DNA of 64,000 bases from Caldisericota bacterium (lineage in GTDB: Bacteria; Caldisericota; JANLFM01): the NCBI GenBank assembly GCA_024655965.1, contig JANLFL010000002.1, positions 115,129 through 179,128 of the forward strand. Direction: 5' to 3'. Positions 1 to 64,000 of the stretch are shown in pieces. The position numbers were made by a program, and so were the translations under genes. Every line of letters begins with the position of its first letter. Within the stretch, counting starts at the first letter, position 1. Under the pieces are notes generated by a model, which was not told the DNA's origin, did not search any database, and worked only from the letters and a program-made list of their open reading frames with translations.

Positions 1-1995
1 GGCCACTCTTCCGGGAAGATCGGGGGTGGAGGGGTCGTTCTCCGCCGTCCTGGTCATGATGACCTGGATCCCCGCGCCTTCGAGAAGGGTCCTCAAGCGG
101 AGGGCGATGTCCAGGTTAATGGTGCTCTCCTTGGTTCCCGATGGTCCGATTGCCCCACCATCGTAGAAGCCCTCGGGAGTTGTCCTTCCGTGACCGGGAT
201 CGATCACAACCCTCCTTCCCGAAGGGTTGGGGGTGAGGCTCCCCGGCCTTTGGGCGCTGATTTTCAAGCCAAACCCTTCTTGGGGGACATCGATGGCATA
301 AGCCTGAGCCCGCCCCAAATGCAGGGTCACGGTCAGGGGACCGGCGCCCGTGGTGGTGGAGCGGGTAACATCCACCAGCATTCCCGTGGAACTTACGGTA
401 CGGGGCAGGAAGTAAGCCCGGGGGATGGTCAGATATAGCAGGTTGCTTTCGTCGTCGTACTTTTGCTGGAAGATAAGTGGGGCTGTGCTTTGAAGCCTGA
501 CCTCCGATTGAACAGTGCCATCCGGTCCCGGGGTCTCGAGGGATTCGATCTTTAAAATCTGGGGATCCAGATTTATTACCTCCCTCTGGGAATTCCAGCT
601 GGGATAAAGCCCCAGGACATCCAGAGAGGATTCCATGGGGATGTAGACCTCGCCTTTGGATATTACCGCGGGTTGGGCCAAGCGAATCTGGGAAACTCCT
701 TCCTTCTCCTCCAGAAGGGCGCGGCTGTCCCCGTTTGAGAAATAAAAGGTCCTGTTCCCAATCTCCAGGGAGGCGGAGCTGGAATTGGGATCAACCTTCA
801 CCGAAGCGAAAAGATAACTGGAAATGGGGGAAAGGGGGATGTAAATCAGGGGACCGTTTTTCAGGTAATTTACCTCCTGGGGAAGCTCGGTTCCCTCCAC
901 CACCAGGTGGGGTGCCTGGGCCTTTACCTTGATGGTCAACTGTCCGGGAACGCTGTCCATCCGGGAGAACTCCAGGGGTCTCTTCAGATCAATGAACAGC
1001 CGGACCCGATTCCCATCAAGCGCCCGGATCCGCGCCCGGAGGACGTCTCCCTTCTTGATGGAATAAAGCGCCCCCTGAGCGGGGAATTGGGCATAGGGAA
1101 GGTCAAGGACTATCCGGTCAGGGTTCCCCAAAAGGGTGGGGGTGCCAGTGAGGTAGCCCTTTCCCCTCAAGGTAATTAACAGGTCTCCATCCTGCATCTT
1201 CCAATCAAGGCTTTCCACGGTGGCAACGGGCCATTCGGAAACGAACTCCGCCTGGATGCTGTTGACCCATCCCTTCTCTCCGTCGAGCAGCTCCAGAAGG
1301 TACCAGGTATCCTTCCGCCAATCCTGGGATACCCCGATTACCTTTCCCCCTGAATCAGGAGGGAGGTTGGCGCGGGGCTCGTGTTCTAATCCTGGTCCCT
1401 TGCGGAAAGGGGCAAGCTGGGTTATGCGGAGGAGTCTTCCGACGGCTTCAGTGGAGGTGAAAGTGAGTTCCGGGGAGACCTCCAGAAGTTCCTGGAAAAC
1501 CCACCCCGAATCCCCGGCTGGCGTTTCCACCTGAAACCAGAGCTCGTCCTCCAGAGTCCAGGATGACCCCACAACCTTTACCGGCGTCCCCTCCTCAAGG
1601 GTGCCGATCACGTCGAAGGCCGCGGATGGCCCGGAGCGCAGGTTGGAGAAGCTGTTTATGATTGCCGTGTTCCCTGAAGGGACATTTGAGGGTACCTCTT
1701 CAAGGGTCACCAGCCAGGAGGCGATCCATCCCTCCAGATCGAGGGAAGGAACGTAAACGTAGTACCAGGTCCTCCCCTCGATATCCAGGTCCTGGTCGTA
1801 GACGATCAATTCCGTCCCGTATTCTAAGGTGTAAAGGAGTTCGTATTCAGTACCTGGTCCGGAACGGAGGTTGGCAATTTCACCCGTGACATAGGCTTTC
1901 TGCTCCCCCTGGGCAAAGGAATAGGGGGGAAGCAAAAGAGCAACGAGGATTATAAGCCAAAAATATTTTAAAGCCTTTCTTTTCAGAAGGCGCAC
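1..1995 (-). CDS. Secreted N-acetylmuramoyl-L-alanine amidase (Amidase_3) with three N-terminal SH3b domains; runs off the left edge of the window
   Basis: Translated by hand (absent from the ORF track). GTG at 1995, signal peptide VRLLKRKALKYFWLIILVALLLPPYSFA, SH3b repeats (ANLRSGPGTEY...GWIASWLV; NLRSGPSAAF...GWVF; FRKGPG...GWVN). Amidase motif VVIDPGHG...E...NLDIA...VIMTR near the window start, in the same frame. Confidence 0.85.
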   Translation of the reverse strand, partial: MRLLKRKALKYFWLIILVALLLPPYSFAQGEQKAYVTGEIANLRSGPGTEYELLYTLEYGTELIVYDQDLDIEGRTWYYVYVPSLDLEGWIASWLVTLEEVPSNVPSGNTAIINSFSNLRSGPSAAFDVIGTLEEGTPVKVVGSSWTLEDELWFQVETPAGDSGWVFQELLEVSPELTFTSTEAVGRLLRITQLAPFRKGPGLEHEPRANLPPDSGGKVIGVSQDWRKDTWYLLELLDGEKGWVNSIQAEFVSEWPVATVESLDWKMQDGDLLITLRGKGYLTGTPTLLGNPDRIVLDLPYAQFPAQGALYSIKKGDVLRARIRALDGNRVRLFIDLKRPLEFSRMDSVPGQLTIKVKAQAPHLVVEGTELPQEVNYLKNGPLIYIPLSPISSYLFASVKVDPNSSSASLEIGNRTFYFSNGDSRALLEEKEGVSQIRLAQPAVISKGEVYIPMESSLDVLGLYPSWNSQREVINLDPQILKIESLETPGPDGTVQSEVRLQSTAPLIFQQKYDDESNLLYLTIPRAYFLPRTVSSTGMLVDVTRSTTTGAGPLTVTLHLGRAQAYAIDVPQEGFGLKISAQRPGSLTPNPSGRRVVIDPGHGRTTPEGFYDGGAIGPSGTKESTINLDIALRLRTLLEGAGIQVIMTRTAENDPSTPDLPGRVA

Positions 1996-2247
1996 TCCCT
2001 TCTTTTTGATTTCCGATATTACCACACCTTTCCCCGCCTGGGAACGAAGGAGTTTTCCCCTCCCTCCTCTTTGACGAATGTCCGGGCAAAAGTGATGGTT
2101 TCCGGAATCTTTACCCCTTTTCCGAAAGAGGGCAAGGAGAGTTTTTCCCATGCCCTTTAGGCGATTTTCAGGAGCTTTTTTAAAGCCTTTGGACGAACCC
2201 CGTGGTAATATTTCTCATATGAAAAAGAGGAGATTGGAAGGGTAAAA

Positions 2248-3474
2248 ATGGAAGTTCCCCTGTGGGCATCGGTCCCCTTCGCGCTGATGCTCCTTTCAAT
2301 AGCCCTTTTCCCCCTGATTAACCTCCACTGGTGGGAGAAGAATTACCCCCTCGTGGCGATCGCCCTTGGGATTCTGGGTCTTTCCCTTTACCTTTTCCTC
2401 TCCAGGGACCTGGAGACTGTCTGGCATACAGCGCTGGAATACTTCTCCTTCATTTCTTTGATCGGCTCGCTTTTCGTAGTCACGGGAGGAATTCTGATCC
2501 GCATTGAGGGACCGGCGACTCCCTGGGTCAATGCCCTGATCCTTTTTTTAGGTGCGGCAATTTCCAACGTCATCGGGACAACCGGGGCATCCATGCTCTT
2601 GATCCGCCCCTTTTTGAGGTTGAACAAGGGAAGGTTGAAGCCCTACCTGGTAATATTTTTCATATTCATTGTTTCCAATATCGGAGGGGCCTTAACCCCC
2701 ATCGGTGATCCTCCTCTATTCCTGGGATACCTAAAAGGGATTCCCTTCTTCTGGCTGGTGGAGCACGTATGGTTCATCTGGCTTTTCACTCTTGCCCTGG
2801 TCCTAGGGGTCTTCCTCTTCTTCGACTTCCGCAACCGGAAGGGGCTGGATGAGCCAGCATTTGCTGGAAAGCCCGGGCTTTTTTTTCTGGGAAAAAGGAG
2901 CCTGATATTCCTTGGCTTGATCATCATTGCCGTCTTCCTTCCCACACCAATTAGAGAACTCATCATGATTGCGTCGGCCCTGGCATCCTATTTCCTCACT
3001 CCCAGATCGGTGCATATAGACAACGACTTCTCCTTCGATCCGATAAAGGAAGTGGCCATCCTTTTTTTGGGGATTTTCGCAACCATGATTCCCGCGCTGA
3101 AGTTCCTCGAAACCCATGGCCACAGCCTGGGGCTTACCACTCCCGGGCAGTTCTTCTGGATAACGGGGTCGCTTTCTTCCTTCCTGGACAACGCGCCAAC
3201 TTACCTGACCTTCTTAACCACCGCCATGGGAGCGCTGGGGCTCGACATTCACGGGCTTTTAGCCCAGACCCCCAAGGATGTGGTGGCAATTTCCCTGGGT
3301 GCGGTATTTTTCGGAGCCATGACTTACATCGGGAACGGACCAAACTTCATGGTGAAGTGCATTTCCGACCGGACCGGTCTAAAGTGCCCTTCATTCCTCG
3401 GTTATATCATCCGGTACTCCCTGCCCATCCTTGTTCCGGTATTCCTCCTGGTTTGGCTCCTGTTTATTAGATAA
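2248..3474 (+). CDS. Putative Na+/H+ antiporter / ion transporter (IT superfamily)
   Basis: 408 aa, highly hydrophobic; SNIGGALTPIGDPPLFLG, LSSFLDNAPTY and GAMTYIGNGPNFMVK motifs. Confidence 0.8.
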   Translation: MEVPLWASVPFALMLLSIALFPLINLHWWEKNYPLVAIALGILGLSLYLFLSRDLETVWHTALEYFSFISLIGSLFVVTGGILIRIEGPATPWVNALILFLGAAISNVIGTTGASMLLIRPFLRLNKGRLKPYLVIFFIFIVSNIGGALTPIGDPPLFLGYLKGIPFFWLVEHVWFIWLFTLALVLGVFLFFDFRNRKGLDEPAFAGKPGLFFLGKRSLIFLGLIIIAVFLPTPIRELIMIASALASYFLTPRSVHIDNDFSFDPIKEVAILFLGIFATMIPALKFLETHGHSLGLTTPGQFFWITGSLSSFLDNAPTYLTFLTTAMGALGLDIHGLLAQTPKDVVAISLGAVFFGAMTYIGNGPNFMVKCISDRTGLKCPSFLGYIIRYSLPILVPVFLLVWLLFIR

Positions 3475-4077
3475 TTCCCTGACCATCACAAAAAAGCCAA
3501 CCTTTCCCACGGTAAATTCCCTCTCAATTCGGAAGTCCTCCGCAAGGTAAAGGGAAATCGCCCCTTTATTTTCCTTTTCCACCTCAAGCTGAACTTTGGG
3601 AGTTTTGGCTTCAGCGAAGACCCTTCGAAGCAAAGCCCTCCCGATACCCTTTCCCCTCGCCCGAGGAACCACCCCCAGAAAGAGAACCCTAAGGCAGGGG
3701 AATTTGGGCCGTGAAAGCCAGGCGGATTTTAATAGGGAAAAAAGAAAGGGGAGGGACTTCCAGCGGATCTCTCTCCAGAGTTTGCCAAAAAAGGATAGGA
3801 GGAACCCAAGAGGGGCGCTCCAGTTTGAGGGAATGCAGAGGACCGCGCCAAGCGAGGCGCCGCCCTCTCTGAAGATCCAGGCCCGGGATTTCCCACTTTT
3901 TAGAAAAAATTCAGAAGCAATCCGGAAAAACCGGGGAAAATTTTCCCGAGGGAAGCGCTTTAACCGGCGCAGGGCCTCATCTTCGGAAAAAGCCTCACCC
4001 AGGACCGAGGAGATTTCCTCCCAATGGGAGGGGTCGGCGGGGAATATCCCGCTTTCTGAATCCTGCTTTTCCCCCAT
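3391..4077 (-). CDS. GNAT-family N-acetyltransferase
   Basis: Acetyl-CoA motif A LGVVPRARGKGIGRALL and motif B N..AISLY...F. Start at ATG 4077 or 4116 uncertain; 3' end overlaps the convergent antiporter gene by 84 nt. Confidence 0.75.
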   Translation of the reverse strand: MGEKQDSESGIFPADPSHWEEISSVLGEAFSEDEALRRLKRFPRENFPRFFRIASEFFLKSGKSRAWIFREGGASLGAVLCIPSNWSAPLGFLLSFFGKLWREIRWKSLPFLFSLLKSAWLSRPKFPCLRVLFLGVVPRARGKGIGRALLRRVFAEAKTPKVQLEVEKENKGAISLYLAEDFRIEREFTVGKVGFFVMVRELSNKQEPNQEEYRNKDGQGVPDDITEE

Positions 4078-4300
4078 TGACCCTTCGTTTCCAGTGACCC
4101 CTTCAAGCCAATTCATTTCTCTCCTCGGATCGGTCTTTTTTAAATCTTCGGTCCCTTTTGCCCTGCCTCTTTTCTAATGGCGCTTCCCCCTCTGGAAGGC
4201 CTGTCCTCCAACCTAAAGTCCCCCGACTTAAAAAATCCCCGGGCTTCATTAATCCCAATTCGGAAAGGATGGCGGGGACACCTCCTTCAAAATCTGGACT

Positions 4301-4840
4301 TTAACCCCCTTCCCTTTCCTTGATGAGGGCCTCGAGGTAGTACTTCTCGCTTCCGGGCTCAAAGCAGACCAGCCTAACGATCAGGTCGTTTTCCTCGAGG
4401 AACGATTTTACCTCCCGGATGGCGATCCTGGCTGCCAGGTCCTTGGGGAAGCCATAAGCCCCCGTGGAGATGGCGGGAAAAGAAACGGTTTTCACCCCCA
4501 GATCCTTGGCAAGTTGAAGGCTCCTTTTATAGCAGGAAGCAAGGAGCTCTGGCTCCCCGGCCCTTCCGCCCCTCCAGATTGGGCCAACGGTGTGAATGAT
4601 GTATTTGGCTTTCAACCGGTACCCCCCTGTCACCTTGGCATCGCCGGTTTTACAACCCCCCAGTTTCCGGCATTCCTCGAGGAGTTGAGGGCCAGCCTTC
4701 CGATGGATTGCCCCGTCCACCCCTCCCCCGCCGAGGAGCGTGGTATTGGCAGCGTTCACAATGGCATCCACTTCCTCTTCGGTGATGTCCCCGACCACAA
4801 TCTGCAGGTTTCCCTCCGAGTAAACCACCACGTTTCCCAC
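4301..4840 (-). CDS. ymdB: Macrodomain protein (O-acetyl-ADP-ribose deacetylase, YmdB/MacroD-like)
   Basis: [28 protein letters not shown] and [12 protein letters not shown] motifs; AAGGAGG RBS. Confidence 0.9.
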
Positions 4841-5190
4841 TCCCGAACCTCCTTCAGTTTTTTGATACCACTTCTATTATGCCAATCGGGGTTTATTTTT
4901 CCATTTCATCAAATTTTTAGAAGAGAAGTTTCCGGGGAATTCCCCTTTTTGGCGAAAAAAGCAAGGCTCTCAAAAAAATTCAGGGTGGGCGATTGCCTTT
5001 TCCAGAGCTTAGAATAAGTACCAAACCGGGGGTTCTTCCAAATGCCTCTCCAGGAGTGAAACCGGAGAATCAATCCTTCATTTTATCTTGGCTGGAGGAA
5101 TTATTTCGGACAAAATAAGCCTCCATTTTTTCATAAAGAAGTTTCAGGAAGAGAAGGAAAAAGATATGGCCCCCTTGGTGAGACAAAAAA

Positions 5191-5539
5191 TGGTGGAGGC
5201 GGCGGGAGTCGAACCCGCGTCCAAAAGGCTTACCCCAAAGGCCTCTACGAGCGTAGCCTGTATTTTCTCTCGTCCCCGGACCTCCCACAGGCAGGATTTC
5301 CGGAAACCAGCCCGAGTTTGCTTCTCCTGGCTGCCCTCAGGCGGGGCTCACCAGAGAGGCCCTGCTGTTTGACGCCCTTCCCGCCCCGCAGGGTGAGAGC
5401 CGAGAAGGACGGCTAACGCTTAAGCGTAAGCTACTTGGTAGTTGTTGGCACTTATTGTGCGCCGCAGTGATTTAAGAGGTCTGCGACCACCTCTACTCGC
5501 CACCTTTGCCTTCAGCCTCTGTCGAAACCTTGCGCCCCC
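5191..5539 (-). ncRNA. ssrA: tmRNA
   Basis: 5' GGGGGCG...TTCGAC and 3' GGGTTCGACTCCCGCCGCCTCCACCA tRNA-like ends; internal tag ORF ANNYQVAYA* at 5449-5420; smpB 1.2 kb away. Confidence 0.95.
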
Positions 5540-5633
5540 TCAAATTCATTTTATCACAAATTGAAACGCAAAAAAGGAAAAGTTCATTCCCTGATGAACG
5601 AAAAGGGAAATTTTTGGGTCTAATCATTGGAAA

Positions 5634-6773
5634 ATGAGGAGACGATATTTGGCAAAGATCATTATTTCCGGGCTTCTCTTTGCCCTACTATTTATTTTTT
5701 TCCCCTCCGGGGTCCTTGCATCGAATGAGGAGCTCGCAAGCGAACATTTCCGCTTCCTGTTCGATGACCCTTCCTTAAAGGAAAAGGTCGCCTCCCTCTC
5801 TTCCCAGCGGGAAGCCTTCATCGATTTTTTCAAAGGAAAATTCCCGGGGGCTAAGGACCCGGGATTAATCGAATGCTATATCTTCAATTCCTGGAAGGAA
5901 GCCTTCGAGAAAGCCTCTGGGCTTCCCGAAGGCTCAGCCTATAACGTTTATAGCGGTGGGGAATTCCAGAGAAGCGAGGAGGTCGCCCTGGCTGTGAAAA
6001 ATTCGCTGGGGGAAAGCGCTTCCTTCCTCCAGAGCGGGTTGGTCAAACTCCTCTGGGACGAGTTCCGGGGATTCGGGCCCCACACCTCGGTCCTCCTCCT
6101 TCTTAAGGAACATCAATTCTACACCCCTTACGATATGATGTACCGCCCCTATTCCCTCTATTCCACCTGCACTTTTTCCTCCTTCCTGGCCTTTCTCAAC
6201 GAGACATACGGCCGAGAGAAACTCTTGAGCCTCCTTTCAAGCGTCAAGGACTACATGCTAACCAAGGGACAGAGCTTCCTGATCCTCCAGACCTTCCAGG
6301 GAATTTACGGAAAAAGCATCGATCAACTGACCAAAGAATGGAAGGATTTTCTCTTGAGCCTCCCCAGCCCTCCATATGATTCAAAAACCTACGCAGAGGC
6401 TGCGGAGTTCATAAACAAAGCCGGGGCGGAGTTCTACCTCTGGATCGATTTTCCCAATTTTCAGGAAATCCTGGAGAACTACGGTGTTTTGAATTTCTAC
6501 TTCGACAATTTCGACATGGAAAAGACCCGGGGCAAATTGGCCCAGACAAGGGAAATGGTCGCTCAGAGCGAAAAAGCGTGGAAATCTGTCAGGAACCCGG
6601 TAACCTATTTCATCTGGGGAGGGGTTGCCCTGGGAGCGATCCTCTTTTCGGTTTCCCTTTATCTGATAATCATGGCCCAGATCAACAAAAGGAAAGCCCT
6701 GGCTTTCAGGAAAAAACGAGAAAAGGAGGAGAAGAACTTCGAGGATTTCCTGGAGGGAAAATCGAAGGATTAA
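5634..6773 (+). CDS. Membrane-anchored extracellular protein with a degenerate peptidase-MA-like domain
   Basis: Signal peptide; C-terminal TM helix plus basic tail; SFLAFLNETYGREKL...FQGIYGKSIDQLTKEW resembles the MA-like C-terminal helices; no HExxH. Confidence 0.6.
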   Translation: MRRRYLAKIIISGLLFALLFIFFPSGVLASNEELASEHFRFLFDDPSLKEKVASLSSQREAFIDFFKGKFPGAKDPGLIECYIFNSWKEAFEKASGLPEGSAYNVYSGGEFQRSEEVALAVKNSLGESASFLQSGLVKLLWDEFRGFGPHTSVLLLLKEHQFYTPYDMMYRPYSLYSTCTFSSFLAFLNETYGREKLLSLLSSVKDYMLTKGQSFLILQTFQGIYGKSIDQLTKEWKDFLLSLPSPPYDSKTYAEAAEFINKAGAEFYLWIDFPNFQEILENYGVLNFYFDNFDMEKTRGKLAQTREMVAQSEKAWKSVRNPVTYFIWGGVALGAILFSVSLYLIIMAQINKRKALAFRKKREKEEKNFEDFLEGKSKD

Positions 6774-6776
6774 AGG

Positions 6777-7253
6777 TCAGCGCACCTTCCTCAATTTTGC
6801 CTTCATGGCTTCCGCAATTGCCCTTCTTTCCTCTTTCCTCCGAATCGCCTCCCTTTTATCGTATTCCTTCTTGCCCCTGGCGAGGGCGATCTCCAGTTTT
6901 GCCAAGTGGTTCTTCAGGTAAAGACGGAGGGGAATTATGGTCAAGCCCTTCTCCAGGGACTTCCCCTGAAGCCGGCGAATCTCCCACTTGTGAAGGAGAA
7001 GTTTCCTTTTCCGGGTGGGGTCATGAGCGAACATTGCAGCAGGCTTGTAGCTCCCGATATGCAGGTTGAACACATAAGCTTCACCGTTTTCCACCTTAAC
7101 GAAGGAGTCAAGGAAATTCACCTTCCCTTCTCGGATGGCTTTTATTTCCGATCCGTAGAGGGAAAGCCCTGCTTCGAATTTCTCGAGAATTTCATAAAAG
7201 TGGGCGGCGCGGCGGTTGACCGCCACAACCTTAATCCCCTGATCCTTTTCCAT
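6777..7253 (-). CDS. smpB: SsrA-binding protein SmpB
   Basis: NRRA.HFYEI.EKFEAG..L.GSEIKAIR, HDPTRKRKLLLHK.EI and GKK.YDKRE motifs. Confidence 0.97.
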   Translation of the reverse strand: MEKDQGIKVVAVNRRAAHFYEILEKFEAGLSLYGSEIKAIREGKVNFLDSFVKVENGEAYVFNLHIGSYKPAAMFAHDPTRKRKLLLHKWEIRRLQGKSLEKGLTIIPLRLYLKNHLAKLEIALARGKKEYDKREAIRRKEERRAIAEAMKAKLRKVR

Positions 7254-7360
7254 TTCTCTTGCTCAAGGTCCTTTATTGTGAAAGGATAACACATAGAAGG
7301 GAAAGTAAAAAAGGAACAAGGCTGGCTTTCAGCCGTCAAAAATATCAGGAGAACGAGGGG

Positions 7361-9340
7361 ATGAATAACTCAATTAAAAACATTATTTTGACACTTTTGA
7401 TCTTTTGCATAGGTCTTCCCCCTTTATTTCTGGAAAAGGTGGAGACCGTGCTGGGGGAGGATGCTCCTTCAATTGCTTTTCAAGCCTCCTTCCAAAGGGA
7501 CTTCTACTATCCCGGAGAGATCGCGGAAATCAACCTGGAATTGGAGAACGGAGGGGCGGAAAGCGTCCAACTTTCCTTCACCTCCTCCCAGATTTACGAC
7601 CTGGAGATCACCGGGCCAAACTCCTACTTCTGGAGGTGGTCTCAGGGGAAGTTCTTCTTGACGGTGATCAATTCCATCACCCTTGCTCCTGGGGAAAAGA
7701 AGGTGTTTTCCGAATACTGGACCATTCCCCAGGGAGCAAGCCCGGGGAAGTACTTTTTAAAGGCCCGGATAACCTCCTCCGATTTTCCCCTTGAGGGCTC
7801 TTCAAGCGTTGAAGTAAGGGAGGGAGGAAAATGGGAGGAGGTCTTCCTTCAGGACGACAGCGGGGACGTGATTTTAATTTCCACCTTCAAGGAGGATTTC
7901 CTGAAATCCCTTCGGGATTCCCAAAAAGACCAGGAAACCTGGGTCAGCGGAAAGGTGATCAGGACGGAAAACCCCCCCTGGAATTTCTCCTTCCTTCCCG
8001 ACTCCCTCACCCTCTCCCCTTCCCAACCCGCTCAGGTTGTCCCGGGACTTTGGGAACTCCAGGAAAACCTGGATCGCTGGACGGGCGTCCCCACAGTTTC
8101 TTTAAGGCTTAAACCCCTTTCCTGGCTGGAGGAAGTCCCCTTCTCGGATCTTCAGGGCCACTGGGCGAAACCCCCCATCCTCGCTTTATTCAAATTTGGG
8201 ATAGTGAACGGCTACCCTGACGGGACATTCCGACCTGATGGCCTTCTCACCAGGGCAGAATTCGCAAAGATGGTGGTTCTGGCATTAAAACTCTCCCTGG
8301 TTCAGTTCCCCACCCCGTCCTACTCCGACGTTCCCCGAGACCACTGGGGATATTTGTACATCGAGACTGCCTCCAGGGCAGGCCTGTTCATGGGTTTTCC
8401 CGGAGGGACCTTTCATCCCGAGGAGTTCGTCACCAGGGAACAGATATTAACGGTCATCGCCAGAAATGCAGGATGGATAGTTGACCCCCCTGAAAACCCT
8501 ACTTTCCCTGATCTGGAAAAGGATTACTGGGCCTTCCCTTATGTGGAACAGGCAATCAAGGAGGGATTCATGGAAAAGGAGGACAAAAGATTGACCGGGG
8601 ACCTCTGGGGGCCCGGGACCCCCGCAACCAGGGGTCAGGCAGCCCTACTTCTTTCCCGTCTTTACTTCCTCTTTGAGAAAAGGGCCGATAAAATCATCAT
8701 CCAGGCGGACCACGGAGGAGGCCTTGTCCCCATCGAAGCCCTCCGCCAGCACGTGGTGGGCTTCACCCTATACGGGGATGGAACATACATAACCGAAAGG
8801 AATGGCTTCGTCCGAACCGGAAAACTACCCTTCTGGCGGGTTCTTGATTTAATCACCTTCTTTTCCTCTTTCGGGTTTTTCCAGATGAAGGATTTTTACG
8901 AACCGGAGCCCAAGGTTTACGACGCTCCCTCCACCTATATCCGGGTGGAATCAGCAAAAGTGAAGAAAACAGTTTCCGAATACGCCTGGGGAGCCCCAGG
9001 GGAGTTCAGGTTCCTTTATACATTCCTCAAACGAAACGATTTTGGCCCCACCGAGGAGTTCGTCCCCCAAAGGAGCATCCTCTTCGTGAGCCTCCTCGGT
9101 CCCCTGGAGAACCTGAATCAAGACCAGAGAGCGAGGATTGTCCAGCTCCCGGAGGAGTTCGAAAAGGGGATTCCCCCTTTGAAGGAACTGGAAAAGAAAC
9201 CCGAGGGCTTCGAACTGAAACCAGAACTTTACTCCTTAATTGCCGGGCTTCTGGGAAACAACGGGCGGGTGATATTTGCCCTTCAGGATAACCTGGTTTA
9301 TTCCCTCACCGTCAAGATCTTCCTCCCCTATCAGGAATGA
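7361..9340 (+). CDS. SLH-domain surface protein with an N-terminal BsuPI-like (Ig-fold) domain
   Basis: Signal peptide from ATG 7361; LSFTSSQIYDL...WRWSQGKFF...TLAPGE; three SLH repeats (FSDL.GHWA...GIVNGYPDGTFRPD...TRAEFA). Confidence 0.8.
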   Translation: MNNSIKNIILTLLIFCIGLPPLFLEKVETVLGEDAPSIAFQASFQRDFYYPGEIAEINLELENGGAESVQLSFTSSQIYDLEITGPNSYFWRWSQGKFFLTVINSITLAPGEKKVFSEYWTIPQGASPGKYFLKARITSSDFPLEGSSSVEVREGGKWEEVFLQDDSGDVILISTFKEDFLKSLRDSQKDQETWVSGKVIRTENPPWNFSFLPDSLTLSPSQPAQVVPGLWELQENLDRWTGVPTVSLRLKPLSWLEEVPFSDLQGHWAKPPILALFKFGIVNGYPDGTFRPDGLLTRAEFAKMVVLALKLSLVQFPTPSYSDVPRDHWGYLYIETASRAGLFMGFPGGTFHPEEFVTREQILTVIARNAGWIVDPPENPTFPDLEKDYWAFPYVEQAIKEGFMEKEDKRLTGDLWGPGTPATRGQAALLLSRLYFLFEKRADKIIIQADHGGGLVPIEALRQHVVGFTLYGDGTYITERNGFVRTGKLPFWRVLDLITFFSSFGFFQMKDFYEPEPKVYDAPSTYIRVESAKVKKTVSEYAWGAPGEFRFLYTFLKRNDFGPTEEFVPQRSILFVSLLGPLENLNQDQRARIVQLPEEFEKGIPPLKELEKKPEGFELKPELYSLIAGLLGNNGRVIFALQDNLVYSLTVKIFLPYQE

Positions 9341-9490
9341 ACAGGGATAAAGGAAGAGGTGATTTTTTCCCTTTTTAACTGCGGTGATGGTTAAGGAACG
9401 GGGATTCCCAAAGGGATGGACCGAGGATTTCTGTCCTTTACTTGAAGTCCTCCGGGGAATATCATCAGAAAAAACGAGGAGGTGGTAAGT

Positions 9491-10120
9491 TTGCCCCTGA
9501 TAAAATTTGTGAGAAATTACCGGGACCTTTCGACCGATCGAGGATTCCAGTTCGAATTTTTTTGTGACATCTGCGAGAACGGCTATCAGAGCACATTCCA
9601 ACCCAGCAAATCGGGATCGATCAGCGATGCCCTTGAGGTCGCTGGAGGGATCTTCGGAGGACTCATCAGCCGGGCAAGCCGGGTAGGGGAAAAGGTTCAC
9701 TCCGCTCGCTGGGAAAAGGAACACGACGAGGCCTTCATTTCGGCCATCGAGGAAGTAAAAAATCATTTCAAACAATGCCCCAGATGCGGAAAGTGGGTCT
9801 GCCTTGAGGTCTGCTGGAATCAGGAACGTGGGCTTTGCGTGGACTGCGCCCCTAAACTGGCGGGGGAAATCGCCCACGCCCAATCGGAGGCAACCATCCA
9901 ACAGATTTCTCAGAAAGTAAAGGAAAAAGATTGGACCCAAGACCTCAATTTGGAAGCACCGGCTGTGGCAGTGTGTCCAAACTGCGGGGCTGATACCAAA
10001 GGGGCGAAGTTCTGTCCGGAGTGCGGAACTCCCCTCAGGGTAACGGGAAAGTGCCCCCGCTGCGGGGCAGAGACGGGAGGAGCCAAGTTCTGTCCGGAGT
10101 GCGGCTTTAAACTCACTTGA
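9491..10120 (+). CDS. Multi-zinc-ribbon protein (double zinc ribbon at the C-terminus)
   Basis: CxxC pairs CDIC, CPRC, C...C, CVDC, then CPNC-CPEC-CPRC-CPEC; GAGGAGG RBS before TTG 9491 (GTG 9482 is an alternative). Confidence 0.8.
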   Translation: MPLIKFVRNYRDLSTDRGFQFEFFCDICENGYQSTFQPSKSGSISDALEVAGGIFGGLISRASRVGEKVHSARWEKEHDEAFISAIEEVKNHFKQCPRCGKWVCLEVCWNQERGLCVDCAPKLAGEIAHAQSEATIQQISQKVKEKDWTQDLNLEAPAVAVCPNCGADTKGAKFCPECGTPLRVTGKCPRCGAETGGAKFCPECGFKLT

Positions 10121-11298
10121 ACCATTTTTCGGTTTTCTTCAAAATTCCCGGTCCCCAACCCCTCGAGGGAGAAGGAAGCCTGAAAGTAGAGACCAGCGGA
10201 ATTCAGGTCCTTTCCTCCATGGGGAGCCCGATTTTCCTGCCCTTTTTCCAGATTGACGGATTGGAAATTGGCGATTATTCCTTCACTTTAAGTTTCGGGG
10301 AGGGAAAGAAACTGGAAATCTCGCGCCTGGGGACAAAAATGGAGGAGGCGGTGGGCTTGATCGAGAAAAATTTTTTCCTGGCCTGCTTCAATTCCCTCTT
10401 CCTTTCGGAAGCTGATTTGCTGGGAATTTTCCCCGCGGAAATAGCCTTCGGGGGTTTTTCCAAAATGGGAAAATTGGCAGTCTTTCCCAGGTTAATTCTC
10501 CTTTTCCCGGGAATGGAAAGAACCATGGTCCTCCCCATTGGCCTGCTCGAAGGTATTATTTTCAATCCGGAGGACTATTCACTGCTCCTTAAAACCACTC
10601 AGGGGGATATCCGGCTGAAAAAGATGGGGCAAAAAAAGGAGGAGATGGAAAACTCCCTCAGAAAAGCCTATGAGGGATGCAGTTTCTTTCTCTCTGACCT
10701 GCTGGCGAAATACCTCCCGGATATCGATCCCCTCGCCGGGCAGGGATTAACCGCCACCCTTCAAAAGGATGGGGCGATCCGAAGGAGCCTTTTTGAAGAG
10801 GTAAAGCACTGGGAAAGGATGCTCTCCTTAATTCCGGAAGAAAAAAGGGACTACGCCCGGACCCTTCTGGAGCTTTCTAACCCGGAAAACACCTTCTTCG
10901 GCCTCTCCTATCCCCCTCCTTTCCAGAGGGACCTCCCCTACCTCTCCTGGGTCTCGGTGCGCCGGGGGGACCTCCTGGGGTTCGAGGTGACCACAATGGA
11001 GGATTTCGCCACCTATTTCTTCAGGATTCCCGGGGCGACTGAAGGAGAAAAGGAGAACTGGGTAAAATCCGTTCACCTTTTCTGGCCCCTGGTGGGCTTC
11101 AGGAGAGAGGTCCTTTACAAAGAAGAAGCGGAACTGAAGGACGAGGAACTCCATTCCATCCTTCTCCTTTCCAGGATATTGCCCATTTTTACCCAAATGA
11201 GGGAAAATTTGGTCAAGAGAGTCGTTCACTCCGATCTTGGAGAATGGGAAAAGCAAGTAAAGGAAGTTTTCAAGGGAAATGAACCAGGGAAGTCTTAA
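10117..11298 (+). CDS. Hypothetical protein, possibly with PH-like beta domains
   Basis: 393 aa ORF with host-like codon usage, overlapping both neighbours; no recognised motif. Confidence 0.6.
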   Translation: MNHFSVFFKIPGPQPLEGEGSLKVETSGIQVLSSMGSPIFLPFFQIDGLEIGDYSFTLSFGEGKKLEISRLGTKMEEAVGLIEKNFFLACFNSLFLSEADLLGIFPAEIAFGGFSKMGKLAVFPRLILLFPGMERTMVLPIGLLEGIIFNPEDYSLLLKTTQGDIRLKKMGQKKEEMENSLRKAYEGCSFFLSDLLAKYLPDIDPLAGQGLTATLQKDGAIRRSLFEEVKHWERMLSLIPEEKRDYARTLLELSNPENTFFGLSYPPPFQRDLPYLSWVSVRRGDLLGFEVTTMEDFATYFFRIPGATEGEKENWVKSVHLFWPLVGFRREVLYKEEAELKDEELHSILLLSRILPIFTQMRENLVKRVVHSDLGEWEKQVKEVFKGNEPGKS

Positions 11299-11818
11299 AG
11301 AGAAGAAAGAACTTTTCGAAAAACAGGCTTTTCCCTTGATGCCCATGCTCTACCGCACTGCCCTCCGCTTGACCAGGAACCAGGCTGACGCGGAAGACCT
11401 CGTCCAGAACACCTTTCTGCGGGCGTTCAATTTTTATGACAAATTCACCCAGGGGACCTCTTTCAAAGCCTGGATCTTCAAGGTGATGACCAACATCTTC
11501 ATTAACGAGTACCGAAAACAATCGAAGGATCCCCAAAAGGTACCCCTGGAGGATTATCTCATGGGCACCCCTGATCCCGAACACCTTTTCTTTGAAAACC
11601 TGGTTGACGAGGACATTAAGAGGGCTATTGAGGAACTGCCCGACCAGTACCGATTAACTTTTCTCCTTTACACGGAGGGTTTCTCATACAAGGAAATCGC
11701 CTCAATTACCGAGGCCAACCTGGGAACGGTGATGTCCCGGCTTCACCGGGCCAGGCGTTTATTGCAGGAAAAACTTTACAACCTTAAAAAAAGGGAGGTC
11801 CAAGTCAGTGAGCTGTGA
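11279..11818 (+). CDS. ECF sigma factor (SigR/SigH-like)
   Basis: LYRTALRLTRN.ADAEDLVQ.T.LRA, FKAW.FK..TN.FIN.YRK, FSYKEIA...GTVMSRLHRARR. Confidence 0.9.
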   Translation: MNQGSLKEKKELFEKQAFPLMPMLYRTALRLTRNQADAEDLVQNTFLRAFNFYDKFTQGTSFKAWIFKVMTNIFINEYRKQSKDPQKVPLEDYLMGTPDPEHLFFENLVDEDIKRAIEELPDQYRLTFLLYTEGFSYKEIASITEANLGTVMSRLHRARRLLQEKLYNLKKREVQVSEL

Positions 11819-12032
11819 AAACATGATCGAGAAACTTTACCTTTTCATCGACGGTGAACTATCCCCGGAAGAGGAATGCGAGATCGAAGCTCATCTGGAA
11901 GAATGCTTGACCTGTCTGCGAATATACGGCCTGGAGCTTCAGTTCAAAAGAATGGTTATCCAGAAATTAAGGTGCGAGGAAACCCCCACCCACTTGATCG
12001 AGCGAATTCGCATCGCCCTCGATTCCTTTTAA
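11808..12032 (+). CDS. Zinc-binding anti-sigma factor (zf-HC2/ZAS, RsrA/RshA-like), soluble
   Basis: C...L..FIDGEL...HLEECLTC (HxxxCxxC); no TM helix; overlaps the sigma factor stop. Confidence 0.9.
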   Translation: MSCENMIEKLYLFIDGELSPEEECEIEAHLEECLTCLRIYGLELQFKRMVIQKLRCEETPTHLIERIRIALDSF

Positions 12033-13363
12033 AGGGAAAGTCGGTCCTTAATTAAAGAAGATAGGCTGTAAGCGACCTCCTCAGCCTCCCCTTCCTTCAA
12101 AGATTCCACCATCACCCGAATGATCGGTTCGGTGCCCGATGGCCGGACAACCACCCTCCCTCTACCCTCCAGATCCTTCTGAAATTTTTCCAGCGCTCTT
12201 TGAATTTCCACGTCCTGGGAGAACTTCCCCTTGTCCTTAACTTTTACGTTTAGAAGAACCTGGGGGACCGGCTGGTATTCGTGTCCAAGTTCCGAAAGGT
12301 CCTTTCCGGTTTCTTGAATCAATTGCAAAAGCAACAAGCCGGTAAGCATTCCGTCCCCGGCCCAGGAGATCTCCCCGAATATAATGTGTCCCGATTGCTC
12401 ACCCCCGAGGACAGCACCTTCCTCGATCATCTTCTCCAGGACATACCTGTCCCCCACTTTGGTTCGGATCAGTCTCCCCCCATTTTCCTGAATCGCCTTT
12501 TCCAGGGCGAAGTTGCTCATTACAGTGGTGACCACCGTCCTTTTGGGGAGAGTGCCCTCTTTTAAGCGGTGAAGCCCGAAAATGCACAGGACCACATCCC
12601 CATCAACCACTCTCCCGTTTCGATCAACCGCGATAAGCCGGTCGCCGTCGCCGTCGAAGGCGAAGCCCAGGTCAGCCTTTCTTTTTAGGACTTCTCCGCG
12701 CAGGAAATCGATGTTGGTGGAGCCACACCCCACATTAATCTGGCTCCCGTCAGGGGAGGAATTCAAGGGAAAAACCTCCAGTCCCGCCTCCTTGAAAATC
12801 TGGGGGGCAAAAAGGGAGGTTGAACCCCAGGCGCAGTCCAAAACTAATTTCAGGGGTTTAATCGACCGGGGAGAAAATCTCCTCAAGAATGAAAGATACC
12901 TTTCCCGGCTATCGGGAAGCACGAGGGGACGCTCGGGAAAATCTGGGCCTTTAAAGGAGAGCCCTTCGAGGATCTCCTCAATCCGAGCCTCCTCAGCATC
13001 AGAAAGCTTCATGGAATTTTCCCCGAAAATCTTGATCCCGTTGTCCTGAATGGGATTGTGGGAGGCGGAAATCATTACCCCAGCCTGAGCGCCGTAATCT
13101 TTGACCAGCACCGAGAGTGCGGGAGTGGTTACAATACCCAGCAGGCCAACCTTCACCCCCGCGGATAGGGCACCGGAAGCCAAAGCGGCTTCAAGCATGT
13201 CCGAGGAAATCCGGGGGTCCTTGCCAATTATGATCAGGGGCTGGGAATACTTTTCTTTAAGGTAAAAACCAAGGGCCCGACCGATTTTCAAAGCCAGGTC
13301 GGCAGTCAATTCGATGTTCGCCGCTCCCCTGACCCCGTCGGTGCCAAAAATTTTTCTGTTCAT
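12029..13363 (-). CDS. glmM: Phosphoglucosamine mutase
   Basis: FGTDGVRG, ISASHNP, DGDGDR, GGEQSGH and RPSGTEP motifs. Confidence 0.96.
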   Translation of the reverse strand: MNRKIFGTDGVRGAANIELTADLALKIGRALGFYLKEKYSQPLIIIGKDPRISSDMLEAALASGALSAGVKVGLLGIVTTPALSVLVKDYGAQAGVMISASHNPIQDNGIKIFGENSMKLSDAEEARIEEILEGLSFKGPDFPERPLVLPDSRERYLSFLRRFSPRSIKPLKLVLDCAWGSTSLFAPQIFKEAGLEVFPLNSSPDGSQINVGCGSTNIDFLRGEVLKRKADLGFAFDGDGDRLIAVDRNGRVVDGDVVLCIFGLHRLKEGTLPKRTVVTTVMSNFALEKAIQENGGRLIRTKVGDRYVLEKMIEEGAVLGGEQSGHIIFGEISWAGDGMLTGLLLLQLIQETGKDLSELGHEYQPVPQVLLNVKVKDKGKFSQDVEIQRALEKFQKDLEGRGRVVVRPSGTEPIIRVMVESLKEGEAEEVAYSLSSLIKDRLSL

Positions 13364-14547
13364 GGAGAAACCTCTACCTCAACACCGGAGGGATCCACTT
13401 TCAAAATGACCACGCCCGGGGGAGACTCCACTTTGACCGGGAGGTTGTAGGTCCCCGGAGAAAGGCCGGAGGCATCAACCCAGGCGGAAAAATCCCTTTC
13501 CCTCAAAGTCTCGACGAGGGATTTGGGACCGGAGACGAAGACCGAGACCTGTTCGGTCTTCAGGGTAACGGAAGCCCCGTCCCTCTTTACCTGGATGGAA
13601 ACCTCAAAGGCGGCCCTCCCCTCCTCTTCAATTTCCACCTTCACGGTCACAAGAGGCTCGGAGATTATCCGGGCGCTTGTGGAGGAGGAATCGATGTAGG
13701 TCCGCTCCTGGAAACTCTCGGTTTTATAGGAAAGGGAGATGGGATAAGTGTAAAGGGCGGAGATGCCCTCGAGGACGTCCGCGCTTCCCTCCAGAGTGGC
13801 GACCTGAGGCTCGCAGAAAACACTTCTTACCACCAGACCCTCGGGAAGCGAGCCATCCAGAAGGGGGATGATGGGAACCGTCTTGGAAAGCGTTTGAGCG
13901 TTAATTGCGATGGTCACATCCACATTCTGGGGATTAAGCTCCACCCCGGAAACCTCCTGCCCTTTGTCGTCAACCACCCGGAGAGGGACGGTCTGGGAGA
14001 TCTGGGCGGTAATCCCCGTGAGGGTTACGGGAGCAATAACCCTCTGGGCTTTTTCCAGAAAACTCCCCGGCCCTTTGAGTTCTACCTGTTCAGGCTTAAT
14101 CTCCTCCACGGGACCAAGGGTAAAGCCTTGAGGGAGTTTTCCCAGAAACATTATCTCCACGGGCATGGTTTTGGTGGTGATGCTTTCCAGGGTGACCAAG
14201 ACCTTTTCCGGGTTCATCTCCACCAGATTTGCCCCGGGTATGGATTTCATTTGCACGGGGACCAGCCACTGACCATCTGTTTTGCCTTGAAGATCAACGA
14301 AGGCCTCCAGGTCCTCGCTCCTGATTTCCATCCGGACTGGACCCCGAACCCTGACGGTGACATTCCCCGGGCCCTGGGTGAGGGCAAGGTCATTGGGAAC
14401 ATTCCTGGCCTTTATAGCGATGGTGAAAACCCTCTCCATCTGGGGGGCCTCCGCAGAGACCACATAGACCCAGAGAAGGAGAGCCAGGAAAAATGATAGA
14501 AGGATAAGTTGCCAGTTTGCTTTAAAGGCGTCAGATAGCTTTTTCAA
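13360..14547 (-). CDS. cdaR: CdaR/YbbR-domain regulator of diadenylate cyclase
   Basis: N-terminal TM helix then repeated YbbR beta domains (V.V.GP); sits between cdaA and glmM. Confidence 0.88.
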   Translation of the reverse strand: MKKLSDAFKANWQLILLSFFLALLLWVYVVSAEAPQMERVFTIAIKARNVPNDLALTQGPGNVTVRVRGPVRMEIRSEDLEAFVDLQGKTDGQWLVPVQMKSIPGANLVEMNPEKVLVTLESITTKTMPVEIMFLGKLPQGFTLGPVEEIKPEQVELKGPGSFLEKAQRVIAPVTLTGITAQISQTVPLRVVDDKGQEVSGVELNPQNVDVTIAINAQTLSKTVPIIPLLDGSLPEGLVVRSVFCEPQVATLEGSADVLEGISALYTYPISLSYKTESFQERTYIDSSSTSARIISEPLVTVKVEIEEEGRAAFEVSIQVKRDGASVTLKTEQVSVFVSGPKSLVETLRERDFSAWVDASGLSPGTYNLPVKVESPPGVVILKVDPSGVEVEVSP

Positions 14548-15361
14548 CCTTTTCCCTCCTCGGGGGGACCAAAAGCGAGGTCAATCTGGTCCTTAAATCC
14601 ACCGTCCTGAGGTCCGTTTCCAGGGCACCTTTAAAGGCTAAGGAAATTGTCCCTGTCTGTTCAGAGACGACCACCGCGATGGCGTCGGTTTCTTTGGTGA
14701 CTTCAACGGCCGCAAGGTGCCGGGTTCCGAACTTCCTCAACCCGATGACATCGGGAAGGGGAATGACCACCCGGGCAGCAAGAATCCTGTTTCCGGAAAT
14801 CACCACTGCCCCATCATGAAGGGGAGAATTGGGGTAAAAAATGGAGTTCAGGACCTCGGCGGAGACCAGGGAGTCCATTTTTACTCCCCTTTCAACCAGC
14901 TCCTGAAGGCCGGATTCCCTCTGGATGATTATCAAAGCTCCGATCTTCTTTTCCGCCATCTGGATCACGGCCTGGAAAATCTCGCTCAGGGTCTCCTCAT
15001 ATCCGGAGGGGTGGGCAAGGATGCTCCTGCTCCCCAGCCTGGCGAAAAAATGCCGGAGTTCTGGCTGAAAGATGATCGCCAAAACCAAAGGCAAGGTGGC
15101 GATGATCATCGTGACCACGGTGCGCAGGACCCACTCCAGGGTGATCAACCCCACCCATCCGGCAATCACGGAGATAATGAGCATGAAGGCCAGGGCGATT
15201 GCCAAACCCATGAAAAGCTGAAAAGCTCTTGTCCGCTTGAGGAAATAAAAAACAAAAAAGAGAAGGACGGAAATTATCACCACATCCAGAATGTTCAGGG
15301 CGAGGGAGGGAACCTTGATCTTTGCCCAGAATTCCTGAAGCCATTCGTAGAAGGAGGTCAT
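14531..15361 (-). CDS. cdaA: Diadenylate cyclase CdaA (DacA)
   Basis: N-terminal TM helices, IFQPELR, IGALI, PLHDGA, GTRHLAA (RHR variant); cdaA-cdaR-glmM synteny. Confidence 0.92.
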   Translation of the reverse strand: MTSFYEWLQEFWAKIKVPSLALNILDVVIISVLLFFVFYFLKRTRAFQLFMGLAIALAFMLIISVIAGWVGLITLEWVLRTVVTMIIATLPLVLAIIFQPELRHFFARLGSRSILAHPSGYEETLSEIFQAVIQMAEKKIGALIIIQRESGLQELVERGVKMDSLVSAEVLNSIFYPNSPLHDGAVVISGNRILAARVVIPLPDVIGLRKFGTRHLAAVEVTKETDAIAVVVSEQTGTISLAFKGALETDLRTVDLRTRLTSLLVPPRREKVEKAI

Positions 15362-15379
15362 TTCCGCCCCTTAAATCCC

Positions 15380-16312
15380 TTAAAGCAACAGGGCGAGGAT
15401 CGCCTTCTGCACGTGAAGGCGGTTTTCCGCCTGGTCGAATATCACCGATTGAGGCCCGTCCATGACCTCGTCGGTGATCTCCAGTCCACGGTGAGCGGGA
15501 AGGCAGTGCATCACAATGGCGTCCTTTTTGGCGTGCTTCAAGAGGTCCGTGGAAAGCTGGTAAGGTTTGAAGACCTTGAGCCTTTCCTCCTTTTCCTTTT
15601 CCTGGCCCATGCTTACCCAGGTGTCGGTGTAGACCACGTCGGCATCCTGCACCGCCTTTCTGGGATCCTCGAAGATTTCCAGGGAACCACCGGAAATGGC
15701 CGCAAACTCGGAGGCCTTTTTCAGAACCTCATCAGGAGGCCTGTACTTTGAAGGGGTCCCCAGCCTCACATGGAGCCCAAGGAGGGTCCCTCCGAAAATG
15801 AGGGAATTGGCAACGTTGTTTCCATCTCCCACATAGGCAATGGTCAAGCCGGAAAGCTTCCCCTTATGTTCCAGTATGGTGTAAAAGTCGGTCAATCCCT
15901 GACAGGGATGGGTGAAGTCCGAGAGGCCATTGATCACCGGAGCCCTCGAGCCCTCAGCCAGGTCGACAACATCCTGGTGGGCAAAGACCCGGGCCATAAT
16001 GCCGTCAACATACCTTCCCAGAACACGGGCAGTATCGAGGATCGTTTCCCCGATCCTTAGTTGAAGGTCGTTTGCGGAAAGAAAGAGGGCATGTCCTCCC
16101 AGGTGAGCCATGGCCACCTCGAAGGAAACCCTGGTCCTGGTGGAGGTCTTCTGGAAGACCATGGCCAGGGTTTTCCCATCAAGGAGCTTGGGGAAGTGCC
16201 CCATTTTGGCCAGGGTTTTCAGTTCTGTAGTGGCTTCAAAGATTAACTCTATCTCCTGTCGGGAAAGGTCCCTCAGGGAAAGAAGGTCCCTCCCTTTTAG
16301 TTCGCTTCTCAT
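15380..16312 (-). CDS. argF: Ornithine carbamoyltransferase (ArgF/ArcB)
   Basis: STRTRVSF, HPCQ, DTWVSMG, HCLP and DQAENR motifs. Confidence 0.95.
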   Translation of the reverse strand: MRSELKGRDLLSLRDLSRQEIELIFEATTELKTLAKMGHFPKLLDGKTLAMVFQKTSTRTRVSFEVAMAHLGGHALFLSANDLQLRIGETILDTARVLGRYVDGIMARVFAHQDVVDLAEGSRAPVINGLSDFTHPCQGLTDFYTILEHKGKLSGLTIAYVGDGNNVANSLIFGGTLLGLHVRLGTPSKYRPPDEVLKKASEFAAISGGSLEIFEDPRKAVQDADVVYTDTWVSMGQEKEKEERLKVFKPYQLSTDLLKHAKKDAIVMHCLPAHRGLEITDEVMDGPQSVIFDQAENRLHVQKAILALLL

Positions 16313-16328
16313 TTAATCCCTCCAGTTT

Positions 16329-17645
16329 TTATAGAGGAAGCCTCTCCCGGATTATCTCCTCGAGATCAGGATGACCGACTTCCTCAAGCTCATAATAAAT
16401 CCGAACGGTCTCCTTGTTAATCTTTAAAAACCGGGTGAGGTTGATCGGGGTCCCGATGATCACCAGGTCGCAGTCGGAAGCGTTGATGGTCTCCTCCAGC
16501 TCCTTCATCTGTTTCTCCCCGTAACCCATGGCGGGAAGGACCTCCGTGAGATGAGGATATTTCCTGAAGGTCTCCTGAATTGAACCCCTGGCAAAAGGAC
16601 GAGGATCGACAATTTCCCTGGCTCCCGCCCTTTTTGCCGCGAGATATCCTGCTCCAAAACCCATCTCCCCATGGGTCACCGTAGGCCCATCCTCAATCAC
16701 CAGGACTCTTTTATCCTTAATTGCCTCCATGTTCTCAGCCTTGATTGTTGACCTTGCTTCGATAATAGTTGCGCTGGGATTCAAATTTTCCAGGGACTTG
16801 CGCACGGTCTCGATCTGCTCCCGGGAGGCTGTATCAACTTTATTTATGATTAAAACATCGGCCATGCGGCTGTTGGTCTGTCCAGGATGGTACAACCTTT
16901 CGTGTCCCGGCCTCAAGGGATCGGCGACCACAATTTTCAGGTCGGAGACATAGAAGGGAAAATCGTTGTTTCCCCCATCCCAGACAATTACTTCGGCTTC
17001 CATTTCCGCTTTTTTAAGGATCGCCCCGTAATCCACTCCGGAATAGACGATGGCCCCCCGCTCGATGTGGGGTTCGTACTCCTCCCGCTCTTCGATGGTG
17101 CACTTGTAGGTGACCAGATCATCAAGGGTGGCGAACCGCTGCACCGCCTGTTCTTCAAGGTTTCCATAAGGCATGGGGTGCCGGATAACCACCACCTTTT
17201 TCCCGAGTTTGCGCAGGATGGCCACTACCCGCCTGGTGGTCTGTGATTTTCCCGAACCGGTCCTCACAGCGCAAATGGAAACGACCGGGCGAATGCTCTT
17301 TAAAGCTGTGCTTCCGGGGCCGAGAAGGACAAAATCAGCCCCAGCAGCCATGACCTCCGCCGCCTTTCCCATCACGTACTCGTTGGAAACATCGGAATAG
17401 GCGAAGACCACCTCGTTAACTTTGAGGCTCCGGATGAGATGGGTGAGTTCCTGTTCGCTGTAGATTGGAATTCCCTTTGGATAGAGTTTTCCTGCCAGGG
17501 CAGGAGGGTAAATCCGCCCCTCAATATCAGGAATCTGGGTGGCGGTGAAAGCCACCACTTCATAGTTTGGATTGTCCCGGAAGAAAACGTTGAAGTTGTG
17601 AAAGTCCCTTCCGGCTGCTCCCATGATCAAAACTTTTCTCTTCAT
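16329..17645 (-). CDS. CpgS-like P-loop protein (COG2403), probable arginine synthetase ArcE
   Basis: IMGAAGRDFHNFN, AVRTGSGKSQT (P-loop), RHPMPYG, EEREEYEPH, WDGGNND, EDGPT.THG and PAMGY; adjacent to the OTC gene. Confidence 0.75.
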   Translation of the reverse strand: MKRKVLIMGAAGRDFHNFNVFFRDNPNYEVVAFTATQIPDIEGRIYPPALAGKLYPKGIPIYSEQELTHLIRSLKVNEVVFAYSDVSNEYVMGKAAEVMAAGADFVLLGPGSTALKSIRPVVSICAVRTGSGKSQTTRRVVAILRKLGKKVVVIRHPMPYGNLEEQAVQRFATLDDLVTYKCTIEEREEYEPHIERGAIVYSGVDYGAILKKAEMEAEVIVWDGGNNDFPFYVSDLKIVVADPLRPGHERLYHPGQTNSRMADVLIINKVDTASREQIETVRKSLENLNPSATIIEARSTIKAENMEAIKDKRVLVIEDGPTVTHGEMGFGAGYLAAKRAGAREIVDPRPFARGSIQETFRKYPHLTEVLPAMGYGEKQMKELEETINASDCDLVIIGTPINLTRFLKINKETVRIYYELEEVGHPDLEEIIRERLPL

Positions 17646-18733
17646 AAACCCTCCTTGAAGTAATCAGATGGCTGGAATTTTTTCTCCACGTAGGGGGAAA
17701 CGGACGCCCTTAAAACTGCCTGATAAGAAAGCGCGAAGCTGATTGTTTCTCCAACTACGGTTGGCACTTCCCTTTCGGTGACATCGAGGACAAGGTGGTC
17801 GGAGGAGGCACCCACGATCTTCACCCCAGACTCCAGGGGGACCATCCGGTCAAGGTCAACATCGATCCGGCCCAGGGAAAGGACCGCCCTTCTCCGGGGA
17901 CCTTCTGGGCCTGCAAGCCCTTCCTCCCCAAAAGCGTTCCTCCCGAGGGGGAAGTTTCCCTGGTTTTCCTTGGTCTCCACCTCGAGGACAGTGGCTCGAA
18001 GGATGCAGGTGTCTTGCCTTGTCCCGGGGACCAGGCGATTCCCGGAGGTATCCGTCCCGCAAACGATCCCCTCGCCAATGCGGAGCTGGTTGATTCCCTC
18101 AGGCATTTCCCCTCTTTCCAGAAGGCTCAGGCTCACGGTAGCACCGCCGGAGAATACCTCGAGGGTCCTTCCAATAGCCTGTTCCGCTTCTTTCCCGGCT
18201 TTCACCAAAAGGCCGGTATTCTCCCGGGTGGGCAGGACTCCGCTCAAGCAACCAAAATTGGTGGCCACCCCCAATAGTTCCAAGCCTTTCAATTTCTCCA
18301 CTTCCAGGGAAACCTCGGGGACCTTCTCGGGAAGAATCCCCTCCCGGAGGTCACCGCATTCCACCCCCAGGAGGACCTTGTGCTTCCTCCCCGAAGTCAG
18401 GGCCGCTCTTGAAAGAACTCTCATGGTCTCCAGAGAAGTATTGATGCTAATATCTGCTGTTTCCACAGTCAATTTGGCTTCGAGGGGCGAAGGGGGGCGA
18501 AGGAGCATCAGGGGGACGTTCAGCCCAGCCCTTTTCAGGTTGACCAGATTCACAAGCCGGGAATCAGCAATCCCCACAACCCCTCCTCGAACCATCGCCC
18601 AGGCAACTGGAGGGAAGCCGCATGAGACCTTGGTCACCCCGAAAACCTTGATTCCGAACTTGGAAGAAAAATTGACGATGTTCCGGGCGTTCTCCTCGAT
18701 CAGGTTCAGGCGGAAGATCAATTGGGGAAACAT
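17642..18733 (-). CDS. orr: Alanine-racemase-fold PLP enzyme, probable ornithine racemase (Orr/YhfX family)
   Basis: GVTKV PLP lysine, IADSRL.N, GDLREG, TNFGC..G..P, SGG, LRIGE and GASSDHL. Confidence 0.75.
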   Translation of the reverse strand: MFPQLIFRLNLIEENARNIVNFSSKFGIKVFGVTKVSCGFPPVAWAMVRGGVVGIADSRLVNLVNLKRAGLNVPLMLLRPPSPLEAKLTVETADISINTSLETMRVLSRAALTSGRKHKVLLGVECGDLREGILPEKVPEVSLEVEKLKGLELLGVATNFGCLSGVLPTRENTGLLVKAGKEAEQAIGRTLEVFSGGATVSLSLLERGEMPEGINQLRIGEGIVCGTDTSGNRLVPGTRQDTCILRATVLEVETKENQGNFPLGRNAFGEEGLAGPEGPRRRAVLSLGRIDVDLDRMVPLESGVKIVGASSDHLVLDVTEREVPTVVGETISFALSYQAVLRASVSPYVEKKFQPSDYFKEGL

Positions 18734-18736
18734 GGC

Positions 18737-20071
18737 TTAATTCTTTAAAGCGGTCAGGATGGATTCCCGGAGGATTTCAAGCCCTTTTTCAACCTCTTCC
18801 CGGTTGATGACCATCGCCGGAGTGAACCTGATTGCCGAAGTCCCGCAGGGGAGGAGGAGCAAGCCGTTTTTATAGCAGTTCTCGATCACTTTGTCCCGGA
18901 GCTCCCTGGCAGGGGTCTTGGTCTCCCGGTCCTTCACCAGTTCAATGGCCAGCATCAAGCCGAGCCCCCGGACATCGCCCACTTCCTCAATATCCGCCAT
19001 CAAATCCATCAGGCCTTTCTTGAAGAGGTCGCCCATCCTCCTGGTATTCTCGAGGAGCTTCTCCTCCTCGATTGCTTCGATGGTGGCGAGGGCGGCAACT
19101 GCGGAAATGGGGTTCCCTCCGAAGGTGTTGGAATGCCTGCCCTGAACCGGGAAGTCGAGCTCGCTATTGAACACCGTGGCTCCCATGGGAAGGCCGGAGG
19201 CCATAGCTTTTCCCAGATTAATCACGTCGGGGACCACCCCGAAATGCTGGATGGCGAACATCTCACCGGTCTTTCCAAACCCGGACTGCACCTCGTCAGC
19301 CACGAAGAGGATATCGTACTTCTCGCATATTTTCTTGATTTTCTGGACGAAACCCACTGGGGGAACTACATAACCCCCTTCGCCCTGCACGGGTTCCATG
19401 AAAACCGCGGCTACCTCCTCGGGGGGCAATACCGATTTAAAGTAAAGGTCCTCAAGAATCTGGGCGCACCAGAAATTGCAGGTCTCTGGTTTCATCTTGT
19501 AGGCACATCGATAACAATAGGCGAAGGGGAGATGGGTCACCCCGGGCATCATGGGGAAAAACGATTCCCGTTGGACGACCTTGGAGGCGGTTAAGGCCAG
19601 AGCGCCCATGGTCCTTCCGTGGAATGCACCGAGGAATGCCACGAACTGCTTTTTTCCCGTGGCTGAACGGGAAAGCTTCAGGGCGGCCTCGTTCGCCTCC
19701 GCCCCCGAGTTGGAGAGAAAGACCTTTTTGGGAAAGTCCCCGGGGGTAATCTGGCAAAGCTTCTGAGCGATCCGGCTTTGGACCTCGTAATAGAAATCCG
19801 GGCCATTAAAGAAGAGGAATTTCTCCGCTTGCTCTTGAATCGCCCGGACCACTCGAGGGTGAGAGTGTCCTGTTCCGGCAACCATGCCGTTTGTAAAATC
19901 CAGGAAAAGGTTTCCGTCAAGGTCTTCGAACCTTACCCCCCTCCCCCATTTAATCGCCACCGGAGAACCTTTGGTCCCGGTGGCTAGGTACGTTTCATCA
20001 AGGGAAACGATCCTTTTTGTCTCTTCTCCGGGAACGGGTACGCGGATTTTTGGCCCTTCTGTCAAGCGCAT
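18737..20071 (-). CDS. Class III PLP aminotransferase, archaeal-type ornithine/acetylornithine aminotransferase
   Basis: NSGAEANE, FHGRT, EPVQGEGGY, DEVQSG.G.TG, GKA and HSNTFGGN motifs. Confidence 0.85.
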   Translation of the reverse strand: MRLTEGPKIRVPVPGEETKRIVSLDETYLATGTKGSPVAIKWGRGVRFEDLDGNLFLDFTNGMVAGTGHSHPRVVRAIQEQAEKFLFFNGPDFYYEVQSRIAQKLCQITPGDFPKKVFLSNSGAEANEAALKLSRSATGKKQFVAFLGAFHGRTMGALALTASKVVQRESFFPMMPGVTHLPFAYCYRCAYKMKPETCNFWCAQILEDLYFKSVLPPEEVAAVFMEPVQGEGGYVVPPVGFVQKIKKICEKYDILFVADEVQSGFGKTGEMFAIQHFGVVPDVINLGKAMASGLPMGATVFNSELDFPVQGRHSNTFGGNPISAVAALATIEAIEEEKLLENTRRMGDLFKKGLMDLMADIEEVGDVRGLGLMLAIELVKDRETKTPARELRDKVIENCYKNGLLLLPCGTSAIRFTPAMVINREEVEKGLEILRESILTALKN

Positions 20072-20192
20072 TATTTCCTCCTACGGAATTAGTCTCAACT
20101 GCCCCCAAATTTATCATCAAAACGGGAAAAAAACAAGATTAATCCTTAATGAAAGCCATCAACTGCACTTTATAAGGTTTCCATCCCCAAAT

Positions 20193-20221
20193 AAAAAAAG
20201 GGCCCTTAAGGGCCCCTTTTT
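20193..20221 (-). terminator. Intrinsic terminator after rplM-rpsI
   Basis: Minus strand GGGCCC-TTAA-GGGCCC followed by T7, directly after the rpsI stop. Confidence 0.8.
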
Positions 20222-20228
20222 AAGTCAA

Positions 20229-20624
20229 TTAACGCTTGCGATACTGGGAAGCTTTTCGGGCTCGCTTCAGCCCGTATTTCTTTCTTTCCTTCTCCCGGGG
20301 ATCACGGGTTAAAAGACCCGCTTTCTTCAACACGGAATGGAATTCGGGATTATGTTCAATCAGGGCCCGGCTTACCGCATGGCGAACCGCTCCAGCCTGG
20401 CCGGAGACCCCGCCCCCTTCAACCTGGACCTTGATGTCCAACTGCCCCAAAGTCCCGGTAAGGGTCAAAGGTTGTTTGACCATATCAACCAGGGTGGGGC
20501 GACGGAAATATTCTTCGGGGGTTTTTCCGTTGACCAGAAAGACACCTTTTCCGGGAGCAAGGAAAGCCCTGGCAATCGCTGTCTTCCTACTTCCTGAGGC
20601 GTGTGTTTTTAAAACTCCTTCCAA
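20229..20624 (-). CDS. rpsI: 30S ribosomal protein S9
   Basis: GGG.SGQAGAVRH, LTRDPR.KERKKYGLK.ARKA.Q..KR. Confidence 0.97.
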   Translation of the reverse strand: MEGVLKTHASGSRKTAIARAFLAPGKGVFLVNGKTPEEYFRRPTLVDMVKQPLTLTGTLGQLDIKVQVEGGGVSGQAGAVRHAVSRALIEHNPEFHSVLKKAGLLTRDPREKERKKYGLKRARKASQYRKR

Positions 20625-20633
20625 TTCTTCCTC

Positions 20634-21059
20634 CTATTCTAAAGGCTGCGGATTCTGAGCCTGGTGAGGATGTTCACCTTCGGGATAAACCTTCAGCTTC
20701 TTGAACATCTTCCGCCCGAGGGCGTTCTTGGGGAGCATAAGGCGCACCGCATGCTCAATAACCCTCTCCGGGTGTTTATCCAGCATCTCTTGGAGCGTCC
20801 GCTTTTTCAAGCCACCAGGATACCCCGAATAATGATAATAAATCTGTTCCTCGAGTTTGGCCCCAGTGGTCCTCACATAACGAGCGTTCGTGACCACCAC
20901 GTAATCTCCTAAATCAAGAAAAGGGGTGTACTGCGGTTTGTGCTTGCCCATTAAAATTCTGGCAATCTTCGAGGCAAGGCGGCCGAGGGTCTTTCCCCGG
21001 GCGTCCACCACGAACCATCGGCGATTAATTTCATCCTCTTTGGGAATATAAGTCTTCAT
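20634..21059 (-). CDS. rplM: 50S ribosomal protein L13
   Basis: [40 protein letters not shown]. Confidence 0.97.
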
Positions 21060-21095
21060 CGAATTCCTCCATAATAGTTCCCTGAAACGGGGAAA

Positions 21096-21124
21096 ATTTT
21101 ATAGGAAACGGGGAAAGGTGTCAA
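21096..21124 (-). promoter_or_regulatory. Sigma70-type promoter of rplM-rpsI
   Basis: Minus strand TTGACA-N17-TAAAAT, about 37 nt upstream of the rplM ATG. Confidence 0.75.
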
Positions 21125-21256
21125 ATAATCTAAAAAGCCAAGGGTCTTGGCCAAAAAATGAATTACCCCGGATGGCTGAAAACCTGACACCCCTCCCTTA
21201 TATAGGGAGGACGGAAAAATTTTTAGTCCTTTCCTTCTCAAGCCCGGTTTAGGGCC

Positions 21257-23335
21257 TTATCCCCCCATCATCCAGTAGGATATCAGGCGGGCCAGGAAGA
21301 CCGAGGTTTGAGCCCGGGTTGCCGGGTGGTTGAACTTCACGATCGAGTTTTCCCCCGCCCCGGGACCGGGGATGGTGATCTGGGGGTAATCGGGGAAGCA
21401 GATGATCCCGTTTTGCTCCGCGGCGCCCACGTACCTGAAGAACCAGTCCCCGGAATCGATGAAGCGCAGGGAGTCGCCCTCGGGAACGAGGATTTTCAAA
21501 GAGGGGTCCTGGAGAGGGAAGCCTCCCGCCCGGACGATCACCGTAAGGACCTCGGCGATGGTGATATTCCCCTGGGGTTTGAAGCTCCCATCCGGATAAC
21601 CCACCACCAGGCCCTGCTTGACGGCTCCCTCCACATAGGGGTAGAACCATTCCTCCCTGGGGACATCGGGGAAGGTGGGGCTATCGGGATACTCCGGGGC
21701 ATAGTCGCAGGTAAGGAGGATCATCTTGGCGAATTCCGCTCTGGTGACGGGGTTCTCCGGCCTGAAGGTGCCATCGGGGTAGCCGTTGACGATCCCTTCC
21801 TGAACGAGGTTCCTGATTTCCGGGAAGGCCCAGTAATCCGAGGGGACATCGGAAAAGACCCCACCGGAGGTTCCAATGAGAACAGCGTGGGACACAATCT
21901 GGCAAAGGACTTCCATATCTGTGGAAAGGAGGGAAAGCTTAATCACTGCCCTCCCCGTTTCCTGTGGTGTCCAGGAGACTGACCCTGTGTCCTGGCCCTC
22001 AGCGATTACCTGGAAGGGCCCATCGTTTAAAGAAACTTCAATTCGAATTAAATAAACCTCCTGAGGGGGATTGGAGGTTCTCCACTTGATTTCCAGAGGC
22101 TCACCCAAGGGAATCGTTTCTCCTCCTCGAGGCTGAAGAAGCTCAAGGGAGGGAGGTTGAGGGGTGCCGAAGGCATATAGGTCCCCGTTCTCATCGAAAA
22201 TATAAAGGGTTCCATCGGGGCCAATCGCTGGAAAGGCTGGAAAGCTTGAAATCTCTCCCCCGGTCTCGACAGACCAGAGGAGGGAACCGTCCGGGCGCAG
22301 GGCGTACACTTTTCCATCACCGGAGCCAAAAAAGAGGTTCCCTTGGTTGTCAACGGCAGGGGGACACCTGAGCTCACCTGTTGTCTGAAAACGCCACTTT
22401 ATGCTTCCGTCATTGGGATCAAGGGCATAGACAACCCCCATTATACTGCTAACATAAAGGGTTCCATCCGGGGCAAAGACAGGGGGATGAAAGGAATAAA
22501 CAGAACTCTTGGACCATTTTTCCCTACCCTGGGGGTCTAATGCACGGAGTACTCCTGCAAGGTCGAAAAAATAAATTGTCCCATCCTCCCCAATGGAAGG
22601 GTTGAACCCTGATTCAATCAAAATGAAACTATCTCCGGGGGGCTCGAGGGGGTATTTCCATTCTATCCCTCTCGAGGGGTGAACCGCGTAAAGGAACCGA
22701 TCTTGGGAGACGAAGTAAAAAGTCCCATCCTCGCCTACGGCTGGAGACCCCCAAATGGGACCCCCAGTGGGAACATAAGATAGGACTTCACCCTGGTTAT
22801 TCAGGCGGTAACAATTCCCATCAGAGGAGCCCACCAAAATGAAGTCCTTCCAGACAGTTGGAAAAAAGAAACCCCCCTCTTTTTCAAAAAACCAGGCCTC
22901 CGTTCCGTCTGGGTTAATGGCGACAATTCGCTCAAAATGCCCGCCACCAGAAGGGCAAATTGCGAAAACAACCTTTCCGTCAGAGAGGACTGTTGGAAAA
23001 CTGAACCCCTGCCAAAAGGAGGAGGGGATGGAGTAGGTCCACTTCAAAGTACCATCCTGGTTGATGGCGTAAAGGTCATTTCTGGTCAAAAAGTATATCG
23101 TCCCATCTCTGGCGATTGAGGGACCTGCGGGGAATTGTACCTGGCCCAAGGGAAAAACCCACTTTATTTGGGATGAGCTTGGGCCCGAATACTGACTCCT
23201 CCCGGTATGTTGGGGATTCGCCATATACATCGCCCAAGGATGGTCGGAACTTGCCGCCCTTGGGCCCTCAGAAGGAAGGGGAATGAGGGCAAGGGAAAGA
23301 AAGAGGAAAAGGATTAGCATTTTCTTCATCTTCAA
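21257..23335 (-). CDS. Surface protein: PQQ-like beta-propeller, Ig-like domain and C-terminal SLH triplet
   Basis: Signal peptide, WAMY.ANPQHTGRS, repeated P.I..DGT.Y...LYA...G..KW blades, SLH FSDVP.DYWA...GYPDGTFRPE..VTRAEFA. Confidence 0.85.
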   Translation of the reverse strand: MKMKKMLILFLFLSLALIPLPSEGPRAASSDHPWAMYMANPQHTGRSQYSGPSSSQIKWVFPLGQVQFPAGPSIARDGTIYFLTRNDLYAINQDGTLKWTYSIPSSFWQGFSFPTVLSDGKVVFAICPSGGGHFERIVAINPDGTEAWFFEKEGGFFFPTVWKDFILVGSSDGNCYRLNNQGEVLSYVPTGGPIWGSPAVGEDGTFYFVSQDRFLYAVHPSRGIEWKYPLEPPGDSFILIESGFNPSIGEDGTIYFFDLAGVLRALDPQGREKWSKSSVYSFHPPVFAPDGTLYVSSIMGVVYALDPNDGSIKWRFQTTGELRCPPAVDNQGNLFFGSGDGKVYALRPDGSLLWSVETGGEISSFPAFPAIGPDGTLYIFDENGDLYAFGTPQPPSLELLQPRGGETIPLGEPLEIKWRTSNPPQEVYLIRIEVSLNDGPFQVIAEGQDTGSVSWTPQETGRAVIKLSLLSTDMEVLCQIVSHAVLIGTSGGVFSDVPSDYWAFPEIRNLVQEGIVNGYPDGTFRPENPVTRAEFAKMILLTCDYAPEYPDSPTFPDVPREEWFYPYVEGAVKQGLVVGYPDGSFKPQGNITIAEVLTVIVRAGGFPLQDPSLKILVPEGDSLRFIDSGDWFFRYVGAAEQNGIICFPDYPQITIPGPGAGENSIVKFNHPATRAQTSVFLARLISYWMMGG

Positions 23336-23704
23336 TCTCCTTTTTCTTCAGGCGGAGGAAAAAGATGGAAAAAAGTTTAAGTCCGGTTTGCCTCGTTCGC
23401 GCCCCAAAATTGATTATATATTAAATTCAAAACCCGGCCCCGTCAAAAAATAATTTCCCAATTTTAAATTCAGATTAAATGGTCCTCTCCTGGTAAAAAA
23501 ATCAAAGCCACGAAATTTCCCCTCCAATTCCTTGGTTCCAGAACTTTTGGAGACAAAAAGGGGATTAAAGACAGAAAAGCAAGGATTGGGAATGAAGGAA
23601 TAAAGAATTTCCCTTTTCTCCCAAGGAGGAGGATCTTAAAGCCTTTCCGGAAAAATTCCCTGAGGAATTCCCTGGAAAATGGTCGGGGATGGGGAAACCT
23701 TTTC

Positions 23705-25174
23705 CTAAATCAACCCCGTCCGGGAGTTAAATTCCGTAATCAGCCTGTCCCATTCCGGTACCTGGGAGAAGACCTCCTCCCAGAAGTCCGGGGACCAGAG
23801 GTGGTTCAGCTCTTCCACGGTCTTTCCCTGCTGTTCCACCCAGGTGAAGTACTTCAGGTTGTGGAGGGCTTTTCTGTCCCAGTATCCCAGTTCCTTGATC
23901 CAATCAGTTTTTATTCCCTGAAGAAAATGGTGAAAATCAACGAGGGCATCCCTTTCGGAATATTCCCCTCTCTCCTCCCGGAGCTCCTTTATTCGGGAAA
24001 GGTACATTTCCGCAGAGTCAGTGAAGATGGTGAAAACGATGTCCCTTTCATCGAGTTCAAAAAACCTGGCAAGTTTTATTGAACTGATCAGGTTAGATAT
24101 CGAGGAAATGCCCAGCAAGGGAAGGGAGGCGACAACATGTTCAGGAACACCTTCCTTGATCAGAAGCTCCTTCCCTTTTTCCTCGTTAAAAAGCCGAAGG
24201 AGACGCATGGGATATTCATCATCAATGGCGATCACCACATCGGTGTTCCGGACATTATGAATCCAGGGGACGTGCTTGTCCCCGATTCCCTCGATCCTGT
24301 GGGCGCCAAACCCGTTAAGGAATAAAGTAGGGCATTGCAGGGCTTCGCTGGCCCCAACCTTGAGAAGGGGAAACTTCTTCCGGAGGTAATCCCCAGCGCC
24401 GATCGTCCCGGCGGAACCGGTGGCTGAGACGTAAGCGGCAAATCGGGACCGGGGGGATTTTAACTTTTCGAATACCTCCTCGATCGCCGGTCCAGTGATT
24501 TCGTAATGCCAGATGCAGTTTCCGAACTCGTCGAACTGATTGAAAATTACGATCTGGTTCCCTCTTTCCCTTTTCAGTTCCCAGCACTTGTCATAAATTT
24601 CCTTGACATTGGACTCGCTCCCCGGAGTGGCAATGATCTCCTTCGTCCCGATCTCCCTGAGCCAGTCGAACCTTTCCCTGCTCATTTCCTCGGGGAGGAT
24701 GGCGATAGCGTCGCAGGCAAGAAGGGCGCAGTCGAAAGCCCCACCACGACAATAGTTCCCGGTGGAGGGCCAAACAGCCTTCTGGCTGGTTGGGTCGAAT
24801 TGCCCGGTAACCAGGCGGGGTACGAGGCACCCAAAGGCGGCCCCAACTTTATGGGCGCCGGTAGGAAAGTACTTTCCGATTAATCCCACGATCCGGGCCT
24901 TGACCCCGGTCAAGGAGGAGGGGAGTTCAATGAAATTCACACCGTTAAACAGCCCGGTTTTAATGTCATTTTTCCAGGTTATGCGGAAAAGGTTCAGGGG
25001 ATGGACATCCCAAAGACCGATCGAGGGGAGTTTTTCCTGGATTTTTGGGGGAATGAGTTCAGGGTCCCGCTGTTGGGCGAAAGTGGGAATGATGATCCCC
25101 CGTTCCCGGCACCGTTTGACTGTCTTTTCAAGGACTTCAGGGTTAATTTCCAGGGGTTTTATGAATTTGGTCAA
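23705..25174 (-). CDS. Fold-type II PLP-dependent enzyme (PALP / cysteine-synthase-like), substrate unknown
   Basis: PTGAHKVG (PLP lysine), STGNY, NQF, TGSAGT and HRIEGIG motifs; AAGGAG RBS with TTG start. Confidence 0.8.
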   Translation of the reverse strand: MTKFIKPLEINPEVLEKTVKRCRERGIIIPTFAQQRDPELIPPKIQEKLPSIGLWDVHPLNLFRITWKNDIKTGLFNGVNFIELPSSLTGVKARIVGLIGKYFPTGAHKVGAAFGCLVPRLVTGQFDPTSQKAVWPSTGNYCRGGAFDCALLACDAIAILPEEMSRERFDWLREIGTKEIIATPGSESNVKEIYDKCWELKRERGNQIVIFNQFDEFGNCIWHYEITGPAIEEVFEKLKSPRSRFAAYVSATGSAGTIGAGDYLRKKFPLLKVGASEALQCPTLFLNGFGAHRIEGIGDKHVPWIHNVRNTDVVIAIDDEYPMRLLRLFNEEKGKELLIKEGVPEHVVASLPLLGISSISNLISSIKLARFFELDERDIVFTIFTDSAEMYLSRIKELREERGEYSERDALVDFHHFLQGIKTDWIKELGYWDRKALHNLKYFTWVEQQGKTVEELNHLWSPDFWEEVFSQVPEWDRLITEFNSRTGLI

Positions 25175-25241
25175 TTTTCTGGCTCCTTAAAAATATGTCT
25201 GACAATTGGGAATATGCCAAAAAGCCTAGTCCCTGTCAATA

Positions 25242-26342
25242 TTAGGACAAAAAAGCCCTTTCCTTTGCTCCAAAGCGAGAGGCAATTTCCTTAAGTTCTT
25301 CTCTGTGAGCGAAAAGGGCGCATGGGGATCCCTCGGTTTCCAGAAGCCCATCCTGTTTTCTGATTTCCCGAAAGAAATCTCCGGAAAGTGCCTCTCGAAG
25401 AGGCGTTTCCAGGAGGTTATGTTGGGCAAGGGAGGATACCGGGCAGGGAGTGAGGAAACCGCTGGGGGTCACATGGGCGAACCCCTTTCCCGCGGAAACG
25501 CAGCCCCCAACGAGCTCTTCATCCCCCGGGGAATGAATGAGGAACATCCTTTTCTTCTGCCGATATTCCAGCACCTTCTCTCGGAACTGGGCCCGCTCTT
25601 CTTGAGAAAGCGTTTCTCCCTCTTCTTGATTGTTGGGAATGTACTCCATGAGAAAGCCCAGATGGATCCCCTCGGCGATCAAAGAGTCAATATGGGCCTC
25701 CTCCATCCAGTAGCGGAAGTTTCTGCGTGTGATTGTAACGGAGACGCCCGCAAGCGTTCCTCCAAGGATCAGTCCGGCCTTCGTATCCATCACCCTTCTG
25801 TAGACTCCCCTGCCACGGCGGAAATCGGTTTCCTCTTCGCCGCCCTCGAGGCTCAAAATTACTGCCACGTTGTTCAGCTTCCTCAGCACCGCCTGATGCT
25901 CCCTGGAAATCGCCACACCATTGGTAAAAACAAGGAAAAAATTCCCGGGAAATTCTTCGATCAAGTTCAGAATTCCGGGGTGCAGAAATGGCTCCCCGCC
26001 AGCCAGGAGAAAGAAAAAGACTCCTAATTCCCTGGCTTCTTTGATGATTTTCCGCCACTCCTCTAAACCCAGATGGGGATGATAGGTTGGTTGGCCTTTC
26101 TTCATGGTCCCCACCCGAGCTGCGTAACAGCCTGTGCAGGCGAGATTGCATTCCTGGGTGATGCTCAAAATAAGCATGGGGGGGACGACAAGTCCCTCTC
26201 GAAGCAATCGCTTTCTCTTTTGAGTGGCCCTTCTAAAAGAGAAGAGGAAAGATGGGAGGTGGAAACAGTAGCGTGGGTTTTTCCAGAGCCAAAGGGAGAG
26301 AATCCCGAGGAGGGTCTTGATCCCAAAATTTTTTTGAAACAC
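25242..26342 (-). CDS. Radical SAM protein with a twitch/SPASM-like C-terminus
   Basis: CNLACTGC (CxxxCxxC), GGEP, FTNG, GC..AG...HV...G..TPC. Confidence 0.88.
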   Translation of the reverse strand: MFQKNFGIKTLLGILSLWLWKNPRYCFHLPSFLFSFRRATQKRKRLLREGLVVPPMLILSITQECNLACTGCYAARVGTMKKGQPTYHPHLGLEEWRKIIKEARELGVFFFLLAGGEPFLHPGILNLIEEFPGNFFLVFTNGVAISREHQAVLRKLNNVAVILSLEGGEEETDFRRGRGVYRRVMDTKAGLILGGTLAGVSVTITRRNFRYWMEEAHIDSLIAEGIHLGFLMEYIPNNQEEGETLSQEERAQFREKVLEYRQKKRMFLIHSPGDEELVGGCVSAGKGFAHVTPSGFLTPCPVSSLAQHNLLETPLREALSGDFFREIRKQDGLLETEGSPCALFAHREELKEIASRFGAKERAFLS

Positions 26343-26455
26343 CCCGTTTACCTTTCCGAATTTTGATTATTTATACCACCTCGATCTCGGAGAGTCCAAG
26401 AGAAAGCGAGCAACTCCTGGATTTCATTGAAAAAGCCTGGAACGGGAAGGGATAT

Positions 26456-26484
26456 TTGACAGGGTACCCTTTCCGGCTTAGTAT
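26456..26484 (+). promoter_or_regulatory. Sigma70-type promoter of the CDF gene
   Basis: TTGACA-N17-TAGTAT, which supports a start at GTG 26522 rather than 26363. Confidence 0.55.
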
Positions 26485-26521
26485 TGACCGCAATGCCCTT
26501 TTGGGCCCCCGAGAAATCCAA

Positions 26522-27457
26522 GTGAATACCAAAATAAATCTAAATCAAGCTAGTCGAGAAAAGAATAACGCTGCCCTGAGTTCGGTGATTGCCGCGGTGG
26601 GCCTTACCATGCTTAAGCTGGTAGTGGGCATCACCACGAACAGCTTAGGCATCCTGGCCGAGGCGGCTCATTCAGGACTGGACCTGGTGGCAGCTATCAT
26701 TACCCTGATTGCAGTCCGGATCTCAGATCGGCCTGCTGACGGGAATCACCGCTACGGACACGGAAAAGTAGAGAATTTATCCGCCCTTTTCGAAACCCTC
26801 CTGCTTTTTGCCACCTGTGTTTGGATCATTTTCGAATCTGTCCAACGCTTGTTTTTCCGACCCGCGGAAATTGACCCCAGCATCTGGGCTTTTCTGGTGA
26901 TGGGATTGTCCATCGGGGTCGACGTTTCCAGGTCCCGGATACTTTTCCGGGCAGCCCGCAAACACAACAGCCAAGCGCTTGAAGCCGATGCGCTTCATTT
27001 TTCCACCGACATCTGGAGCTCGAGCGTGGTTATTTTAGGCCTGGTCGGTGTAATTTTGGCTAAGACCTTTCCCGGGTTGGCCTTTTTAAAGCAAGCAGAC
27101 GCTGTAGCAGCGCTGATTGTTGCTGCTATTGTAGTCTACATAAGTTTTAAATTAGGCAAGCGAACGATCATGGCCCTTCTGGACACGGCTCCCCCAGGGA
27201 TAATTGAAAAGCTAAAAGCGGTTGTGCAAGGCACACCCAAAGTGCGCAATTGTCATCGAATTCGAGTTCGCCCGTCCGGAGCACATTACTTTGTAGACGT
27301 GCACATTCTGGTGGATAGCAAGGCAAGGATTGAAGAGGTTCATGCCATTACCGAGGCAGTGGAGCAGGCGGTTCACAGGGAACTGCCAGGAGCGGATGTC
27401 ACAGTCCACCCTGAACCGGATACCCCCGCTAACCGCCCCACTTCCTCGGAGTTGTAG
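26522..27457 (+). CDS. Cation diffusion facilitator (FieF-like)
   Basis: TM2 AHSGLD, HRYGHGK.E, TM5 HFSTD, C-terminal metal-binding/dimerisation domain (VDVH...H...VHPEP). Confidence 0.92.
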   Translation: MNTKINLNQASREKNNAALSSVIAAVGLTMLKLVVGITTNSLGILAEAAHSGLDLVAAIITLIAVRISDRPADGNHRYGHGKVENLSALFETLLLFATCVWIIFESVQRLFFRPAEIDPSIWAFLVMGLSIGVDVSRSRILFRAARKHNSQALEADALHFSTDIWSSSVVILGLVGVILAKTFPGLAFLKQADAVAALIVAAIVVYISFKLGKRTIMALLDTAPPGIIEKLKAVVQGTPKVRNCHRIRVRPSGAHYFVDVHILVDSKARIEEVHAITEAVEQAVHRELPGADVTVHPEPDTPANRPTSSEL

Positions 27458-27487
27458 GACCATTCGCCTTAACCTGATTAGTCCCAT

Positions 27488-28120
27488 CTATTCCAGAGGT
27501 ATCAGCCTCCTGCGCGAGATGGCCTCAAGACTGAATTTATAACCTTCCTCTTCCAGTAGCCGGAGCACTTCCTCTAAGCGAGCGCCTCCTAAAGGTGAGG
27601 AGACCAGCTCCATTTCAAGGAAATCAGATCCTGCCCTCAAAGCCCGGAGGAACTCCTTCAAATTTATTTGTTTCCTTATTTTGGGGGTGGAGCGCAGGGT
27701 ATAAAGTTCCTCCCTTTGAAGGAGTGCTTTTAAAAAGCCGGCCTCCGGGACCTTACCCCAGGTTCCCGAAAGGTACCAAAAAGAAAGAAAGGGGAAAGCC
27801 GTGAGCGCTTTATCCTTTTCCTCCACGAACCAGGCGTCCATAATTTCCAAACCGGGAGGAGAACAGGCTTTTAACCTGAGAAGGCGATCGAAAGCTGGCT
27901 CTTTTTCAAAAAATATATCCAAAAGTTCCTCCTCCCCTGTCGCTCCCACGGGCAAGGCGGGTCCCATGGAAATCATGGGGCGGGGGTGGAAGCCCTGGCT
28001 AAATTCAACTTCAATTTCTGCCCGGCGCACGAGCCGGGAAAAGGCCCTCCAGATATCCAAGTGGGAAAGGAAGGCAATTTCCTTACCCTTCTTATAACGG
28101 ATGCGCACCCTTTTACTCAT
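27488..28120 (-). CDS. Radical SAM-linked protein (DUF2344 / TIGR03936)
   Basis: R.RY.K.....FLSHLD..R...R..RRA.....FSQGFHP.P..S.GPALPVG; follows the TIGR03960-type gene. Confidence 0.85.
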   Translation of the reverse strand: MSKRVRIRYKKGKEIAFLSHLDIWRAFSRLVRRAEIEVEFSQGFHPRPMISMGPALPVGATGEEELLDIFFEKEPAFDRLLRLKACSPPGLEIMDAWFVEEKDKALTAFPFLSFWYLSGTWGKVPEAGFLKALLQREELYTLRSTPKIRKQINLKEFLRALRAGSDFLEMELVSSPLGGARLEEVLRLLEEEGYKFSLEAISRRRLIPLE

Positions 28121-29852
28121 GACCGTTGAGGGCTTTCATTCTTTCCCTGAAGAGGTACTCCTTTCCTGAAGTATAAAACGCTCCTTCCCAGGGCAGGGAC
28201 TCGCCCTTATCCCGTTTCCGGTAAAGGTAGAAAGAGGGATCAATCCCGCAGGCCCCAAAAGCTTTTTCCCACCTTTCGAAGGAGAAGTGGTCACTCCAGG
28301 CATCAAGCCTGGAGCCAAATTCCCAGGCTTTCTGGATCACTTCCGCCACCCTCCTGTCCCCTCTGGCGATCACTCCCTCAAGGAAACTGAGCTCCTCCAT
28401 TTGCCCTCCGACCTCGATCCCTCTTTGTTCAAGCCTGGATCGGATGTAGTGCCTTTTTCTTTTCAGTTCCTTTAGCTCCTCCATCCTTTCCCACTGAAAC
28501 GGGGTCTGGGGTTTGGGGACAAATCCGGAGCAGGAGACGGAAAGACGAGCTCTGGGGTTTCCGCTTTTCGCCAATTTGTTCAACTTTAAAACCAGGTCAA
28601 CAATTCCCTCAATGTCCGCCTCGGTTTCCCCTGGAAGCCCCACCATGAAATACAGTTTTATTTTTGAAAAACCGCTCTCTGAGGCGAACTTGACCGCTTG
28701 AAAAATATCCTCCTCAGAGATCCCTTTTCCGATGAGATCCCTCATGCGTTGGGTTCCCGCTTCGGGGGCGAAGGTCAAGGTGATATTGCTCCCCATTGAA
28801 AGCCGGGCAATTTTCACGGAAAAGGAATCCACCCTCAGAGAGGGAAGGGAAACCTGAACCTTCCTTTTATCCAGTTCGGGCTTCAGCAAGGAGAGGACTT
28901 CCTCAAGCCAGGGATAATCACAGGAAGAGAGGGAAACCAGGCCCAGTTCCTCCCAGCCGGTGTTCTTAAGAATTTCCAGGGCTTGATTGATGACCGTTTC
29001 CGGCTTCTTAAACCTCCTCGGGCGATAAACGAAACCCGCCTGGCAAAAACGACAACCCCGAACGCATCCCCGAAAGAGTTCCACCTGCGCCCGGTCGTGA
29101 ACGGTTTCGATCCCGGGAAGGATGGGTCTGGTGGGAAAAAAAGCGGAATCAAGGTCGGAAACCCTCCGGCTCTTTACCGGCCACCTCCCCCCTTCAATTT
29201 CCCAGCCTTTAATCAAACCCGAATCGGAGAAAAGTGGTTTATACAATGCCGGGACATAGACCCCTTCGATCTGGCTCAATTTTAAATAAAGGTCTGACCT
29301 TTCCCTGATTTTCCCTTTTTTGTAATCCAGGACCGTCCGGGCGATTTCCAAGGCCGCGTCCTCTCCATCCCCCAGAAGCAGGGCATCAAAAAAAGGGGCC
29401 ATTGGTTCCGGATTTGCGGTGCAGGGACCTCCGGCAACCACGACCGGATCCCCCTTTCCACGCTCTTCCGCCCTGAGGGGAATCCCACCCAATTGAAGCA
29501 TATTCAGGACCTGGGTGAACGTTAGTTCGTATTGGAGGGAGAATCCCACCAGATCGAAATCCTTGAGGGGGGTCCTGCTTTCCAGGGAAAAAAGGGGGAG
29601 GCCGAATTCTTTAAGTTTTTCCTCAAGGTCGAGACCGGGAGCGAAGGCCCTCTCGCACCAGATGTCCTTCTCCAGATTTAACCTGTGATAGATTATGGAG
29701 ATCCCCAGGTTAGACATCCCCACCTCGTAAAGATCGGGATAACAGATTACAGCCCGAAGGGGTACCCCTGGATCCTTGTGGATGGAGTTCAGCTCCCAGC
29801 CTTGATATCGGCCGGGCTTTTTTACGGAAAAAAGGATACGCTCAAAGGTCAT
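28113..29852 (-). CDS. B12-binding radical SAM protein (TIGR03960 family)
   Basis: KP.RY.G.E.NS, YPDLYEVGMSNLG, RGCVRGCRFCQAG, APEAG and KLYFM.GLP; ATG 29852 coupled to the rodA stop. Confidence 0.88.
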   Translation of the reverse strand: MTFERILFSVKKPGRYQGWELNSIHKDPGVPLRAVICYPDLYEVGMSNLGISIIYHRLNLEKDIWCERAFAPGLDLEEKLKEFGLPLFSLESRTPLKDFDLVGFSLQYELTFTQVLNMLQLGGIPLRAEERGKGDPVVVAGGPCTANPEPMAPFFDALLLGDGEDAALEIARTVLDYKKGKIRERSDLYLKLSQIEGVYVPALYKPLFSDSGLIKGWEIEGGRWPVKSRRVSDLDSAFFPTRPILPGIETVHDRAQVELFRGCVRGCRFCQAGFVYRPRRFKKPETVINQALEILKNTGWEELGLVSLSSCDYPWLEEVLSLLKPELDKRKVQVSLPSLRVDSFSVKIARLSMGSNITLTFAPEAGTQRMRDLIGKGISEEDIFQAVKFASESGFSKIKLYFMVGLPGETEADIEGIVDLVLKLNKLAKSGNPRARLSVSCSGFVPKPQTPFQWERMEELKELKRKRHYIRSRLEQRGIEVGGQMEELSFLEGVIARGDRRVAEVIQKAWEFGSRLDAWSDHFSFERWEKAFGACGIDPSFYLYRKRDKGESLPWEGAFYTSGKEYLFRERMKALNGHE

Positions 29853-30982
29853 TTTTCCGGAAAGAAGAGGAACTTTCTCTTGTGAAGGACCACGGAAAAA
29901 ATTAACCCGATCAAGAAAAAATTCAAAAGAACGTTGTTTCCCCCATAGGAAAAGAAAGGAAGCCAGATTCCGGTCACGGGCATGACCCCCACTGTCATCC
30001 CGATGTTCACGAAAACATGGCAAATCCAGAGGCTCACCGCTCCAATCACAATCAGCCTCCCGTAAATGTCCTCTGCCTCCTGAGCGATTTTTAAGGAGAG
30101 GTAAAAAAGGAGTCCGTAAAGGGCCAGGAGCAGGGTGACGCCCACAAAACCCAACTCCTCGGCAAGGACGGCAAAAATGAAATCTGAGTGCCTCACAGGC
30201 AAAAATTGCAACTGCTTCTGGGTTCCCTGAAGATAACCTTTTCCCAAAAACCCCCCCGAGCCGATGGTGACGATCGATTGTCTGAGGTTATACCCGATTC
30301 CTAAGGGGTCGATATTCGGATTGAAAAGGACCAGAAACCTGTTTTTCTGATAATCGTGGAGGAACTGCCAGAGGATGGGGAAGCTCAAAAGAAGGCTCCC
30401 AAAAAAGCCCAGGACATATTTCCAATTGAATTCCCCGAAATAGGAAATGGCGAGAAAGATGAAAAGAAGGACGATCGCCGTTCCCAGGTCAGGCTGTTCA
30501 AAGGTGAGGACGGTGGGGATCAAAACAAGGACCAGGCAGCGGAAAAATCGGGAAGGCTCTGATATCCCTTCTTTTCGTGTCCCCACCTCCCTGGCAAGAA
30601 TGAGGACCAGGGCTGCTTTGGCAAGTTCGGATGGCTGGATGGCAATCGGACCAAGGAAAAGCCACCTCTGGGCTCCGAAAACTTCTTTTCCCAGGATCAG
30701 CACAACCACCAGCAGGATGAGCACGAGGCCGTAGAAAGGGTAAGCAAGCTTCAGCCAGAAATGGTAGTCAACAAAAGCGAGGATCGCCGCAATTACAATT
30801 CCTGCCGCAATGAAACCCAGTTGCCAGAAAAAGGCTGATCTACCTGTTTCGTAGCTTGAAGCGCTGTACAAAACGAAGAGGCCGTAGATTACCAGAGCCA
30901 GACAGGTCAGGATCAGAGCCCAATTTAAGTTCCGCCAGATCTTTCTAATGCTGGAAGCCCTCAAGAAGGTGCTTTCTTTCAA
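29849..30982 (-). CDS. rodA: Rod shape-determining SEDS protein RodA
   Basis: GAQRW, IQPSE.AK, QPDLGT, H.DFIF..LAEE.G, PVTG..LPF.SYGG. Confidence 0.93.
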   Translation of the reverse strand: MKESTFLRASSIRKIWRNLNWALILTCLALVIYGLFVLYSASSYETGRSAFFWQLGFIAAGIVIAAILAFVDYHFWLKLAYPFYGLVLILLVVVLILGKEVFGAQRWLFLGPIAIQPSELAKAALVLILAREVGTRKEGISEPSRFFRCLVLVLIPTVLTFEQPDLGTAIVLLFIFLAISYFGEFNWKYVLGFFGSLLLSFPILWQFLHDYQKNRFLVLFNPNIDPLGIGYNLRQSIVTIGSGGFLGKGYLQGTQKQLQFLPVRHSDFIFAVLAEELGFVGVTLLLALYGLLFYLSLKIAQEAEDIYGRLIVIGAVSLWICHVFVNIGMTVGVMPVTGIWLPFFSYGGNNVLLNFFLIGLIFSVVLHKRKFLFFPEK

Positions 30983-32727
30983 GGCGTGGTCACCTCTGGT
31001 GAAAAGAAGACTTTGAGCAGTTCGTGGGCGAATGGGGCGAGGTAACTGCCGTAAGGCAGTTTGGAATATTCGTCCATGATCACCACCACAATTTGAGGGT
31101 TCTCAACCGGGGCGTAAGCGGCAATCCAGATGTCCTGTTTTTCAGAAGTGATCTGCGCTGTCCCCGTTTTGGCCGCCACGGAAACCCCCTCCAGTTTTAT
31201 TTTCTGGGTAGTCCCCCGATCTGCGGCCCTAACCATCCCCTCCCTGATGTAAGAGAGGGTTTCCTGGGAAATGGGGATTTGGGACTTGACCACCGGAGGT
31301 ATGGTTTGAAGGAGGGTCCCGTCGTAAGTTCTGATCTCCTTAACCAAATGGGGAACGTAAAGGGTGCCCCCGTTGGCGATGGTCGCATAAAGGTTGGCCA
31401 GGCCAAGAGGGGTTACGAGCACATCCCCCTGCCCGATTCCCATGTTCGCCGTATCGCCCGGATACCACTGCTCCCCGGTGACCCTTTCCTTCCAATCGGG
31501 ATCGGGGATGACTCCCCTGGCTTCCTCGGGAAGATCGACCCCCGTAAACCCGTCGAGGTTGAAGATCCTGGCCCACTTGGCCATCTTCTCCGGTCCCACC
31601 TCTAAAGCCAAGGTGTAGAAGAAGACGTTGCAGGAATTGGCAATTGCCTCAATCAGGTCCTGCTCACCGTGCCCGGAAGTCTGCCAGCAGTAGAAAATAC
31701 GGTCGCCGATAATCTTGTACCCCGGGCAAACCACCTTGAAAGTTTTGGGATCTATCACCTTCTCCTCAAGGGCGGAAATAGTGGTGATGACCTTGAAAGT
31801 GGAGCCGGGAGGGAACCTGTCCTGAGTGCACTTGGGGATCAGGGCTTGAGATTCAAGGAGGGCATTATATTCCTTCTGAGAAATCCCTTTTACGAACTGG
31901 TTGGGATCAAAGTCAGGGGTTGAAGCCATTGCCAGGATTTCCCCATTTCTGGGATCCAAACAGACAATGGCCCCATTCATCTGGTTTTCAACCAGGATCT
32001 GGCGCGCTTTCTCCTGGAGTTTCTGGTCGATGGAGAGGATCAGGTCGTTCCCGGGTTTTGGCTCAATTTCGTAAAGGACCTTAATCGGTTGCCCCAAAGC
32101 GTTAACCATGATGACCTGCTTTCCCTTCTCCCCTTTCAGGTAGTCCTCGTAGTACCTTTCAAGGCCGGTTTTCCCGATGGTGTCGCCCCCCACATAACCC
32201 TTTTCCCCTAGGGAGGAGAGCTCCTCCCGGGAGATTTCCCCCACATAACCCACGATGTGAGAAAAAAGGTTATTGAAGGGGTAAACCCTCTTCGGTTCAA
32301 CCTGGAGGATCACCCCCGGAAGCTTGAGGTGCTGTTCCTCAATTTTTTGGGCAACGTCCTCCCCCAGCCCCGAGCGCAGGGAATAAGGTTCCCAGGGAGG
32401 AAGGGAATTCTCGGACAATTTCGCCCGAATTTCCTCGACCGGCATGGAGAGGATGGAGGAAAGGACAGGAAGGGCTTCCTCTTTGAAATCGTCGGGGACG
32501 ATTTTTACCGAGTAGGTGGGTTGGTCCTTTGCCAGGCAGACACCGTTCCGGTCGTAGATCGCCCCCCTGATGGCCGGGGTGGAAACCAGTCTGGTCCGGT
32601 TCTCCTCAGACTGAACCTGGAACTCCTCGCCCTTAACCACCTGAAGGTAGAATAACCTTCCCCAGAGGACGAAGAGGACAAAAAAGCATAAAAGGGCGAA
32701 GGCCAGGAAGGGCTTTTTCCACTTCAT
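30979..32727 (-). CDS. mrdA: Penicillin-binding protein 2
   Basis: RG.IYDRNG, GYVG, G..GLE..Y, SxxK (STFK), SCN and KTG motifs; mre synteny. Confidence 0.93.
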   Translation of the reverse strand: MKWKKPFLAFALLCFFVLFVLWGRLFYLQVVKGEEFQVQSEENRTRLVSTPAIRGAIYDRNGVCLAKDQPTYSVKIVPDDFKEEALPVLSSILSMPVEEIRAKLSENSLPPWEPYSLRSGLGEDVAQKIEEQHLKLPGVILQVEPKRVYPFNNLFSHIVGYVGEISREELSSLGEKGYVGGDTIGKTGLERYYEDYLKGEKGKQVIMVNALGQPIKVLYEIEPKPGNDLILSIDQKLQEKARQILVENQMNGAIVCLDPRNGEILAMASTPDFDPNQFVKGISQKEYNALLESQALIPKCTQDRFPPGSTFKVITTISALEEKVIDPKTFKVVCPGYKIIGDRIFYCWQTSGHGEQDLIEAIANSCNVFFYTLALEVGPEKMAKWARIFNLDGFTGVDLPEEARGVIPDPDWKERVTGEQWYPGDTANMGIGQGDVLVTPLGLANLYATIANGGTLYVPHLVKEIRTYDGTLLQTIPPVVKSQIPISQETLSYIREGMVRAADRGTTQKIKLEGVSVAAKTGTAQITSEKQDIWIAAYAPVENPQIVVVIMDEYSKLPYGSYLAPFAHELLKVFFSPEVTTP

Positions 32728-33227
32728 AGCACCGCAACCTTCCTTTGAGGAAGGGTCTTTAGCATCCACCGGGAAGGGAAGTAGAAGACGGGGGCGATAA
32801 GGATTGTATAGAAGAGATGCCAGAAAAACCGGGGGAAAAATATCCCCCAGGAGAGGGGATAGCCCCCAATGAAAATCAAAAGAGCGAAAGAGAGCTGGAA
32901 GAGAAAATCAAAACCACCAACCAGGATCAGCCAGCTCCCGAAACCCCGATGGAAGAAAATCCTCTTCCAGGAACTGAAAAGGGCAGAAAAAATTAAAAAG
33001 AGGAGCATGTTCAGCCCGAAAAGGGAAGACGAGGTCAAATCCAGGAAAAAACCGGCAAGTGCGGAAAGGCCAAAAATGAAGGGCAGGTTTTCGGAATAAA
33101 GGATCAGGGAAACCAGAAAGGGGATGAAAATGGAGGGAGCGGAAGAGGGGAAGACAAAATCGATGAAGGATGACTGGAGGAGGGCCAGGAGGATGAAAAG
33201 GAGAAAATAGAGGGCAAAGGATTTCAT
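32724..33227 (-). CDS. mreD: Rod shape-determining protein MreD
   Basis: Hydrophobic 167 aa protein between mreC and mrdA; G..LDL......GLN. Confidence 0.85.
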   Translation of the reverse strand: MKSFALYFLLFILLALLQSSFIDFVFPSSAPSIFIPFLVSLILYSENLPFIFGLSALAGFFLDLTSSSLFGLNMLLFLIFSALFSSWKRIFFHRGFGSWLILVGGFDFLFQLSFALLIFIGGYPLSWGIFFPRFFWHLFYTILIAPVFYFPSRWMLKTLPQRKVAVL

Positions 33228-34036
33228 TCTTTCGGGCCCACAACTACAAGGACGAAACGCAAATCTGAAAATTCTGCCTGGGGAACGATTGTCGCCCTCA
33301 AGTGCAGGGATCCCCTGGAGAAAACTTCCTTGATCTTCCCGATCACCAGCCCCGGGGGGAAAATTCCTCCCTCCCCGGAGGTGACGACCAGATCACCAGC
33401 CTTCATCTGGGTTTCCTTAAGAAGCCTCTCCAGGTAACAGCCACCTGCGCCGTCCCCCTTGACAACAGCGAGTTCCCCTGTTCCCTGGATTTTGGAAGAA
33501 ACAAAGGAGTTGGGATCGGTAATGGGGAGAACCCGGGAACGGTGAGGGTAAACTTCCACAATCTGACCAGCAAGCCCCCCATTAGGCGCAAGTACAGGCA
33601 TTTGCTCTTTGATTCCCTCATCCGCCCCCAGGGAGATCAGAAAGCTATTTTCAAAAAGACCGGAATCTCCTGAAACAACAGAGGCGGCCACCGTCTCCAG
33701 GTTGGTCAGGGAATTCTTCAATCCCAGAAGGGCTCTCAGGGACTCGTTCTCCTTTTTTGCCTCCTCGGCAAGGGCTTTCTCGGCAAGAAGCTGGCTGTTT
33801 TCTTGCTTCAACCTCTCCATTTCCCCTGAGAGAGAGGATAGCTGGGCCAGGTTGTGCCAGGTGGCGGAGACCCACTCCCCAAAAGCCACAAAGGGCCTGC
33901 TCAAAAAAGAAAAAAGGGAGGAAAAACCATCCCTCAGCCAGGACCCCAGAGGAAGATGGGCAAAAGACAGGATGATGATGAAAAGGACAAGGCAAAGGAG
34001 GAGAAGGAAAACCCTCCGGCTTAAATTTCCCCTCAT
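33224..34036 (-). CDS. mreC: Rod shape-determining protein MreC
   Basis: TM helix, coiled coil EN..LR.LL, GD.VVTSG.GGIFP.G..IG. Confidence 0.93.
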   Translation of the reverse strand: MRGNLSRRVFLLLLCLVLFIIILSFAHLPLGSWLRDGFSSLFSFLSRPFVAFGEWVSATWHNLAQLSSLSGEMERLKQENSQLLAEKALAEEAKKENESLRALLGLKNSLTNLETVAASVVSGDSGLFENSFLISLGADEGIKEQMPVLAPNGGLAGQIVEVYPHRSRVLPITDPNSFVSSKIQGTGELAVVKGDGAGGCYLERLLKETQMKAGDLVVTSGEGGIFPPGLVIGKIKEVFSRGSLHLRATIVPQAEFSDLRFVLVVVGPKE

Positions 34037-34042
34037 AAAACT

Positions 34043-35074
34043 TTAAGCCCGCTTGCTTAAAGCGAGGACCTGTCTTAATGTGTCAAGGTTTTCGAGGACT
34101 TTTCCCGCTCCCATCACCACGCAGGACAAGGGGTCCTCGGCAACTAGCACCGGGAGCCCCAGGGCGTCGGAGAGGAAACGGTCCAGACCGTAGAGCAAAG
34201 CCCCCCCTCCCGTGAGCATTATTCCCCGGTCAACGATATCCGCAGCAAGTTCCGGTGGGGTCGTCTCCAGGCAGGCCTTGATCGCATCGAGGATCACGCC
34301 AAGTGGCTCGGTGATCGAGTGGCGGATCTCTTCCGAGTCCACGGTTATTGACTTGGGAAGACCGGTGACAAGGTCGCGACCCGAAACCTCATGGGTCCGG
34401 ACCTCTGGGAAAGGAAAGGCGCAGCCAATCCTGATTTTTACCTCCTCCGCGGTTCGCTCCCCGATCATCAGATTGTAGTTTTTGCGGATGTAAGTGAGGA
34501 TTGCCTCGTTCATCTCGTCCCCGCCAACTCTAACCGACTTGGTAGCCACCATCCCCTTCATGGAGATCACCGCGACTTCGGAGGTTCCTCCTCCCAGGTC
34601 AACGACCATCGATCCGGTGGCCTCCACCACAGGGAGCCCCGCTCCTATGGCAGCAGCCATGGGCTCCTCTATTAGAGAAGCTTCTTTTGCCCCGGCGTGG
34701 ATGGCGGCATCGAGGACCGCTCTCTTTTCAACTTCGGTAACCCCAACCGGTATCCCCACAAGAACTCTGGGCCCCACGCGGAAGAACCCCTGGTTATCGA
34801 GTGCTTTGGAGATGAAATACCTGAGCATTTTCTCGGTGATGTCGAAATCCGCAATTACCCCGTCTTTTAAGGGCCTGATAATCGTGATATCCGCAGGCGT
34901 CTTCCCTGCCATGCGCCTTGCCTCCTGGCCAACAGCAAGGACAGTGTTGTTCCGGTAAACTGCAACCACTGAGGGCTCGCGGACGACAATCCCCTTTCCT
35001 TTTACATATACCAGGCTGTTCGCTGTCCCTAAGTCAATCGCAATATCTTTTTGAAGAAAAGAGAATAGTCCCAT
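34043..35074 (-). CDS. mreB: Actin-like MreB
   Basis: IDLGTAN, EPSVVA, PLKDGVIADF, EEPMAAAIG, DLGGGTSE and LTGGGALL. Confidence 0.97.
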   Translation of the reverse strand: MGLFSFLQKDIAIDLGTANSLVYVKGKGIVVREPSVVAVYRNNTVLAVGQEARRMAGKTPADITIIRPLKDGVIADFDITEKMLRYFISKALDNQGFFRVGPRVLVGIPVGVTEVEKRAVLDAAIHAGAKEASLIEEPMAAAIGAGLPVVEATGSMVVDLGGGTSEVAVISMKGMVATKSVRVGGDEMNEAILTYIRKNYNLMIGERTAEEVKIRIGCAFPFPEVRTHEVSGRDLVTGLPKSITVDSEEIRHSITEPLGVILDAIKACLETTPPELAADIVDRGIMLTGGGALLYGLDRFLSDALGLPVLVAEDPLSCVVMGAGKVLENLDTLRQVLALSKRA

Positions 35075-35079
35075 TCCGC

Positions 35080-35655
35080 CTACTCTACTTTCATTCCTAT
35101 TTTTTTCAAGAGCATGTGCAACCTGTACAAAGGTAAACCTACCACATTATAAAAGCAACCTTCAATCCTTTCGACGAAAACAGCAGCCTTGCCCTGAATG
35201 GCGTAGGCCCCCGCTTTTCCAAGGGGCTCACCCGATTTAACGTAATTTTCTATCTCCCGGTCTTCCAGTTCCCGAAAATAAACGAGGGTCTCCTCAAAAT
35301 CCGTGAGGATCTGGGAGGTCTCCGTATCAAGAAGGGCGAGCCCGGTTAAGACCCGGTGTTTTTTCCCGGACAGTTTTTTGAGCATTGAGAAGGCCTCATC
35401 CGGGTCTTTTGGCTTCCCCAGAAATTCCGAATCCAAAACCACTATGGTGTCGCACCCCAGGACGATGCCGCTTTTTACTTGAGAGGCCCCTTTGATCGCT
35501 TTATCCAGGGCAAGGCGCTGACAGGCCACCTCCGGGAGCTCCCCGGGCAAGATTTCTTCTTTAACCCTGGAGGGAATAATGGAAAAATCCCATCCAAGAA
35601 GTTTAATCAAGCTCCTCCTCCTGGGGGAGGAGGATGCCAGGAACAGTTTCTTCAT
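35080..35655 (-). CDS. maf: Maf nucleotide pyrophosphatase
   Basis: LASSSPRR, KA, DTIV, GKP, KAGAY.IQG and NVVGLP. Confidence 0.93.
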   Translation of the reverse strand: MKKLFLASSSPRRRSLIKLLGWDFSIIPSRVKEEILPGELPEVACQRLALDKAIKGASQVKSGIVLGCDTIVVLDSEFLGKPKDPDEAFSMLKKLSGKKHRVLTGLALLDTETSQILTDFEETLVYFRELEDREIENYVKSGEPLGKAGAYAIQGKAAVFVERIEGCFYNVVGLPLYRLHMLLKKIGMKVE

Positions 35656-35656
35656 C

Positions 35657-35899
35657 TCAGATTAAGGAATAGAGGTAAAGCCCAAGCAAAATCCCAAGGG
35701 CGCTTCCCAGAGTCAGTTTTATGGAGATCCCGAAGGTTAAGGTGAGCACTACCAGATCGAGGGTGGCGGGGCCGAAGGAAGCGGTGAGCCCGTAATCCAT
35801 GAAAGGCAAAATGTCCTTAAGGGCATGGCTCACCAGGCTTCCGATTATTGCCCCCAGGACCAGAAACAGAATGAGCAGGCCCACCCTCAGGTTGCGCAA
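35657..35899 (-). CDS. DUF4321-like small membrane protein
   Basis: 80 aa with two hydrophobic segments and LDL.V..LTFG; typical position upstream of maf. Confidence 0.7.
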   Translation of the reverse strand: MRNLRVGLLILFLVLGAIIGSLVSHALKDILPFMDYGLTASFGPATLDLVVLTLTFGISIKLTLGSALGILLGLYLYSLI

Positions 35900-35900
35900 A

Positions 35901-37292
35901 TCACCATTTGGCCTCCAGATATTTCAGGATATGCTCCACGGCGATTTTCCCCTCTCCCATTGCGGAAATGACCGTGGCTCCTCCGGAAATGACATCCCCA
36001 CCAGCAAAAACTCCGGGCCTGGTGGTCTTTCCCGTCTTCTTGTCCACAAGGAGCGTCCCGTGGGGGGTCATTTTGAGCCCGGGGGTGGTCATGGAAATCA
36101 GGGGGTTTGGGGTTGTCCCGATGGCGATCACCACGATATCAACTTCGATTTCGAAGTTCGACCCGTCGATGGGGATAGGTTTCCTTCTTCCGGAGGAGTC
36201 CGGCTCACCAAGTTGCATTTTTATGCATTCCAGACCGGCGACGTTCCCGGAGTCCTCTATCACTCTAATGGGAGCCGTCAACCAGTGGAATTCCACTCCC
36301 TCCTCCGCCGCATGGTGATACTCCTCCCTTCTTGCGGGCATCTCTTCGAAGGACCGGCGGTAAATGATCATCGACTTCTCCGCTCCCAACCTCAATGCGG
36401 TGCGGGCGCAGTCCATGGAGACATCTCCCGCGCCAATGACCGCGACTTTCTTTCCTCTCTTCGTGGGGGTGTCGTATTCGGGGAAAAGGTAAGCCTTCAT
36501 CAGGTTCGAGCGGATCAGATATTCGTTGGCGGAGAAGACCCCGTTGAGGTTCTCCCCGGGGATGTTGAGGAGCTGTGGAAGGCCAGCGCCCGTCCCCAAA
36601 AATACCGCCTCATACCCTTCCCCGAAAAGGTCGTCGATGGTGATTGTCCTACCGACGAGGACATCGAGTTTCACCTCAACCCCCAGGCGTTTTACGTAGT
36701 CGGCTTCTGCGGCAACGATCTTCTTGGGGAGACGAAATTCAGGAATTCCGTAAACGAGTACCCCTCCTTCCTTGTGAAGGGCTTCGAAAAGGGTAACCTG
36801 GATACCTGCGCGGGCAAGGTTCCCGGCCACGGTCAGGCCAGCCGGGCCAGCTCCCACAACCGCCACTTTTCTCCCCACGGGCTCGGGAAGAGGGGGGATT
36901 TCCACTCCGTGCTCCAGTTCCCAATCCGCGGCGAAGCGCTCGAGCTTTCCGATGTTGATCGGATCTCCCCTTTTTCCCATCACGCAGGGCTGTTCGCATT
37001 GCCTCTCCTGGGGGCAAACCCTTCCAGCGATCGCCGGAAGGTTGTTCCAGCGCTTCAATTCCCTGATTGCTTCCATGAATTCCCGCTGGGCGATGTGCTT
37101 GATGAACTTGGGGATATCGATGTTTACCGGGCAACCAGTTCGACAGGGAGGATTCTTGCACTGCAAGCACCTCTTGGCTTCGGCAACCGCTTCCTCCTCA
37201 TTGTATCCCAAAGCAACCTCGTTAAAATTCCTCACCCTTTCCTGGGGTGATTGTTCTCGAACGGGGATCCTTTTGAATTCTACGGGAGTCAT
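35901..37292 (-). CDS. nfnB: NfnB (GltD/SudA-like large subunit of electron-bifurcating transhydrogenase)
   Basis: ER..NF.EV..G, CLQC..PPC..GCP, GRVCPQE.QCE, G.GPAG, YGIPEFRLP and FAGGD. Confidence 0.88.
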   Translation of the reverse strand: MTPVEFKRIPVREQSPQERVRNFNEVALGYNEEEAVAEAKRCLQCKNPPCRTGCPVNIDIPKFIKHIAQREFMEAIRELKRWNNLPAIAGRVCPQERQCEQPCVMGKRGDPINIGKLERFAADWELEHGVEIPPLPEPVGRKVAVVGAGPAGLTVAGNLARAGIQVTLFEALHKEGGVLVYGIPEFRLPKKIVAAEADYVKRLGVEVKLDVLVGRTITIDDLFGEGYEAVFLGTGAGLPQLLNIPGENLNGVFSANEYLIRSNLMKAYLFPEYDTPTKRGKKVAVIGAGDVSMDCARTALRLGAEKSMIIYRRSFEEMPARREEYHHAAEEGVEFHWLTAPIRVIEDSGNVAGLECIKMQLGEPDSSGRRKPIPIDGSNFEIEVDIVVIAIGTTPNPLISMTTPGLKMTPHGTLLVDKKTGKTTRPGVFAGGDVISGGATVISAMGEGKIAVEHILKYLEAKW

Positions 37293-38125
37293 TTGGCACC
37301 TCTTCTTTCCAGATAGCGTTCAAGGGCGGCTTTCTCCTCAGCTTTGTAGACCGAAAGCCGGGAGAGAAGGTGGTCGAAATCAACCTTGTGGGCATCGAAA
37401 TCTGGGCCGTCCACACAGGTGAACTTTGTCTTTCCATCGATCATCACCCGGCAAACCCCGCACATTCCCGTTCCATCGACCATCATGGCGTTCAGACTGG
37501 CAATGGTTGGAATTCCCGAAAGGGCGGTCACCTCGGCAACCTTCTTCATCATGATCGCGGGGCCTGCGGTGAAAACCATGTCCACCTTCGTCCCCCGGGA
37601 TATAACCTGCTTCAGGAGATCCGTGGTAAAACCGTGAAAACCGAAAGAACCATCGTCAGTGGAAATCAGTACTTCATCTGAAACCGAGCGCATGCGATCC
37701 ACCCAGAAGAGCAGGTTTTTAGATCGAGCGCCCATGCAGGTGATGACCATGTTTCCGGCCTCCTGGAGGGCGCGGGCTATGGGGAAAAGGGGGGCAGTGC
37801 CAACACCACCAGGGACGCAGACAACGATGCCGAATTTCTCGATGTGGGTGGGCTGCCCCAGGGGCCCCAGGAGGTCAAGGAGTTGATCTCCCTCCTCCAG
37901 TTCTCCCAATTTCATGGACGTCACGCCGACCTCTTGAAAGACGATGGTTACAGTTCCGGCATTTGGTTTCCAGTCTGCAAGGGTAAGGGGAATGCGCTCA
38001 CCTTCCTCTCTGACCCTGACCACAACGAATTGCCCGGGTTTCGCCTTGCGTGCAATAAGGGGGGCATGAACCTCGATTAGTTTGATCGAAGGAGCGAGTT
38101 CCTCCTTCCGCAAAATCCTGAACAA
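37289..38125 (-). CDS. nfnA: NfnA (SudB/PyrK-like small subunit)
   Basis: PGQFV, GERIPLT, GPLG, TDDGS.G, MVDGTGMCG.CRV...CVDGP.F [2Fe-2S] motif. Confidence 0.9.
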   Translation of the reverse strand: MFRILRKEELAPSIKLIEVHAPLIARKAKPGQFVVVRVREEGERIPLTLADWKPNAGTVTIVFQEVGVTSMKLGELEEGDQLLDLLGPLGQPTHIEKFGIVVCVPGGVGTAPLFPIARALQEAGNMVITCMGARSKNLLFWVDRMRSVSDEVLISTDDGSFGFHGFTTDLLKQVISRGTKVDMVFTAGPAIMMKKVAEVTALSGIPTIASLNAMMVDGTGMCGVCRVMIDGKTKFTCVDGPDFDAHKVDFDHLLSRLSVYKAEEKAALERYLERRGAK

Positions 38126-38138
38126 TTGAAGACCTCCT

Positions 38139-38660
38139 TTACTTTAAGCGTTGGACTTTGAAGCGGTAAATTTTATATGGTTCCGTTTCCAGAATCCCGG
38201 CCTTTCTGCGGGCGATTTCCAGTTGCTCTTCGACCGTATCCACTCCTTCGAGATCGGGGAGGAGGACCCCTTTCCTCCAGCCGCTTTCCACTATTACTCC
38301 GTAGGCCCTGGGGTCAAGTTCATCCAGGGATTTCACTGGTTCCGGAGGGGAGAGCACATCCACGGAGATCTCGAGTTCCGGAACCTCGGAGATATGAACT
38401 GGCGGAAAGCGTGGGTCCTGGGTGGCTGCGGAAATGGCGTTTCTTTGTACCTCTTCCTCTAAGGTGGGGGATTGGGGGGAAAGGGTGCCAATGCAACCCC
38501 GGAGCATCCCTCTTTTCTTCAAGGAAACGAAGGTGGCGGCTTTTTGGGGCAACCCTTCAGGATGAGGGATCCCCGGGCGGGAAACTTTTCCGGTTTTTAG
38601 GTATTCCTCGATCGTCCTGCGAGCTAATTTGACTAAAGGGTGTTCCTCTGACTTTGCCAT
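38139..38660 (-). CDS. amrA: AMMECR1 / AmmeMemoRadiSam system protein A
   Basis: FVSL...G.LRGCIGT, NAISAA..DPRF, G.LLP, A.RKAG. Confidence 0.88.
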
Positions 38661-38667
38661 GCTCACA

Positions 38668-39456
38668 TTATACCAAACCCTGGCGGGAGCCTTGGAAAAA
38701 AAGGGAATGGGCATTCTCCCAGCACCGCAAAGCAAGGTCCTCAACTTTTTCCCCCCGGAGGCCCGCCAAAAATTCAAGGATTACCTTGACAAATTGGGGT
38801 TCGTTTCGACCTTTCCTATCCGGAAACGGCTTGAGATAGGGGCAGTCTGTTTCCACCAGTATCCGGTCTGAGGGGATCTTTTTGGCGGCTTCCTGAACGG
38901 AACGGCTGGAAGGATAGGTAAGGTTCCCGGCAAAAGAAATGTAAAAATTCATGTTCAGGGCTTGCCTTGCTTCCTCCCAAGAAGCGGAGAAACAGTGCAT
39001 AACCCCACCAACTTCATCCGCTTTCTCCTCCCTGAGGATCCTCAAAATATCCTGATGGGCGTCACGATCGTGGATGATCAGGGGAAGCCGGAATTTTTTA
39101 GAGAGTTGAATTTGTGCCCGGAAGACGGCTTTCTGCAGGTCCCGGGGAGAAAGATCCCTAAAGTAATCCAGGCCGATCTCCCCCCAGGCAACTACTTTTT
39201 TTGAAGAAAGGAGGGATTCGAGAAAGGAATAGTCCCCCTCCTTGACGATCTTTGCGTCGTGGGGGTGAATCCCCACGGAAGCGTAGATCTGGGGAAATTT
39301 CTGGGAAAGGGCAACTGATTCCCCGGAGGAGCGGAAATTGAATCCCACAGCGAGGAATTTTTTTACTCCCACGGATTTTGCCCGGGAAAGGACATCGAGT
39401 AAATCCCGCTCGAAATCCCTCATCGAGAGATGTGTATGGGTATCGAAAAGATCCAT
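38668..39456 (-). CDS. tatD: TatD-family hydrolase
   Basis: DTHTHL, GIHPH, GEIGLDY, IIH.R, HCFS, ETDCPY and RNEP. Confidence 0.93.
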
Positions 39457-39785
39457 TAAAGGATGGGGCTCCCCTCCTGAACAGGATGGTCAAGGGTAAG
39501 GAGGGAAATTGCTCCTGAAGAGGGATCTTCAGCCGCAAGGAGCATCCCCTCAGATTTGACCCCCCGGATGGTTGCAGGCTCCAGGTTTGCAACTACCACG
39601 ATCAATTTCCCCACAAGGTCCTCGGGGGAATAGTGAGAGCCGATTCCCGCAACCAGGGTTCTCTCACCCTCCGGTCCCAGGGAAACTTTAAGTTTGAGGA
39701 GTTTCTTGGAACCGGGAACGCCCTCAGCCTCAGTCACCTTTCCCACCACGAGCCTGGATTTTCTGAACTCATCGATAGAAATCAT
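39456..39785 (-). CDS. Stand-alone tRNA-binding OB domain (MetRS C-terminal domain / Trbp111 / CsaA-like)
   Basis: ISIDEF.K, KLLKL.V.LG, RT.VAGI, VANL.P...RG..SEGMLLAA; ATG overlaps the metG stop (ATGA). Confidence 0.88.
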   Translation of the reverse strand: MISIDEFRKSRLVVGKVTEAEGVPGSKKLLKLKVSLGPEGERTLVAGIGSHYSPEDLVGKLIVVVANLEPATIRGVKSEGMLLAAEDPSSGAISLLTLDHPVQEGSPIL

Positions 39786-41332
39786 GGTCTTTCCTTTCCG
39801 GGGCGGGGAAAAATGGGGGGTTTTTTCCGGACCCTCTGACCTGGAGGGATCCTGCCCCATACAAGTTCCCTGTCCCATATTGCATTTTTCACCTGGCCCT
39901 CCATCCCCAGGGATTCCCAGAATATCTGGGCCGTGGTTGGCATAAAGGGAGAAATGAGGAGGGAGGAAAAACGAAGACCCTCCAGGATGTTAAAAAGGGA
40001 ATCTTCAAGCTCACCAGTTTTCCCCTCCTTGGCCAACCTCCAGGGAGCTTTTTCGTCAAGGTACTTATTCAGCCTTCCCAGGAAACCCCAGATGCTGTTC
40101 AACGCATCGGAGAATGAGAGGTTATCCATGTATCCTTCAACCAGAGAGACCGTTTTTTCCGCTTCCTCCCCAAGATTTGGATCAGCACTACCCGGGGGAA
40201 CGGTGCCCTGGAAATGATTCTCCACAAGGGGAAGTGACCGGTTCAAAAGGTTCCCCAGATCGTTAGCCAGGTCGGCGGAATATCTGAGCTCAAGGGATGC
40301 GTCCTTGAAATCCCCATCCGCTCCAAAGGGGACCTCCCGCAAGATGAAGTAACGGAAAACGTCCACGCTCACCCTATCGTTCTGGGTGTACCTGTTTAAA
40401 TCCTGGACAACTTTCAAAGGATCGATCACGTTTCCCAGGGATTTGGAGATTTTCTGACCTTCCTTGGTCCAGAAACCATGGGCGAAGACCTTCCGGGGAA
40501 GGGGAAGCCCAGCAGCCAGAAGCATCGCTGGCCAGATTATGGAATGGAACCTGTTGATCTCCTTGCCCACAAGGTGCACGTCTGCTGGCCAGAAAAGGGA
40601 AAATTTTTCCTGATCATCAGGCCACCCGGCGACGGTGATGTAGTTGATTAAAGCATCAACCCAGACGTAAACCACGTGCCCGGAATCGAAAGGAATCGGC
40701 ACCCCCCAGGTGATGGTGGAACGTGAAATGGAAATATCCTTCAAGCCGGCCTTCAAGATGTTGAGCATCTCGTTATAGCGAATCTCGGGCTCCACGAATT
40801 TGGGGTTGGCGAGGAAGTGTTCAAGTAGGGGCTGGGTAAAACGGGAAAGGCGGAAGAAGTAATTCTCCTCCCTCATCCACTGAAGCTCTCTTAAGCAGTC
40901 GGGGCACTTCCTATCCTGGACCTCAGACTCGGGGAAAAAAGCCTCGTCCCAGAAGCAGTACCAGCCCTCATAGTATCCCTTGTAAATATCCCCGGAGGAA
41001 AAAAGGCGGGAAACGAACTCCTGGACGACCTTTTTGTGGCGGGGTTCAGAGGTTCGGATGAAGTCGTCGAACTCGATTTCCAGGAAGGAGAAAACCCTTT
41101 TCCAGGATTCCGCCAACTGGTCAACGTAATCCTGGGGAGGAAGTCCCCTCTTCTCCGCGGCTTGCCTGACCTTCTGGGCGTGCTCATCTGTCCCGGTGGA
41201 AAAAAGGACCCTCAACCCCCGGCTTCTCTTGTACCGGGCCATGACATCGGCCGCAATTGTAGTGTAGGCATGTCCGATGTGCGGTTCATCGTTTACGTAG
41301 TAGATGGGGGTTGTAATGTAAAACTTTCCCAT
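39782..41332 (-). CDS. metG: Methionine--tRNA ligase (without a fused C-terminal OB domain)
   Basis: YITTPIYYVN, HIGH, TGTDEH, YVW.DAL.NY, KISKS.GN and LANDLGNL. Confidence 0.96.
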   Translation of the reverse strand: MGKFYITTPIYYVNDEPHIGHAYTTIAADVMARYKRSRGLRVLFSTGTDEHAQKVRQAAEKRGLPPQDYVDQLAESWKRVFSFLEIEFDDFIRTSEPRHKKVVQEFVSRLFSSGDIYKGYYEGWYCFWDEAFFPESEVQDRKCPDCLRELQWMREENYFFRLSRFTQPLLEHFLANPKFVEPEIRYNEMLNILKAGLKDISISRSTITWGVPIPFDSGHVVYVWVDALINYITVAGWPDDQEKFSLFWPADVHLVGKEINRFHSIIWPAMLLAAGLPLPRKVFAHGFWTKEGQKISKSLGNVIDPLKVVQDLNRYTQNDRVSVDVFRYFILREVPFGADGDFKDASLELRYSADLANDLGNLLNRSLPLVENHFQGTVPPGSADPNLGEEAEKTVSLVEGYMDNLSFSDALNSIWGFLGRLNKYLDEKAPWRLAKEGKTGELEDSLFNILEGLRFSSLLISPFMPTTAQIFWESLGMEGQVKNAIWDRELVWGRIPPGQRVRKKPPIFPRPGKERP

Positions 41333-41347
41333 TTGTCTCACCTCTAA

Positions 41348-41586
41348 AATAAAAAACCCCCTTCTTTTTCTTTAGGGACGGGAGGGGGTTCCCGCGGTAC
41401 CACCCTAATTTCCCCGGATTTCCCGGAGCGATCTCTCGGCCCTTTAACGGGGGCAAACCGGCTTGGCCTACTTGATCATTTCAGCCAGCGGCTCACGAAA
41501 CATTTCAGGCGCCCTTCCTGGCCGGCTCGCACCCCGCCCGGCTCTCTGGACAGGTCGAAACGCCCTACTCCCTTCGTTCATCGCCA
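41348..41586 (-). promoter_or_regulatory. Met T-box riboswitch leader of metG
   Basis: Minus strand: stem I with AGTA and AGAGA, specifier GAA-ATG (Met), T-box AGGGTGGTACCGCG, terminator hairpin with T-run; TTGACA-N17-TAAATT promoter upstream (41626-41598). Confidence 0.92.
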
Positions 41587-41642
41587 AATTTTTCTGGAAT
41601 TTAGTTAATTTTTAGCCTCTTGTCAACAGAATTCCCTTCAAA

Positions 41643-42080
41643 TCAAAGTTTGAGGTATTCCGCAAGGAAAACCGCAAAAGCTCCAAGGGAATCGGTCTCT
41701 GGTTTTTCCGGAAAACCCTCCGGCCAGAAATGCAAGAGACGGTCAAGAAGGATCACTCCCTGCTGGGGATTCAGGGTGTCCTTTATCACCGCTCCCCGGG
41801 AATAAATGAAACTGAAAGTGGAATTAACTCCCTCGAAGAAAAGGCAGGAAAGGAAAACCACTTTGTGGTTCTCGATCAGAATTTTTATCTGGTAGTGAAA
41901 ATCCAGGGAGATTGCCTGAAGGTAACCATACCCCAGGTCCATGGCATAAACGCCGCTTGAAAAAACATTTTCCTTAACTTGAAGCAAGGGCGCAGGATAG
42001 GATGGCTCGCTTTGAGCCCATACTGGCATGGGAATCAAGAGGGACATTAAAAGGCCAAGAATCAGGATTTTTTTCTTCAA
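41643..42080 (-). CDS. Hypothetical secreted protein
   Basis: Signal peptide MKKKILILGLLMSLLIPMPVWA; GGAGG RBS. Confidence 0.6.
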   Translation of the reverse strand: MKKKILILGLLMSLLIPMPVWAQSEPSYPAPLLQVKENVFSSGVYAMDLGYGYLQAISLDFHYQIKILIENHKVVFLSCLFFEGVNSTFSFIYSRGAVIKDTLNPQQGVILLDRLLHFWPEGFPEKPETDSLGAFAVFLAEYLKL

Positions 42081-42093
42081 GCTTCGATCCTCC

Positions 42094-43728
42094 TCATATT
42101 AATAGTTTACCTTTTCTCAAAGCTCTCTCTAAAAGAAAACAGGTTTCGCCCCTTGTTGCTGGCTGGGAAGGGAAGAATAACCCCTCCTCAGATATTATAG
42201 GGGGATCGGGATACCTTAAAGAACCGGAGGCCAAAAATGCCCGCAAATACCCAGCAACCCAGTCTTCTTGAGGAACATCCTGAGGGAAAAGAAAGGAACC
42301 TGAGGGGGATTCCTCCCTCCATCCCACCGCCCGACAGATCATTGCCAGAATTTCCCCTCTGGTGATGAAACCTTCGGGCTTGAAAGTTCCATCGGGATAA
42401 CCTTTCACAATCCCCAGTTTGCTGGCGGTGGCCACGAATTTATAAGCCCAGTGGCCCGGTGAAATATCGGAGTAAGGAAGGCTTGCTTCTGTGGGCTGGA
42501 TCCCCAGAGAGAGGAGAATGACCTTTACCGCCTGAGCTCTTGTTACCAGGGAGTCGGGTCGAAAAGTGTTATCCGGAAAACCCTGGATCGCTCCTCTTTC
42601 CACCAGGGAATCAATAAAATCCTCCGCCCAATGTCCCCCCAGATCGGAAAAAGTGGGAGGTTTCAGGGTGAAGGTACGGATGGTCCCGTCATCGGAGACG
42701 GAGGCGAGGACCGGTTTGTTCCCTTCCGGAACTTTCTTCCAGGAGACGCCATTTACCGAGTCCCAGTTCCTCTCAATTTTTTGTTTCAATGTCCCATCTG
42801 GCAAGAACAACCGGATGACCCCTTGAGAGTCCCCGCAGGCAATGAGGGCTCCGTCAGGAGACCAGGACACGCAATTTACCCGAGCCTCCCAGGAGGAAAT
42901 CGCCTTTCTTTCCCCGCTTCCAAGGTCGAAAATTTCCAGGCCACCGATCTCCTTACCGGGCTCAAGATAAGGACTTCCGAACCCAAGGGCAAGTTGCCTG
43001 GAATCTGGGCTCCAGGATATGGAGGTATAGGGGCGATAACCAAGGATTTGAAACTGGTCGAAATTCTCCCCTTGAATTACCAGAGCCTGGCCGCTGGCGT
43101 TCCCCTCAAATGGTTTCCAGATTGAAACGGCAAGTTTTTTACCATCGGGGCTGAAGGAAAGCGCGGAAATTGAACCTTCCCCCAGATCGAGGACCCGGGT
43201 GGGGTCTTTCTTCTCAAGCTCCCAGAATTGCACCTGCGCCAGGGAAAGAGGTTTCCCCGGGGGATTCATGGCGCCAACTCCAACGGCGAACTTCTGGGAA
43301 AAGGGATTAACTGAGGTGGAAAGTACGGGATACTGAGAAACCCTGGTGGAAAATTTCAGGTTCCTTTCTCGGATATCCCAAAGGAAAATCCAGCCCTCAG
43401 TAAACGAGCCATCCTCCCCGTAGTCCCCTGATCCCGCAAGAAGCAGGCTGGTTCCTGGAAACCAGGAAAGAGACCTGACGCAAACCTGGTTTGGAGCTTC
43501 AAGGGAATAGCCCGCGAGCCTGAGGCCGGGAAAGGAGATAAGGATCCTTCCAGAACTGGAACCAGTTGCCAGAGCCTGGTTTCCATCATAATCCCAGGCG
43601 AGCGAAAGGACTTCTGCCTGGTGAAAGGTATCCCTCTGCTCCTGACGGAAACGGTCCTCCTCTCCCTTTGCGGAAATGGGAAAAAGGAGGAGGAAAATAA
43701 TAACCAGGACCAAAACCTTCTTTTTCAC
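42094..43728 (-). CDS. WD40 beta-propeller plus SLH surface protein
   Basis: Signal peptide from GTG 43728; SWSPDG/FSPDG WD blades; SLH FSDL.GHWA...GFPDNTFRPD..VTRAQ. Confidence 0.85.
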   Translation of the reverse strand: MKKKVLVLVIIFLLLFPISAKGEEDRFRQEQRDTFHQAEVLSLAWDYDGNQALATGSSSGRILISFPGLRLAGYSLEAPNQVCVRSLSWFPGTSLLLAGSGDYGEDGSFTEGWIFLWDIRERNLKFSTRVSQYPVLSTSVNPFSQKFAVGVGAMNPPGKPLSLAQVQFWELEKKDPTRVLDLGEGSISALSFSPDGKKLAVSIWKPFEGNASGQALVIQGENFDQFQILGYRPYTSISWSPDSRQLALGFGSPYLEPGKEIGGLEIFDLGSGERKAISSWEARVNCVSWSPDGALIACGDSQGVIRLFLPDGTLKQKIERNWDSVNGVSWKKVPEGNKPVLASVSDDGTIRTFTLKPPTFSDLGGHWAEDFIDSLVERGAIQGFPDNTFRPDSLVTRAQAVKVILLSLGIQPTEASLPYSDISPGHWAYKFVATASKLGIVKGYPDGTFKPEGFITRGEILAMICRAVGWREESPSGSFLFPQDVPQEDWVAGYLRAFLASGSLRYPDPPIISEEGLFFPSQPATRGETCFLLERALRKGKLLI

Positions 43729-43792
43729 GCCCTTACCCGCCTTCCCCTTGAATTTATCGCAAAAAGCTAAGGGGGGCAAACGGCAAAAAAGG

Positions 43793-44221
43793 TCAGGCCC
43801 AGTCAGGCAAACGAAGGTTAGGGGGCGGCTCCCTCAAAAGGAAAGGCTTAAGGTCAATTACAGGGGTTCCATCGAAAGCGTCGAGTCCCCGCACTTCCAG
43901 GATGTTCCCCTCCACTGCGGTCAATTCCCCCAGGGTCAAACCGATGGGGTTGGGCCGGGTTGGGCTCCGGGAAGCGAAGACACCAACTTCCGGAAGCTGG
44001 CGGTTCCCCCGGGGATGGATTTTCAAACAGGTTTCATCAGGGGTCATCCAGAAGAGGACCCAGATATGGGAAAACTGTTCAATTCCCTTCAGGCCCTCCT
44101 GGAATTCGGGAAAGATTTCTATTTTCGATTTCAAGGATTTCCATTCCACTCCCTTCTCCCCGTAAGGGATACCGTTTTTCACCACCCCGATGGGTTTAAG
44201 CAGGATTTGATTCTTCCTCAA
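43793..44221 (-). CDS. trmO: tRNA m6t6A37 methyltransferase TrmO (TsaA)
   Basis: KPIG, GL.G...FSH, GVFASRSP.RPNPIG, GLD..DGTPV.D.KP. Confidence 0.88.
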   Translation of the reverse strand: MRKNQILLKPIGVVKNGIPYGEKGVEWKSLKSKIEIFPEFQEGLKGIEQFSHIWVLFWMTPDETCLKIHPRGNRQLPEVGVFASRSPTRPNPIGLTLGELTAVEGNILEVRGLDAFDGTPVIDLKPFLLREPPPNLRLPDWA

Positions 44222-44642
44222 TGGTGTAGGAATGGGTAATTTCCACCTGAGGAATTAAGGTCGCTCTGACCAGACAGTATTTCTCCTCGGAGAGTTGGAT
44301 CGCCCTCTCCACCGCAACTGGGTCAATCCCATCGCCTTTTAGTCGGTATTCCACCTGTATCTTCACAAACTTCCGGGGATAATCTGGAGCCTGTTCGCCC
44401 CAGACGGCCACCTCAAAGGAAGTGACCTTCTGCTGTTTCTTCCTCAAAATGGAGATCACATCCATTCCCGTGCAACCTGCCAGGGCAAGGAGCAGGAGTT
44501 TTCCGGGTGTGACCCCTTGATTCAAGCCACCGACATCGGGGGTGGTGTCGATCACAAAGCCATGCCCGCGGTCATCCCTGCCTACGAACTGCAGGCCCTC
44601 AACCCATTTAACCATGGCATGGGGTGGTCTTTTTTCATCCAT
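44196..44642 (-). CDS. OsmC/YhfA-family protein
   Basis: P..LLL.ALAGCTGMDV..IL.K, AI.LS.EKYC.V. Confidence 0.88.
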   Translation of the reverse strand: MDEKRPPHAMVKWVEGLQFVGRDDRGHGFVIDTTPDVGGLNQGVTPGKLLLLALAGCTGMDVISILRKKQQKVTSFEVAVWGEQAPDYPRKFVKIQVEYRLKGDGIDPVAVERAIQLSEEKYCLVRATLIPQVEITHSYTIEEESNPA

Positions 44643-45334
44643 TATTTCTTTCCCTCCTGTGCTTTTATTACCTGATCGATAAAGGGGCCTTCAGGTAAGG
44701 CACCCTCAAAAGAGTATAGGTCATTAATCACGGTCTTGGGAACAGAGTATACCTGGAACCGGTTGCTCAAATCCGGGAACTCGATGGCTTCGATCATTGA
44801 TGATCTCACCAAAGGAGACTCAAACGCGATCTGGTGGGCGAGCAAAACTGCGGAGGGGCAGTAAGGGCAGGTGGGGGTGATGAAGACCTTGATGTCCACG
44901 GGATTTTTGATCTCATTCTTGATTCGGGACTTCCCTTTATCGGAAAGCTTGGTGGTTCCCCGGGAAACCATTGTCATGGTCTCCAGAAGGGTGGCGAATT
45001 CGTATCCGGAAATAACCCCGAAGAACCGGATCCCAAAATCCTTTTCCTCGTTGCGAATTATCGTCGCCGGAAGGAGGGAAACATCGTATTTGGTCCGCTC
45101 CTCCTCCTCGTACCAATCATGGACTTCAAGCTGGATCTTTTCCGATAATTTGGAAACTTCATTGATGAGCTCAAGGGCCTCCTTGCAGTAAGGGCAAGGG
45201 GGGACGGTAAAGCTTTCGGGAAGGACGATTCCTGCTTTGCTTTGAGTGAAGTGGACAATTTTTACTGGATCTTTTAACTCCGCATCCAGCTTCCTCTTAA
45301 TTAACTCTTTGTCTTTCTCGCTGATCATTGTCAT
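44642..45334 (-). CDS. Protein disulfide oxidoreductase with two thioredoxin folds (PDO, archaeal/thermophile type)
   Basis: Two CPYC motifs, IRF.G..SGYEF, F.TPTCPYCP.AV, V.SVP; GGAGG RBS before ATG 45334. Confidence 0.88.
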   Translation of the reverse strand: MTMISEKDKELIKRKLDAELKDPVKIVHFTQSKAGIVLPESFTVPPCPYCKEALELINEVSKLSEKIQLEVHDWYEEEERTKYDVSLLPATIIRNEEKDFGIRFFGVISGYEFATLLETMTMVSRGTTKLSDKGKSRIKNEIKNPVDIKVFITPTCPYCPSAVLLAHQIAFESPLVRSSMIEAIEFPDLSNRFQVYSVPKTVINDLYSFEGALPEGPFIDQVIKAQEGKK

Positions 45335-45395
45335 CTTCTGACCTCCAGTTTTGGAATTCTGATTTAATAACAAAAAATCTGTTAGAATATTTCCC

Positions 45396-45707
45396 GTGGG
45401 CCAGAGATGCAAATACATTTCCATCGTAAAAAAGCCCCTGATCAAGGGGTCCCCGGAGGAGGTCTACCAACTTGTCTGCAGAGCCGGAGAGGAAAAAGTC
45501 CTGGGGACACCGGCCAATTTAGACCTTCCCTGCTCGGAATGTGCAATCGGCAAGGTCTTCGCGGAACGCCACTGCCAGTTTTTGGAAGCGGAAAAGCGGT
45601 GGGGAGAAAAACCCGATTTCATTTTCAAATGCCGGCTTTTGAACAAGAAAGGGTTTGATCCCAGAGTTTCCTGCCCCAAGTGCAACGATTACGAGATCGG
45701 TCGCTGA
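45396..45707 (+). CDS. Small Cys-rich hypothetical protein
   Basis: Eight Cys arranged as two C...C...CxxC units; fills the gap between PDO and comF; weak RBS. Confidence 0.55.
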   Translation: MGQRCKYISIVKKPLIKGSPEEVYQLVCRAGEEKVLGTPANLDLPCSECAIGKVFAERHCQFLEAEKRWGEKPDFIFKCRLLNKKGFDPRVSCPKCNDYEIGR

Positions 45708-46411
45708 GTTCCGGTTCCCCTTGCCAGGGAAAGGACGAAAACTTTTTCTGCCCCCATTTCTTTAAGGACCCTGGCGCACTCCGAAGCGGTTGCCCCGGTT
45801 GTCACCACATCGTCAACTAAAAGCAGGCTTTTTCCCTGGAGTTCAACTGCTGATTTGGGCTTGAAAACTCCGATCACATTCTTCAGGCGCTCTTCCCTGC
45901 TTAGTCTGCTCTGGGGTTTAGTTTCTTTCTTTTTAATTAGCAAATCCCCATATGGAAGGCCCAGATTGACAGAGATGGCCCGAGCAAGGAGTTCCGCCTG
46001 GTTATAACCCCGCATTTTCAATTTCCTTTGATGAAGGGGAACCCAGGTGACGAGGTCCACCTGAACGCCGGTTTCCCGGAATTTTTCAGCCAGAAGTTTC
46101 CCCAAAGGGGCGGATAATCCCGGGTGATCCTGATACTTGAACCTGAGGATCGCCTCCTCAAGCTTTCCCTGGTAAAGACCGTAAAAAAATCCCCTATCGA
46201 AATAGGGCGGATTTCTGAGACATTGTGGACAGCGATTATCCTTCCCCTCAAGTGGAACCCCGCACAGGGAACAAGTCTTTCCCCTAAACGGGGTCAGCTG
46301 ACTGAGGCATTCTGGACAGATTAAATTGGAATTCAGGCGCTTGCAGAGGAGGCACTTCGGGGGGAAGAGGAGGTCGAGGAAAAAGTCGAGGAACTTTCTG
46401 AACCCTTCCAA
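45689..46411 (-). CDS. comF: ComF-family protein (zinc ribbon plus PRTase domain)
   Basis: CxxC x4, RGYNQ, LLVDDV.TTGAT. Confidence 0.92.
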   Translation of the reverse strand: MEGFRKFLDFFLDLLFPPKCLLCKRLNSNLICPECLSQLTPFRGKTCSLCGVPLEGKDNRCPQCLRNPPYFDRGFFYGLYQGKLEEAILRFKYQDHPGLSAPLGKLLAEKFRETGVQVDLVTWVPLHQRKLKMRGYNQAELLARAISVNLGLPYGDLLIKKKETKPQSRLSREERLKNVIGVFKPKSAVELQGKSLLLVDDVVTTGATASECARVLKEMGAEKVFVLSLARGTGTQRPIS

Positions 46412-46417
46412 CCCTGT

Positions 46418-47071
46418 TTATTCCTGAATCAGCTTTTTCACCTCTTCGGTTTCCCCCACGATCACCAGGACATCGCCGTCCTTTATCTTTTCAGAACCGG
46501 AGGGCCCGATGATGATGTGATCGTTCCTTTTGACGGCCACGACAATGATCCCGCCCCTCCTCTCAGGCCCAAAGATCTGGCCAAGGGTCTTTCCGACCAT
46601 CTGGGCGCTGGCTCTCTCTTCCAGAATGGTGTAGTCGGGGGAAAGGTCGATAATGTCCATGACGTTCGTGGAAGTAAGGACCCGGGCAAGTTTTTCGGCC
46701 ATCTCCCTTTCGGGGTATACAACCCGGGAAACTCCGATCTTCTCAAGGATTTTTCCGTGAGTCTCGTTCATGGCTTTGGCGACCACGATGGGGATCCCCA
46801 GATCCTTCAAGGCCATGGCAGCAAGCACGCTGGCTTCGATGTTGGTTCCCATGGCCACAATTGCCACATCGGAGTTCGCCACCCCAGCCTCCCTCAAGGC
46901 TTCGATATCCGTGCAATCCACCACCCTTGCAACTGAAACAGAATCAGCGATGTCCTGAACCAGCTTTTCATCTTTATCCAAAGCAAGGACGGTGTTTCCT
47001 AATTTAGAAAGGCTCAGGGACAAGCACTTCCCGAACCTCCCCAATCCTAATACTGCAAAATGTTTCCTCAT
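46418..47071 (-). CDS. ktrA: KtrA/TrkA potassium uptake regulatory subunit
   Basis: GLGRFG Rossmann motif, PE.EMA, RCK_C domain (GD.LV.VG). Confidence 0.9.
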   Translation of the reverse strand: MRKHFAVLGLGRFGKCLSLSLSKLGNTVLALDKDEKLVQDIADSVSVARVVDCTDIEALREAGVANSDVAIVAMGTNIEASVLAAMALKDLGIPIVVAKAMNETHGKILEKIGVSRVVYPEREMAEKLARVLTSTNVMDIIDLSPDYTILEERASAQMVGKTLGQIFGPERRGGIIVVAVKRNDHIIIGPSGSEKIKDGDVLVIVGETEEVKKLIQE

Positions 47072-47072
47072 T

Positions 47073-48410
47073 TCAACCTACTATTAGCTCCTCCTGAGGA
47101 TACCCTATGCGGGTTTCCTTTCTTTTTAAAATTAAGGCGGTCACGAGGGTAAGGACCCCAACGCGGCCGCTGAAAACAGTGAAGATGATGAAGAGTTTTC
47201 CCGGAATTGTCAAGGAAGGGGTAATTCCCGTGGAGAGCCCCACGGTGCCAAACCCCGAGGTCGTTTCGAAAAGAAGCTCCGTAAAGTGGAAGGGTTCAAC
47301 GACCGAAAGGCAAATAGCCACAAAACAGACCAGGAAGAACGATAAAGCGACGATAGAAAAGGCCTTCCGGACCAGGTAGGGAGGAATCTGCTTTCCCCAG
47401 AGAACGGTCTCTGAATAACCCCTGACCGTGCTTTTGATGGTTGCCAGGATCACCCCGATTGATGATGTTTTCACTCCACCGCCCGTTCCTCCTGGAGAAG
47501 CCCCGATGAACATCAGGATCACGATGAACATCAGGGTGCCCACATTCATCGAGCGGATATCCAGGGTGTTAAAACCGGCGGTTCTGGGGGTGACTGCTTG
47601 AAAGAAGGAGGAAAGGAGTTTCTCCCCCAGGGGGAGCTGACCGAGGGTATGAGGGTTTTGAAACTCCATTCCGAAGATCACAAAGGTGCCCAAAATTAAC
47701 AAGATGGCAGTAAAACGAAGGACAAGCTTGGTGTGAAGCTCCAGAGCCTCTTTCTTTCTCCAGTGCCTTACCAGGTTAACAATCACCGGGAAGCCTATCC
47801 CCCCGCAAATAATCAAAGTGCAGACCGTGAGGTTGACCAGAACGTCCCCTTTAAAAAAGGTCAAACTGGAAAAGGGGCCGGAAAAACTCCCCATCAGGTC
47901 GAATCCCGCATTACAAAAAGCGGAAACCGAATGAAACACGGCAAAGTAAGCCGCTTTAAAAAGGGGCATTAAAGAGATGAACCTGAGGAAAAGGAAAACC
48001 GCCCCAAGTCCCTCCAAAAAGACGACGGTGAAGAAGACGTACTTTGCCAGGAGCATGATCCCTTTTAGGCTGGAGATGTTCAGGGTCTCGGCAAGCCTGA
48101 TCCTTTCGATCAAGCCCACCTTTCTTCCCAGGATGAGGGGGAAAAAAGTGGCGATGGTCATGTAGCCCAGGCCCCCAACCTGGATCAAAATGAGGATCAC
48201 CAGTTGCCCAAAAAGGGACCAGTAGGTCCCGGTATCCCTAACCACCAAACCAGTGACACAGGTTGCGGAAGTGGCAGTGAAGAGGGCATCGATGAAAGGC
48301 GTGAATTCTCCATCCTTTGAGGAAACGGGGAGACATAGGATCAGCGCCCCGATGGAGATCACCAGGAGGTAGGATAAAACCACGAATTGTATTGGCTTAA
48401 TCTTTCCCAA
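47073..48410 (-). CDS. ktrB: KtrB/TrkH potassium uptake membrane subunit
   Basis: SATCVTGL, SAFCNAGF, TPRTAGF, GASPGGTGGG.K and FGTVGLS. Confidence 0.92.
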   Translation of the reverse strand: MGKIKPIQFVVLSYLLVISIGALILCLPVSSKDGEFTPFIDALFTATSATCVTGLVVRDTGTYWSLFGQLVILILIQVGGLGYMTIATFFPLILGRKVGLIERIRLAETLNISSLKGIMLLAKYVFFTVVFLEGLGAVFLFLRFISLMPLFKAAYFAVFHSVSAFCNAGFDLMGSFSGPFSSLTFFKGDVLVNLTVCTLIICGGIGFPVIVNLVRHWRKKEALELHTKLVLRFTAILLILGTFVIFGMEFQNPHTLGQLPLGEKLLSSFFQAVTPRTAGFNTLDIRSMNVGTLMFIVILMFIGASPGGTGGGVKTSSIGVILATIKSTVRGYSETVLWGKQIPPYLVRKAFSIVALSFFLVCFVAICLSVVEPFHFTELLFETTSGFGTVGLSTGITPSLTIPGKLFIIFTVFSGRVGVLTLVTALILKRKETRIGYPQEELIVG

Positions 48411-48489
48411 ACTTGGCCATCCTTTAACAGAAATGTATTATATTACCAAAAATTAAAATTACCACTTTCATTTCGAGGAAAATAAAGGG

Positions 48490-48687
48490 ATGGAGATAGA
48501 GGGAAAGGAAGGAATGGGTTTTTTCCTCCCCCCGAAGAAGAAGATCCGGAGGGAGAAAAAACTGGTTGTGGAAGAGGAGGTCTTCGAACCTGCGGACTCC
48601 GTCTGGGACGAGGAGGAAATTCCCAATGAAATTGAAGAAGTTTCCCCCGATCTCCCCGAAGAGGAAGATGAACCCCTCCCTCTTTGA
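48490..48687 (+). CDS. Small acidic hypothetical protein
   Basis: 65 aa with a basic patch then a Glu/Asp/Pro-rich tail; leads the zincin-SDR unit. Confidence 0.45.
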   Translation: MEIEGKEGMGFFLPPKKKIRREKKLVVEEEVFEPADSVWDEEEIPNEIEEVSPDLPEEEDEPLPL

Positions 48688-49039
48688 GGACCTGGTAAGG
48701 GAGGCTTTAGATAGCCTGCCCCCGGAGTTTCAGGAAAAACTGTCCAACGTCTCGGTGGTAGTTGAAGACTTTCCCCCGAGGGAAATCCTCCAGGAAAGGA
48801 ATTTAAAAAGCCCCTATTCCCTTCTTGGCCTTTATGTGGGAGTTCCCCAGAACCGACGGGGGATGGGATACAGTTTCGTCCCCCCCGATCGAATTCTCAT
48901 CTTCCGGATTCCAATCGAAGCTCGAGCTTCAACACCCGAGAAGGTAAGGGCTCTGGTTAAAGAGGTGGTCCTTCATGAGATCGGTCACCATTTTGGCTTA
49001 TCCGAGGAGGAGCTGGAAAGGGCAACCCGGGATGATTGA
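48668..49039 (+). CDS. Zincin-like metallopeptidase (DUF1025 / Zincin_1)
   Basis: LLGLY.G.P, PDRI.IFR.PI, HEIGHHFG. Confidence 0.88.
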   Translation: MNPSLFEDLVREALDSLPPEFQEKLSNVSVVVEDFPPREILQERNLKSPYSLLGLYVGVPQNRRGMGYSFVPPDRILIFRIPIEARASTPEKVRALVKEVVLHEIGHHFGLSEEELERATRDD

Positions 49040-49853
49040 ACTCCAGGAAGCAAGGGACCTTTCTCGACCTGAAAACCTGCTCAAAATCAACGCCATCTTT
49101 GAAAGCAAGGCAGAACCAGTGGTCCTTTCAAGGGAGGTAATCATGGTTTGCGGGGGAAGTTCCAAAACGGCCCTGGGGCTTGTTTCCTCTTTGCTGAACA
49201 AGGGTTTCCGGATCGCAGCCCTAGGCCCCATCAAGGATGACCTTTCTTCCTTGAACTCTCAATTCCCGAACCTCCTCCTTTTGAGTGGGGATCCTGGGGA
49301 TTCAGGAGAATTGAGGGACGCCCTTGACCTGATCGTGGGAAGGTGGGGAGGTATACATGTTTTGGTCAATATTATCTGCCCTCCGGAAAACTTGCCCCGG
49401 GGCTTCCCCACCATGGAAAGGGCAAGGGAGTGCTTTGAAAAGCTCTTCTTTATCCCCCTGAAAGTCACCCTTGAGGTCCTTCCCCAGATGCGGAAACAGG
49501 GAACCGGGATCGTCCATAACCTAATTTCACCTCTCTGCTTCGCTCTGATTCCCGGGACCTTCCCCTTCAGCGCTTCAGAAAGAGCAGTGGAGGCTTTGAG
49601 TTTCTCCTTCCCCTCGGGTTTTTTGGGGAACGGGGTCTATATGAACCTGATGCTTGAAAGCATCCTTTCTGGAGGAACGACAAAGGACGACTCAAAATTT
49701 CAGGAAACCGGAGAAAAATTATCGAGGGCAATCCTGGTTAGGAAATCGGTGATCTCCCCCGATTTACCCACGGGAATTTTCCTATTTCTTTCCCGCAGGT
49801 TCCCCTTTTTAATGGGAAAAATCGCCACAAAACTTTTAAGAAAAGCCCTCTGA
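49032..49853 (+). CDS. Degenerate short-chain dehydrogenase/reductase-like protein
   Basis: Rossmann-like CGGSS, G.IHVLVN, LPQMRKQG.G.I; the YxxxK position reads FSASE. Confidence 0.6.
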   Translation: MIELQEARDLSRPENLLKINAIFESKAEPVVLSREVIMVCGGSSKTALGLVSSLLNKGFRIAALGPIKDDLSSLNSQFPNLLLLSGDPGDSGELRDALDLIVGRWGGIHVLVNIICPPENLPRGFPTMERARECFEKLFFIPLKVTLEVLPQMRKQGTGIVHNLISPLCFALIPGTFPFSASERAVEALSFSFPSGFLGNGVYMNLMLESILSGGTTKDDSKFQETGEKLSRAILVRKSVISPDLPTGIFLFLSRRFPFLMGKIATKLLRKAL

Positions 49854-49890
49854 GGGGCCCCTTAAAAATTCCTATTTTCCATTTTTCTTT

Positions 49891-50463
49891 TTAAAACGAC
49901 AGCACTGGGAAAAATATGGAAAGAAGGGTGAGAACCCCGAAGACCAGGAATAACCCCCCCGCCACATAACTGAGGGTACGGACGGGGATCAACTTTCCCA
50001 AACGGTTCCCCAGAAAAACTGCCACCCCGTCAACGAGGATCATCGCCAGGGAAGCCCCCAGCCAAACGAGGATGGGACTCTTGTATTCCGCGGACAAGGC
50101 CATGGCAAGAAGTTGAGTCTTGTCCCCAAGTTCACTCAAAAAGAAGGTGACAAAAGTTGCCCAGAACGGGGAAAGCCTGTTTTTCACCGACTCCTCCTTC
50201 TTTCCCTTCTCCAGGAGGGAATAGACTCCGAAAAACAGGAAAAGACCCCCAGCGATAATTTTGAGGACGAAATCCGGGAGGAGGGAAAGAATATAATTCC
50301 CGAAAAGGACGGCGATCCCCATTAAGATGAAGACTGCGAAAATGATCCCCCCCAGGACTGCTTTCCAACTGTACCTGGCAGCCAAGGCAACCGCTAAAAA
50401 CTGAGTTTTATCCCCCAGTTCCGCAACCGCAATTAGCCCGAAAGTAAGGAAAAGGACGGTCAA
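49891..50463 (-). CDS. TMEM165/GDT1 (UPF0016) Mn2+/Ca2+ transporter
   Basis: Two ELGDKTQ motifs in a duplicated 3-TM unit. Confidence 0.92.
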   Translation of the reverse strand: MTVLFLTFGLIAVAELGDKTQFLAVALAARYSWKAVLGGIIFAVFILMGIAVLFGNYILSLLPDFVLKIIAGGLFLFFGVYSLLEKGKKEESVKNRLSPFWATFVTFFLSELGDKTQLLAMALSAEYKSPILVWLGASLAMILVDGVAVFLGNRLGKLIPVRTLSYVAGGLFLVFGVLTLLSIFFPVLSF

Positions 50464-51440
50464 AGTTTGAGAAGGGATGCTTTCCCAGCCTGGTAAATCA
50501 AATAGGAAGCTTGGGACCTTGTTGCAGGAAGGGAAGGGTCAAAGAGGAAATTCCCGGAATCGTCTTTCCGCACGATCTGGGGAACATCCAGGGGCAATAA
50601 ACCACCACCTAAAGCGGTCTCCACAAAGGAATAAAACCAGTCCCCGGGAGAACAATCAAAAAAGGTTTGCCGGGGAGGAGAGACGAGGGGCCATGCCAGG
50701 AAGCGAACCAGGATAGTAATGGCCTCTGCTTTGGAAACCTCTTTTTCCGGTTGGAATGTCCCATCCGGGTAACCCTTGATCAAGCCCGCTTTAACTGCGC
50801 CTTCAATGAACTGGTACGCCCAATGATCAGGGGGGACATCGGAAAAGGTGGAAAATTCTGGTTTAGAGGGAGGCAGCCTAAAAGCGAGGAGGGCGATTTT
50901 GGCGAATTCCGCTCGGGAAACGGGATTTTCCGGTTTAAAGTATCCATCGGGGTACCCGGAGAGAATTCCAACTTCGTTTAAGGAGTTGATTTCCTGGAAA
51001 GCCCAGTACTCAAAGGGAACATCAGGGAAAATGGCCTCCACTTTCCTGATGGAAAAATCCAAATCGGAGATATCCCAGACGCTGGGACCAAGGGGAGGCG
51101 ACCAAATCACCCGAATTCTGGAATGGTCGCTCGAAACAGGAGGAACAAGCCAGACGAATGCCCCCAGCCCTCCTGGCTCCTTCGCGGGGTTGGGGAAATA
51201 TACGATGTCCGTCCAGGTCTTCCCGGAATCGAGCGAGAACTGGAGGTTAATGTTTCCTCCTGTCCCCGAGGTGGTCCACTGGATTTCAAAAACCTTTCCC
51301 GCATAAAGGATTTCTCCCCGGTTGGGTTGAATAAGGGTAACAACGTTGGGCTCCTGGGAAGGAATTACGATGGGAGTGGAAAGGAAAAAGGCCCCAATTA
51401 GCAGGGAGGCAAAAAAATTCCTCAAGTTCTGCATTCTCAT
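50460..51440 (-). CDS. Ig-like plus SLH surface protein
   Basis: Signal peptide, PN.GE....G....I.W...SLDSG.TW, SLH triplet. Confidence 0.82.
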   Translation of the reverse strand: MRMQNLRNFFASLLIGAFFLSTPIVIPSQEPNVVTLIQPNRGEILYAGKVFEIQWTTSGTGGNINLQFSLDSGKTWTDIVYFPNPAKEPGGLGAFVWLVPPVSSDHSRIRVIWSPPLGPSVWDISDLDFSIRKVEAIFPDVPFEYWAFQEINSLNEVGILSGYPDGYFKPENPVSRAEFAKIALLAFRLPPSKPEFSTFSDVPPDHWAYQFIEGAVKAGLIKGYPDGTFQPEKEVSKAEAITILVRFLAWPLVSPPRQTFFDCSPGDWFYSFVETALGGGLLPLDVPQIVRKDDSGNFLFDPSLPATRSQASYLIYQAGKASLLKL

Positions 51441-51563
51441 TTCAAATTACCATCCCTTTTAGCATCAAGGGGGATTATACAATCCGGGGGTAAAAGGTGA
51501 AAGAAGGGTAAGAGGGGATGCCTAAAAAAGCCCAAAAAGGTTAAAATACCTGAGGTTTTTAAA

Positions 51564-52541
51564 ATGGTGGACTACCTGGAAATTTCCCAAAAACGATCCA
51601 CTGGGGAACGGAAAAACTTTTCCCTGGGAATCCTTGCCATCCTGATCGCTGCCCTGCTCTGGTCCACCCTGGGGGTGATGGGAAAACTCTTCCTGAAAGA
51701 GGGGGTGGACATGATCGCCGGGGTCTCCCTCCGCCCGTTCTTTGCTTTCCTCGTCCTTCTTACCTCCCGTCCCCTCTTTCACAGAGGGCCCTCCCCCGAG
51801 CCTTATCCCCCGGGAAAGAAAATTGCCTTCTTCGCCCTTTTCGGGTTCGTGGGGGTCACCATCTTTTACATTCTCTATTTCCTTGCGGTCAAGGTGACCT
51901 CAATTTCCCTGGCTGTCCTCCTCCTATACACCGCTCCCGTCTGGGTCTTGATCTTCTCCCTTGTCTCCCGGTGGGAATCATTTTCTTTTCAAAAAGGTGG
52001 GGCTGTAATCCTCTCCCTTGCGGGGGTGAGCCTGATCGCCCAAGCCTCATTTGGGAATTTTTCCATTATGGGCTTCCTCTACGGGCTGGGTTCCGGTTTA
52101 ACCTACGCCTTATTCACTTACTTCGGTAAAATTGCCCTGAAAAGATTTGACCTTTGGTCGGTACTTGTCTGGGTCTTCGGCTTCGGATCCCTTGGTTTTC
52201 TCCCATTCTGGATTTGGCGCCCGGAACTTCTTCTCCAGGTTATCCAAAATCCAACTGCCCTATTAATCGCCTTCCTCATGGGGTTGGGACCAACTGCCAT
52301 TTCCTACGGAGCTTACCTCTGGGCTTTAAATTTCGTCCCCCCGACAGTGGCGGCTTTGATCTGCACCCTTGAACCCGTCCTGGGAAGCCTCTGGGGGGTG
52401 CTCTTTTTCTCCGAGGCCTTCACGTTAAAAAATGCCCTTGGGGGGATTCTTGTCCTTTCGGCAGTGATCCTCGCATCCTCTGGAAGGAAAAAGGGGGAGT
52501 CCCTTGAAAAAGGGGTTGAAAAGAGGGGAGAAATTTCCTGA
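51564..52541 (+). CDS. EamA/DMT-family transporter
   Basis: About 10 TM helices, AALLWS, LLYTAP, LEPV...LWG...F.E. Confidence 0.88.
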   Translation: MVDYLEISQKRSTGERKNFSLGILAILIAALLWSTLGVMGKLFLKEGVDMIAGVSLRPFFAFLVLLTSRPLFHRGPSPEPYPPGKKIAFFALFGFVGVTIFYILYFLAVKVTSISLAVLLLYTAPVWVLIFSLVSRWESFSFQKGGAVILSLAGVSLIAQASFGNFSIMGFLYGLGSGLTYALFTYFGKIALKRFDLWSVLVWVFGFGSLGFLPFWIWRPELLLQVIQNPTALLIAFLMGLGPTAISYGAYLWALNFVPPTVAALICTLEPVLGSLWGVLFFSEAFTLKNALGGILVLSAVILASSGRKKGESLEKGVEKRGEIS

Positions 52542-52599
52542 ACCCTGGATACTGGCTTTTTAAATGCTTTCCCTGGGATAATATTTTTAGGAAAAAGCC

Positions 52600-53052
52600 G
52601 TGGAGATTGAGCGCAAATTCCTGGTAAAAGGGTTACCACTTTCCAAACTGGAGGGAAGGGATTTCTCCCCTATTGAGCAGTATTATCTCAAGAATTCAAC
52701 GGGGGTTCGAATAAGGAGGGAGGGGAAAAAATACACCCTCACGATTAAGGGTGAGGGGTTGAGGGAAAGAACTGAAGTGGAAAAGGAGATCAGCGAAAAG
52801 GAATTTGAAGAGCTGATAGCCCTCTGCGACCGGGGGCTTAAAAAGAGGAGGTATTACCTGGGAAGGTGGGAGATCGACGTCTTTGAAGGAAACCTTGAGG
52901 GCCTGATCCTTGCGGAGATCGAGTTGAGCAAAAAGGATGAGCCTCTCCCCGATTTTCCTTTCCCGGAGGTTAACCTGATCGAGGTCACAGATAACCCTGA
53001 GTATCTCAACGAGAATTTGTCCCGGGGAAATTTTCCTCGCCGGGAACTTTAA
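52600..53052 (+). CDS. CYTH-domain protein
   Basis: EIERKF, RIR, LTIK, E.E, K.RY, EID.F, AEIE and EVT. Confidence 0.88.
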   Translation: MEIERKFLVKGLPLSKLEGRDFSPIEQYYLKNSTGVRIRREGKKYTLTIKGEGLRERTEVEKEISEKEFEELIALCDRGLKKRRYYLGRWEIDVFEGNLEGLILAEIELSKKDEPLPDFPFPEVNLIEVTDNPEYLNENLSRGNFPRREL

Positions 53053-54970
53053 TGGGAAGTCTGACTGTTACCGTCGTCCCTTTTCCGAAATCGCTTGCCA
53101 GAGTCAGGGTTCCTCCGTGTGCCTCGACGATTTTGCGGGAAACATAAAGGCCCAACCCCGTACCGGGAAAGCCCTTTTTGTGGGCATGTCTGCTCCGGAA
53201 GAAGGGCTGGAAAATGGATTCAAGTTCATCTTCGGGGATCCCCACTCCCTGGTCTCGAACCTGAAGGGTTACCACATCTTCCTCCTTGAAGAGCCGGATC
53301 AAAATTTGGGAATTTTTGGGGGAGAATTTTACCGCGTTGGAGAGAAGGTTCCCCACCACCCTGCCCATCGCCTCGCGGTCGAGGTTTAAAACCGGGATTT
53401 CCCCGATCTCGAAGGAGGTTTCAATATTCTTTGATTGGGCAATTGGCTTCTGCTCCTCCCAGCATTCCTTAATAATGGTTGGGAGGTCCGAGGGGCCCAG
53501 GGAAAGGGGATATTTCGCCTCCCTGACCCTCAGGGAATCCATCAAGTTATCCACTAACCTTTTTAACCTCTTGAGATTTCTCTCCAGGGGCTCGCTCCAC
53601 CTTTGGTAAACGGCGGGAATTTCCTCTTGGGGGCAATTTTTTAGCACCTCGCAGGCGGAAAAAAGAAAGGTCAAAGGGGATTTGAATTCATGGGAAATGG
53701 CGTAAAGCAAATCCCTTCTGGCACTTTCCAGCCTCTCCTCCAGGATCTTCTTATCGGTGATGTCCCGAGAAATCCCCAAGATCCCCGTGGGTTTCCCCTT
53801 CGCGTTCCTGGTAAGGGTCTTAATGGTTTCATAAACCCTGGTTTTCCCTTTGAAGGTCAGGGTTTCCTCGATCCGGGAGGTCTCCCCTGAATTAAGCAAC
53901 TGGCGATCGGATTGAGCCACATTTCTTGAGAATTCGGGATCAAAGAGGTCGGAAGCCTTTTTACCAAGAATTTCCGATTCAGGGAGGTCGAGGGCTTTGG
54001 AAAAGGCAGGATTTATCATCCGGTAGCGACCTTTCAAGTCCTTTAAATAAAGGGGATCGGGGATGTTTCGGAAGAGGAGGGAGATTTTTTCCCGCAGGTC
54101 CCTCTCGGATTCCTCATAGCGAAAGCGAAGGATTAGGGCAGAAAGGCTCCCGGATAGAAGGGAGAGGATTTCCAGGTGATCTTCGGAAAAGGCGAAGTCC
54201 TTCTCGTAGGTCTGGACGGCGATCACCCCCCGGGCCTTACCGTTGACCATCAGGGGAACCCCCAACCAGCTTTCTGGAGGCTTGCCAAAGACCTCGACTT
54301 TCCCGCTTTTCACCATTTCCTCGAACTCTTCTCTGGTCTTTAAAAGAAGGGGTTTCCCGGTTCCCAAGATCCATTCCGTAAGTCCCCTACCCCTCTTCCT
54401 GGAGACCCTGCGAGTCCGGCGGAAATTGTCCATGATGTAGGGGAAGGAAATCAGGTCCCTCTCTTCGTCGTAGAGTGCCACATAAAAATTGGGAGCGGGG
54501 ATGAGGTTCTTCAGTACGGAATGGAGAGTTTTGAAAAATCCCTGGAACCCCTTCGAGGTTAGCACTTCCCCCAGAAGTGAAAAGAAGGCGGCACGGATCT
54601 TCCTCGATTTTTCCTCCAGATCCTTGAAAGCCCAAAAAACTCTTTCTTCCTCATTCCCCGGGAAAAAAATATTTTCCCCGGACAGGGAAAAGGTAACCTC
54701 TTTCCCCCCAACCAGGAAGGGAACGCGAAGGTTTTTGACCGTCCCGTCATTTTCCAGATGGTTTTGGAATTCCTTGCGGAACCGGGGGGAAATAAGATCC
54801 TGGATTTTGACCTGGGAAAGGCACTCTTCCTTCAGGGAACAGGTGCCCAGAAAGGGAGAGTTTCCCCACTTGATCCTTCCCCCGGAGTCAATAGCAAAGA
54901 CAAGGACCTCTCTGGAATCGGGAGATTCCTCACTGTTTGTCTCCCTTTTTGACCTTCCCCTTTTTCCCAT
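53006..54970 (-). CDS. Cytoplasmic PAS-GAF-PAS sensor histidine kinase (orphan)
   Basis: H-box SHEFKSPL, N-box NLLSNAVKF, D.G.GI, F.PF, GTGLGL; no TM helix; no adjacent response regulator. Confidence 0.9.
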   Translation of the reverse strand: MGKRGRSKRETNSEESPDSREVLVFAIDSGGRIKWGNSPFLGTCSLKEECLSQVKIQDLISPRFRKEFQNHLENDGTVKNLRVPFLVGGKEVTFSLSGENIFFPGNEEERVFWAFKDLEEKSRKIRAAFFSLLGEVLTSKGFQGFFKTLHSVLKNLIPAPNFYVALYDEERDLISFPYIMDNFRRTRRVSRKRGRGLTEWILGTGKPLLLKTREEFEEMVKSGKVEVFGKPPESWLGVPLMVNGKARGVIAVQTYEKDFAFSEDHLEILSLLSGSLSALILRFRYEESERDLREKISLLFRNIPDPLYLKDLKGRYRMINPAFSKALDLPESEILGKKASDLFDPEFSRNVAQSDRQLLNSGETSRIEETLTFKGKTRVYETIKTLTRNAKGKPTGILGISRDITDKKILEERLESARRDLLYAISHEFKSPLTFLFSACEVLKNCPQEEIPAVYQRWSEPLERNLKRLKRLVDNLMDSLRVREAKYPLSLGPSDLPTIIKECWEEQKPIAQSKNIETSFEIGEIPVLNLDREAMGRVVGNLLSNAVKFSPKNSQILIRLFKEEDVVTLQVRDQGVGIPEDELESIFQPFFRSRHAHKKGFPGTGLGLYVSRKIVEAHGGTLTLASDFGKGTTVTVRLPIKVPGEENFPGTNSR

Positions 54971-55024
54971 CTTCTCCCCAAACAGTTTTTCCCCTGGGTT
55001 TCCGCATATTTTACTGAATTTCCC

Positions 55025-55063
55025 TCAAAAAGGAAAGGAGGTTTTTCCTCCTTTCCTTTTTGA
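55025..55063. terminator. Bidirectional intrinsic terminator closing the DUF1659-YvrJ operon
   Basis: Perfect 17-bp inverted repeat TCAAAAAGGAAAGGAGG-TTTTT-CCTCCTTTCCTTTTTGA. Confidence 0.8.
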
Positions 55064-55125
55064 ATCTGATCTCCTGTTTCCTTAATCTTGACCTACGTCT
55101 CTCAACTTCTCTTTTTTTCCTCGCT

Positions 55126-55287
55126 TCATTCATCCTGAATATTAGTTCCCAGGCTCTCCACAACCCTGGTCAACTCCATGATTACCTCTGAGAGTTTCTC
55201 CAGTTTCCCCTCAACCCGAAAGAGGAGATAGGCAGAGACAACGATGGGAAAACCAAAATTGGCGACTAAACGCAAAAAATCCTCCAA
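55126..55287 (-). CDS. YvrJ-family small membrane protein (holin-like topology)
   Basis: Translated by hand (below the ORF-track cutoff): MEDFLRLVANFGFPIVVSAYLLFRVEGKLEKLSEVIMELTRVVESLGTNIQDE; NFGFPI...YLL.R.E.K signature; AGGAGGTGA RBS. Confidence 0.85.
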   Translation of the reverse strand: MEDFLRLVANFGFPIVVSAYLLFRVEGKLEKLSEVIMELTRVVESLGTNIQDE

Positions 55288-55301
55288 GCGATTTCACCTC
55301 C

Positions 55302-56036
55302 TCATACGGGAAATACCAGATCCAGGAGCCTTTTTAATAAGAGCGCGGCTTCTCCCCTTAAGAGGGGTTTCTCAGGGTGGAAGCTGCCATCGGGAAAGCC
55401 CTTGATCACACCCCTTCCCGATAAGGCATTTAACACCTCCTTGAGTTCCGGGGAGGAAACATCCCAGAAGCGGAAGGAGCTTGCCAGGAAGCCCTTCAAC
55501 CCCTGAACAATTCCCGAAGAAACTCCTTCCAAGAAACGGGAATTCTGAAGCAGCCGGGCTTCCTGGGGATCGGAGATGAAGAGGACCTCGATCAAACAGG
55601 CAGGGCCAGGAAATTCCCGCAAAATTCCAATTTCACCCTTCCAGGTGTGGTCAAATGCCGGCGCCCACTGGTCATCAGATTTTGCCCCTCTAATTTTAAG
55701 GGGGAGTTGGGAAAGGGAATTCAAAATGGAAAGGCTAAGCTCTTTTCCCAATTCGTTCCCGGAACGGTACCAAATCTCGCAGCCCTGGGCGCCTGGAGGT
55801 CCGGAGTTTAAATGAAGGCTCAATAAAACTTCGCATCCTTTCTCGTGGGCTTCACGTCCCCTCATGGATGAAAGAAGGTCTCGGTCGGGGTAGAAGACCT
55901 GAAAGTCCCCACCCAGCTTCTCTTTGACCAGTTCCCTCAAGACGGAAGTTACTGCCTCCTCGGAGAGGCCAAGTTCATAATTGATGGCCCCTGGATCCCC
56001 CTCCCTTCCGTGTCCCGCATCGAGAGCAATTTTCAT
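55302..56036 (-). CDS. N-acetylmuramoyl-L-alanine amidase with one C-terminal SLH domain and no signal peptide (endolysin-like)
   Basis: MKIALDAGHG, E, SLHLN, G.E, LIEV.FIS; C-terminal G.IKGFPDGSFHPE..L.RGEAA. Confidence 0.9.
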   Translation of the reverse strand: MKIALDAGHGREGDPGAINYELGLSEEAVTSVLRELVKEKLGGDFQVFYPDRDLLSSMRGREAHEKGCEVLLSLHLNSGPPGAQGCEIWYRSGNELGKELSLSILNSLSQLPLKIRGAKSDDQWAPAFDHTWKGEIGILREFPGPACLIEVLFISDPQEARLLQNSRFLEGVSSGIVQGLKGFLASSFRFWDVSSPELKEVLNALSGRGVIKGFPDGSFHPEKPLLRGEAALLLKRLLDLVFPV

Positions 56037-56054
56037 TTTCGCCTCCTTTCATTT

Positions 56055-56080
56055 AGGTGGCGGGGTTTCCCCCGCCACCT
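56055..56080 (-). other. Strong intergenic RNA hairpin without a U-tract
   Basis: AGGTGGCGGGG-GAAA-CCCCGCCACCT, an 11-bp stem with a GNRA loop on the minus strand. Confidence 0.7.
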
Positions 56081-56090
56081 GTTTAACTGG

Positions 56091-56321
56091 CTATGGCACT
56101 AAGTCCTGGACATTCCTGTTCACGATCTGGGCATCCACCACACCAACCAACCTCCCTCCCGGAGCCTGGAAGACGTCCCGGGAGATGATGCTGTTCATCA
56201 CTTGGGTAACCTCCTCCTGAGTGAGGTCGTCCCTGGGGTTATTGATGGTAATGATAAAATTTCGGGAAGGGTCCTCGGTGGAAAAAATCATCCTCAAGGT
56301 TTGTCTGAAAGAATCAGCCAA
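56091..56321 (-). CDS. DUF2922-family protein
   Basis: TL.M.F......F.I.I.NP..DLT..EV..VM..II...VF...GG.LV....A.IV.R.V; AAAGGAGGTGA RBS with TTG start. Confidence 0.82.
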   Translation of the reverse strand: MADSFRQTLRMIFSTEDPSRNFIITINNPRDDLTQEEVTQVMNSIISRDVFQAPGGRLVGVVDAQIVNRNVQDLVP

Positions 56322-56352
56322 GTTAATCACCTCCTTTCAAAATAAATTCTGA

Positions 56353-56580
56353 TTAAACGGAGAGGAGCTCGGAGCGGTCCACTTTCTCCACGGAATAAAG
56401 CGTCAGCTCCATCAATCCGGCAAGGTCCTGAGCGGTGGCATAGAGGTCTTCAAGGGAAGCTTGAGGCCGAATGTTGTTGAAGCTCACCGCCCGGAGGATC
56501 GTTCTCCCGGATTCGGGGTCAGTCCCGGCGTTCAACCTTAGGGTAAGCCGGGAAGGATAGGGATTGGCATTTACGGGCAT
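56353..56580 (-). CDS. DUF1659-family protein
   Basis: S.L.L....G.D..G..I....SF.NI...A....LY..A..LA.L......V...D...L; AAAGGAGGTGA RBS. Confidence 0.82.
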   Translation of the reverse strand: MPVNANPYPSRLTLRLNAGTDPESGRTILRAVSFNNIRPQASLEDLYATAQDLAGLMELTLYSVEKVDRSELLSV

Positions 56581-56652
56581 TTTTTCACCTCCTTTCTAAA
56601 ATTGCGGCGGAGAAACAAAAACAGCGGCTCAGAAGTTTCTCCGCCGCTGTCT

Positions 56653-56794
56653 AAAATGCAATTGCAATTGCATTTTTAGCATATAAAGGAGGGGATGTCA
56701 AGGGGGTTTGGGAAAAATTTTTTGATCCCTTTGTATTATTAGTATATATATTTTTGGAATAAACCATTGACTTTTTGGAAATATGGGGTAAAAT
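56653..56794. promoter_or_regulatory. Divergent promoter region with a palindromic operator
   Basis: Leftward TTGACA(56701-56696)-N17-TAAAAA with an extended TG; rightward TTGACT(56767)-N16-TAAAAT(56789); perfect 24-bp palindrome at 56653-56676. Confidence 0.7.
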
Positions 56795-56813
56795 AGTTCG
56801 GGAGGAGCTATAA

Positions 56814-57227
56814 ATGGCACAAGCCAGGGACAGGATCAGGGAAATCAGGTTGAGCAAAGGCCTTTCCCAGGGCCAACTTGCTCAGATTCTGGGCTACACC
56901 CCGTCCACGGTTTCCAGAATAGAACAGGGCGTCCTCAAGCCGTCTTTAAAATTCCTTCAGAAGTTCTCCCAGGCCTTCGGGGTTTCCCTCTCCTACCTGA
57001 TAGACCCTCAGGAACCCATCCTCCTGGACGAGGAGGGGGAGATTGACCTCAACCGCCTGGAGCCGGGTTTGAGAGATTTGGCCCTTGATGAGAATTTAAA
57101 ACGCCTCTTCGATGTGAAGGAGGAAGAAATCAAGCGTCTGGCAACCGTCAAGTTCAGGGCGGGTTCGGTGGATAAACAGGGGTATTTGAGCCTCCTTTTG
57201 TTCTTACGAACTCTGGACCGAAGGTAG
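56814..57227 (+). CDS. XRE-family repressor, DdrO/CapH-like
   Basis: HTH_3 domain (R..KGLSQ.QLA..LG.....VSRIE.G...PS); C-terminal helical domain L..V.FR....DKQ......L.LR resembles DdrO. Confidence 0.85.
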   Translation: MAQARDRIREIRLSKGLSQGQLAQILGYTPSTVSRIEQGVLKPSLKFLQKFSQAFGVSLSYLIDPQEPILLDEEGEIDLNRLEPGLRDLALDENLKRLFDVKEEEIKRLATVKFRAGSVDKQGYLSLLLFLRTLDRR

Positions 57228-57893
57228 ATGGCGGAGTTAAAAGAGATTATCCATGAGACCCTCTCCCGGGCAGGAATTCAGCATCCCCCGGTGGAGATGG
57301 AAAAAATTCTGAAAGTTCTCGACCTGGAGGACCTGTTTTTCGATTCCGGGATTGACCAGGAGAATGGAACAGTGCTCTTCCTTGACCAATTGAAGGGAAA
57401 ATGGCGCATCAAGATCCCCTCGTCGCTTCCCCGGGGAAGGCTGATTTTCGATCTGGCCCACGAGTGCGTGGAATACCTGGCCTTAAAAGCGGACATCAAG
57501 TGCTCACACAGGGAGATAAACGAGGGGGCTGTCGAAATGCTCATTCCCGAAAAATGGGGGAAGGAATTCATCGAGAAGGAGGGCCTCGACCTCTTTGCTT
57601 TTAAAAGAGCCTTCTCCACCCCATCTCTGGATACCTGCGCATACAGGCTTTTAGATCTGGCCCCCTTTCCCGGGGTCCTCGTTGTGCTTCGGGATGGGGA
57701 AAGGCGGGTACATCGAAGGCGACAAAGGGCATGGTTCTCCCCGGATGAGGAGGAATTCATTCAGGAGGCATCCACTTCCCCAAACCCTATAATAAGAAAT
57801 CTCAAAGGGGAGGTCTTCCAATCCTTCCCCATCTGGGACCAGAGGAAATTCAGGGTAAAGAAATCCTACATTTATTTTTGGGAGGGTAATTAG
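57228..57893 (+). CDS. ImmA/IrrE (M78)-like metallopeptidase with a variant metal site
   Basis: R..F.LAHECVE, N.GA.E.LIP, F...S...AYRL; starts immediately after the XRE stop. Confidence 0.75.
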   Translation: MAELKEIIHETLSRAGIQHPPVEMEKILKVLDLEDLFFDSGIDQENGTVLFLDQLKGKWRIKIPSSLPRGRLIFDLAHECVEYLALKADIKCSHREINEGAVEMLIPEKWGKEFIEKEGLDLFAFKRAFSTPSLDTCAYRLLDLAPFPGVLVVLRDGERRVHRRRQRAWFSPDEEEFIQEASTSPNPIIRNLKGEVFQSFPIWDQRKFRVKKSYIYFWEGN

Positions 57894-57902
57894 GAGGGGA
57901 GA

Positions 57903-58130
57903 GTGGAATATCTCTCGCCTCAACAACTGGCTATCCGCTGGAATGCCCCTTTGAGGGCAGTTTACGGAATCGCCCTGGGAAAGCACAGTTTTGCCTCCCT
58001 TACGGGAACCTTAAACATTTACCATCACAAAAACAGGCCATTCTTTTCCCTGGAGGAGATTATGAAATGGGAGAGAAAGCTTGCCCGCTTGAAAATCCCC
58101 CTGGAATTGATCCTCAAGGAGTTTAAATAA
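57903..58130 (+). CDS. Small HTH protein, excisionase/MerR-like
   Basis: YLSPQQLA.RW.....VY ... PFFSLEEI.KWE; AGGAGG RBS with GTG start. Confidence 0.55.
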   Translation: MEYLSPQQLAIRWNAPLRAVYGIALGKHSFASLTGTLNIYHHKNRPFFSLEEIMKWERKLARLKIPLELILKEFK

Positions 58131-58202
58131 AAAACAGGGGCTGCCTGGCGGCAACCCCTGCCATGGGGGAGGTGGGAAGACAGGCTATTGGCAATAACCT
58201 TG
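58124..58202 (-). ncRNA. Candidate small RNA of about 80 nt carrying an anti-Shine-Dalgarno motif
   Basis: Minus-strand TTGACA-N18-TATAAA, 5' hairpin, unpaired CCCACCTCCCC, and an 11-bp terminator stem followed by TTTTTTATTT. Confidence 0.45.
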
Positions 58203-58281
58203 ATTCCTTTATAGAGGGTAAATATGAGAGTTGTCAAGGGGAAAGTAAAATTTTTTGTAAAATTTTTTAAGGTTTTACATT

Positions 58282-59025
58282 ATGGAAAATAGGGCTTTAA
58301 AGCTCACCCCTTCACTGATCGATGTCTTCGAGTCCTGCCCCCGGAGGTACTGGTATCTTTACGAGCCGGACTCCCCTCAGGTACCCAGGAGGATATCCTG
58401 GCAGCTTTCCTTCGGTACATCCCTCCACGAAGCAATGAAGGAGATATACTTCTTGGGAGGCCCTCCCCAGGTCCCCCTCTCCTCCCTCTCCCAGATCCTG
58501 GAAAAGTGCTGGCACAGGGAGGGTTTTACAGATGAGTCCCTGGAAAGGGAAAGGAAATTAAGGGCCCTGGAGATTCTGGAAAACTACATCGAAGGAAATA
58601 GATCCCGCCCCGTGATGACCTTGGGGCTGGAAAAGCAGCTCTCAGCATCAATTGAGGGAGTGAACTTTCTTGCAAAAATCGACAGACTGGATCTGCTTCG
58701 ACCGGGTTTATTGATCGTGGATTATAAAACTGGACAGGGGGCCTTGAGCGACAACCAGTTGCTCATCTCCTTTCTGGTGGTCCTTTTTAATTATAAATCA
58801 CCCTCTGATCGCCCGGTGAAGTTCATGCTCCTAAATCTGGAGAGGGGGGAGGAAAAAATCATCGATCTGGAGGAGGAGAAGGCTTTCGCCCGGATTAGTC
58901 ACTACAAAAACATCAGGGATCAGATCATTCAGCGAGAGTTCCCGCCAAACCCCTCGGTTTTCACCTGTCGGTACTGCGAGGCGGGGAACATCTGCAGTTT
59001 TGCCCGAAAATGGGAAAGGGAGTGA
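58282..59025 (+). CDS. PD-(D/E)XK RecB/AddB/Cas4-like nuclease with an Fe-S staple
   Basis: CPRRY, G..LH, E..L, IDRLD, VDYKTG, QL, C-terminal CRYC.....C. Confidence 0.85.
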   Translation: MENRALKLTPSLIDVFESCPRRYWYLYEPDSPQVPRRISWQLSFGTSLHEAMKEIYFLGGPPQVPLSSLSQILEKCWHREGFTDESLERERKLRALEILENYIEGNRSRPVMTLGLEKQLSASIEGVNFLAKIDRLDLLRPGLLIVDYKTGQGALSDNQLLISFLVVLFNYKSPSDRPVKFMLLNLERGEEKIIDLEEEKAFARISHYKNIRDQIIQREFPPNPSVFTCRYCEAGNICSFARKWERE

Positions 59026-59029
59026 AATT

Positions 59030-59797
59030 GTGGAAAAGATACTGGTTGATTTAAATGCCGATGTGGGAGAGAGTTTCGGGGTTTATTCCCTGGGAAACGA
59101 AGAAGGGCTCTTGCCCTATTTGACATCCGTGAACATCGCCTGCGGCCTTCATGCAGGGGACCCATTGGTAATGGAGAGAACGATCAAAAAAGCAATTGGG
59201 TTAAAGCTCTCTATTGGCGCTCATCCAGGATACCCGGACCTTCAGGGATTCGGGAGGAGAAGGTTCTCGCTTTCCCCCAAAGAGGTAAAGTGCTTCCTCA
59301 TCTATCAGGTAGGAGCCCTGATGGGGTTTCTGAAGGTGGCGAAGGAGAGGCTTTCTCATGTCAAGCCCCACGGAGCTTTGTACAACGAAGCCTGCCAAAA
59401 CCCGGAAATCGCCAGGGCGATTGCCGAAGCGGTTCAAGAGATCGACCCCGAACTTTTCCTATTGGCGAGGTCCGGGTCTGAGATGGTAAAGCAAGCCAAA
59501 TTGGTGGGAACAAAGGTTGTCGAGGAGGCCTTTGCCGACAGGAACTATGGAGAGGACGGAGATCTACTCCCCAGGGATCACCCTGAAGCCTTAATCCGGA
59601 ATCCGGAGGAGGCGGCAAAAAGAGCCCTTTCCATGGCGAAAGAAAAAAGGGTCAAAACGGTTTCCGGGATGGAAATTCCCCTCAATTTCCGGAGCCTGTG
59701 CATCCACGGGGACAACCCCCTGGCTCCAGCAATTGCTCGATCCATAAGGGAAATTTTTGCCGCCAACGAAATCGAGGTTTCCCCTTTTTCAATTTAG
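59030..59797 (+). CDS. pxpA: 5-oxoprolinase subunit A (LamB/YcsF)
   Basis: DLNAD.GE, NIACG.HAGD, AHPGYPD..GFGRR, VKPHGALYN, FADR.Y and C.HGD. Confidence 0.93.
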   Translation: MEKILVDLNADVGESFGVYSLGNEEGLLPYLTSVNIACGLHAGDPLVMERTIKKAIGLKLSIGAHPGYPDLQGFGRRRFSLSPKEVKCFLIYQVGALMGFLKVAKERLSHVKPHGALYNEACQNPEIARAIAEAVQEIDPELFLLARSGSEMVKQAKLVGTKVVEEAFADRNYGEDGDLLPRDHPEALIRNPEEAAKRALSMAKEKRVKTVSGMEIPLNFRSLCIHGDNPLAPAIARSIREIFAANEIEVSPFSI

Positions 59798-59800
59798 AAT

Positions 59801-60499
59801 ATGAAACCCCAATTTTTCAGGTTCTTACATGCGGGAGAGGGGGGGATGGTTGTGGAATTCGGAGAGGAAATTGACCCCCGGACGAACCTTCTGGTTTTGG
59901 AACTGGAGAAAAAAATTAGAGGGGAGAGGTTACCAGGGATTGAGGAGACCGTCCCCACCTATCGCTCCCTTTTCATTTCCTTTGACCCTCAAAAATTCTC
60001 CCATCACCAGTTGAAGGAAAAACTCCAAGGGATGATCTCCACTTTGGAGATCGAAAATTGCAAAGAGGGAAGACTGGTGCAAATTCCGGTGGTTTACGGA
60101 GGGGAATTTGGGCCAGACCTCCAGGGGGTTGCGGAAATGAAAGGATTGGCCCAGGAGGAAGTAATCCGCCTGCATACTTCGCGGGAGTTCAGGGTTTTCA
60201 TGATCGGTTTTACCCCAGGGTTTCCCTACCTGGGGGTCCTTCCTCCGGAAATAGCGGTCCCCAGGCTGGAAACGCCCCGATTAAAGGTTCCAAAGGGATC
60301 GGTAGGGATCGCAGAACTTCAGACGGGGATTTATCCCCTGGAAAGCCCGGGTGGATGGAGGATTATCGGGCGGACCCCGCTCCAGCTATTCAATCCGGAG
60401 ACCAATCCCCCATTTCTTCTTTCCCCCGGGGACAGGGTTCGCTTCTTCCCGATCTCCCCAAAGGAATACCAGGAACTCCTCCAAGATGGGTCGCTTTAG
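59801..60499 (+). CDS. pxpB: 5-oxoprolinase subunit B (KipI-like)
   Basis: VPTYRS, PV.YGG..GPDL, GF.PGFPYL, GIYP..SPGGW.IIGRT. Confidence 0.92.
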   Translation: MKPQFFRFLHAGEGGMVVEFGEEIDPRTNLLVLELEKKIRGERLPGIEETVPTYRSLFISFDPQKFSHHQLKEKLQGMISTLEIENCKEGRLVQIPVVYGGEFGPDLQGVAEMKGLAQEEVIRLHTSREFRVFMIGFTPGFPYLGVLPPEIAVPRLETPRLKVPKGSVGIAELQTGIYPLESPGGWRIIGRTPLQLFNPETNPPFLLSPGDRVRFFPISPKEYQELLQDGSL

Positions 60500-60508
60500 G
60501 GGCAGAGG

Positions 60509-61450
60509 ATGGGGATCCCCTTTTTAAAAGTAATCCAGCCTGGTCCCTTGACTACCGTTCAGGACCTTGGAAGGTTCGGGTATCTGAAGTTCGGCCTTCC
60601 CCCCGCTGGGGCTGCTGATGAGCTCTCCTTTCGAGTGGCAAACGCTCTGGTGGGAAACCCTCCAGATTCTGCTTGCATAGAACTCACAGTGGCAGGGGGG
60701 AAATTCCAGGCCCTGGAAGGCTCGACCATCGCTATCACCGGCGGGAACATGAAACCCAAAATAAATGGATTACCCGTCTCCGGCTGGGAATCCCTGACTT
60801 TAAAAGAAGGCGACCTGCTTGAATTTTCCTTGGTATCCTCCGGTTGCCGCTCCTACATTTCCGTTGCAGGGGGAATCGATGTCCCTCAGGTTTTGGGAAG
60901 CCGTTCCACCTACCTTCTGGGGAACATCGGGGGATTCCTGGGCCGTCCCCTTAAAGAGGGGGATACCCTTCTCCGGGGGGAGAGCAGCAAGGCCTTGCCC
61001 AGAATTTTCCCCAAGCACTTCATCCCCCAATTTCCTCCTCAAATTGAATTGAGGGTCCTCCTCGGGCCCCAGGAGGACCACTTTTCTTCCCAGGGGCTTA
61101 AAACCTTCCTTCAGGAAGAGTACCGGGTGAGCCCTCATTCAAACAGAATGGGGTACCGGCTGGAAGGGCCGCAGATTGAAACGCTAAAAAAGGGAATCAT
61201 CTCAGATGCCATCCCCCTGGGATCGGTTCAGGTAAGCGGAGATGGGCAACCGATCATTCTCCTCTGGGACAGGCAGACCACAGGGGGATATCCCAAAATC
61301 GCGGTGGTAATCAGACCGGACATCTGGAAAATCGCTCAGGCAAAACCCGGAGATGGGGTCTTTTTTAAAAAAGTGGGAATGGAGGAGGCCCTTTCTCTAT
61401 ATGGAAATTACCGCTCCTTCCTCTCCTCCCTGGATAATCTGGTACAATAG
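60509..61450 (+). CDS. pxpC: 5-oxoprolinase subunit C (KipA-like)
   Basis: TTVQDLGR, AN.LVGN, LGSRST, SNRMGYRL, QTTGGYP. Confidence 0.92.
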   Translation: MGIPFLKVIQPGPLTTVQDLGRFGYLKFGLPPAGAADELSFRVANALVGNPPDSACIELTVAGGKFQALEGSTIAITGGNMKPKINGLPVSGWESLTLKEGDLLEFSLVSSGCRSYISVAGGIDVPQVLGSRSTYLLGNIGGFLGRPLKEGDTLLRGESSKALPRIFPKHFIPQFPPQIELRVLLGPQEDHFSSQGLKTFLQEEYRVSPHSNRMGYRLEGPQIETLKKGIISDAIPLGSVQVSGDGQPIILLWDRQTTGGYPKIAVVIRPDIWKIAQAKPGDGVFFKKVGMEEALSLYGNYRSFLSSLDNLVQ

Positions 61451-61473
61451 ATCGAAAAAAGGAAAAGCTTTGG

Positions 61474-63060
61474 GTGGTTGATAAAATTTTTTATCTCATT
61501 CTCATCCTCACGATCCTCAACCCCATTCCCCAGGCGCCTGCTTCCAATTTCCGGGACCTTCCTTCCGACTACTGGGCTTTCGAGGTGATCGAGAACCTAT
61601 CCCAACTGGGGATCGTAAAAGGTTACCCGGAGGGCACTTTCCGCCCTGAAGCAAGGCTTACCAGGGCGGAGTTCGCCAAGATCTATGCCCTCTCCTTCCA
61701 CCTTTCCCTCCCGGAGAGTCCCCGCTCCTCTTTTGTTGACCTCCCGCCAGACCACTGGGCGATTCCTTTTATTGAGGCCTGCGTTCAGGAGGGGGTCATC
61801 AAAGGTTATCCGGAAGGGTATTTTCTCCCGGAAAACCAGGTAACCCTTGAGGAAGTCCTGGCTGTCCTTCTTAGGCACCTCTACCCCCGATACGAGGTGA
61901 TCCCCGACGTGGAGGCCTTCCCCACCCTGGATACGGACCGCTGGTCTTATCCCTATATTCAAATGGCTCTCGCTCTGGGAATCCTCCCCCGGGATGACCC
62001 CGATTTCCTTGAATGGGGAGAATTCATCCCCGACTCCCCATGTTCAAGGGCCCAGGCCTGTTTTCTGGTTTTCAGGACAAGGTTTTTTGGGAATTCCCTC
62101 AGTCTGGGAAACCCGGTGGAATATCGGTTGACTTACACCGTTCATCTCTTTAACGAAGGGACCAGTCCATCAGGAGGGGTTGATTTGACCTTGGCGACTG
62201 TCCCGGATGTCCTCCCCTTTCAGCATGTCCAAGAAATGAATTTCTTTCCCCAACCAAATGAATTTGAAACGGACGACAATGGCAATCGATTTGCCATTTT
62301 TCACCTTGAGGGAATCCTCCCAGGCAAGGAGAAAGAGGTAAAAATGGAGGTCCTGGTGGAGGTCTTCCCCTTTTCCTACTATCCCGATTCAGAGACTGGC
62401 TCGCTTAAATACCACACCAGCGGGACCGATTTCATTCGATTTACATCCCCGGAATCCTTCGAGGAATCGGATAGTCCCGAAGTCCAGAAAAAAGCCAGAG
62501 AGCTGGACCAGGGGGAGGGGTTTTTCGAGACTTCTTTGGCAATTTACAACTTCGTGGGGAAACACCTCACCTATTCGGGGTACAACCCCCAGAGTTCGGG
62601 AGCCCTTGAGGCGCTTCTATCAGGGGAAGGGGACTGCACGGAATTCGCTGACCTCTTCGTTGCTTTAGAGAGGGCCAGCGGAATCCCCTCCCGTTTTGTG
62701 GAGGGGTTCGTTTATTCCGATTGGTCGGGAAAAAGAGAAGATATAACGCATGACTGGGCAGAGGTCAGGCTTCCAGGGGGGATCTGGCTTCAGGTTGATC
62801 CGACATTCGGCCGATTCGGCGAAAATTTTTTCTTCGCCTCCGAGGGAAAGCACATCCTCCTCACAAGAGGGAGGAACCTGGAACAGTTAGGGGGGTTCCA
62901 TTACTATTTTTACCATTACGACACCGGGGGAGGGCTCGCCAGCATAGACTCCTATGAAGAAATTGAAATAATTCCCCAGGAGGTAGGCGATTTGACAGGG
63001 GGGTGGGGGGAAATTAAGCTATACGGGAACGAAGTAAACTTCAAGAAGGTGGTAAATTGA
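61474..63060 (+). CDS. SLH triplet plus transglutaminase-like (cysteine protease-fold) surface protein
   Basis: Signal peptide, three SLH repeats, catalytic triad GDCTEF / HDWAE / DPT. Confidence 0.87.
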   Translation: MVDKIFYLILILTILNPIPQAPASNFRDLPSDYWAFEVIENLSQLGIVKGYPEGTFRPEARLTRAEFAKIYALSFHLSLPESPRSSFVDLPPDHWAIPFIEACVQEGVIKGYPEGYFLPENQVTLEEVLAVLLRHLYPRYEVIPDVEAFPTLDTDRWSYPYIQMALALGILPRDDPDFLEWGEFIPDSPCSRAQACFLVFRTRFFGNSLSLGNPVEYRLTYTVHLFNEGTSPSGGVDLTLATVPDVLPFQHVQEMNFFPQPNEFETDDNGNRFAIFHLEGILPGKEKEVKMEVLVEVFPFSYYPDSETGSLKYHTSGTDFIRFTSPESFEESDSPEVQKKARELDQGEGFFETSLAIYNFVGKHLTYSGYNPQSSGALEALLSGEGDCTEFADLFVALERASGIPSRFVEGFVYSDWSGKREDITHDWAEVRLPGGIWLQVDPTFGRFGENFFFASEGKHILLTRGRNLEQLGGFHYYFYHYDTGGGLASIDSYEEIEIIPQEVGDLTGGWGEIKLYGNEVNFKKVVN

Positions 63061-63533
63061 TGATTTTTTCTCAGGTAATTTCTCTTGTTCCCACGGTTCA
63101 GTACTCGATCCAGGAACCGCTCCCGGCTTCAAATTTGCTGGATCTGATTCCGGCAATCATCATCGCCCTGCTCTCGGTGATATTTTTGTTTTTAAGCATC
63201 AGGCTCTCTCGCTTGCGGACTGATGCAATTGGCTCAATTTACCTTTTAACTGGGGTCTTCCTTTTCCTGGCCTGTGTATTCCAGGTGATCTTCCTGTTTT
63301 TAAGAAGCGAGTGGCTGTATACCTTCATCTTTGCCCAGGAGGTCTTCCTTCTCCTTTCCCTTGTCACCCTGATTATTTCCGCCCTCAGCCTGGGTGAGAA
63401 AGCGCCACCGCCGCCTTCCATTCCCATTCAAAATAACAAAACCGTTTCTACCCCTCCCCCTTCAATCACCCCCTCCAGCGAGGGAAAGGAAGAAACCTCC
63501 CCTGAGCCTGAAAGGAGCCCAGAGGAAAAATAG
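63060..63533 (+). CDS. Hypothetical membrane protein with a Pro/Ser-rich tail
   Basis: Three hydrophobic segments; coupled to the upstream stop. Confidence 0.6.
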   Translation: MIFSQVISLVPTVQYSIQEPLPASNLLDLIPAIIIALLSVIFLFLSIRLSRLRTDAIGSIYLLTGVFLFLACVFQVIFLFLRSEWLYTFIFAQEVFLLLSLVTLIISALSLGEKAPPPPSIPIQNNKTVSTPPPSITPSSEGKEETSPEPERSPEEK

Positions 63534-63538
63534 CTTCG

Positions 63539-64000
63539 GTGGCAAAGGAAACCCCCAAGCGAAAAAACCTCTGGCGAAGCATTTTTCTCGCCGTGGGCTT
63601 TTCCGCCCTGGCGATCAGCTTACTTTTATATTTCACCCACACCGATTTAAAAAGCGTTTTTTCGCTTTTGAATTTGTGGTTTTTCCTCGGGGCCTTGGGG
63701 CTGATTCTTTTGAACTGGTTGGTGGAAGCTTTAAGGCTCTGTTCAATTTCAAGCTTATTGGGCTATCGCCTTCCTTTCGGCAAGGCCCTTCAAATTGTCC
63801 TGGTTGGTTCATTCTTCGCCAACATCACCCCGTTTGATACGGGGGGAGAACCCTTCCAACTCTACCTCCTGGCAAAAAATGGAGTGGGGACGGGAAAGTC
63901 GGCGGCGATAATCATGATCAAAGGAATAATGAGCGCCCTCGCCCGGATAACCCTGGGGATCGGGATTCCACTCTGGCTTCTTCTGATCAAAAGAGCCTGG
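63539..64000 (+). CDS. LPG-synthase-TM / UPF0104 flippase-like membrane protein; runs off the right edge of the window
   Basis: Translated by hand from GTG 63539: hydrophobic helices and FFANITPFDTGGEPFQLYLL signature. Confidence 0.8.
   Translation, partial: MAKETPKRKNLWRSIFLAVGFSALAISLLLYFTHTDLKSVFSLLNLWFFLGALGLILLNWLVEALRLCSISSLLGYRLPFGKALQIVLVGSFFANITPFDTGGEPFQLYLLAKNGVGTGKSAAIIMIKGIMSALARITLGIGIPLWLLLIKRAW

Follow-up and report, generated by a model that had tools for sequence, protein, structure and literature searches.

A holin/amidase-like cassette beside a DdrO/IrrE-type switch in a Caldisericota genome: a candidate damage-controlled module

Organization of the locus

The window, a stretch of 64,000 nucleotides of contig JANLFL010000002.1, comes from a small, uncultured sludge bacterium of the phylum Caldisericota, and the locus occupies positions 55025–59025 of it. 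The eight genes of interest in the window are all where a preliminary description, made from the letters and an open reading frame list with translations, had placed them. Four form a leftward operon that begins at a promoter of its own and ends at a strong terminator, in the order DUF1659, DUF2922, an Amidase_3 enzyme with an SLH domain, and YvrJ. The rightward genes encode a DdrO-like XRE repressor, a protein of the IrrE/CapP fold, a 75-residue HTH-like open reading frame and a Cas4/RecB-like nuclease.

The surrounding genes are housekeeping genes (GDT1, SLH, EamA, CYTH, histidine kinase, PxpABC and SLH-transglutaminase). There are no phage structural, replication or integrase genes near the locus, no tyrosine integrase is encoded within about 170 kb around it on the contig, and the part of the window from 40 to 64 kb is free of tRNA genes. 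The base composition is unremarkable, with a GC content of 0.50 that is the same as that of the flanks, and the locus is syntenic in a sister genome. A decaying prophage, already dismissed in the preliminary description, is rejected on the housekeeping flanks, the lack of an integrase in this region and the presence of YvrJ in 54 of 93 Caldisericota genomes.

Proteins of the leftward cassette

The first gene (residues encoded by 56353–56580, minus strand) specifies a DUF1659 protein of the SroA family (Pfam E-value 4.8e-20), the second (56091–56330, minus strand) a DUF2922 protein of the SroB family (Pfam E-value 5.9e-22; phrog_21372, 3.4e-11), for which orthologue alignments point to the TTG at 56321 as the probable start. 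The two proteins align in hhalign with a probability of 73% (E-value 3e-5) and are, by this comparison, distant paralogues. Their predicted complex scores 0.76, against 0.01 for the best of three controls; in calibration, 58 of 80 solved complexes attained this mark, as did 2 of 110 mismatched pairs. Between runs the contacts agree to at least 98%, and the partner pLDDT is at least 79. The modelled pair probably forms a heterodimer. The structural check proposed earlier yielded a predicted complex and, for the AF2 model of DUF2922 (pLDDT 88), no structural match among the solved or viral structures searched; viral contigs and phage records, when scanned, also contained no DUF2922 relatives. 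DUF1659 and DUF2922 are the SroA and SroB of S. aureus, a pair that acts on transcript levels and for which no link to lysis is reported, and they are therefore not wholly uncharacterised.

The third gene (55302–56036, minus strand) encodes a leaderless N-acetylmuramoyl-L-alanine amidase, with an Amidase_3 domain in residues 3–181 (E-value 4.3e-21) and a single carboxy-terminal SLH domain in residues 197–231 (1e-8). It matches endolysin PHROGs 435 and 2742. With a hydrophilic amino-terminus and a catalytic domain that begins as early as residue 3, the enzyme would have no room for a signal peptide, in agreement with the earlier reading. As judged from the sequence, the SLH domain can act only outside the membrane, though the enzyme lacks an export signal. 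The same genome contains a second, large Amidase_3 protein.

The YvrJ gene (55126–55287, minus strand) lies 14 nucleotides downstream of the amidase stop codon and has a GGAGG ribosome-binding site and a TTG start. Its product has 53 residues and belongs to Pfam PF12841 (E-value 4.8e-17); one hydrophobic segment, residues 7–23 (KD 1.94), agrees with the single transmembrane segment described before. YvrJ matches phrog_4898, annotated as "holin" (4.7e-6), and we propose it as a putative holin-like exporter. That the amidase and YvrJ would follow an endolysin/holin logic, as had been suggested, is supported by the PHROG matches and by the gene neighbourhoods given below. The suggested defence role is unsupported: a PADLOC search gave no match for the DUF1659, DUF2922, amidase or YvrJ proteins.

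Proteins of the regulator operon

The XRE repressor (56814–57227, plus strand) consists of an amino-terminal HTH_3 domain (E-value 1.9e-17) and a carboxy-terminal domain, and matches the PADLOC capH model (5.9e-10). Its residues 5–132 align to the DdrO structures 6jq1 (E-value 6e-6) and 6rmq (8e-6), with F114–R115 aligned to the DdrO scissile bond L106–R107; both residues are invariant in nine orthologues. The cleavage of DdrO is placed at L106/R107 in PMC6868357.

The start codon of the following gene (57228–57893, plus strand) abuts the XRE stop codon. The 221-residue product, in which an M78-type peptidase domain is combined with a GAF-like domain, has no direct match in Pfam, NCBIfam or PHROG, and is assigned as IrrE/PprI/CapP-like by its fold, by profile search and by the PADLOC capP model (3.1e-7). 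Its AF2 model (pLDDT 90.6) is matched by Foldseek over the full length to PprI/IrrE and CapP (E-values 6e-9 to 4e-6, TMq 0.58–0.66), the matches including 8sln_A (6e-9, TMq 0.66), 3dti and 7t5t, and Peptidase_M78 (PF06114) is present in 45 of the 50 relatives aligned in the profile search. The motif H78-E79-x-x-E82 with H94 (HECVE) replaces HExxH...E, and catalysis is therefore only putative; the label of M78-like peptidase holds for fold and profile, but not for the canonical motif. The assignment of the pair as a DdrO/IrrE-type (CapH/CapP-type) switch, made in the preliminary description, is supported, and a Cas4/RecB-like nuclease is encoded together with the switch. The genome also encodes an S24 protein of about the size of LexA, which makes the XRE/IrrE-like pair one of at least two possible damage sensors.

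The conserved 75-residue protein (57903–58130, plus strand), with orthologues in five of nine family genomes, is possibly a small Xis/Cox/HTH_17-like DNA-binding protein. It has no match in Pfam, NCBIfam, PHROG, PADLOC or the PDB, and its similarity to clusters of small HTH and Cox proteins (ESM Atlas feature score 0.93) is a language-model lead only; the open reading frame described earlier as Xis-like stands, and its label is tentative. Between it and the nuclease gene is a GC-rich hairpin (58133–58162; −20.7 kcal/mol, z −1.6, not significant), followed by a terminator-like T-run on the minus strand only. The nuclease (58282–59025, plus strand) is of the PD-(D/E)XK class and the Cas4/AddB/RecB type (PDDEXK_1 E-value 6.9e-25, with further matches to cas4 and addB models and PADLOC Cas4 models), confirming the RecB-like label. 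Its translation contains four cysteines, C19, C229, C232 and C238, with a spacing that we take to be that of Fe-S-cluster nucleases.

Promoters, putative operator and leader

The leftward operon is preceded by a sigma-70-type promoter (TTGACA-18-AAAAAT, 56672–56701, minus strand; 10 of 12 positions match), kept in the family genomes G001 and G004. It is closed by an intrinsic terminator with an 18-bp stem (55025–55063, minus strand; −29.1 kcal/mol, z −4.68, a stability matched by 0 of 200 shuffled sequences), so that the operon described before has its own start and end; having both an A-tract and a U-tract, the terminator may be bidirectional. Upstream of the XRE gene is a rightward promoter-like site (TTGACT-16-TAAAAT, 56767–56794, plus strand; 10 of 12 positions match), of which the −35 element is conserved.

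A candidate XRE operator, TGCAATTGCAATTGCA (TGCAA-N6-TTGCA, 56657–56672), is proposed on sequence and conservation. This palindrome abuts the −10 element of the cassette promoter and covers its expected transcription start; with the XRE promoter some 95 bp away, it is better placed for repressing the cassette than the XRE gene. The genome (1.73 Mb) contains 3 exact sites, and 54 sites if one mismatch is allowed. If one site is taken to occur per 4^10 positions, which is our own estimate, about 1.7 exact sites are expected by chance, so the operator argument rests on promoter context and conservation. Only two sites directly follow a TTGACA-N17/18-(T)AAAAT promoter, that of the cassette and that of an ATP-dependent DNA ligase gene; the palindrome has the identical position relative to the −10 element in both, and both have CCCCCTTGACA upstream. 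At the cassette promoter the half-sites are kept in G001 and read CGCAA/TTGCA in G004; the palindrome is absent from this promoter in G003 and G008. At the ligase promoter, the half-sites are conserved in G001 and G004 with a variable spacer, and the G003 site is TGCAC-N6-GTGCA. That the cassette and a DNA ligase gene have a putative operator in common is consistent with a connection to DNA damage.

The structured 5′ leader (56604–56651, minus strand; −33.3 kcal/mol, z −4.0) contains an 8-bp terminator-like hairpin followed by UUUUUGUUUC. Overlapping with it is an alternative hairpin of 13 bp (56604–56616 with 56637–56649). Terminator-like leader hairpins are also found in other cassettes of family f1.

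Distribution and gene neighbourhoods

In Caldisericota, 57 YvrJ loci were examined out of 68 places. An amidase is on the same strand within 250 bp of YvrJ in 43 of the 57 and within 2.5 kb in 48; at nine, none was found with two home-made profiles. The layout varies: Amidase_3 with SLH lies between DUF2922 and YvrJ, Amidase_2 with SLH after YvrJ, or Amidase_2 before DUF1659, and one family lacks the DUF genes and has a YvrJ–Amidase_2 pair. Each of the nine family genomes has a single copy of the regulator operon, which adjoins the cassette in only three, and the locus is therefore two separable units, cassette and regulator operon, rather than one self-contained unit of eight genes. With the absence of the cassette palindrome in G003 and G008, this makes the coupling lineage-specific. 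The neighbourhood survey advised earlier, for XRE and M78 pairs, thus finds such adjacency in three of nine family genomes and other regulators elsewhere, among them a ComK-like protein and one with sigma region 4 only; most lineages have no repressor of the damage type next to the cassette. In four genomes of another family, an HTH_3–Peptidase_S24 repressor is divergent from the cassette; no other full-length HTH-S24 protein was found in these genomes. This LexA-like repressor would be an independent coupling, and fits a damage link.

Outside the phylum, DUF1659-DUF2922-YvrJ occurs on Bacillaceae plasmids with a gene for an M15 peptidase or an amidase after it (three of five records inspected), adjoining small recombinase genes. 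YvrJ is annotated as a holin in Bacillus phages, and in Bacillus phage QCM11 a YvrJ-like gene directly precedes the endolysin gene, in the holin slot; its product matches Pfam YvrJ with an E-value of 1.3e-6 and a score of 28.3 bits, slightly short of the cutoff of 29.5 bits. The window YvrJ gave no BLASTP alignment with the QCM11 protein and no tblastn match in phage records. In B. subtilis, yvrJ is a SigO-RsoA target in an acid-stress sigma regulon; this and the nine loci without amidase imply that YvrJ may in some cases work without a hydrolase. The view that DUF1659, DUF2922 and YvrJ have no assigned function has to be corrected. The cassette of the window lies on the chromosome and is not part of a phage; relatives are present across Caldisericota and on plasmids in Bacillaceae.

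Discussion

We consider the locus, with a probability of about one half, to be a holin/amidase module controlled by a damage switch, in which a DdrO/IrrE-type switch is combined with a wall-opening cassette. In the scheme we infer, an XRE dimer bound to TGCAA-N6-TTGCA would hold the cassette off. DNA damage, probably as single-stranded DNA, as for PprI and CapP, would lead the IrrE-like protein to cut the repressor at F114/R115, allowing transcription of the cassette and of the DNA ligase gene with the same promoter-operator layout; the leader hairpin may be a second checkpoint. YvrJ would most likely let the amidase across the membrane in a holin-like way, while the DUF1659/DUF2922 heterodimer, probably not a structural part, would most likely tune timing or expression, by analogy with SroA/SroB. 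Amidase release could cause autolysis of badly damaged cells or local wall opening. A non-phage wall-cutting set under a damage-type switch in this bacterium suggests that damage is followed by controlled self-lysis or by opening of the wall.

A less probable but serious explanation keeps the same anatomy and makes the cassette non-lytic, merely modulated by the damage switch: YvrJ would give the SLH-anchored amidase access to the wall for filament cell separation, envelope turnover, vesicle formation or the release of protein and DNA, the last similar to type 10 secretion. Vertical conservation in most families of these small genomes (54 of 93), with family-specific layouts, agrees with it, and conservation across genomes of 1.2–2 Mb fits a routine wall function at least equally well as suicide. 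The SLH domain would keep the amidase on the producer's own wall, most lineages lack a damage-type repressor beside the cassette, and other regulators, the sigma region-4-only and ComK-like proteins, occur next to it. However, the second Amidase_3 protein could handle routine separation, coupling of the cassette to damage-cleavable repressors is seen twice, and tight repression with a leader terminator suggests a dangerous product.

It is unlikely that the adjacency is incidental, with the XRE/IrrE-like/nuclease operon a family-wide DNA-repair regulon (ligase, nuclease) and the cassette under its own control, by the leader terminator or the DUF pair. The near-chance palindrome count would allow this, as would the six of nine family genomes with the regulator operon elsewhere, where the cassettes have promoter and leader hairpin but no palindrome; the shared placement at the cassette and ligase promoters with CCCCCTTGACA upstream, the retention in the two other genomes with adjacency (G001, G004) and the distance to the XRE promoter argue for control of the cassette. 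Least credible by far is a lysogeny switch and lysis cassette surviving deletion of a prophage or mobile element. The XRE, M78-type, Xis-like, nuclease, holin and endolysin genes are of types common in prophages, extra DUF1659/DUF2922 copies are on short contigs beside restriction-modification genes in G001, and the plasmid cassettes have recombinase neighbours. Nevertheless, phage genes and tRNA are absent nearby, the GC content is that of the flanks, the locus is syntenic in the sister genome, the regulator operon is single-copy throughout the family, the cassette is found across the phylum, and the viral scans are without DUF2922 relatives.

When compared with known systems, the XRE repressor is like DdrO over its full length, including the scissile position. 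Its partner has the whole fold of IrrE/PprI/CapP and differs by HECVE in place of HExxH. The DUF pair belongs to the same families as S. aureus SroA/SroB, which acts on transcript levels. The cassette resembles phage endolysin/holin pairs in its amidase without a leader and its small membrane protein, although the locus itself is non-phage.

Organisation and surroundings of the locus

The locus is carried by contig C22 of a 1.73-Mb genome of 47 contigs and consists of two operons arranged back-to-back. Close homologues and related contigs, by their source names, place this genome in Caldisericota. On the reverse strand, the cassette contains the genes for a DUF1659 protein (56353–56580, Pfam E-value 4.8e-20), a DUF2922 protein (56091–56330, 5.9e-22), an amidase (55302–56036) and a YvrJ protein (55126–55287, 4.8e-17). 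The amidase is made up of an Amidase_3 domain (residues 3–181), followed by one SLH domain (residues 197–231), both assigned by Pfam, and YvrJ has a single hydrophobic segment, formed by residues 7–23. On the forward strand, the regulator operon encodes an XRE repressor with an HTH_3 domain (56814–57227), an IrrE-like protein of 221 amino acids (57228–57893), a protein of 75 amino acids (57903–58130) and a nuclease (58282–59025, PDDEXK_1, E-value 6.9e-25); the IrrE-like and 75-residue proteins match no entry of Pfam, NCBIfam or PHROG. All eight genes were thus found where the preliminary description, made from the sequence alone, had placed them. The promoter and terminator that it gave the leftward operon can also be recognised, as a promoter-like TTGACA-18-AAAAAT, conserved in two other genomes, and an 18-bp hairpin at the end of the cassette (dG -29.1 kcal/mol, z -4.7). 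A search of the region from 54 to 60 kb against Rfam gave nothing above chance; only the terminator hairpin was scored, as a microRNA far below the gathering thresholds.

The flanking genes are of a housekeeping kind, encoding GDT1, an SLH protein, EamA, CYTH, a PAS/GAF histidine kinase, PxpABC and an SLH-transglutaminase. There is no tyrosine integrase gene within about 170 kb on the contig, the stretch from 40 to 64 kb of the window lacks tRNA genes, and these surroundings make a prophage remnant very unlikely, in agreement with the earlier view that this is not a decaying prophage. The base composition is flat along the window, and no phage or prophage late-region setting for the cassette was seen in the flanks, viral contigs or phage records searched. 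Tblastn searches of phage records with DUF2922 and YvrJ of the window, and with the DUF2922 protein of a Paraclostridium plasmid, returned no match, and a DUF2922 alignment has no relatives in viral contigs.

Three SLH-domain proteins are encoded within 13 kb (50460–51440, 55302–56036 and 61474–63060). The amidase of the cassette contains one SLH repeat, against two or more in its SLH neighbours, and given this single repeat it may have to oligomerise to bind the wall polymer. A second Amidase_3 domain is located at 1–210 of the window (C22:114799–115338 in contig numbering), in an open frame of 854 amino acids that straddles the window start, and the idea that the genome has no amidase besides that of the cassette is rejected on this ground.

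The XRE repressor and the IrrE-like protein

Residues 5–132 of the XRE repressor align with the DdrO structures 6jq1 (E-value 6e-6) and 6rmq (E-value 8e-6), and the PADLOC capH model matches it at 5.9e-10. Cleavage of DdrO is reported to fall between L106 and R107 (PMC6868357); the aligned residues here are F114 and R115, which are invariant in nine orthologues. This alignment and invariance suggest that the repressor could be cleaved or inactivated by its IrrE-like partner after damage.

The AlphaFold model of the IrrE-like protein (pLDDT 90.6) is matched by Foldseek over its full length to Deinococcus PprI/IrrE (8sln_A, E-value 6e-9, TMq 0.66; also 8slm, 3dti and 3dte). It also matches a transcriptional regulator of Mycobacterium tuberculosis (6cyy and related entries) and the CapP structure 7t5t (E-value 4e-6), and the PADLOC capP model matches the protein at 3.1e-7. 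Because the fold matches are full-length, the protein has both a peptidase domain and a GAF-like domain; as modelled, the M78-type fold is followed by a carboxy-terminal GAF-like domain, as in the IrrE/CapP subtype. Its profile finds no match among PDB sequences. The stop of the XRE gene (57227) is directly followed by the start of the IrrE-like gene (57228), an adjacent, co-oriented arrangement like that of COG2856/XRE pairs, and the pair is kept in all nine genomes of the family. The DdrO/IrrE-type switch of the preliminary description is thus upheld, both by the alignment of the repressor with DdrO and by the IrrE fold of its partner. That fold also led us to reject the IrrE-like and 75-residue proteins as a split sigma factor of the SigO/RsoA type.

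The peptidase had been described as M78-like, but the canonical HExxH with a downstream glutamate is absent, and HECVE stands in its place, invariant in seven close homologues. A profile of these seven finds 123 proteins at an E-value of 0.001 or below among 1.84 billion searched, 49 of which were aligned with the window protein. Peptidase_M78 (PF06114) is detected in 45 of these 50 sequences, with the window protein itself below Pfam detection. Position 82 is Glu in 45 of the 50 and His in three, and position 94, the usual third-ligand glutamate, is Glu in 33 and His in the subgroup of the window protein. The active-site residues of IrrE are reported as 82, 83, 86 and 113 (PMC6868357) and those of CapP as H96, E97, H100 and E129 (10.1101/2022.04.27.489752). 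From the alignment we infer a predicted swap of ligand positions (HExxE...H) that would keep two histidines and one glutamate. Relatives P0012–P0066 form a sizeable Peptidase_M78 clade with AHE[ILV]GE (HExxE) replacing HExxH, in which the third-ligand position is Glu in most members and His in the window subgroup.

Further downstream, the nuclease gives a Cas4-like PADLOC match. The 75-residue protein has no Pfam, PADLOC or PDB sequence match, apart from leads, at the level of features, to clusters of small HTH and Cox proteins.

Separability of the switch and the cassette

Among 93 Caldisericota genomes, the IrrE-like protein is present in nine, which together make up the window's family; each has a single copy of the gene, which follows the XRE gene every time. 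The nuclease gene comes after it clearly in seven of the nine and weakly in one, and the 75-residue gene is present in five. Only in three, namely the window's own genome, the sister genome G001 and the relative G004, is the regulator operon back-to-back with the cassette. The locus is therefore two units joined in the lineage of the window, and not the single minimal, self-contained unit proposed at first. Defence had been offered as another possible purpose of the locus; it gains no support here, as none of the four cassette proteins matches a PADLOC model. The same is true of the 75-residue protein, and the matches of the locus are limited to capH, capP and the Cas4-like nuclease.

Distribution of the cassette and its hydrolases

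The neighbourhood survey covered Caldisericota genomes and five plasmid records. DUF1659 is encoded by 28 of 41 related genomes and YvrJ by 54 of the 93 genomes of the phylum; two Caldisericota families yielded no YvrJ (0 of 11 and 0 of 2 genomes). With purpose-built profiles, 57 of 68 YvrJ places, from 48 genomes, were scored, the 11 omitted being mostly very short contigs or partial matches. In 43 of the 57, an amidase gene on the same strand lies no more than 250 bp away; in 48 there is one within 2.5 kb, and in nine none is detectable. Different families do not have orthologous hydrolases. That of the window's family is an Amidase_3 protein with SLH, placed between DUF2922 and YvrJ; in the Caldisericaceae it is an Amidase_2 protein with SLH, located after YvrJ; a third family has an Amidase_2 gene before DUF1659, and a fourth has a YvrJ-Amidase_2 pair apart from the DUF genes. 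Across families the amidase domains start at residues 2–5, leaving no signal peptide in any of them. This includes the amidase of the window, with its hydrophilic amino-terminus and its catalytic domain from residue 3, in line with the earlier reading of an amidase lacking a signal peptide.

DUF2922 also matched 23 plasmid records, five of which were inspected. Plasmids of Parageobacillus and Geobacillus encode DUF1659, DUF2922, YvrJ and an M15 peptidase, in this order, and in a Peribacillus plasmid the same three small genes are followed by an amidase gene. The three are present on a Paraclostridium plasmid with no hydrolase gene, and a Clostridium plasmid contains two DUF pairs only. On the Geobacillus, Parageobacillus and Peribacillus plasmids (loci L070, L068 and L071), a gene for a small site-specific integrase of about 190 amino acids is located after the cassette. 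Among genome contigs, a scan with a six-sequence alignment of relatives of the cassette proteins found Caldisericota loci only.

Extra copies occur in some relatives. Genome G001 has four additional DUF1659 genes, three of them with DUF2922 (loci L033–L036, on contigs C42, C39, C35 and C34, of 6.8–8.7 kb). In these copies, frames of 113–139 amino acids are inserted between DUF1659 and DUF2922, and restriction-modification genes of Type ISP or Type I adjoin them, as does a DUF3800 gene; one copy has a frameshifted amidase gene. Genome G002 contains seven YvrJ matches.

YvrJ as a possible holin-like protein

YvrJ of the window matches phrog_4898, annotated as holin, at 4.7e-6 (DUF2922 matches phrog_21372). 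The YvrJ protein of Geobacillus matches 33 Bacillus phage records at E-values from 2e-3 to 0.2, many of them annotated as holin. One of these matches, a 49-residue protein of phage QCM11 (gp31), is encoded directly before the endolysin gene (gp32). Compared with the Pfam YvrJ family it scores 28.3 bits (E-value 1.3e-6), just under the cutoff of 29.5 bits; BLASTP gives no alignment between gp31 and YvrJ of the window. The adjacency in 43 of 57 loci, the PHROG match and the phage holin slot together make YvrJ a candidate for a membrane-permeabilising protein. The central argument for holin-like export is that the amidase needs the wall, has no export signal and almost always adjoins the same tiny membrane protein. 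The endolysin/holin logic first proposed for YvrJ and the amidase is supported.

The DUF1659 and DUF2922 pair

The genes for DUF1659 and DUF2922 stand in tandem, as do those for SroA and SroB, the DUF1659 and DUF2922 proteins of Staphylococcus aureus. An hhalign comparison of the two families gives a probability of 73% (E-value 3e-5), and at the profile level they are probably distant paralogues. Structure prediction and fold searches, proposed for this pair at the outset, gave a complex of DUF1659 and DUF2922 scoring 0.76, against 0.01 for the best of three controls; in calibration, 58 of 80 solved complexes and two of 110 mismatched pairs attained that mark. At least 98% of the contacts agree between runs and the partner pLDDT is at least 79, and the modelling supports a heterodimer, with a predicted interface formed by residues 36–58 of chain 1 and 25–57 of chain 2. 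The DUF2922 model (pLDDT 88) is a beta-beta-alpha-beta hairpin fold. A search of the PDB with it gave no significant structural match (best E-value 0.44), and neither did the viral models of BFVD, where the best hit has an E-value of 9.7e-3 and a TM score below 0.5.

The preliminary description considered DUF1659, DUF2922 and YvrJ to have no assigned function, but there is published work on all three. In S. aureus, SigS, a sigma factor of the ECF type, is reported to induce SroA and SroB about 1000-fold, and these two to shift sigS transcript levels in opposite directions (10.1101/2022.10.19.512975), and SroA overexpression reportedly leads to broad transcript changes (PMC13192611). In Bacillus subtilis, yvrJ is described as a gene that depends on SigO-RsoA, a split sigma factor (PMC8103513). 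By analogy with these regulatory findings, a tuning role for the DUF pair is favoured over a structural one. The window locus itself contains no sigma factor gene.

Candidate operator and terminator-like leader hairpin

At the cassette promoter a palindrome of the form TGCAA-N6-TTGCA is present (TGCAATTGCAATTGCA, 56657–56672), whose first base is also the final base of the -10 hexamer and which spans the expected start site. Its half-sites are unchanged in G001 and are CGCAA and TTGCA in G004, which belongs to a different genus; at the cassette promoters of the relatives G003 and G008 the same palindrome was not seen. The whole genome contains three exact sites and, when one mismatch is allowed, 54. 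The raw number of palindromes is close to chance, so that the case for an operator rests on position and conservation. Only two of the 54 follow a TTGACA-N17/18-(T)AAAAT promoter: the cassette site and a second one, outside the window at C22:46581, some 125 kb from the first. The sequence CCCCCTTGACA stands before each of them. Downstream of the second site is the gene for an ATP-dependent DNA ligase, in which the domains DNA_ligase_A_N, _M and _C are recognised (E-values down to 1e-49); promoter, palindrome and gene together occupy C22:46530–48320 (L112:2530–4321), with the layout CCCCCTTGACA-N18-TAAAAT-GCAATTGAAGTTGCA. In G001 and G004 the promoter and the half-sites are retained at the ligase orthologue, with spacers that differ, and in G003 the site is a variant, TGCAC-N6-GTGCA. 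A palindrome shared with a repair gene fits a DNA-damage regulon, and the genome search for promoter-linked palindromes did not find a wider regulon beyond the cassette and the ligase. A structured leader is also present at the ligase gene.

Between the cassette promoter and DUF1659, a hairpin followed by a U-run is located at 56611–56651, overlapped by a more stable alternative hairpin of 13 bp (region 56604–56651). Similar terminator-like leader hairpins with a U-run are found at four further loci of the family (L034, L035, L037 and L038). A predicted intrinsic terminator thus lies between promoter and genes, as in Alp-type systems, and this suggests that the DUF1659 operons of the family are under attenuation or antitermination control.

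Other regulators adjoin the cassette elsewhere. In four genomes of genus g19, from another family (loci L049, L084, L085 and L086), a LexA/CI-like protein with HTH_3 and Peptidase_S24 domains is encoded divergently from Amidase_2-DUF1659-DUF2922-YvrJ. No other full-length HTH-S24 protein was detected in those genomes; their remaining S24 matches are a UmuD-sized frame, present in three of the four, and two that are weak and partial. The coupling to this repressor and the one to the IrrE-like protein are independent, although each may be a single evolutionary event. In genus g22, a 142-residue protein consisting of sigma-70 region 4 only is encoded directly upstream of DUF1659 (L078:3896–4324 and L083:1307–1735), which is reminiscent of SigO-RsoA and the B. 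subtilis yvrJ gene. The g22 cassettes also contain a frame of 74 amino acids between DUF2922 and YvrJ. On the Geobacillus plasmid, a ComK-like gene (PF06338, E-value 3.9e-7) precedes the cassette.

Discussion

What the preliminary description observed is confirmed, and its interpretation is partly supported: the type of switch and the holin/endolysin logic stand, the locus is two units, the peptidase motif is non-canonical, and a defence function lacks support. As a broader reading, to which we give a probability of about three in ten, DUF1659, DUF2922 and YvrJ with an interchangeable leaderless hydrolase may form a system for holin-type export or autolysis that is ancient and non-viral, shared by Caldisericota chromosomes and Bacillota plasmids and wired to damage switches at least twice, to the IrrE-like/DdrO-like pair and to the LexA-like XRE-S24 repressor. 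Either lysis or a non-lytic opening of the wall is possible as the outcome. The literature retrieved by full-text search for the three family names did not, as far as those texts go, describe the cassette or a link to wall hydrolases.

Were this reading true, three widespread domain-of-unknown-function families would receive a first function, with a concrete candidate role in helping leaderless wall hydrolases to leave the cell. There would also be an IrrE clade with swapped ligand positions, retaining two histidines and one glutamate, and a two-layer control by operator and leader terminator like that of the Pseudomonas Alp death pathway. The locus extends the range of DdrO/IrrE- and CapH/CapP-type switches to an uncultured phylum that branches deeply and to a putative target of a new kind, and it shows a conserved active-site variant. 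If induction lyses the cells, the locus would be a damage-triggered death pathway with Alp-like logic built from unrelated parts. In practical terms, the two promoters that share the conserved candidate operator offer a reporter system ready for use.

Comparison with known systems

The locus shares with Deinococcus DdrO/IrrE the adjacent genes, an XRE protein with a DdrO-type carboxy-terminal domain and an aligned scissile position, the full IrrE fold, and at least one DNA-repair gene, the ligase, with a candidate operator. It differs in having HExxE with a histidine at the third-ligand position, in the operator TGCAA-N6-TTGCA and in the additional nuclease and 75-residue protein. Furthermore, the candidate regulon consists of the two promoters found, one of which drives a wall-hydrolase cassette instead of a repair gene. 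With CapH/CapP, of CBASS and other defence operons, it has in common the capH and capP model matches, the 7t5t fold, a regulator divergent from the controlled operon and a potentially lethal product. The CapP-type switch is reported to be activated by ssDNA (10.1101/2022.04.27.489752). However, none of the genes under control here matches a known defence system, and the canonical HExxH is absent.

In Pseudomonas aeruginosa Alp, reports describe a damage-cleavable repressor (AlpR) and, upon DNA damage, the antiterminator AlpA, which leads to expression of the alpBCDE lysis genes past an intrinsic terminator and to induction of the amidase AmpDh3 (PMC7969949, PMC9371919, PMC9998450). A repressor, a terminator-like leader hairpin and an amidase are found here as well, a likeness of logic only: the repressor of the window would need a separate protease and not cleave itself, and the 75-residue protein has no detectable match to AlpA. 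The SroA/SroB and SigO-RsoA systems involve the same three Pfam families, there under stress-responsive control; the S. aureus work concerns effects at the transcript level, with no hydrolase or YvrJ partner. Finally, both the gp31-gp32 pair of QCM11 (Salasmaviridae) and type 10 secretion resemble the cassette in placing an interchangeable leaderless wall hydrolase beside a very small membrane protein. In contrast to phage holin-endolysin pairs, the cassette is chromosomal and phylum-wide, lies away from phage genes, and adds two small cytoplasmic proteins, DUF1659 and DUF2922, and an SLH anchor on the hydrolase.
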